Shown one piece after another: positions 1 through 64,000 of a DNA stretch of 64,000 nt. The stretch spans positions 248,001-312,000 of the forward strand of contig NIVC01001122.1 of assembly GCA_002269645.1 (NCBI GenBank). The letters run 5' to 3'. Origin of the DNA: Macrostomum lignano. Its lineage: Eukaryota. Position numbers and translations under genes: made by a program. The stretch's first letter is position 1; every line of letters starts with the position of its first letter. Under the pieces are notes generated by a model that saw only the letters and a program-made list of their open reading frames with translations, did not search any database and was not told the DNA's origin.

Positions 1-40
1 CTATCATGTACCGATTATTTTTAGAATCCGTCTTGTCAGC

Positions 41-433
41 ACTCATTTTATAAAGCGCCGCAGGCATTCATTTTAGCGCCGCAGGCACGCATTTTAGCGC
101 CGCAGCCACTCATTTAAGCGCTGCAGGCACTCATTTTGGCGCTGCAGGCACTCATTTAAGCGCTGCAGGCACTCATTTTGGCGCTGCAGGCACTCATTTT
201 GGCGCTGCAGGCACTCATTTTATAAAGCGCCGCAGGCATTCATTTTAGCGCCGCAGGCACTCATTTTAGCGCTGCAGGCACTCATTTAAGCGCTGCAGGC
301 ACTCATTTTGGCGCTGCAGGCACTCATTTAAGCGCTGCAGGCACTCATTTTGGCGCTGCAGGCACTCATTTTATAAAGCGCCGCAGGCATTCATTTTAGC
401 GCCGCAGGCACTCATTTTGGCGCTGCAGGCACT
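41..433. repeat. ~20-nt minisatellite (GCGCTGCAGGCACTCATTTT)
   Basis: Directly visible tandem array. Confidence 0.9.
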
Positions 434-2231
434 ATGTTTTGTCGCCCTGTAGCAAAATGCATTCATGCAAAGCAGCAAAAACCAAAATAAGCAAGAAGTC
501 TACATTTTACATCCAAATGTGGAGGGGCCAGATACCATTACTGCCCCCCCATTTTAAAAAGTGGGGGCCCCATGGCCCCACTGTCCCTTCGTTCCTACGC
601 CTATGTATGACGATATAATTTTGGTTGCCATAGCAACCAAACTTTAGATTTTTTCGATTTTTTCGCGCCGTCAGGTGACTTACGCGCACATCAAAGCTCC
701 ACGGTAAAATGGTTTACTGCAGGTCCAACTCTATGGGTTCTCAAGGCCTTTTGAACCTGACTTGATCACCTATAGGAGTTACGGCCGAGTCTCTGCTTAT
801 AAATGTATATGTACATCTTACCATGCAGCAATTACTTATACGATTCCAACTCTCAGCTCTTAAAATATTTAAGCACATTAATAGAGCTTAACCGAGGTTA
901 ACCGAGCTTACCGAGAGCAAAGGAATGTTGCTCGGAATTTTAGTTGAAGTTTATTCATAAAGAAGCGGTGTTTTTCTTCTCTCCCCTGCCACTGTTGAGT
1001 TGTTTGTTAGCGCAGTTAGCAACGGCAAGGGTTTTAAGCAACCATGGTCTGCAGTGTATGGTACAGGTGGGCTTACCCTCAACCCCTGAGAGCTCGCCAG
1101 TTTCTGGCGCGTACGCCGTGCTTGTCAAACCTGTTGAGTCGGTTTACGTCGCCTGTCAGCCGCACCGGCTTGCTTGGCTGCTATACTATAATCATTTGTT
1201 ACCTCGCACCAAATTTTCTCGAACCGTTTCGTTTGATTGTCTTCTGCAGTAACTTGAATAATAGAGAGGCCAGTAGGGCTCTTTAACCCTCAAATATAAT
1301 TTCAGTTTATTATCTCTGACCCCAGATGAGCTGCTTTCTGCTGATTTTCTATTTCTGTGAGGGCTTACCGCTCTTACTTTGTTTCTTTTTGGCCGGTTGC
1401 CATTATTAACTGTGCGTCCTCTCAGAGAGGTTTTATGTGCTGACCTGGCTAGGTGCTCTTTGAATTAATCTTTCACTGGTAAGATTGATCAACTCGTATA
1501 TTAGAGGAACTTCAATAAAAATGTATCACAAATGTAGTTACGGTAACTAATTTACAGGTAGATGTACATCGATCTACGTACCATGCATGTACTTTACTTT
1601 AATTTGAAGGCATCGATTGGGGTTAAGAGACGAAGAAAGCGAAAAACAACATTTTTATGAAAAAAATAATAGAAAATATCATTGTGTTGAGGATGGATTT
1701 TCCTGTACCCCTTACTTGATAGGACTTATGCAAACTCCACTAATCTTGCAGTAAGAGTGCCTAAACAATGATACGAGCAGACACGCAAAGTTTTAAATAT
1801 TAGAGATAAAAGTTACTGCGCGAGGTAATGCAAACAAATTATTTGTATATAAGATATTTAGGTCCTATAAGTAGCAACTTCTAAATTATTATGTTTGCTT
1901 TAATAGAAGACTGCTTTTGATTTGTTAAACCGGAGTCTAATAATTTTAGGCGCGATTTTACATTCTAGCTAAAAATATTTTTTATCGATATAATTATAAT
2001 TCATCCATTCCTATTCTCATTCCTCAGGATCTAAAATTTCCCCCGATAATCTTTGACTAAAACCTTTCTTGCGGCGTCCGTAAAAAATTTGAAAAGAATG
2101 GCTTTGTTGTCCTATGTTATTTTTTAATGTAAAGTAATTCAGGGCATCTGTCTAGGCCTAGTCTTGAGTTTTTTTACACTGAGTGTGACTTTGTGAATAA
2201 ATAGCTATCTTACATAGATAAAGTCTTAAAG

Positions 2232-23029
<20,798 letters not shown>

Positions 23030-23471
23030 GAATTGCATATTCTTCACGCTAAGTGTACATGGCCATATTAATTAATCAGTCTACTTCAAGGGAACTGACA
23101 CTGTGCAATACGAGTAAATTGTTAAATATTTTATAAACATTTTGTCACAGTTTTTTTTCTACTGATCAGACATAAATTTCATTACTGATTTTTAGTCTGT
23201 ATTATTATTATTATATAATTTTGCGTTTTTTTTTCTTTTAAGTCTCAAATTCTGTTTTGAAATTTGATCGAACGGGTCACACGTGTATCATTGAGCTTTG
23301 ATCTTTGATTATTATTTTTTAATCCGATTGGATCCTAGTGTGTGCACAGAAACAAGCTGTAATATCTACGCTTATATGGAATGGTCATTCAGTGTACACA
23401 CTACTTCTTGGTGGGCTGCATAGATCCCACAAGTTGCCTAGTGAAATGAAAATTTGGCCAATCTATGAATA

Positions 23472-24365
23472 GTTGAGACTCGGCTATCTGCTGCATGCAG
23501 ACACAGGAGCACCAGAATTGCCCGGCGGGAAAAGCTCGTGGGCAATTCGTCTGCGGGCAATTCTCGTGGACCCCAGACACAGACATACTCGTAGACGGAG
23601 CGTCCATATGCATTGCCACTATAGACAGCCTGACACGCGAATTGAGAATGCGGAATTCAGCTCAGAATGCAGAAACCAGGAAGCAGAACAACGCAGCATG
23701 CAAATGTTCAGAATGGCTGCATCGCCAGCTAACGGCCCAGCCGGTGGAAGTTTTTCAGCTCCCATGCGGCCACGATTCTTTCGCCACCCTCTCCAATAAC
23801 ATAAACCTCCGCCGTTCCTCCTGTTTGATGCTGTCGGGGGCACCTGCTTCCTCTTCGACAACGTCGGGCTGCGTCAGGCGGCTTTTGATCGCTGCCTTCA
23901 GCAAAGAGTTGGCGAATTCCGCAGCGTTCGATCAGCAGAACTCACAGGGGGTGCCATCTCGTATGCAGAGAGTGGGGTTATGAGCGAGACGAAACAACAG
24001 AAAATGGCGTGATTCTCAATTCGCGTGTCCAATCATCTATATCGAAAAGTCGGCATCACAGAAGATTCCGTCTGTGGTCGCCACTTTCGAGAGTGCAGGT
24101 AAAGTCTCAGTCTTTGCGAGTGACGCAACTTAGCTACGCTGCGGCAGACTTGAGTTGAGGAATAAAGTGGGGGGGGCGTTGTGCGAGGGTTGGACGGATT
24201 AAAGCTACCTGGATCAGTTTTCTCGTACCTTTTATTTCAGAATAGTCCCAGAAAAATGCTCACTGGCGCATAGAGTGGCGACTTTTCAATGTTGCTGAGT
24301 ATATTTGCTTATCAAGCTGTCTGTCTATGTCTGTGTCTGCATGCAGCAGATAGCTGAGTATCAAC
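23472..24365. mobile_element. TIR-bounded non-autonomous element with a 67-bp nested insertion
   Basis: GTTGAGACTCGGCTATCTGCTGCATGCAGACACAG is inverted at 24331-24365 with 2 mismatches; insert 23507-23573 is flanked by a CAGACACAG duplication. Confidence 0.6.
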
Positions 24366-24481
24366 CAAAGAATACTGAACTAATATTAGCATTATAGCAT
24401 TATACGATACACCTTTTCACGTTCAATTTTGATCAAATTCCGGTTCTAAAAAACTAGCGGAAATTCAATTCAGACAATTTA

Positions 24482-27400
24482 GACTGGGGCCCAGGGTAAA
24501 TCTCAAACACAGAAGTAAAAAAATTGACAAAAAATAAAAGTTCAGTGGCATGGAAAATAATGCTTTACATCTAAAGATAAAAGAATAATATAATAATTTT
24601 TCTACTTAAAACCACAAGTAACCCTGAATTTCAAGAAAGAATGCTGTTTGTTTTTTCGAAGGGTATTTTGACAACGATTAATACCGAAGACAAACAGTTT
24701 GTTTATTTAACTCACAAAATTGTAATTTTTGTTTTGTTAGAGTTATCTTTCTACTGGTTAGTAGTATTCATTAAAATCTTTTTTGTTTTTGAGTAACATT
24801 TTGTTATAAATTGAAACTGTTTATGGTTACTAAATTTAACGTGCTATGAATCTGCCTGATTTATAAAATAAACGGAATACACGGTACTTAAACCATTTTT
24901 AATATATATCGAAAACACATACCGTTGACGGACTGATAACGGACGGAATTTATTATTGATGGCAAAGAAACGATTTCAACTGGGTTATTTATCTTTACTG
25001 AAATTTAATATGGCGATCGAAACCTGCAAATTGAAATTGCTAGAACTTGAAAATTCTTATAAATTTTCCTTTTGAACTTTTGATTAAGGTTCCCATCACC
25101 GATCAAATATATTGTCTGTAGAATTATTGTATATTCCCCATTTAATTTCTACTTTTAAATACGCAAGCAAAAACAGACCGAAACAGATACTTGAACTGCA
25201 CTGGACTTAGGAAGTGCAGACCATAAAAAATCAATGAAAAGCGTACAGCTACTGGCACTGGGAAAATGTAAAACAGTAAAAAACGAGCCAAAATGATGCT
25301 GGCAAAAAAAGAAAAAACAGAAAAACTTGCAGATTGGAAAATACTATGCAAAGCAGATATGGCACTGAAAACTATAGGAAAAATGGAAATGGCAAAGCAA
25401 TACTAAAGCAAAACTGGGAACTAAAACATATATATATATATATATATATGTTTTGTCCTGTCCCTTTTCGCGGCTCCTGTACGTGCCTCCCATCAGTAGT
25501 ATAAAGTAAAGTAACCACTTGACTACTCTATCCCCGTGGGAAAACCCAGAACCTTAAGTATCGACAGCTGGGTACAAAAAATTACAAGGGGCGTCTCAAA
25601 AGTTCGTGCAATCGATCCATTTCTACCACAGACATCGCTCTAGTCGCTGCAGCTGTTACCACAGCTGTCCTGCGACCAGCAGCAGTCGTTTCCTGCGCAC
25701 TTGAGCTATCTAGCTCGTATTTGCACCTTTCTCCTTTCTTAGCTCGCATTATTATAACCCCACCGCGATTGTCATCACCATTGCTTTCCCTCTTCGGCCG
25801 ACGTCGCGGTTTTGGGAGATGAACCGCAGGAAGAGCAGCGGTGGTAAATTAAATCTGAATGGCTGCGAGGAATGCCAGCTACACAAGTCACCTACAGCTT
25901 GTAGACGCGTACAGCAAGGATGAACTTTGCCAGCGCGATGTGTACAAGAGGTATGATCGCTTCAAGAGATGGCTGCACTTCGACTCTGAATGAGCCAAGA
26001 TCTGGGAGACCCCGGAAAGTGCGGACCGAGAGCAGCATCAAACTCATCCGTGGTCTGCTGGAAATCGATCCGCGATGGACATGCAAAGAAATGGCGGAAC
26101 TCAGTAAAGCTCCTTCATCCACCATCCACCAAACTCTCAAATGCATAGAGGACCTGTGGCTGCAGTACGTCACTGTTCGATGGGTGCCGCATCATCTCGA
26201 TGACAGTCAGGAAGCTGGCAACAAGTCATCGTTGCCCAACAACTTTCTCGACGCTATCGACGAGAAAGCAACGAGTTGTCAAAATTGGTTGTGTATATTG
26301 AATGACATTTAATTACAGCTCAGCTCAAAGAGCAGGTGCTGCAGCAGCTGAATTTTGAAGTCAATTTGTGTATCTCAGAAACCATATAAGAATGAGTTAT
26401 AATCATCTTCATGGTATCTGGTATCAATTTAAAGAAAATAAGTGTAGTAATTTTAAGAATGTCAACATTAAAAATTGCCAAAATTTACAAAAAGGCAGAT
26501 AGACTCTCACTTTCTATTTTTGCATGTAAACACCGAGATAGCAGAGTTCAATTGAAAATGACTAAATAGAATAATATATATGGCATTCAGATTGCAAGGT
26601 AAACATATACTGCTACATATAGAAATAAATACAAATAGAAGTAGATAGACTATGCTAGTGTTACTTGTAATGAACTTAATATACTCGTACAACGAATTAC
26701 GCTGCTCCTTCGGATCTAGCATTAGATATGCTTCTTAATTAAAAAGGCTTTCTAAGGGGTCATTAAATACAATTAAAATATACAATACCAGCATTCTTTT
26801 TACTTTGACCTAAGCATATGATCTATTTCTAAAGGTTCCTGCCGTACCTATTGTCCTTTGCTTATGCTAGCCAAAACAGCATTCAAATATGGTGATATTA
26901 GAGGAACATACTAAATAGATTGGCAGGAATAAATTAGAATTTTTCTGTGGATTACTGAGCGTTAGAGCTCAAGATATACTCATAAGATCAAAAGTGAATA
27001 TCATTAGAAGTGAATCATCACAGATTTTCACACAAACATAAACAAAACTGCTTACTTAAGTATGCTACTTGGCTATAAATGGTTAAAACCCAATATAATG
27101 AACTTAATAAGGTCTATACTTCTTTAGTAAAATCACAAGAACATGCAATGAAAAACTACTCTTTGTTTAGTATTTTTCTACATAATTAGAAGATTTAGGA
27201 ACATTTACATGCTTATGAGCTGAGTAAACTTACACCTTACAGGAAATTTTGTGCTTATGAAAAAAGTCTAAATGTAACATCAATAGGCATAAGTAAGTAA
27301 CAGTGCATTGACAGTCGCAGATAAAATGGAATAACAATATTTAAAATGTATCTGAAAGAATGAATCACTGAAGATCATAATGGTTGGCATTGTTTATCAG

Positions 27401-27826
27401 AAAACTTACACCTTACAGGAATTTTTTAACAGTAGACAAATATCATGCAATCGAGACAGGGCCAAATAAGTTCATAAATATTGAAAACACAGCGGTAAAA
27501 CATCCACAAGCTCACAGATGAAGGTTTTCCCCAATATTTTCTGTCATTTTCCCATAGACAAATATATTACACGTGCACAAAAAAACATTATGAAACAAAA
27601 AAACGTACTTAAGATACAAGTCAGAAAAATACGTTTTTGGTCGCTATCGCCACAAAAAAACATAAACTCTGACTAAAAGTTTAAAAAAATATTTTTTAAT
27701 CAGTTTTTTATGAACGAAAGTTAAATTCATGTACAATTGCTTCTAATTTAACAATGAAATTCCTGATGTAAGAAAAAATTTGTTTATAACATACGTACAT
27801 TTCAATCTGAGATTTACCCCCCAGTC
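24482..27826. mobile_element. Putative TA-flanked TIR element enclosing the mariner remnant
   Basis: TA|GACTGGGG(CCCA)GGGTAAATCTCA at the left and TGAGATTTACCCCCCAGTC|TA at the right. Confidence 0.4.
25585..26330 (+). mobile_element. Truncated mariner remnant (left TIR and HTH region)
   Basis: TA+CAAGGGGCGTCTCAAAAGTTC mariner-type end; peptide RSGRPRKV...DPRWT...TIHQ...VRWVPHHL. No catalytic domain or right TIR seen. Confidence 0.8.
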
Positions 27827-30800
27827 TAACCCCAGCTCAAAACATTCTAACGGAAGTAAGGTTTAGCCATAGACAAAATTATCCTCAGTCTGTATTAGCT
27901 AATGTACGAGTATCAACTAGCTTGGCCAAATTCTCTAGCATGTCAAAGGCAATACTTGAACACCGAGGGATACCTGATCGAGCCAGCAAGCAAGCTATTG
28001 TAATTGTCCTCGCCTTAGCAAGCGTGCTGTTGCTACGCGAGTTTAATTAAATCCAAACGAAGCTTCGATTCCCACATATTGCTATAAAGAACAGAATGCA
28101 TAATGAAATCAATGCCACGAATTTCTCTTTTTAGTTTGGTAAAATTATCGTGCTTTTTCCAAGTTTATGTGCGATTTTTTTCGTCCTGTCCTAACTCGAG
28201 ATATCAACGTTTGACGATCATTTGGCTTGCTAAACTCCGTTCATTTGATTTCGATTGAAACTGTTTTAAATTAGTAAGTATGGCCACAGTTAAAAGCACT
28301 TTTGCAATACCTAACGAATAAAAGCAGTAGTGCACCCGCACGTGAAAGTGACAATTATTAATGATTAACTTTAGTGTGCTTTGTACCTTCCAGTCAGCAT
28401 GCAGATTTTAAGCCCTTTGGTATACAAGCATAAATAGCTCCGTTTTTATTCTAGACATGGCCTAAATATTTTACTGCGCATATATAGCTCTAAGAACACA
28501 ATAATTGATTGGTCATTCGATAAGCGCAATATCGATATGCTAGTAAACTTTGTTATTTATTGCATCTCAAAATTATTCCTATATTTCACAAGCAATGCGT
28601 AGCAATCTGCTATTAGATTTTCTGTTTTAATGAACTTAAACATTACGATTTAGTGCAACAATTGTTTAATGTTTTATTCCAAGAATATAAATAGATCAGA
28701 AGTCATACTCGAGTATGTCTGAAATTGGTAATAGTCACTCGACCTTCAATCATTTAAAAAAAAATTATACGTTTTAGATCACATCACAACACAATCAATA
28801 GTTAATTAGTGCTGTTGTAATGCAGTTACACATTTACTCGTGCATGTAGACATGAATTCATCATTGTATTACCATGTCATGTACACACAGCGGCTATACC
28901 TATACTAATTGCAGTACAACGCATTGGATTTGCCTAGCGTATAGGGAGATAGGATCGGTTAAGTAGTTATCGAGTATAAGCTGTTAACCTTTGCAGCTTA
29001 TTAGTATAAGCTGCAATTATCGATGCAGTGTAAACAAAAATATTGATAAGTTTCATTTAAAATACTAATGCAAATTAACTACCAACAGAAAGAAGCAATT
29101 AGAAACTGCTTGTTTTTGCTTCATTGTATTTCTGCTCTAAAACATTGTGCATGCCATGCTGTAACAGGCCTTAGAATCTTTTTTCACGATCGGCTAGTGT
29201 TCCGTCCTTACAACAATCCAGGGGATCCTTCTTTGATTCCAAATTGCAGTTTTCAGAGATCAAATAAAGTTATACTCGTTGAACCTCTCTTCCTTACATT
29301 ACTTCTTCAAGTATCATTTTTTAAAAATTGAGCTAAAATTTTAAGTGAACAAGATACATTTCTACAAAAAGGCAACTATAACTTTATAGCTGTTTTAGAT
29401 GTTAGTTTTGTTTAAACTCTAATGATACAATCTGTTTTGATCAGTTGCGCTTAAATGTGTGTACTTTATGGTTAAGTTATGCTGTTGTTAACCGTCAAAT
29501 TTTCCGAGCCGTTGTGGAATTTCGATTTGTCCTAATCGTTTTTGTTAAATGGATAGTGTATGAAGTGTAGCCTAAAAAAGCAGAAATGTAGAAAAACATC
29601 TACTGATTACTTTTCAGGCCTATGGTTCTTTAATGGATGAGATTTGAACTCCAGTCGGTAAGATTAAGAATAGGCGATATGCCTACTGAATAGTGGATTA
29701 TATAGAGCCAAGCCCAAGGATTTAAAGGAAAACCAGCGGAATGGGGACTAATATTATGTATTTAATAGTCTTTTACAAGTGATAGGTACTGGTGAATAGT
29801 AATTATTTGTAATTTGTAATTATTCAATTTTTGTTTAAGTGTGCACCCAGCATGATCTAGATTATGGTGCATGCACCAAGACATCCTATGACTGACCAAA
29901 TATTGTGTATATTAGAATCTCTAAGTTAGCAAATAGTAACTTAAAATATACAATCTCATAATAGGCATTGTAGGCTCCTTTGCTTAAAAAACTTTTTTAT
30001 TATTTGACCAAATAGTACAAAAGACTTATCAAAATATTTAATTTTTTAAGTTTTAATTTTCTAGTAGAATAAATAATTTTTAACTCCAAATATCTCACTA
30101 AACTTGAAGTCCTACTGTCCTTATATTTAGTAATATATAGGCCTAGTATAAAGTTGCTTGATTTTAATGTATATCATAGAAACTATTTTATTTTTATCCT
30201 AATGAATTCTTTAAATTCATTTTAAAATATAATATACATAATATGTTTATCAATAAAAACTTTAAAAGTTTCACTTAAAGTCAAAACTAGCTTAAAGCAA
30301 ATTTGCCAAAAATAATTTAGATTTAATTCAAGTTTTTTAGTTACTTTGTGATTTTTTTTAATTTTTTTCTATTTAGTAAGTAAAATATTGTTAGATATAT
30401 CATAGGGGTATAGGACCAAGATTGCCACACAACAAGACCGCCACACTTGGAGGAGCTAAGGAAGAAAAATTTGGCTTGCCATGTTATTGGATAGTGCTGA
30501 GGTAAGGAAAGGTGAGATGGGAAGAGCCAGCAAGACAAGGTCACAAGAAAAAAACTGGTAAGCAGGCCAAGTGGGTAAGTGAGCTATGCAGGCTCCTCAT
30601 TTGTTTCATTCAATTTAAATTGTTAAAATTGCCCTAGTTGACTTGCAATTGTTTTGGTCCATTTATTTATCTTATTATTGACCAATCTTGGGACACTTCC
30701 TCTTTATTTAATTCCACAACCCATTATAACCAATAGCAATGCTAGAAGATTGGTAGCTCCCCTTCAATTCTATTAGGGCCTAGCCAGTAAGAGCTGTGGT

Positions 30801-31593
30801 AGTCTTGGTGTGTGGCGGTCTTGGTCATGCATTGTCATAGGGCTTACTTCTTATTCACACTCTGGATCATGTAGTATATGCCCAAAAATTGGGGTGTGCA
30901 TTGGTCTTGCACACCAAAATTAGGTGTGCACAGATGGCATACATCACTCTTAAGAAGATAGTATACATGTATACCTGGCATGCACTTTATACTCGTAGAA
31001 TCATGTGTAAAAGTTATTGTAAAATAGAAAAAAGATTAAAAAATTCATTTTTAAGTGCAAATTTCAACCTTTCTGGTTGTTTCAAGCTTGTAAAAGGGCA
31101 TTTAAACAAATCTTTTCGTGTATAAATTTTCCATTGCAAATAGTATCACCAAAAAAGCATAAAAAGCAACCAAATTATCAGGTAATAAAGGTCTATCACA
31201 AATTTAAAAAAGTATTTTATTGTCACAACATAAAAAAGGTCATTTATTGTTGCAACACTAGCATATTTTTGAGAATGGGCATGCATTTGTAATTATTCAA
31301 TTTTTGTTTGGGTGTGCACCTAGCATGATCTGGACTATGGTTTCTTCTTACTCTATATATTTCAATCCCACTGTTAAGCCACCAAGTTGTCATAGCAGTC
31401 CTGGTTCTCTCTTTATAAATCCTACTGCTATAACCAAAGTTTTCAAAAGGGTATTTCTGTCCTTCAATTATCCTACTAATTGCCACCAAAGTTGTTACAG
31501 GTTTTTAATTTCCCTCTTAAATTTCTATTGCTGACACTAAATTTTTGTCTTATGTTTCTAACTGTTTCTTAGAATCATATATTTCTGGGTAGC

Positions 31594-31700
31594 ATTCTTG
31601 TAGTGTTCTGGTAGCATTCTTAGTATATGGTCTGGTAGCGTTCTTAGTATATGGTCTGGTAGCATTCTTAATATATGGTCTGGTAGCATTCTTAGTATAT
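31594..31700. repeat. 24-nt short tandem array
   Basis: Unit TAGCATTCTTAGTATATGGTCTGG, about 4 copies. Confidence 0.8.
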
Positions 31701-33421
31701 GGCCTGAGCAGTCTTACTGGTATATGTACTTTCTCTCTCCAGTCTAGGCATTACCGAGATTAGAGGGTCATAGCGATTACTCTTAGTACTCTCTTTGCAT
31801 GAATCCCTGATTCCCAACTCTCAAGATTTCTTAGAATAAAATAAGCATTGATCTGAGAATAAGTATTGAACAAGCTGTAAACAATTTAATTCGTGAGAGC
31901 AAGTTGAATCTTTCTCCCTAAACTTTGCTCCTATTTATACTAACTAAAACAAGTATATTTTAACAAAAGACTATTATTTAAAAATATTTTGAAAAGTAAA
32001 ACAACATGCATTTTTCATGTGGAAGTTTGAATTAAAACTTTCTTAGAAACCCTATTACAGATATCAATATGACCTTATAAATGCACATGTAATAACAAAT
32101 TAGGCAATTGTTGCTATGTACATATTATATATATAGTTGAGTTTCTTGATACAATATACATCTTTATCCAGAATCTATCAGGGTCTTTTAGCTTGTGTGT
32201 TACATATATTTTGCTATATTTAAATTTGCACTTTTCATCATTTTGGGGCTAATATTCTAAGTATATACTTTTACTAAATATAGGCTATCAATGCAAAAAG
32301 CTTTTCTGTAAATAAAATTTAAATTAAAAATGACAAATTCTCAAAAAAGCACTATTTATCTATAAAAGTGTTTTTTAATCACTGGTTAAAAAAATATAAA
32401 AAGCTATCTTAAGTATAGGATACTATCTCCCACTAGCATATTATAGCATAAATATGATAAATAAAATAATTCTATATAACCTAAAATATTAGTAAGGCTT
32501 AATAAATTATTTAAATAAAATGTGAAAAACATTAAAAAATTACAAATTAGTCTATTAGCTTAACAAAATGTATAATGCTTATTTACTATGTTTAATAATG
32601 ATATTGTAAAGCATCTATACTTTATAGTTTAATTGTCTTTAACTAAAGCAAAATCAAACTAGGGTAAACAAAAATTACAAATGGCAAAAAGCATAGAAAC
32701 CTATATAATTATAGATTCTAGTTAGATTTCAAAAGTTTTTTTAAATGTTTTTTTCTATTTGATAAATCTTAGTTGCCTGACTAAAAGAGACCTTTTAAAA
32801 TTAGTAAAATGACAAAAAGTTATAACTTTTGTATCTTTAGTTTTCAATACTTTCATAATACATTTTACCTATTAGTCATTATGATCACTTTTGCCTAAAA
32901 AATGGATTTTTACAATCTTATATATTAAAAATAGTTTTGTCAATGTATATGCGATTAATTTAAAAAATGACAACTTTTTGAAAAGTTTAAAAAAAACTTT
33001 TACTTAATTTTCTGTGTAATATATAATTTTTTAGTTTATTTTTTATCTATTGCTGTAAATTTAATATAATTATTGTTTGGAGCAGAGGCAGATACAAGCA
33101 AGTGGTGATGCAACTGAGCATAGCAAGGCAGGCCCCAAAGCAATTATGGCCCGCATTCATACATGCCCAACCTCAAAATTTCACCCATCTAGTGCGACTT
33201 ATTCACATCATTCATTCACTTATTCACTTAGACGCATTGCAGACTACAGTACTAAACTGCACTGTAGCCTATACCCTGTAGGCTATACTCTACATACTGT
33301 ACTGTATGTCTGGCAAACTAACTTGTATGTGTACACTTGTGTACTCATATATATGTATATAGGTGTACATTCTTTGAGCCATTATATACTTCACTTAAAG
33401 ATAGACCTGCAACTGATTATT

Positions 33422-34732
33422 TGAGGGGCTAAGCAATAAGTTTCCAGATGTGCCCAGAAAGAAATAGTAAAAAAAACAGTTACATCTTTTCAAAGTTCTC
33501 CAGCAGATTTGATGCAAATTTTCATGCACTCAAACCACTTGCTGAAGCAGCTAGACCAATCTGAAGCAGGCACCTCCTCCACATGCCAGATATAAGCCTC
33601 CACTGCAGCTTCTGGCAATCCATAGCAGATTTCACGCATCCTGCACTTGAAACACAAAAAAGTTGCAGGGGGCCAGGTCGAGGCTGTAGGTTGGATGACT
33701 GAGCTCTTGAATGCGCTCTCCGGCCAGGAACTCTGCCACCTGTCGAGCCTTGTGGGCTGGGGCATTGTCGTGATGGAGAAGGATGCCCCAAGCTCGAGTC
33801 CTTGGGCGACGCCTGGAGAGAGCGCTCAGCACTTCTGGCAGGCAAACATTGGCATACTAGTCACTGGTGACTGTGCGCTGCTACACGAGTGGAACTGTGG
33901 CCAGATGACCAGTTTTCGCCACAAAACGGCCACCATCTGCTTCGCCACGCTGCACTCTCGCCAAAGCTTGGATGGTGGGCCGTGGGGTGCCGCCAACTGG
34001 AGTCCACTGGGCCGACTGCTGCTTAGTCTCCGGGTCAAAACTATAGATCCAGGACTCGTTACTGGTGATGATAACATCTGATGATATCCCAGACCGAGTT
34101 TGAGCTGCCTCCATTGAATCTGTCAAGCATGGTGCAGCACCAGGTCACCCGAGCCTCCTGCTCCGGAGTCAGCTTATGAGGCACCCAGTGTGCAGAAATC
34201 TTGCTCAGGTTGAGCTGTGAATGCAGGATCGTCCTGATGCATCCTGATGAGATACCCACCTCTGCCTCTATCTGGGCCACAGTCACTCAGGCATCATCCT
34301 CAACCATGGCCCGGACAGCAGCAACATTATTCTCAGTTGTTGCGGAGACAGACCGGCCGCTGCGCTCCTCATCATCCAGACTCTGCCTGCCGCATCGAAA
34401 TTCGGCAAACCAGTAAAAAAACTGTGGATCTAGAAGGTTCTTCATCCCCAAAAGCTCCTCGCAATCGCTCAAGACTTTCTTGCTGTCGCGAACCACTTTT
34501 AAAATCAGAATAAATCGTTGCTCTAAAATGACTCCTATTGAGCTCCATTGTGAATTTGATAGATAGGGTGGGTATGCTAGCTTTGTTTGGGTGCTGCACT
34601 GGCTATAAAGACCAGTGTGTTTGAAACTTTACAAACATTGTACTTATATAATGTACTTGACACCTATGGTGTCAGATTTTGTCAGCCGCCTCTCAACTAT
34701 GCACATCTAGAAACTTATTGCTGCAGCCCTCG
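33422..34732 (-). mobile_element. Degenerate full-length mariner (frameshifted transposase 34548-33490)
   Basis: About 28-bp imperfect TIRs (gaggggctaagcaataagtttccagat / atctagaaacttattgctgcagccctcg+TA); fragments in several frames: MELNRSHFR, WVPHKLT, ITSNESWIY, LHHDNAPAH, YSLDLAPCNF. Confidence 0.92.
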
Positions 34733-35479
34733 TATACTGAATCCTGCATGTGAATGGGATGAAAAAGGCCATGAAGACAATTCTATCAACCGGTGCCTCC
34801 TTTCTGCAGCTGAAGAGCGAGAGCCATTGCTCTTTACACGATGGAAACTTGGTCGTGTAACTCCTAGAGAAGTTAATGATTGTTCTGGTGCGAATTGGAT
34901 ATTAGAATAAAATTTACCAGCAACCTTAAATTCAGCCCGGGGATCAGGTGATGGTGCAGCTGCAGCACATTCAAAGGAACTAGAAGCACCACTACCACTA
35001 TCCCAATGTTCAGCAAGCTCACACAGAGAGGGACTGTTAATGGCAGTGCAAAATCCAGAGGTTGTTGCTTCTAATAGAGATCTATCTGTGCAGAATGCAA
35101 AAATTGAGATTTATGGTGCAGATGCAACAACCCGCGCATATTGCTCTTCTCAAATTATTTCAGCTGAAAGAGAAGCTGTTTTTGAAATGAATAAAGAAAC
35201 TAGACGTCTTGAGACAGAAATTGTACGATGGCACAATGCTCATGCTGAATCTATTGCTATATAATATTGCCCATCAACTGATGCTGATACTGAAGCGCGG
35301 ATCCAACGACCACATACAGTCATTCATTTGGACTCAGATTCGTAGACTGCGACTGATGACCAAAGAAGTAAGAGTCCTCCAAGAAAAAGATATATAGTTA
35401 TACAAACAGTTACAAATAGTTACCTAATGATATATTTCCGGATGCTTGAGAAGAGCAAACCAATAATGTACTTCTATAG

Positions 35480-35720
35480 ATTTAAGCAACTGTCAGTCAC
35501 AGAAACGAGACAAAGCATGATATGCTAAAAGATTTATATACTCAAGATAGTATTGTGACAGTGGTTTTGCAAGACTATGGGGCGTTACAACAAATAAAGC
35601 ATCTGTGATGACAGGAAGTCGAGTTGGACTTACAAGTTTGCTAAAACCATGGGCAAGAAACAATTTCTTCCAACAACATTGTGCTGCACACAAATTGGAG
35701 CCTTCTATGTATCACGCCTT
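35480..35720 (+). pseudogene. hAT-superfamily (ZNF862-like) transposase fragment
   Basis: TNKASVMTGSRVGLTSLLK...QHCAAHKLE resembles the hAT catalytic DGASVM and HCxAHxL motifs; stops nearby. Confidence 0.6.
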
Positions 35721-35794
35721 CGAATATTTGCCATATATACAACGCCTAGATATACTACTGCAACGCCTAGAGGACAGGCAAAAAAATCTCCCGA

Positions 35795-35958
35795 TTGAAA
35801 CTTAGTTCCTCCCGATTGCGACTTAGTTCCTCCCGATTGCGACTTAGTTCCTCCCGATTGCGACTTAGTTCCTCCTAATTGCGACTTAGTTCCTCCCGAT
35901 TGCGACCTAGTTCCTCCTAATTGCGACTTAGTTCCTCCTAATTGCGACTTAGTTCCTC
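35795..35958. repeat. 21-nt minisatellite
   Basis: Unit CCCGATTGCGACTTAGTTCCT, about 8 copies. Confidence 0.88.
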
Positions 35959-36305
35959 TGTTCTCTTTTCTTCTTAAGCCACTTACTTTACCCACCCATA
36001 ATAATAGCCAAAACCTTTGCAACAATACCTGCAGAAGTCAGCCTTTGGCCTTAAACGAGGAACTGCAGAAGAATATTTTTTGCTGTACCCAATGCCTCTA
36101 ATTTCTTTTTTCTAAAGTAAACATAATTCAGCATAATAAAGCTGTTTTTGAACTTATTAAACAATTTATTGTTTATTTAATTTTTATTCATTGTTCATTT
36201 GTGATATATTGGTTAAATTCCCAAGTATTTGGCTAAAAGTAGTAAGATTGAAAGCAAAATTGTTATAGTTTTTTCAAGTAGTTAATATCCATATTAACAT
36301 TTTGC

Positions 36306-39212
36306 ATGGATTCTGGAAATTTTGGTCAGCCCAGTGGTGGAGGGTTTGGCCATGGCCAAGGCTTTGGTCATTCCAATCAGTCAGGTGACAATTTCCAGCA
36401 AAGAAATTTTAATTCAAACAATGGAAGTTATCATCAGCGATGTGGATTTGCCAATGATGGATCAAGTGGAGGTCGTGGTGGCGGCTTTCAAAACAGCCGA
36501 ACGAACAATAATGGCTTCGTCTCGAGTCGGCAGGACTGGTTTGAGCCCGAGAAAGGCCCCGTTGATGGTGCAACTGGGGGTGGACTTGTAGCAGATGGAA
36601 ATGACGGATTTGGAAGGTCTAGTAATTCTGGAGGCTTTGGACAGGCCGGTGGCTTCAGAGATGGCGGCGGTTTTGAAGTATACAACAGTGGTTTCAGAGG
36701 CAGTCGCGGTGGAGGCTTTAGAGGTGGCCGCGGCGGAGGTTTAGAAGATGGTGGAAACGGCGGCTTTGGAAGAGGCGGTGGCCGAGGCTTTGGAAGAGGC
36801 GGTGGTGGAGGCTTTGGAAGAGGCGGTGGTGAAGGTTTTGGAAGAGGCGGTGGTGGAGGCTTTGGAAGAGGCGGTGGTGAAGGTTTTGGGAGAGGCGCCG
36901 GTGGAGGCTTTGGGAGAGGCGGTGGTGAAGGTTTTGGAAGAGGCGGCGGTGGAGGCTTTGGAAGAGGCGGCGGTAGAGGCTTTGAAAGAGGCGGTGGTGG
37001 AGGCTTTGAAAGAAGCGGTGGTGGAGGCTTTGAAAGAGGCGGTGGTGGAGGCTTTGGAAGAGGCGGTGGTGGAGGCTTTGGAAGAGGCGGTGGTGGATTC
37101 GGTTCCAGTAGCAACAGCGGAGGTTTCGGCGGAGGCAACAATAACAAAGATTTAGAAGACAGCGCCGATGGCCATGAAGGATTTGGAAGCGATAGCGGAG
37201 GCGGATTTGGAAGCAGTGGCGGAGGCGGATTTGGAAGCGGTGGTGGAGGCGGATTTGGAGGTGGTAGTGCTCGTGGAGGATTTGGAGGCGGTGGTGGAGG
37301 ATTCGGAGGCGGAGGCAACGCTGCTGGTAACGCCGATCCTGCGGCGCCCAAACGCATTCCGTGGGCGGAAATTCGAGCCAATATGGCCAAGGCGATGTTT
37401 GCGCCATGGGAGAATGAACCGCCCGTCAAGAAAGATTTCTATCAGGAAGTTGAGTCAATTGCTCGAATGACCGACAGTGAAAGACAAGCGTTGTACGCTG
37501 AGCTTAACAATATTACAGTTCAGGATCTAAAAGAAGAGAGTAGCACAAAAAGGTCCATTCCTAATCCAGTGCGCAAGTTCGAAGAGGCCTGGTCCCCCTA
37601 TCCGGGCATCATGCGCGAAATAATGAAGAACGGATTCGAGCGACCAACTCCGATTCAATGCCAGGCGTGGCCTGTGCTGCTCAAAGGCATGGACTTCATC
37701 GGCATTGCTCAGACTGGCACAGGCAAGACGCTTGCCTTCCTGTTGCCGGCATTCATTCACATTGAAGGCCAAGTGAGACCGCGAAAAGAGCGCAATGGCC
37801 CGACTGTCTTGGTGCTGAGTCCGACCCGCGAGCTGGCTCTACAGATTCAAGGCGAAGTGGAGAAATACGCGTACAAGGGCATCCGCTGTGTGTGCGTGTA
37901 TGGCGGCGGCTCCCGTAGGCAGCAGGTGGCTCAAGTAGAGAAAGGCGTTGAAATTGTTGTTGCCACGCCCGGCCGACTCAACGATATTGTTGCTGAGGGC
38001 AAGTTAAATCTATTCCACGTTAGCTACCTCATACTTGATGAAGCTGATCGAATGCTCGACATGGGCTTCGAGCCTCAGATAATCCGCGCCATTTCTAAGA
38101 TCCGACCAGACCGACAGACGGTAATGACATCGGCAACTTGGCCTCCGGGTGTTCGGCGTATCGCTGACAAGTACATGACAGATCCGGTACAGTGCTACGT
38201 TGGTTCTCTTGACCTGGCCGCTGTGCACACGGTCACGCAGTATATTGAGATTGTTGAAGAGGACGATAAGAAGCCATGCATCCTGCGATTTGTTTCCCAG
38301 GAAATGCAGCCAACTGACAAAGTATTGGTATTTGTCAGCCGTAAAATCTACGCCGATCATTTGGCCACGGATATGGTGATGGCTGGGCTAGACGTTGAAA
38401 CGATCCATGGCGATCGAGACCAGGTGAGCGCTTTTGTATGCTGGAATATGTGTAAGACAAAACATTGAGTATGAGCTCTTGTTTTGAACCATTCAGGCAA
38501 ATTATGCGATTTCACAGAAACACCGCATTTTTCGCTAATTTATGCTGTCAGCTGAAAGTTCCGATTCTAATGCATTAATATGTACCCTGTGTCTGATTTA
38601 TGTATAAATCGCCTATCTTATACACTGTCGGTACTTACTATCTCATTATCATACTCCTTGTTCTATTGGGCTCTGACACATACATAGCTTCAAAGGTTTA
38701 GTTACCCTGTGTGTACATGCCTGGCGATGATAAGTTAGGGCAGGGATGCGACACTACTCTAACCCAGCTCCCCTGCAAATATATGCCTGATGCTTGATTT
38801 AGTCTGTTACAATTTGCCACTTCAGCACGATCGTGAGGAGGCCCTGCGCAACTTTCGTAGCGGCGACGTTCGCATTCTGGTCGCCACGGATCTGGCCAGC
38901 CGCGGCCTCGACGTCAAAGACGTTACTCACGTCATTAATATGGACATGCCTAAGAACATGGAAGAGTACGTGCATCGTGTTGGCCGGACTGGCCGCGCCG
39001 GCGCCTCGGGCGTTGCTATCACATTCGTGACCCGCCAGGACTGGACTAAAGTTGGCGAACTAATCAAAATTCTTGAGGAGGCCAACCAGGAGGTGCCTAA
39101 TGAGCTTCGACGCATGGCCGAGCGCTGGGAGCGAAAGAAAGCCGAAGGCGGCGCGAGTTTCGGTCAGCGGCGCAATCGACGCGACGATTATGGCTCTGGA
39201 ATCATTCTGTAG
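36306..39212 (+). CDS. DDX43: DEAD-box RNA helicase, DDX43/DDX53-like core with a long Gly/Phe/Arg-rich N-terminus
   Basis: Exons 36306-38423 and 38826-39212 (phase-0 intron CAG|gtgag...ttcag), 834 aa. Q motif GFERPTPIQ, motif [53 protein letters not shown] and [13 protein letters not shown] fit DDX43 rather than Vasa. Confidence 0.85.
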
Positions 39213-40973
39213 TCGCTTCTGCTCAAGGGTGTCCGCGACCTGGAAAAACAAGGAAATTAAACAAAAACTCGAGAAACCCCAGTAATTGCCAAAGATACCT
39301 GAAAAAAGGAGTAAAAAACAGGAAATCAGTATAGCTTGTTGAACCTAGTAGTCTAAGCTTCAAAAACCCAAAATCTATGGAAATATGACATTTATTATAA
39401 TTTATTGTATCATTTTTCAGGGAAGAGGAAAGATGGTCGGGTATGAATTTTGATTAGTGATACTTTTCCCTACTCACGGGGAATACGCGGACACCCTGTG
39501 ACTACTACTCATGGCAAAGTGAAGCTCGATTTTGCAATTACTGTTTTTTGCCACCCTATGGTCCCTTTATATCCCAAGCTGTTTTGGAAATTATTGTTTT
39601 AACTGCGATGCAATTAATAAGTCAAATGGTGAACTAACTGAATATGCAATGCACATCAGAGTATACTCATACTATGTACTCAAAAATACAAGAAGATCAT
39701 AGAGATGATCTAAAAACATTTGCATTAAATTTGAAATAAAACTGAGAGCTGTTTGTCAGAGGCGGGCGTTGCATCGCGGGATATGATGAGAGATCGCTTT
39801 TATTATTAAGCTTTGTTATCATTGCATTTACTAATTGTTATTTTCCTGTTTCTCTCTCCTTATCTTTTTACTAGTATTAATAAATAGATCGTAATCAGCC
39901 CAAACATTCTTTTTCAGTCTGTAGCCCGATCAGTTTTTATCATATAAATATCAGCGCTAATAACAGTTTCAATTTGTTTTAACTTTCAACTTATCCTACT
40001 TGTTTAATATGTATATCAGTATGTTTTGTATTTTTGTCACGTTTTTTCAATTAAAAAGTGAGGCTGGATTTAACAATTAGACAATATAGATTTTTTTATT
40101 AATTTCGTTGCCACCTCCTACGCGGATTTGCATTTGACAGTTGAGTAGAATTCGATTTAACTTTGCTGTTTTGATTCTCTACTTTCTCTCTGTCCGGTGC
40201 TTATGGCCTACCTAGCTGGATAAAAAAGCTTAGTGTATAAAATCCTGATTTGGTTCTGCGACCTGTTTGAGTCGTCCAAGTTTGCGATGCGGTGTTAGTT
40301 ATTAATGTACTTTCAGGTGAAGTTATTTTCAGCTCTTTAATTAAAGTTGTATAACAAATATATAGTCAGTTTCTGTGTTTATGGTTTAATGGCTTTGGCT
40401 TTGATTTTTTGCTTATAGTCTAATGGGTATAACCTATTCCCAACTATTAGTAAAGTATAGTTTTGATTTTGCCCACAGACATTAGTACATTTTCTACTAT
40501 AATCGTACAGAACTGGTAGAGAAAAACGTCACTGGCAGGATGTGTGAAGTTATAAAAAAGTTGGCCATCGACGCCTGCAGTGCAGCTCCCACGCATCCTT
40601 TTTGTGCTGTTGTCTATGGCCGAATTATCAACTTGCCTGCCCTTTTTTCTGTCTATAGGAAATCTCGCCTTGGCTAACAAAAGCGATATCAGTAAAGGGA
40701 GCACGCACAGCACAGACAAGTCCCTCTTCCTACCATAGACTAAATCTGCTCCAGGCCAAACGAATAAGTTTTCCATTTTTTTAAAAGAGCATTCCAAGCA
40801 GAAATATGTTGCTCCATATGTCAGAACTAAACGCAATGATTATGTAGCTAAAAATCTGCTTGGAGACAGTAAACAAATCCAAGGGTATAAGGAATGGCGG
40901 GGATTCTAACCGATTGCCCTGCTGTTTAAGAGACCTTGGAACAGTTGGCCTTGAAATTTCATTATTGAGTAGA

Positions 40974-41862
40974 TGTTGTATCCCCCTTCCTCGCTGGCAC
41001 GGCCGGGTTGGGCGACGGGTAGCGGTGTCGGGGTTCGGGTACTAGACTGCCCAGGGCTTACGAGCTCGATCGGCGACCCCGAGGCGTACGGACACTTCGG
41101 GGGGAGGTCAAGGTTGAGAAGTCGAGAGAGAGGGGAGGGGCGGCTGTGGGCGGGCGGCCACTCGACAGCCTGGTGAGTCAAGGAAGAGAGAGAGGGCTGC
41201 GGGCGGTCGGCCACTCGACAGCCTGGTGAATCAAGGAAAAGAGAGAGGGCTGTGGGCGGGCGGCCACTCGACAGCCTGGTGAGTCAAGGAAGAGAGAGAG
41301 GGCTGCGGGCGGTCGGCCACTCGACAGCCTGGTGAGTCAGACTGAGGAGAGAGTGAGAGAGAGAGAGATCAGGAGAGCGACCCGAGGAACACAGGCAATT
41401 GTCTCGACAGCTTACCGGGCCGGGTCGATTATAGCACTCATACACGGGAAGGCCGATCGATTGCAATAAATTGAGTCTTCGCAGTAAGAGACCGTCTTTA
41501 CGGCTGATCGCTGGTCACGTTCGTTTATTTATCGCGGTGGGCGCAAATGGGCGCAGGCACGGTGAGAAAAGGGGCGGGGTCTGAGCGTCGCCTTAAATAA
41601 CGAGTAAAAAGGGGCAGGGGCGCAAACAAGGGGGGGAGAAAGGGCTTAAACAATGGAGCTGATTGACAGCTGATTGGCTGCGGCGAGGGGAGGGTGGAAG
41701 CGCGCACGGCCAGGGAGAGGGAGAGAGAGCAGAGGCCCAGCCAATCAGCACGGCTAGCCAAAGGGCTAAACAGCCAAGGCGAGAGAGAGAGAGAAAGAGA
41801 GCAGAGGCTCAGCCAAAGGGCTCATAGCTCCAGACTGGCTTGAGCCGGGGGGGGGGGTAACA
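40974..41862 (-). mobile_element. LTR-like GC-rich element (solo-LTR candidate) containing an SL exon copy
   Basis: TGTT...AACA termini with imperfect terminal inversion (TGTTGTATCCCCC / GGGGGGTAACA); sharp GC island in AT-rich DNA; CCAAT boxes and TATA-like motifs (minus strand TATTTAAG about 41600, ATAAATAAA about 41532); internal ~53-nt repeats; no ORF. No TSD, PBS or PPT found. Confidence 0.5.
41462..41503 (-). ncRNA. Spliced-leader exon copy (SL relic), lacking the terminal AUG and GT donor
   Basis: Minus strand reads CCGTAAAGACGGTCTCTTACTGCGAAGACTCAATTTATTGCA then ATCG. This matches 42 of 44 nt of the Macrostomum lignano SL as I recall it (...TTTATTGCATG) and shows the flatworm SL hallmarks CCGT-n-ACGG hairpin and TTGCA. 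Confidence 0.8.
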
Positions 41863-42068
41863 ATAATCAACTACCAAAGTCAACAACTATCAAAGTGCAC
41901 TTGCACCAAGGGAGCACTGTGACACAGGTCACAACATAGATATAAGATAGTACTGCTAGTAGTATCTCTTGGAATAAAATTAACTGAGTTTGGTAACTCT
42001 TATTCTCATAGTTTGTCTTCCCCGAACAATGTCTCAGTACCACAAATTCACGCCACTCGACACTTCAG

Positions 42069-43391
42069 AGCGATCTAGTACCAGCGCAGACAGCTGCGGC
42101 CGCAGGCGACCCTGCTGACCCTGCGGCTGTTGAAGTTGAGCAGCAGCAGGCTAAGCCACCAGCTCCAGACGATGAGAAACTTTCGCCGCCACCAGCCGCT
42201 GGAGCTGCTGGAGTTGATGTCGACGTTGACCCGGCGTCCCGGTCGGGCTCAAGCGATCACGAAGGCGAAGGAAGCGGTGATAATAAGAGCGTCAGCGACG
42301 ACGGAGACGAAGACGATCGGGATCGGGGCAGTCGGCGGCATCCGCGCAGTCGGCATCACCATCGGCATCATCGACGTCGCCACGGCGGCGATCATCGGCG
42401 GCGTCGGCGTAGTCCAAGCTACAATGAAGACGGCGACGGCAGAGACGACGGCGGAGCTCGAAGTCGGAGCTGCAGTCCCGCCGACAGCCGCAGCCGGAGC
42501 CGCAGTCCAGCTAGAAGCCGCAGTCGGAGTGGCTCCCGCTCCAGCGATCGAAGCCATCGCAGACATCGGCGTCACCGACGGCGTCACGGTCGAAGCCGCG
42601 GACGTGACGAGCGTCATCGTCGGCATCACCGTCATCATCACCGGCGGCATCGGCGGCACCGACGCCGATCAGGTTCTTCGTCTTCCGCATCGTCAGCTGC
42701 TTCTGGCGGCGGCAGCGGCGGCCCAGTCATCAGTCGTGCCGCCTGCGCCAGGCCTGCTGCTTCGACTTCTTGTAGTGCGTCGGCGACTCAGCACCAACTG
42801 GTTGTCTCGCAGCCGCAGGAGAATCCCCAGGTGTTGGAGCAGCGTCGACAGCGCCTTCTGGCTCTGCAGGCGGCCGCTATCAAGCAGCAAATACAGCACA
42901 AGCAGCAGCAGCAGGCGGTTGCGGCGGCCGCAGCTACGGGCATCGAGGTGCCGAAATTCTACAATCCCGGCTCGGTTGACGCCAACAGGTTCGCCCAGCA
43001 GGAGCAAAAGCGTCGCCTGTTGTGGTCGAAGGCTGGGCAGAATTCTAGAAAAACTGAAACGGCCTGGTCGCGTCAGTTGAGCGCAGTTAATGGCGATACA
43101 AGCAAATTCTGCAAGCTGATGGGCATGCGCGGAGCCGCTAGCAGTCACCAACAGACTGATGCTGATCAGCAAGCTAGCGAAGCTGGCCCGCCTACTTCAT
43201 CAGCGAATCCAACTGGTAACAGTTCGGCTACTCCGGCTGATAGCGACAAGGCTCGCCAACGCCAGGAGGAGATGTTCAACAAATTGGAGACGCAGTACGT
43301 GCAGGCGCAGCACAATACTGGCGGAATGCGCAGCGCTGGCCTGGGCTTCGGCTTGGGTTCTTCTAGTCATCCGGCTGCTCACCCGAAGTGA
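42069..43391 (+). CDS. RSRC2: Arginine/serine-rich coiled-coil protein 2 (RSRC2)-like; coding exon without ATG
   Basis: I translated a stop-free frame from the acceptor cacttcag|AGC GAT CTA (42069) to TGA (43391): acidic region, RS/RH-rich tract, then VPKFYNPGSVDANRFAQQEQKRRLLW, KFCKLMG, QEEMFNKLETQY and GLGFG, matching the RSRC2 C-terminal (SMAP-like) region. The ORF track shows only the part from GTG 42831. Confidence 0.88.
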   Translation, partial: SDLVPAQTAAAAGDPADPAAVEVEQQQAKPPAPDDEKLSPPPAAGAAGVDVDVDPASRSGSSDHEGEGSGDNKSVSDDGDEDDRDRGSRRHPRSRHHHRHHRRRHGGDHRRRRRSPSYNEDGDGRDDGGARSRSCSPADSRSRSRSPARSRSRSGSRSSDRSHRRHRRHRRRHGRSRGRDERHRRHHRHHHRRHRRHRRRSGSSSSASSAASGGGSGGPVISRAACARPAASTSCSASATQHQLVVSQPQENPQVLEQRRQRLLALQAAAIKQQIQHKQQQQAVAAAAATGIEVPKFYNPGSVDANRFAQQEQKRRLLWSKAGQNSRKTETAWSRQLSAVNGDTSKFCKLMGMRGAASSHQQTDADQQASEAGPPTSSANPTGNSSATPADSDKARQRQEEMFNKLETQYVQAQHNTGGMRSAGLGFGLGSSSHPAAHPK

Positions 43392-43901
43392 GCTAAGGGA
43401 GTGTGTGCATTCCTTCAGTTAATTTATGCTCATTAGGTCGGCAAATTGTAAGAATTTCGTGATCTCTGTAATAATTCACTTAAAGTATAGCCGCAGTCTC
43501 GTTTAGTGCGTATGAATTAAGCATTTAGATATTGGGTGTTTGTTATTGTTATTTATTACTAAACTGTCATTATTTCATGTAAAAATGATTCATCTCGAAA
43601 AGTGATAATGTAGGCATCTTATGATTTTGCTTGTCCACATTTATACTTTCAATGTCGCATGTTAATTACTATATATAAAATCTGAGCACCCTACCTATTC
43701 ATTGATTGCAATGTTGCTTTAAATCACTTCAATCTCCCATTTTCCAACTAAAGTATATAAATTACTTCATTTCTACGTCAATGCTTGTCATTGGCGTTAC
43801 GATGAGATGCATCCCATTTTTTCTATTCATTTCAATTAATACAATTCTCTTGGGTAGCAACTGTAGTTTAATAAAGATGGATACTAAAAATACTGAAAAT
43901 A

Positions 43902-45209
43902 CGAGGGATACTCCAAAAGTTTTGCAATTCAACCACTTGCGCAAGTCGCACAATCTTCAAAACCAACTCTCTGTACAATAAACATGTACATAGTCACCAC
44001 CTCAATTTTCAAGTTAATTCATACATATACGCCTGCTCAGCCCCCAGTCAAAGTCAGAGACTCCTTAACTGTACAGCTGCAGCCATGGAATTGAATCGTG
44101 AGCAGAATCGGCTACTAATTTGGTACTGCCACAAGCGAAAGCTCACGGCGCTTGAGACTCATGCCGAGCTACTGGCAACATTGGAGGCTCAAGCGCCGTC
44201 ATATGCTACGGTTACATGCTGGTACCGCGAGTTCCAGGCCGGCAGGACCAGCTTTTCTGACGACCCCCGGCCCGGGAGACCTCCGACAGCAGTGACGGAG
44301 GAAAACATCGTTGCAGTGCAGGAGCTGATTCATCAGGATCCGCGAATCACCACGGACATGCTAGCTATGAATGTCGGCATTGGATCGGCAGCGGTCGATA
44401 CGATTCTACACGATCACCTGAGAGTCAGGAAGCTTTGTGCCCGATGGATACCCCACATCCTGACAGATGCTAAAAAACAGGCCCGCATGGAGTTCTGTCA
44501 GTTTCTCATCGATCGATATGAGCACGGGAGCCATCAGCGCCGCTCTGAGGTCATCACTGGTGATGAGACGTTTCTGTATCATTTTGACGTCGAGACAAAG
44601 CGCAGCAGTGCAGAGTGGGTGCCGGAAGGTGGTCAACGACCCCTGAAAGCAAGGCGGTCCCGGTCCCAGGGCAAGCGGATGTTTGCCATCTTCTTCGACT
44701 CACAAGGCGTGGTGGCGATGGTGAAGCTGGAGGGTCAAGCTACAGTCACTGCTCGATGGTACACTGAAGAGTGCTTGCCAGTCGTGATCGACAGCGTGAC
44801 CCAGAGGGCGCCAAGGACGGGAATGCGAGGGCGGAAGCTTCACCATGACAACGCCCCCGCCCACACGGCTGCTGCAACTCGAGCGTTCCTGGACCAAGAG
44901 GGCATTTCAACGCTACCACACCCGGCCTACTCACCAGACCTCGCCCCCTGCGACTTCTGGCTCTTTCCAGAAATCAAAAAGTCGCTTAGGGGGCGCAGGT
45001 TTCAGTCCGACGAGGAGCTGGAGCAGGCGGCGAAGGAGGCGATTGACGGCATCCCAATTGAAGACTTCCAGGGCTTGATGAACAAGTGGCTCGGACGAGC
45101 GCACAAGTGTTTGCAGTTCCGGGGAGCCTACTTTGAAGGATTGTAATAGAAAAGTTTGGCAAAATTAACTTTAAATAGTCGAATTGCAAAACTTTTAGAG
45201 TATCCCTCG
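43902..45209 (+). mobile_element. Full-length, apparently intact mariner transposon (DD34D); transposase ORF 44085-45146
   Basis: 29-bp TIRs CGAGGGATACTCCAAAAGTTTTGCAATTC with 1 mismatch; TA on both flanks; uninterrupted 353-aa ORF with WIPHIL, TGDET, HHDNA-x34-D and YSPDLAPCDF. Confidence 0.96.
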
Positions 45210-45597
45210 TAGATGCTGCAAAATAGAGGTTGGGGTGGGGGGTGGGCAGTTGTGGCTTGTGAACGAAAAATTGGTTGGGGGTTGTTGTGCGATTTACACA
45301 CTCGAGGGCCAACCCCCAGGCACAGAGAGTAGCCGATGTACACCCTGTGTGAGCGTGTGTACGAGTGCATGCCTGTGTACAGTGTTAGCGCGCTTGTGTG
45401 CTCTCAGGAGTCAGCGGAATGGCTTGTGTGACACAGTCCTGCAATTATACTGCTCCAGGCTGTTAGACTTGCACTTACTGTTCTAAGTACAATTTAAATA
45501 AACAATGACAATGAGTTGCTAACGCACCTGTCAGCAAGTTAACCCTTTCGCCATGCATTTTCAGCTAGCGTTTAAAATCTATTTATAGCACACAAAA

Positions 45598-47700
<2,103 letters not shown>

Positions 47701-49090
47701 GCCGGTTAACAGAAGCGCAGACAGGCTGTTGGTTCGCCTTGAAGAATATTATTTATTATTATTGAAGCGACTTATTTTACATCTATCTGCTGGGTAGTAA
47801 CGCGTGCAAAGAAATTCGTTTGTTCTTTCTGGGGATTTTCTCTTTGCACACGCGATTGATAGCTAAATAAGCAGACCTCTGAGTTTTGATCAGCCTACAA
47901 TATAAGCTGCGTCACCTTGTTTGTTTAGCCTTATCTAAGTAGAACAATTAATTCGACTGCTAGCATCATATAAAATGACAACTATAGGCAAAGCCTTCCT
48001 TCTTCTCTTTAATGCGGAATCCGAGTCTGTTAGACCGTCTTTTTAGCTAGCGATACTCCCTTTTGTCGTGCGCACATTGGGTTCTTATTACTGTAGTTGA
48101 TCAATTAATTATAGAATATATCTGCATATTTATATACAAATAAACAGTTTAATTACTGAAAGATATACGAAGTAAATGTCACGAGGGATTCAACTCGTTA
48201 GAATTCGTCATAAAACTATCTTTGGCTGTTGAGACCATAAATTATTTGGATTTCATGTCTGGCTTTACAGTTTTACTTTTTTAATTATTGAACTCAGTGA
48301 CTTGATCCCGCCATCTTAGCATTTTGAAATTATGACTTGATGGCAAACTGTCGCTGAAAGATTATCGCTTAGTCAAAGAGCAGTCTGTCGTTTATTTGAC
48401 AAATTTGCTAAGAGAACTTTGCTACAGTTATACGAAGTACGAGCTAGAATGCCTTTGCAGAAGCATTTCGAACATTGTTCTTATATCCAAACATCTTATT
48501 GTAGAAATATAAATTATATACTGCTACATGTAATTAAGGTGCATGTAAAACTAAGCAAGAACATTCATTGTAAAGCGATCCCAGTACTAATAGGCCAGCG
48601 TTTACCAGTCAAACCACAATAGTGTTCGTTCAAGGGCGAAAATTCCTTGGACAATACCTTGTACGAGTACTACAAGCTTTGGCAATCTTAAGCGCAGCGA
48701 AATAAAAAACGCCAAATAGGTGCTTTAAATTGGTGTATCAAAAGTTTCAATGTTTTTTTCAGTGCAGATTAATTTAAAAACTTTAACGTCAGGCAATGCG
48801 AGGACCTGTGCTGTATGTTGTCCTTGTTTGAGGTTCATAAAAAGCAGTGCAAGCAATTATACTTGCAGTTCTCGAAAAAGTTTGCTTTGTAGATTTGCTT
48901 CGGTATTGCTTTGTAGAATTTATTAGAAGTTTCTAAACGCAGTGCTGTTATTATATAATTTCCATTCAATTATTTTTTACTTAAATACTGGGATTGCTAG
49001 CTCGTATATGTGTAGTTTTGTTTTTGTCTTCTGTTTAAATGTGATTCATTATCAATTTTGCTTTCTACGAATCAACTTTCTCGAAGGTTC

Positions 49091-49907
49091 CTGGACACTT
49101 CGTCATCTTACCACTTCGTCATCCACTCATATTTCTAGACACTTCGTCATCTTACCACTTCGTCATCTACGATACTATTGTGGACACATCGTCATCTACT
49201 CCCTGGACACTTCGTCATCCACTTTGTCTAAAAAACTTATTGAATAGCTATACGTAACTTCGTCAGCTAAGTTGTATCGAGTAGTCATAGATATAGGTGG
49301 CTACACTGAGGATTAACTAACTGATTAACTAACTGATAATTAATGAGGATTAACTACGACGGGGGAAGAGCTGGAGAAGAGAAGAGATCGCGATCGCGAT
49401 CAGTACAAAATTGAATTCTACTCGCGGTTTTAAATCATACAATATCTTGGAATCATACAGTAAAACAAAAATAACAATAAATTGGAAATATGCATACCTG
49501 AATAGCAAAATTAAATGCAACCTAAAAAACATAATAATAAATACACAAAAGCACACTATTCATAAACATATTTAAATCTACATCGTTACAACTCCACACA
49601 TGTTTGTGGAAGCGAAGCTATAATAAAATTACAATGAACACAGTACACATACAGCGTGCAGTTAGATGCCAATTATAGCGAGAAGTTGAATCCCTAAACG
49701 TGTATTTAATCCTATACTTTACAGACTATTGATCGAATCGAATAACAATTTTACAGCTTTGCGAAATCTTGGGATGACGAAGTGTCCTCAAAATTTGGTC
49801 ACTTCGTCATCTAGATTTCTAACAATTTTTTTGTATGACGAAGCGTCCAAAAACCATGGTCACTTCGTCATCTGGATGACGAACTGGTAAGATGACGAAG
49901 TGTCCAG
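49091..49907. mobile_element. Non-autonomous TIR element with subterminal CACTTCGTCATC repeats
   Basis: About 35-bp TIRs CTGGACACTTCGTCATCTTACCA(G)TTCGTCATCCA; AT-rich non-coding interior; no TSD recognised. Confidence 0.7.
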
Positions 49908-50689
49908 CGACATGACCTTACCAATGACCTTACTTACTTAGCAGTTTGCGGATTCTTCGATGGATCATGGAAGTGAAGTGATATTTTAGATACGATATAA
50001 ACTTAGGCTCTAAAGTAAAATTTGCTGGTAAGAGTAACGCTGACTAAGTAGGAGCTAAATGTTCAGGAAAAAATTTTGTGTCGAACCAGCGAACCCTGCT
50101 AAACACAGGAAACTACAGTCTTTCTGCTCTGTTCGTGCCTCTGCCAGTTTGCCATACCAGTACCAGATACCAGATACTGTCTTTCAAAATGCCACTGAAC
50201 ACTAATTAAACTTTAAACCAGTCACAATATAGAAGTCAACGAGCATACTCAAAATATTAATAATACAGTCTATTAATATTAATGATAATAGCTTAGCCAA
50301 AAGAGAGGTCTCGGCTCTATAGTCCCCTACTCCCCTACCAGCTAGCCTACCTCAAGCAAGAGTCAAGGCTTGACTAGACAATGGAAAATAAATCACTAAG
50401 TTGATAGACAGTACAAAAATTGCTAATTTAGTTAGTCTTATTCCTATCCTAGTTATAGTAATTGTATACTAGGGCATAACTATGGTTTCATTCGTTATAT
50501 TATTTTATTTAAAAAGTGACAAGTTATTAGAGATTACAACAAACCGTACTCGGAGAAGTTCAGAAAAGATGACCCACCACCAAAAAAGTTTAAATTAGAG
50601 TTCGAAGTCACGAGAAAGATAATTAGAGGGGATAATAATGTGATACCCAGTAGAGAAAGTTGCCAAACACATTTGTGGATATAGATGGC

Positions 50690-50870
50690 GCCACAGAAAT
50701 TCCTGCAGATGAGCTTCGAATAGACCATCACTCGTCTTGTACATGTTGCGAAACTTTGCCTTGCAATGTACCCATGTTCCCTCGATAGTGTTCGTATGAA
50801 CCTTTGGGTCCTGGGGGTCCACAAAATGGAGCTAGTGGTTTACAGACACATGGAATGATTGTCGTAGGAG
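50690..50870 (-). pseudogene. Merlin/ISXO2-like DDE transposase C-terminal fragment
   Basis: VNH*LHFVDPQDPKVHTNTIEGTW...HLQEFLWR matches the VNHs..FVdp..HTNtIEg.W...YL.EF.WR pattern. Confidence 0.7.
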
Positions 50871-51514
50871 CCGGTGCCGGTGGTTGTCCAGCCATTTCTT
50901 CGTATGCTGGAACAAATTTGAAACAAGAAATAATGTAATGAAAAAAACCATAGTTATGCCTATACTAGATCAAGGACTTCAGTCTTGACTTTAGCAACAG
51001 TGAGGTTATTACATGACTTTTCTTGCAAGACATACACAGCTCTGCCATTGATTTTGTCTGTTGTCTGTAATTTTGTCTACAAGATAATATATTCATAGAC
51101 AAGAGTTAATACTCAAAACTCATGTTTTATTTAAGTGTTAACCCTTTATTTAAGTATAGGGCCTATAGATAAAAAAAAGTCAGTAAGTCAGTGACAAAAT
51201 CAATGCAAAACAATAAAATATGACAAGTTTTAAGTATTACATGTAACTTTTATTCATGAATATATTATCTTATAGACAAAATTAACTTTTACTTTTATAG
51301 CATGTTGATGTCACTAAATTGTCTAAATTTTCTTATTAGGCCTAAAACATGTCCTAAATTGTTACAAAAAGGCTATCACCAAAATGTCCAGAAACCCTAA
51401 ATTTCTCTATTTTCTATTGTTTTATAATACCTTGTTATATATAGGGCCTAGCCTACTACCTATGGTATAAATTGGTAAGGCCTACAAAATGCTTTGTATA
51501 TGCCTGCTAAATTA

Positions 51515-51545
<31 letters not shown>

Positions 51546-52968
51546 GTTATGACAAAATTATATAGTGTTATAACACTTTATGACTTAATATATATTATTG
51601 ACTTCATTTTTATATAGTTTAAAAAAAAGGCATAAAATCTATTGAAAATAGTGTTCTACCAGGTAGAAGGCCCAGGGGGTCCATGTGCCATAGCCATTGC
51701 TATAAGTATTGGTATAAAACTATAAAACTAGTTTTATACTTAAGTATAAGTATAAGCTAAAAAAACTATAGCTTATTTCAATTCTTCATATTCCATAGCT
51801 ATAAAGACTTCAATATTCCTAGATAGTTCCTATAGCCATAGCCATAGTTTTAACAAAAAGTCTAGGAAACAAAATATTTTGAATCAAGGAGATACCTAGG
51901 GCTTATACAACTGCAAATTAAGGTAGAAAATAAAACAAACACTTGATTGTCTCTGTAAGATTATATTTCATCATTTTTACTAAGAGTAACAATACTTAGT
52001 CACTACTAAAAATACTAGTGTTGAACTTTTTCACATTAATAAAAGTTAGAGTTTGCTAGTGTTTTATTGTACTTTATTAAGTAAAATCTATAAGTTTCTG
52101 AGTCTATAATACAGTTAATGAAATTATCTTTGTTTTACTTTACCTGTTTCTAATATTTAAAAAAATAAAAACTACACCTATGGGAATCTTTAGAATATGA
52201 CAAAAACTTATATGTGGGTTTCCCAACAGATAATTCAAACAAAAAATGAATTCATGTTTCAGGATACATTCCTTATTTTGATACCATATTCAGCTTTAAA
52301 AATTTGTAAGCAGAAATTTTCTGCTTACAAATCTCTGCTTCTGCTTGTAAGCAAAAAGAAAAAAAGTTTACATAAATGCAAAGTGTATCAAAAAAGGAAT
52401 TTATTAGCACCCCTTATAAACACATTTTGGAAGCAAATATCTCAGGAAATACAAAAGGCAATCATGTGTCTAAGATGTCATTGCAAAGCTAAGACATGTC
52501 TCAAGAAGTGATAAAAATTTTAAAGCAAATGATTAAAGCATTGAGACGTAGCAATAAATCAAACTTTTTGTTGATCACAATCCTCAACCAAGATAAACCA
52601 AAACCAAAAACTAAAAAGTGTAATGGATTTTGGCCTTTATTTTGCCAAGAATATGTTAAGCCCCCATCACAATTCTTCTTGATCTTTTGTAGAGGTCTAT
52701 TCAGATCTCATCTCATCTCAATTCCAAAATTACTTAGTTCTTTCGAAAATTACCTTACTCTGCTTAAACATGATTTAAGGGTCCTGTTGAAACTAATCAA
52801 GTCATATCTACCTGATGTGAAATTTCTCACCTCGTCCAACCTCAGTTATTAATTATGCTGAGAAAATGCAGAATTATTCCAAATCCAATTAATGAATTGC
52901 CAGCTACAAAAACTCAGCTTGCTTTTAAAACACTTGCAAAACAGTCAATAAGAAGCAATCAAGCCAAC

Positions 52969-55900
52969 ATGGCCGGGGTTGTTCTGGAAACTCTGAGCAC
53001 GCGCAAGCTGGTCTGCTTTGGCATTATTCTGCTGCTGCTGCAGGTTGGCTGTTTTCTACTAGGCGGACTGATTGCGCCCAAGCCGTACGCGCACGAGGAC
53101 ATGCTGGGCAATAAGTGTGTAGACTGGGACGCCAACGACACTGACAAATGGTTCTTCACTCGCGGCCCGGGCCACTGCAAGCCTGTGGCCGATGGTTCTA
53201 ACCATTTCGAGTTCATCAAAAACCTGCACCAATTAGCTAAAGATGAAGGCAAACGGGTGCCCAACGCTTCGCAGATTGTGTTCAATTTTCAATTTCCTTT
53301 GCCGCGGGATAATATGGAGTTTAGCATGTCTGCTCTCTTCCAGGTGAGACTAATGAGATTAGTGCAAATATGGTATCTGATGGCATGTTTAAAGTTGGTG
53401 AATGAAATCCTGAAAAGTGTTAGACCATTTCATCCTTCGGTATGCCATTGTTAGACCAGTTTGGTCATTCAGTATGCCGCTGTTAGACCAGTTTGGTCAT
53501 TCAGTATGCCATTGTTAGACCAGTTTGGTCATTCGGTATGCCATTGTCAGACCAGTTTGGTCATTCGGTATGCCATTGTCAGACCAGTTTGGTCATTCGG
53601 TATGCCATTGTCAGACCAGTTTGGTCATTCGGTATGCCATTGTCAGACCAGTTTGGTCATTCGTATGCCAATGTCAGACCAGTTTGGTCATTCGGTATGC
53701 CATTGTTAGACCAGTTTGGTCATTCAGTATGATGCTGTCAGACCAGTTTGGTCATTCAGTATGCCGCTGTCAGACCAGTTTGGTCATTCAGTATGCCATT
53801 GTTAGACCAGTTTGGTAATTCAGTATGCGATTGTCAGACCAGTTTGGTCATTCAGTATGCCGCTGTCAGACCAGTTTGGTCATTCGGTATGCCATTGTTA
53901 GACCAGTTTGGTCATTCAGTATGATGCTGTCAGACCAGTTTGGTCATTCAGTATGCCATTGTTAGACCAGTTTGGTAATTCAGTATGCAATTGTCAGACC
54001 AGTTTGGTCATTCAGTATGCCATTGTTAGACCAGTTTGGTAATTCAGTATGCGATTGTCAGACCAGTTTGGTCATTCAGTATGCCGCTGTCAGACCAGTT
54101 TGGTCATTCGTATGCCAATGTCAGACCAGTTTGGTCATTCGGTATGCCATTGTTAGACCAGTTTGGTCATTCAGTATGATGCTGTCAGACCAGTTTGGTA
54201 ATTCAGTATGCAATTGTCAGACCAGTTTGGTCATTCAGTATGCCGCTGTCAGACCAGTTTGGTCATTCGGTATGCCGCTGTCAGACCAGTTTGGTCATTT
54301 CGTATGCCGCTGCTCGAATCCCCAATATTTTCAAGGTACCTGTAATTTGATGATGTACTTTAGCTGCTGAAACTCTCAATTCGAACAGGAGATGGTGGCC
54401 GTAGTTCGCATCGAGTCGCAGTACATGAAATCGCTGCCAGGCTCGGAGATTAAGCCCGACAGTCAGATCGAGCTGCACGCCCGCCTTGGCTATCGAGACG
54501 ACTCGGACCCGCCGGGTGTCTGGCACGAGATGGTACAATCGCGCGAGACTCGTTCGCTTCGCTGCCAACTGGAACAGTCAGCCGACGGAGATACGGGCGA
54601 ATACGAGTGCGAGCCACAGCCGCTGTTCAGTCTGGGCTCTGTTGCTCACGCTCAGTACCTGTTGAACATCCGGGTTCCGGTCACCGATTATTCTAATAAA
54701 AATATCGGCCTACTGCGCGATATTAGCGTTGTAGAATTCCATCAGAATGGCGGCTTCACTCTTGTCTGGCTTGGCATGAAGACTGCCCTGTTCCCCGTGC
54801 TGTGCGGCCTGCTAATCTGGTTCTGCTGGCGGGTCAGGGCCCAGGCCAGGCCGTGGACTCTGCTGGAGCGATCGGCTTTGGGCCTGGGCATCGCACTGTC
54901 GTGCCTGAATTGCCCAGTCGAGTGGCTGAGTCTGACAGTGCTGCGAGCTCCAGTCTGGCTGCTGGTGTCCGATCTGAGACACGGCATGTTCTACAGCGGC
55001 CTGCTGGCCTTCTGGATTGTCTTCACTGGCGAGCACACCATGGATGGCGGGCCGAAGAACAGGTTCATGCTCTATTGGAAACAGTTTCTCGGCGTGGCCG
55101 TTGCCGGCGCCTGCCTGCTAATCTTTGACTTGTCGGAGAGGGGCGTGCAGATTTACAATCCGTTCTACACGGTTTGGAGTACACCGGACGCTTCTAGGTG
55201 AGATTTATTTTTTTTTCATTAATTATATGTTTAACATTAGGAGGCCAGATCGATACCCTGTTTCGATTCCGCGGCTACATTAATTTTGGGCTTGTGCACG
55301 AAAACGGCTGTACCATGGATGTCATATATAATATTGTATTTGGCCTGTTGGCTGTTGTCTCATTTTGAAGCTGCAATAATCGCCGATGGCTTTCTACAAG
55401 CAGGCCCATTAAATTTGCATCTTTATCCTGCTTTAACGACTCCAGACTGCTTCAGGCTCCAAATTATTTTTAAAAAAATGACCGGTTTTTCAGTTCCAGT
55501 TCCCGATAACATAAAAATAACAAAAAGATCGATTTAGCAGAAAACACTTGAATGTAAAACGATTTTTTAGTCGAAACTCAAATTTACCATCTGAAATCTG
55601 TGTATATATAAAAAATCAGCTTCACAGACCTTACTGTTGCTTCAGTGCAGGTCTCCAATCTTGCATAGCGTGATGTTGAAACGTCAGTAACTGCAGGATT
55701 TCGCATACAGGCTAAATAAATCTACCCCGGAACTACGAAATACCCAACAACAACTGATAACCAATTTTATTTTTGCAATTTACCATCTGAAATCTGTGTT
55801 TATATAAAAAAACCGGCTTCACAGACCTTACTGTTGCTTCAGTGCAGGTCTCCAATCAAGCATAGCGTGATGTTGAAACGTCAGAAACTGTACGATTTCG

Positions 55901-58900
55901 TAACTAAGGATTTGTAACTTCGAATTTGTAAAATAACCAGCTTATACTCGTAGGTAATTATAGAACAACAGCAACAAAAAATACGCAGTCGCCCCAGTAG
56001 TCAGTGGAGGGAGCGTCAGATGACATGTCGAAGCGCCAGTAGGCGAATAATCAATTGTCCGGCCTATTGATCGACAGTGTCGGGCGCCCCAACGTTGCTC
56101 AGGATGCAGTCCACGTATCTCTGTGTCCTCGGTCACTTGAGCCCGCCTGAACTGTTCTAGCAAAGTGAGCGGCAGGATGTCCTGGACAGGCTAGGGCAAT
56201 AGCCCGGATCACGTAGCGCCTGTCAGTTGGAGTCGCCGTCTCGCTGTAGGATGGTACATCCTTGAACAGGACGCTTTTGTCAGCCTGAACGCATGGAGCA
56301 GCCCCGCGGGCCGAGTGATCCAATTGTTTAGCTGTTGCTCCAGCGTGACCGTTAACATCGGGACGCTAGAATTCGCGCGACTGGATTTCGCGCGATCTGG
56401 CATTCGAGCGACTGCATTTGCGCGACTGGAAATCGCACGACCTGGAATTGAAGCGCGCGACTTCTTTCTAGCGACTGGATTTCACACCACTGGATTTAAA
56501 TCCAGTCGATCGAAATCCGGTTGCGCGAAATTCAGTCGCGCGAAATCCAGTCGCACGAAATTCTACGTCGCGCGAAATCTAGTCGCTTGAAGTAAGTCGC
56601 GAGAAATGATGCAGTCGAATTCAATTTCAAGTCGCCTAAAATCATCCGATTCGTGCAAAATCCTGGTGCACAGAAGACAATTAGCGCAAAATCCAGTAGC
56701 GCGAATTCTAGCGTCCCTTGAACATCCACGTCTCTGCAGTGTTGTCGAGCAACACGGTCTCAACAGCCGAGCCCTCTGACGATCGGGCAGCGCTTTGGAC
56801 TGAAGGATGGCGCGAATCGACCGGTAGGCCGTCCAGGCAAGTCCTCTCGATCTAGATCTGCGTCGCCGAATTTCGTCCTCAACGTTGGGCATCAGACCGT
56901 CGAGGTGAACCGCTGACAGCGCGCGAGGTTGGTCGTCTGCCCGTCTGCGCCGCGGCATTACGCTGTGGTGACGGCAGACGGCTTGTCTGACCTGTCTGAA
57001 ACTTCGTTTAGGAGTGCTACACAGAGCGACACATTCTAGCACCGTTCCTCTTCGTGCTGCTCCTGGCATGGATTGTGCAGCTTCGGAACGGACCCCCTTC
57101 AGCAGGCGACGGCTTCCTGCTGCGCAGACACATCGGTCGCCGCCACAACGAGAAGCGCCTGAGCGGTTCTAGGCTACGCCGACGACCTCACACTCCTGTC
57201 CTCAACTGTTGATGGCACACAGCGCTAGATTAAGGTTGGTCGAGGTGGCATCAAAGCGTCGGCCTATTTGTCGACACGCTGAAAGACCGAGGCGCTGGCA
57301 TGACCAGCGAGCCGATATCCCAGGCGGAGCTGACATATCACCATACAGCGATATGATGGCGTCAACTACATGTAGCTGCTGGGGACTCGACAGGTTCGTA
57401 GGACAAAACTCGTAGGACAAAAAGCACTGAATCAAATGCCATAATAATTAAAAACCCTAAAAAATGCCGAGTAAAGGCCGAGACCTTTCACAGAGTCGTG
57501 AAAGGTCTCGGCCCCTCGGAGTTGTAACTCCTTTAATTTCCTATTTTTCCGAGGTTCAGCTTGTACATTGTTTCATTTTACGAAATTGTACCTTTAAATG
57601 CATAATCACATGCAAGAGCCCGCGTCACCGCGCGGGACAGGGGCTGACATCGGGACAACTGTGCATGTCCCCCCTGGTCTGAGTGAAAGCTATGAAAAAG
57701 CGAACAAAATCAGTGTCTGTTTAGCAATAAAATTGAGTGTTAGAAACACCGATATAAAAAATAATGTAGGAATTTCGTCACTTAGAATTCTTGACTTTGT
57801 CCCCCACCATAAAATCCATAGCGACGCGCTCACGCCCCTGATCACATGCAAGTTAAGAATTGCATCTAATTGTGCAAAATATTTACATGTTTAATATTTG
57901 ATCAATTAGATTTGTAAGGTCTGTAGAGAAATTACAATTTAACAATTCAAGGTGCACTATTGGATTGAATTACGTATTGTCTGTATTAAGTTATTGATAG
58001 AATTTTTACGACAATTACATGCATTCTTCTGGAGAAGTAACATCATAATCTTATAAATTACATGTATCCTATCTTATATTTTTATCTCAATATTTTTATT
58101 TCACATGTAATATTCAAAACCCATGTTTTATAAGGACCTTTAACTTTTACAAATTTTTTAGCGTCAATTGAAACCATTATTTGAATTGCTATTAGTTAAT
58201 TTATTAATTTACCACAATATTTTTGAGTTCAAGTAATTGTAGTTAACTGATTGTAGTTAACTACTGTCTTTATCAAGTGTAAAAAGAACGAAACATTTTT
58301 TATAATTGTCTACTAGTTTCTTTGTTTATTCATTCTACATATTAATTTTGTTTAATCATATTTAGAAGAGTTCTTACTTCATATTGTTATCGTCACATTA
58401 TCACATACAACGATAATGATAGATCGAGTTGACTCCGAAATCGAACCGTGGTTTTTTGAATATTCGCCGCTATAATAGTACTTGTTTCTACCACAAAATA
58501 TAAATAAAATAAGAAAACGTTAGGATAATATTGTATTTTATTCATTTTTTAAAACATTAATGTCAACTTTATTCTTAAAGCAGTAAACGTTTGTTTTAAT
58601 ATGCGTTGTAACATATTCCGTTACGGCGGGATTTTAAAGTACGATTTGGGAACTGGAACTGAAAAACCGGTCATGAAAAAAAATATTTTAGGACTGAAGA
58701 TTTCAGGCCGATAAACAGATGGGGTTTTCCTCTTGCACGCTTGTGTCTGAATTTAACCTTTCCTTACTTCTCTCTCATTGGCTGAGCTAGATTGGGCCTG
58801 CCCATCTAGGCTGAGTTTCGTCCGTCTAACTCTAACCTCTCTCCTTACTTCTCTCTCATTGGCTGAGCTAGATTGGGCCTGCCCATCTAGACTGAGTTTC

Positions 58901-60070
58901 GTCCGTCTAACTCTAACCTCTCTCCTTACTTCTCTCTCATTGGCTGAGCTAGATTGGGCCTGCCCATCTAGACTGAGTTTCGTCCGTCTAACTCTAACCT
59001 CTCTCCTTACTTCTCTCTCATTGGCTGAGCTAGATTGGGCCTGCCCATCTAGACTGAGTTTCGTCCGTCTAACTCTAACCTCTCTCATTACTTCTCTCTC
59101 ATTGGCTGAGCTAGATTGGGCCTGCCCATCTAGACTGAGTTTCGTCCGTCTAACTCTAACCTCTCTCCTTACTTCTCTCTCATTGGCTGAGCTAGATTGG
59201 GCCTGCCCATCTAGACTGAGTTTCGTCCGTCTGACTTTAAACTTGTCTTCTTACTTCTCTCTCATTGGCTGAGCTAGATTGTCCCTCCGTAGACCGTAGT
59301 GACACTACGCAGACAAACTACTGAAAAACAGAGTAGACGCTCTACTTTTTCACAAATTTTATGCAAGTGAAATTTCTGATAGTTATTTTACAAATAGTGT
59401 TTGTGATTGGACTTTAAAACTCACATAATGACTCGGCTCCCTTCAATTCAGGTTCGCCCTGGCCTCAATGATAATCGCCGGCATTTCAATGGCCGCCTAC
59501 GCCCTACTATTATTGGTGCTAATTGTTCGAGCTCTACGCGGCATCCTAGAGAAGCGGCGGCATTTGCCCAGCCTGCCGCAGGCGCGCCGCCTGTTCTACT
59601 CTGGCGCCATAGTCCGATTCTGCGTGTTCCTGGGCTATACCGCCCTGTGCGCCGCCCTGACCGTGGCATTCTACATTGTCATGGAATTGGACGAAAGCCA
59701 TTGGAAATGGAGCGAAGAGGGCCACTCGTTGGAGTATAGCAGCGCCTTTGTCACCGGAGTGTACGGCATGTGGAATGTGTACGTGTGCGCCATCATCATC
59801 CTGTACGCGCCCAGCACCAAGCGGATTGCCGGGGCCAGCGGCATCGGAGACGCGGCCGCTGTGCCAACCGAGGCTGCCAACCTGTTCACTACCGAGAGCG
59901 ATCAGCAGGTTGCCTACAGCTGCGCTAGCGAGCGAGTTCGAGTTCTCAATCCCGGCTCAGCTGCTGCTGCCGGCTCGGCGGCGGCTGACTCGGCTGGCGC
60001 CTCCGCCTCCTCGGCTGTCGGGGCCGCCAGCGAGACGCTGGCCTTCGTGCAGAAGGCGGCTCAGGATTGA
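52969..60070 (+). CDS. WLS: Wntless / Evi / GPR177 Wnt secretion factor
   Basis: Exons 52969-53343, 54389-55197, 59452-60070, 600 aa. MAGVVLETLSTRKL, HQNGGFTLVW, LNCPVEWLS, SDLRHGMFY...FWIVFTGEH, ERGVQIYNPFYTVW, GVYGMWNVYV...LYAPS. Confidence 0.96.
53420..54310. repeat. 32-nt minisatellite, Wntless intron 1
   Basis: Unit TCAGACCAGTTTGGTCATTCGGTATGCCATTG. Confidence 0.94.
55581..55884. repeat. ~107-bp direct duplication (55581-55687 and 55777-55884)
   Basis: AATTTACCATCTGAAATCTGTG...GTTGAAACGTCAG present twice. Confidence 0.85.
55990..57390 (-). mobile_element. Degenerate RTE-like non-LTR retrotransposon with its RT core (about 57001-57295) inverted
   Basis: Plus strand: GVL..DT.LAPFLFVLLL and VLGYADDLTLLSS. 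Minus strand: thumb and C-terminal region HLDGLMP...EDEIRRRR..GLAWTAYRSIR...AVETVLL, RRRLQL...PVQD. Many frameshifts. Lies in Wntless intron 2. Confidence 0.8.
56360..56717. mobile_element. Mutator-like MITE nested in the LINE
   Basis: TIR GGGACGCTAGAATTCGCGC(g/t)ACTGGATTT (29 bp, 1 mismatch); degenerate 9-bp flanks gttaacatc/ttgaacatc; internal cgcgcga and aatccagtcg repeats. Confidence 0.75.
58757..59283. repeat. 81-nt minisatellite, Wntless intron 2
   Basis: About 6.4 near-identical copies with period 81 (GCTGAG at 58781, 58862, ...). Confidence 0.95.
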
Positions 60071-60320
60071 GCGATGCTGGCTAGGATCTTCCTAGTGATA
60101 GAAGACTTTGGTTTTGCTGCGCCTGAACGGATGTGGCGCAAGCTCTTAAAAATTTAAATTATTCTTTTCAGACTGCATAGCTGATCGATGGACGAATGAG
60201 AAATTTATTCGAAAGTTTATGTTTTCAAGAAGTTCTACTACATTTTTGTTGGCATTGTTTAGTACCTTAACAGGGTTTAATGCGATGCTAGTGTGATAGG
60301 GATAACTACAGATACTAGAA

Positions 60321-60736
60321 TAACTAGATTGGGCCACTCAGCACATTTGCGTATAAGCTACTTTCTGTTCAGTAGTAAGTTAAACTGAAGCATTTTAATG
60401 TATTTTAAAGAAAAGGCTCATTTATTGCCTCTTACCCTAAGCTTAAACCCTCAAACTCCACACAGAACCTCTACCACTGCCCCGCCACCCAATTTTTATT
60501 ACCTTCCTCGGTTTTTTTCCATCCTAGATCTGCATTGTACACACAATGGCTAATGTACATTTTGGCTGAACCAATTAGCAAGCTGTATACGTCTGCAAGC
60601 TTGGGCTTCTAAACTTTCAAAGTTATTTCAGCTGCCTTTATTCTTATAAAGTAGCTTATGTATTCTTCACTGCTACTGAACTGAAAGTAGAAAGCTGTTT
60701 TGCTAGGTATCTATGCCTGAGTGGCCCATCTAGTTA
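60321..60736. mobile_element. Small inverted-repeat element downstream of Wntless
   Basis: TAACTAGATTGGGCCACTCAG ... CTGAGTGGCCCATCTAGTTA (20-21 bp, 1 indel). Confidence 0.45.
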
Positions 60737-63700
60737 CGAGTATATCGATGGGGATAACTGAATGATCATTAGGCGATAATTGACTTGAGTAAGGTATTGA
60801 ATGATTATTTGGCTGATACATAAGTGATACGTAGACTATGCTCGTAAATCAATGCAATATAGCTCTGTTTAGGCTAAGCAAAATGATCCGTATCATATTA
60901 ATCGTTTAAAAAAATCGACTCGTTTTCGAATAGTTAGCTACAATGTACTAAATTTATTATTTCCTGTGATTTTACTGGCGTTTTTTATATCGTTCTGATG
61001 AAACACAAAGACTTGCAAGTTTAGAATAGAAAACTGGAGTGCAATGACACTGCACATTGATTAAGCCTTATCTGCCTCTACGTTTTAATACAAAATTCGA
61101 CCAATTATCGTTTTTTACTAATTGTTACTAACTGCACTTTTTATAGCAGACGCGTGTCCTCCGCTGTTTTGTTCATTTTTAGGTTGCTACCCCGGTTTGT
61201 ACTGCTCGCAGCACCTGTTGTCTCTTTGCACTTTGGTGTCTGTTTTTTTCTCGGTATTTAATCAACATTTTTTATTATTAGTCTCCTTATTATTATTAAT
61301 CTTTTTGCTCATGTTTTTATTAGCGCATATCTTTTACGCTTTTAGTTAGTGTGTATGTATTTACTCGTATAAGTTTGGCAGTAGTCTGTTGCATAATCTC
61401 ATAATTTAGTTAATTTATTGTGCACACAGTGACACCAGTACTATGTTTGTATTAACCTGCAAAATGTGCAAAACTGAATCCTGTTTGAAGTGTAAAGTAA
61501 CCGTAGTTAGCCCTTTATGCTGATTTTATTTTAAAGACAAAGCAGCAACAAGACTCGACAATAATCTTTAGTTGTATTTTAATCGATTGCATGCTTGTTT
61601 GTTTTTTATTGACATGTTTGCTGTGCTGCTTTAAGCGTTTATACCTTGTTTACATTTTATAATTCTCATTCATTTTACTGCTGAAGCCGACATAGTTTTG
61701 CTAGAAAATAGTTTAGTGCATAAAACTATTCTGCTTCTGCGTTCAAATTTTGTTAAATTTTTACTGAACCATTTTATAAGCATTGTTTCAAACCAGCAAC
61801 GAGAGTTTTTTTACTATTAAACCAATTACACTCTGCTGAAAGTCCAACTTTGTTGCTTGCGTATCTTTGCAACCTTACAAACGCTTGCTAATCCTCATAC
61901 GCTACTATGGAACTGCGTCTATATGAATTTTTTTTCAACACACCAGAAGGTCAAGAGGTACGGTGTAAAAATCATTAAGTTCAAAATCTGGCACATCATT
62001 AACAGATAAACAGTGTTATAAAGTACTAGGCACAGATCCTATAAACTTTAGTTCTACAGTTATAGTATCTAGTTTACAGTTTCTTGGGTGGCACTCAGGC
62101 CCGATCGTGATAAGCTCAAGGATGACTTAAGTAACAACATAATCGTCGATGAAAAAAATGTTCTGCGCTTAACCAAGGTAGATGTTTGTGTGAACAGAGG
62201 ACATTTGAACAATACTTCTGTAAAATATTCGTTATTTTGGGTGCGTTACTTAAAATTACGTCCAATAAATTTTTCATAGAAAACAACAGAGGGTTTGCTA
62301 AGTTGCTTTATCAATGACTATTCAAGCAGTTGACTACTTAAGTAGTTAACTGTTAACTTGGGCTTCATTTGAAGAGAACGGTTAGTTACGTCTTTTGTAG
62401 AAATCGTATCTCCGAAAGTTGGTAACAATGGCTTACAAAGCTCCTGTTCGCTTAGCTGCTCCCCGCCTGCTCTTACAATCCGTCGTAAGACCAATTGTGT
62501 ACTTGAATGTACGATCTTAGTAGATAGCAGAGTTTTGGTTTGTTTTGATTTTCACAACAGAAAAACACTGATCACAGTGATAGAAGGTCAAGGTTTTATT
62601 GACGCCTCTTTCCTCACAGACATTTGCACCGCCGTGAAACTCAGGTGGCACGGGTGCCACCGAATTCGTCAACATCTAATTCGTTAACGCCAACTGTGTC
62701 ACGTTACATAAACAATACAATAGCCTATGATAAATTATAGGGCCTACATACATTTTTGTCAATATTACTAAAACAGTGTCTATGCCTAGGCCCAGTTTAA
62801 AATTGACAATAATTTTGTTGTTTATAACAATTTTGTTTTATAACAAAAAAAAATTTTTTTAGTATTAAACCCTACAAAGCTAAAATCTTTCAGTCTCTGT
62901 CAAATATACTTTTCTTTGACCTTGTTTAATTTAAGTTTTTGTTTATCATATTAGAATTTGCTGCATTGGAAATTGACCACAAGCATCAGCTTTATAGCCT
63001 CTATCTATCCTCACATTTGTATTAAAAGCATTATCTGTAAGATTATGAATTGTATATTTTTATGTTTTTTCTTTATTATATTTAGAATATTTCATTAGGC
63101 TAGGGGACTACTTTACCTCATTTAAGGCTTAATAGATTTTCCTAGTCATTTGGTAATTACTAGTTATTTGTAGGTAGGGATAGCAAAATCTCAATTTTTG
63201 TAATTCTAAGATCCTAGAATTTGGCCAATATTACTAGGATTAGAAAAAATATAGTTTCTAGTTCTAGATTGAAATTTTAAGGCTTGCACTAAACATTTTG
63301 CTACTAGTACTAGGCTCTATTTTTGATTATATAATTTAGCTTAATATAAATAATCTATTTATAGATAAAAAAGTATTATCTTGTAATATAGGCCCTATTT
63401 CAAGTTCAAAATAGAAATTCTGCCAGAGGAAACTAGAAAGGCAAGAAGGCAAAATTCATAAATTATAAGGGGTATCCCTGAATAAGCATTAAGACTTTTC
63501 ATTAACATTAATTAAGGATTCCAAAATCCCAACATTTTACAATCCTAGGATTGAATAGTCCCAAAATCCCAATTGTGTTGAAATCCCGGGATTCAAAATC
63601 CTGGAATCCCAGTCCCAGGATTGGAATCCCTAAGACGGACTGTGCGGCATGCCGCATGCAGTAGTCATGGTCTCGCGACTCTTAGAGTCTTAGGGCCTTT

Positions 63701-64000
63701 TCATATTACCAATTCCAAAACCAGAATTGGTTCGGAATTCCAAGAAAAACAGCAGTAAAGCTATTAAACTCTGTTAATATTTGACTGCCTTAACAGCCTC
63801 ACTTTGAACAATTTTTCACTTTCTTCTTGGCAATTGTCATTCAATAATAGAAACTTTATAGCACGTATCTCCCTCTAGTTATGGAGACAAAAAGTTATAC
63901 TTCACAAATTGGTTCTGGTTCTGGAACCAGAACAAGCACTATGAAAAGGCCCTCAGTCTCGTCTCGTGGTGGAAAACGAAAAAAGGTTAAAATTATCTTT

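What the first reader, a model, noticed from the sequence alone, without database searches (positions are those of the whole stretch)
40974..41862. LTR-like element carrying a spliced-leader exon at its predicted transcription start
Seen: the minus strand of 41503-41462 reads CCGTAAAGACGGTCTCTTACTGCGAAGACTCAATTTATTGCA inside an 889-bp TG...CA GC-rich element with CCAAT boxes. An ATAAATAAA motif lies about 29-21 nt upstream of the first SL base, which is TATA geometry. A strong donor CG|GTAAGC lies 46 nt after the SL (41415). The terminal AUG and GT donor of a true SL RNA gene are replaced by AATCG, and no Sm site is visible. Established (recalled, needs alignment): the M. lignano SL is this sequence plus TG. 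Inference: a retroelement has captured the host SL, either by reverse transcription of a trans-spliced transcript (like dinoflagellate relict SLs) or as mimicry, so that its RNA would begin with an SL-like 5' leader without trans-splicing and could also splice that leader in cis. I know of elements that insert into SL genes (NeSL, SLACS) but not of an SL carried inside an LTR.
Basis: partly seen in the sequence, partly recalled or inferred. Interest (0 to 1): 0.9.

Follow-up and report, generated by a model that had tools for sequence, protein, structure and literature searches.

The report
Stray spliced-leader copy in repeat-like block
A perfect 43-base copy of the flatworm Macrostomum spliced leader, with none of the rest of a leader-RNA gene, sits inside a 0.9-kb GC-rich non-coding block; it is probably a reverse-transcribed relic, and whether it belongs to a mobile-element family that starts its RNA with the host leader could not be tested here.

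Summary
The minus strand of 41504-41462 matches 43 of the 45 known bases of the Macrostomum spliced leader (SL) exactly. The match starts at the SL's 5'-most known base and stops 2 nt before its 3' end.

It is not an SL RNA gene. Two canonical SL RNA genes recovered from public contigs share only these 43 nt with the window. The window lacks the GU donor at the SL end, the Sm-like site and the three-hairpin fold.

The copy lies 358 nt into an 889-bp, 61% GC, non-coding block with TG...CA ends. CCAAT, GC-box and A/T-rich motifs lie upstream of it.

The LTR reading is unproven:
- there is no second copy, gag-pol, PBS/PPT or target-site duplication in the window;
- no relative exists in any searchable collection, because the source genome is not held;
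- the TATA geometry (p about 0.04) and the GTAAG donor (about background) are weak, and a mirror-image A/T run lies on the other strand.

A 2025 paper already reports 597 partial-SL loci next to LTR/LINE elements in parasitic flatworms and offers the same explanation.

Verdict: a new member of a known kind (an RNA-derived relic SL). The "SL-leader LTR family" idea remains open at a probability of about 0.25.

The parts
41462..41504 (-). 43-nt copy of the Macrostomum spliced-leader exon (GCCGTAAAGACGGTCTCTTACTGCGAAGACTCAATTTATTGCA). It lacks the last two SL bases (TG) and everything downstream of the exon.
   Evidence: unique, 0 expected. (published SLs). (100% over exactly 43 nt to the canonical SL genes L004 and L007, nothing beyond).
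40974..41862 (-). 889-bp GC-rich (61%) non-coding block with TGTT...AACA ends. It is a candidate solo LTR or other insertion, and its orientation is not established.
   Evidence: composition edges, ends. (no Pfam domain in its ORFs). (no target-site duplication). (no other copy in the window).
41524..41532 (-). ATAAATAAA, 20-28 nt upstream of the first SL base. It is TATA-like and also contains the AATAAA hexamer.
   Evidence: Positional chance is about 0.044.
41567..41619 (-). Two GC-box-like motifs (GGGGCGGGG / GGGGCAGGG on the + strand), at about -63..-75 and -103..-115 from the SL start.
   Evidence: family D7. Read directly from the sequence.
41669..41749 (.). Pair of CCAAT motifs forming a perfect 12-nt inverted repeat (GCTGATTGGCTG / CAGCCAATCAGC), at -165..-245 from the SL start.
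   Evidence: inverted repeat I3..
41453..41510 (-). Direct repeat CGATCAG ... CGATCGG bracketing the SL (+AT). Without the SL, the flanks read as a (GATC)3-like run.
   Evidence: A shared 5-mer in 9-nt flanks has p about 0.036.
41411..41416 (-). GGTAAG donor-like site, 46 nt after the SL.
   Evidence: It matches the GT[G/A]AG cis-donor motif of M. lignano but occurs at background frequency.
41142..41339 (.). 53-bp tandem repeat, 3.7 copies, 93% matches. Three copies carry a TGAGTCA (AP-1-like) site.
40944..40967 (+). Left arm of a 24-nt imperfect inverted repeat (18/24) that hugs the GC-rich block.
   Evidence: inverted repeat I1. (28/2000 shuffles and 2/255 real-sequence controls reach the score)..
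41861..41884 (-). Right arm of the same inverted repeat. It overlaps the terminal CA of the block.

Best explanation
This is a relic, RNA-derived copy of the Macrostomum SL exon, not an SL RNA gene. It is embedded in a 0.9-kb GC-rich non-coding insertion, most likely a solo LTR or a similar repeat. The block lies in the intergenic space 150 bp upstream of an SL-trans-spliced SMAP-domain gene.

Most likely origin (inferred): a reverse transcriptase was copying an RNA whose 5' end lay at about ATCGATCGG, roughly 28 nt downstream of the A/T-rich box. It switched template onto an SL-bearing RNA (SL RNA or any trans-spliced mRNA) 2 nt before the SL's 3' end and ran to that RNA's 5' end. Alternatively, it copied an RNA that had been trans-spliced, and TG was lost later. 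The product was fixed in DNA, which placed the SL at the boundary between promoter and transcribed part.

The copy cannot donate a leader, because it has no GU at the exon end, no Sm site and no SL RNA fold. If the upstream CCAAT / GC-box / A+T-box promoter fires on the minus strand, the transcript would simply begin with an SL-like leader that lacks the AUG.

Shown: the identity, extent and non-gene nature of the copy.
Inferred: RNA-mediated origin, the mobile nature of the host block, and any transcription.
For: - Exact 43-nt identity to the SL, unique in the window.
- The published SLs of three Macrostomum species are identical, and the longest one starts at the same G.
- Two independent canonical SL RNA genes (L004, L007) share a conserved CTTTG upstream, GTAAG, two hairpins with compensatory changes and an AUAUUUUUAG Sm-like site. 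The window matches none of this outside the exon.
- The canonical RNAs fold with z = -3.0 and -4.1. The window equivalent gives z = +0.6.
- Homology that begins at the transcript's 5' end and excludes the intron is the signature of a cDNA, not of a DNA duplication.
- The block has sharp composition edges, TGTT/AACA ends, internal tandem repeats and flanking 24-nt inverted arms (p about 0.01). It is non-coding.
- Motif order on the minus strand is CCAAT, GC box, A/T box, then SL.
- Precedent: 597 partial-SL loci next to LTR/LINE elements in parasitic flatworms, interpreted as integration of trans-spliced retrotransposon RNAs.
Against: - Only one copy could be examined.
- No target-site duplication, partner LTR, PBS/PPT or gag-pol was found, so 'LTR' rests on weak features.
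- The SL is 2 nt short of the splice junction, so a plain copy of a trans-spliced RNA needs an extra TG loss.
- The flanking CGATC direct repeat (p about 0.036) fits a one-off filler insertion into an existing sequence equally well.
- There is no AATAAA downstream of the SL on the minus strand. The antisense strand has ATTATA, then about 30 nt, then antisense SL with AATAAA, so the block could be oriented the other way.
- The block could be the native promoter of the adjacent SMAP gene rather than a mobile element.
- 43/43 identity fits a recent event, and also fits selection or gene conversion.
Confidence: 0.55

Rival explanations
1. The block is the LTR of an active or recently active LTR-retrotransposon family. 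Every copy carries the SL at the U3/R boundary, so element RNAs start with a host-like leader without trans-splicing (mimicry that could aid translation, stability or escape from surveillance) and may splice that leader in cis.
For: - The SL begins 20-28 nt downstream of an A/T-rich box, with GC boxes and CCAAT boxes upstream.
- The SL is complete at its 5' end and perfectly conserved.
- The SL's AUG is missing, as expected if an upstream AUG were selected against.
- The block has TGTT...AACA ends.
- LTR elements make up 21% of the M. lignano genome.
- Partial SLs next to LTRs are reported in other flatworms.
Against: - There is no second copy, target-site duplication or internal region.
- There is no poly(A) signal downstream of the proposed start on that strand.
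- The donor is at background frequency and there is no [T/C]TNCAG acceptor.
- A mirror-image A/T run lies on the other strand.
- The flanking CGATC repeat suggests a local insertion.
- No homologous ORF exists in 5.8 G / 1.8 G protein sets, although the source genome is absent from them.
Confidence: 0.25
2. One-off filler. A short SL cDNA or RNA fragment was patched into a break, or inserted by stray target-primed reverse transcription, in a pre-existing GC-rich promoter or repeat. It has no function and no family.
For: - The insert is only the SL (+AT) and is bracketed by CGATCAG / CGATCGG. Removing it restores a (GATC)3-like run.
- SL RNA and SL-capped mRNAs are very abundant templates; 30% of genes are trans-spliced.
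- The block lies 150 bp from the acceptor of a trans-spliced gene and may be that gene's promoter.
Against: - The flanking repeat is short (p about 0.036) and may be a pre-existing microsatellite.
- The position relative to the A/T box would be a coincidence (p about 0.044).
- There is no poly(A) or long target-site duplication, as classic LINE-mediated insertions have.
Confidence: 0.15
3. The 5' end of a retro-copied trans-spliced transcript. The SL plus the 488 bp downstream would be a processed cDNA, and the 359 bp upstream would be unrelated target DNA.
For: - The SL is 5'-complete and followed by non-intron sequence.
- This is the dinoflagellate relict-SL pattern (PMC5585692 and PMC6050394).
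Against: - The junction is not ...GCATG|exon.
- There is no poly(A) tail or target-site duplication at the downstream edge.
- The up- and downstream halves share composition and GAGAG-type repeats, and they are jointly bracketed by inverted arms.
- There is no ORF or Pfam domain downstream.
Confidence: 0.04
4. A functional or decayed SL RNA gene copy that arose by DNA duplication.
For: It contains 43/45 nt of the SL.
Against: - There is no GU at the exon end, no Sm-like site and no hairpins (z = +0.6).
- There is no similarity to the conserved up- or downstream sequence of two canonical genes, while the exon itself has zero substitutions.
Confidence: 0.01

Closest known systems
Partial-SL loci associated with LTR and LINE elements in parasitic flatworms (Calvelo et al. 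2025, PMC12582326)
   Same: An SL sequence sits in the genome without any other SL RNA feature, next to or inside repeat elements, in Platyhelminthes. The proposed origin is also the same: integration of reverse-transcribed, SL-bearing retroelement RNA.
   Different: Those loci were only counted and discarded, in cestodes and trematodes, and were described as 'partial' leaders. Here the leader is 5'-complete (43/45 nt), lies in a free-living macrostomid, and sits at a promoter-like distance from an A/T box. Association with a classified TE is not shown here.
Relict spliced leaders / mRNA recycling in dinoflagellates (Slamovits and Keeling 2008; PMC5585692, PMC6050394)
   Same: An SL copy is fixed in DNA through reverse transcription of SL-bearing RNA.
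   Different: Dinoflagellate relics sit at the 5' end of retro-copied protein genes, are usually truncated at their 5' end, and are re-trans-spliced. Here there is no coding sequence downstream, the 5' end is complete and the 3' end is truncated.
Canonical Macrostomum SL RNA gene (Ustyantsev and Berezikov 2021, PMC8629364; L004 and L007 here)
   Same: Identical first 43 nt.
   Different: The real gene is about 109 nt, with ATG|GTAAG, three hairpins and an Sm-like site. None of this is present in the window.
SL-gene-specific non-LTR retrotransposons (SLACS, CZAR, CRE, NeSL-1). Recalled knowledge, not tested against sequences.
   Same: A physical link between a retroelement and SL sequence.
   Different: Those elements insert into SL RNA genes, so the SL gene flanks the element. 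Here the SL fragment is inside the block, no SL gene flanks are present, and no RT/endonuclease ORF exists.
snRNA-L1 chimeric retrocopies made by template switching (U6/L1 type). Recalled knowledge.
   Same: The 5' part is a small nuclear RNA copied right up to its own 5' end, and it is fused to an unrelated downstream sequence.
   Different: Those have poly(A) tails and 10-20 bp target-site duplications. Neither is seen here.

Membership tests
SL RNA gene (flatworm) | SL exon ends in AUG followed directly by a GU(AAG) donor | tested here: not met
   The window reads ...TTGCA|ATCGATCGG. The canonical genes read ...TTGCATG|GTAAGACACCG.
SL RNA gene (flatworm) | Sm-like site between two 3' hairpins, and a three-hairpin fold | tested here: not met
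   L004 and L007 fold with z = -3.0 and -4.1 and carry AUAUUUUUAG. The window's 108 nt give z = +0.6 and have no U-run. There is no Rfam hit.
SL RNA gene (flatworm) | Homology to the conserved flanks and intron of bona fide genes | tested here: not met
   Identity is confined to 43 nt.
LTR of an LTR retrotransposon (solo LTR) | TG...CA ends with short terminal inverted repeat | tested here: met
   TGTT(A)CCCCC ... GGGGG(ATAC)AACA. This is weak evidence, because the boundaries were chosen by eye.
LTR of an LTR retrotransposon (solo LTR) | 4-6 bp target-site duplication | tested here: not met
   No exact 4-6 bp duplication for any TG/CA boundary pair within +/-35 nt of the edges.
LTR of an LTR retrotransposon (solo LTR) | Partner LTR, PBS, PPT, gag-pol | tested here: not met
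   There are no dispersed repeats in the window. The neighbours are a helicase, a SMAP gene, a mariner element and ATP5B. No tRNA-complementary site adjoins the block. A solo LTR would lack these features, so this does not exclude the family.
LTR of an LTR retrotransposon (solo LTR) | Multiple dispersed copies in the genome | not testable with these tools
   The source genome is absent from all collections. The viral-contig hits were chance 19-21-mers.
LTR of an LTR retrotransposon (solo LTR) | U3-R-U5 signals: promoter, then poly(A) signal downstream of the start | tested here: inconclusive
   The minus strand has CCAAT, GC box and A/T box upstream of the SL, but no poly(A) hexamer downstream. 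The plus strand has ATTATA followed by AATAAA.
Relict / retro-copied SL (RNA-derived SL copy) | SL in DNA without the SL RNA intron, with homology starting at the RNA 5' end | tested here: met
Relict / retro-copied SL (RNA-derived SL copy) | SL joined to the downstream sequence exactly at the splice junction (...ATG|exon) | tested here: not met
   The copy ends 2 nt early. It is compatible with a template switch or a later TG deletion.
Relict / retro-copied SL (RNA-derived SL copy) | Poly(A) tail and target-site duplication of a LINE-mediated retrocopy | tested here: not met
   Only a 5-7 nt CGATC repeat brackets the SL itself.
SL-gene-targeting retrotransposons (SLACS/CZAR/NeSL) | Element with an RT ORF interrupting an SL RNA gene | tested here: not met
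   There is no RT/EN ORF and no SL gene flanks.

The most novel reading that the evidence does not exclude
The block is the LTR of a Macrostomum retrotransposon family that has fixed the host spliced leader at the first transcribed base. Its Pol II transcripts would then carry the SL sequence without trans-splicing and without the SL's AUG. This would be a natural case of a mobile element mimicking the 5' leader that marks about 30% of host mRNAs. It would also be a natural experiment separating the effect of the SL sequence from that of its trimethylguanosine cap. A still more speculative variant (about 3%): read on the + strand, the 43-nt antisense SL lies in the outron of the adjacent trans-spliced SMAP gene and tethers SL RNA.
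Probability: 0.25. Interest if true: 0.75.

Novelty: new member of a known kind. Interest (0 to 1): 0.4.

Why it matters
If the copy is only a relic, it is a clean, datable example of SL-bearing RNA being written back into a flatworm genome. It is also a caution for annotation: reads from such a locus look trans-spliced after SL trimming. SL BLAST searches that demand 100% of the 35-mer miss it, and looser ones could mistake it for an SL gene.

If the block proves to be a family whose copies all begin their RNA with the SL, it would show a retroelement borrowing the host's universal leader. It would then allow a direct test of whether the SL sequence alone confers translational or stability advantages.

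Tried and rejected
- Second copy or fragment of the block in the window: none found by the repeat finder or by blastn with word 9.
- Exact look-up of the block's two longest ORFs in public assemblies: not on record.
- Concatenated six-frame ORFs of the block against 5.8 G proteins: no hit.
- HMMER of the 125-aa frame against 1.8 G representatives: only unrelated repeat proteins.
- Homeologous loci through neighbouring genes:
  - The SMAP ORF gave one 65% hit, in a Logan run.
  - The ATP5B exon gave at most 91% eukaryotic hits, and the top hit is a true bacterial contig.
  - The mariner transposase is not on record.
  - The source genome is therefore not in these collections.
- SL 29-mer in JGI metagenomes: four trans-spliced mRNA contigs and one canonical SL gene. 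These were useful as references but are not copies of the block.
- SL 26-mer in prokaryotic genomes: one contaminant contig with a canonical SL gene.
- Viral contigs: no SL. Block-specific 19-23-mers gave only chance matches.
- Rfam: no family for this RNA.
- Supplements of the M. lignano LTR paper are not held. The Wasik 2015 paper is not held. No paper contains the SL-ATCGATCGG junction.
- Idea dropped: that the 'Mlig013257.g1' remark in PMC8629364 documents a genomic SL copy. It only says that a trans-spliced mRNA was mistaken for the SL RNA. The window's ATP5B start does not match those coordinates convincingly.

Full report
**1. Observation**

The published M. lignano SL consensus is CCGTAAAGACGGTCTCTTACTGCGAAGACTCAATTTATTGCATG (PMC5173321). 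The 35-nt form used later is its 3' part (PMC8629364). So the recalled statement "this sequence plus TG" is correct.

The SLs assembled for M. cliftonense (GCCGT..., 45 nt) and M. hystrix are the same. The SL therefore identifies the genus but not the species. The window also has the extra 5' G, so identity spans 43 nt (41504-41462).

The other details also hold:
- ATAAATAAA lies at -29..-21.
- GGTAAG lies 46 nt after the SL.
- AATCG replaces ATG|GT.
- CCAAT motifs are present.
- The block is 889 bp, 61% GC, with TG...CA ends and sharp composition edges.

**2. It is not an SL RNA gene**

One metagenome scan and one scan of prokaryotic genome contigs with the SL core returned two canonical SL RNA genes from environmental or contaminant Macrostomum-like DNA.
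- L004 is JGI contig Ga0302322_100095745.
- L007 is a contig binned in a Flavobacteriaceae MAG, next to a U1 snRNA gene.
- The same metagenome scan also returned four metatranscriptome contigs that begin with SL...GCATG+mRNA.

The two genes share CTTTG upstream of the SL, ATG|GTAAGACACCG, a hairpin with compensatory changes, an AUAUUUUUAG Sm-like site and a last hairpin. They fold with z = -3.0 and -4.1.

The window aligns to them over exactly the 43 exon bases at 100% identity and nowhere else. Its equivalent 108 nt do not fold better than shuffles (z = +0.6), and Rfam finds nothing. Homology that starts at the 5'-most known base of the transcript and excludes both promoter and intron argues for an RNA (cDNA) origin rather than a DNA duplication. 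That last step is inference.

**3. What surrounds it**

The block lies between + strand host genes.
- A DEAD-box helicase spans 36306-39212.
- A SMAP-domain (RSRC2-like) gene follows, and its 459-codon ORF opens at an AG acceptor (42010-42011).
- That ORF has no in-frame ATG for about 370 codons, but it is in frame with the AUG that the SL would donate.
- The block ends 149 bp upstream of that acceptor.
- Further on are a complete mariner-like element (43900-45211) and the ATP synthase beta gene.

No gag, pol, RT or integrase is nearby. The block's own ORFs have no Pfam match. The 1.7 kb downstream on the minus strand is AT-rich and featureless, and no tRNA genes were found.

**4. Anatomy of the block**

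Read on the minus strand, the order is as follows:
- TGTTACCCCCCCCCC at the 5' end;
- CT/GA microsatellite-like repeats;
- two CCAAT motifs forming a perfect 12-nt inverted pair (-165..-245);
- two GC-box-like motifs (-63..-115);
- TTATTTAA (-96);
- ATAAATAAA (-28..-20);
- the SL (+1..+43);
- ATCGATCGG;
- a 9-codon ATG-ORF;
- GGTAAG (+89);
- 3.7 copies of a 53-bp repeat, three of them carrying a TGAGTCA site;
- ...GGGGGATACAACA at the 3' end.

A 24-nt imperfect inverted repeat (18/24) hugs the two edges. Only 28 of 2000 shuffles and 2 of 255 real-sequence controls reach its score. This suggests the whole block is one inserted unit, or that it entered a palindromic target.

**5. How strong is the LTR/TSS reading?**

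For it:
- TG...CA ends with a short inverted repeat;
- size, GC contrast and internal repeats;
- the classical promoter order upstream of the SL;
- LTR elements make up 21% of the M. lignano genome.

Against it:
- No target-site duplication exists for any TG/CA boundary pair.
- No partner, PBS, PPT or internal region was found, and the window holds no other copy.
- No poly(A) hexamer lies downstream of the SL on the minus strand.
- ATAAATAAA itself contains AATAAA.
- On the plus strand an ATTATA run lies about 30 nt before the other SL edge, and the antisense SL supplies AATAAA. An LTR read in the opposite orientation, or a promoter of the SMAP gene, is therefore equally consistent.
- The A/T box position has p about 0.044.
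- GTRAG is at background frequency (2 in 889 nt against 1.8 per kb), and there is no [T/C]TNCAG acceptor.
- The SL (+AT) is bracketed by CGATCAG / CGATCGG (p about 0.036). Deleting it restores a (GATC)3-like run, which fits a local insertion, microhomology or a pre-existing microsatellite.

**6. Search for relatives**

Every route available was tried, and none gave a copy of the block. The routes were exact ORF look-ups, a six-frame protein search, an exhaustive HMMER search, and viral, metagenome and genome DNA scans.

The reason is coverage. The neighbouring SMAP, ATP5B and mariner proteins have no near-identical entries, so the source genome is not held.

**7. Mechanism**

Shown: a 5'-complete, 3'-truncated SL exon copy with no SL RNA function.

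Inferred as most likely: capture during reverse transcription, by one of three routes.
- (a) A template switch from the 5' end of an RNA starting near ATCGATCGG onto an SL-bearing RNA, 2 nt before the SL end. This naturally puts the SL at the former start site, about 28 nt from the A/T box, and explains the missing TG.
- (b) Reverse transcription of an RNA that had been trans-spliced, followed by loss of TG, which also removes an upstream AUG.
- (c) A filler insertion at a break.

For an LTR element, (a) or (b) would require the minus-strand strong-stop DNA, with its unpaired SL tail, to resume on U3. That is rare but feasible, and the new LTR would then regenerate the SL in every progeny copy.

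**8. Comparison and novelty**

Calvelo et al. 2025 discarded 597 SL-bearing loci in 24 cestode and trematode genomes because they lay within 500 bp of LTR/LINE elements and had only partial leaders. They proposed integration of trans-spliced retrotransposon RNA. Dinoflagellate relict SLs are the classic parallel.

The present locus is therefore a new member of a known kind. Its distinctive points are its completeness at the 5' end, its perfect identity and its promoter-like context in a free-living macrostomid.

The stronger claim is a family of LTRs that begin their RNA with the host leader. It is not excluded, and I give it about 0.25.

**9. Verdict**

Interest is 0.4. A simple genome-wide BLAST and existing 5'-end data would settle the matter.

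Noticed in passing
window 42010-43391 (+): The SMAP-domain (RSRC2-like) ORF of 459 codons opens directly after an AG acceptor and has no in-frame ATG for about 370 codons. The AUG at the 3' end of the SL (...GCATG|TTTGTC) is in frame. The gene is therefore probably SL-trans-spliced and initiates on the leader's AUG.
   Followed up: partly
window 43900-45211: A complete mariner-like element, with 39-nt terminal inverted repeats (90%), TA at both ends and an intact 353-aa transposase with HTH_48/DDE domains. It lies between the SMAP gene and ATP synthase beta.
   Followed up: partly
window 1-22500: About a third of the window is a patchwork of more than a dozen different tandem satellite arrays, with periods of 8, 14, 17, 21, 22, 27, 29, 32, 33 and 34 nt. 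Further arrays lie at 36635-37186 (inside the helicase's GGGFGRGGG-repeat coding region), 53364-54429 and 58677-59324.
   Followed up: no
L007 1121-1696 (JAGQZA010000190.1): A contig binned in a Flavobacteriaceae MAG carries a U1 snRNA gene (Rfam 151.7 bits) and, 300 bp downstream, a canonical Macrostomum-type SL RNA gene. This is flatworm DNA contaminating a bacterial bin, and it shows U1-SL gene linkage.
   Followed up: partly
L004 615-722 and 1774-2922 (Ga0302322_100095745): A JGI metagenome contig holds a canonical SL RNA gene about 1 kb upstream of a Na/K-ATPase beta-chain gene. A partial GCCGTAAA duplicate lies 14 nt upstream of the SL.
   Followed up: partly
They could be terminal inverted repeats of a non-LTR type element or a palindromic target site.
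   Followed up: partly
window 41428-41471 (+): Read on the plus strand, an ATTATA run precedes the antisense SL by about 30 nt, and the antisense SL contains the poly(A) hexamer AATAAA. This mirrors the minus-strand geometry and makes the orientation of any promoter ambiguous.
   Followed up: partly
L008 (GCA_050746265.1 JBOGLO010000425.1): The top-scoring hit for the flatworm ATP synthase beta exon (456 bits, no identity printed) is a genuine bacterial atpD-atpC contig, not flatworm DNA. The reason for its odd ranking was not pursued.
   Followed up: no
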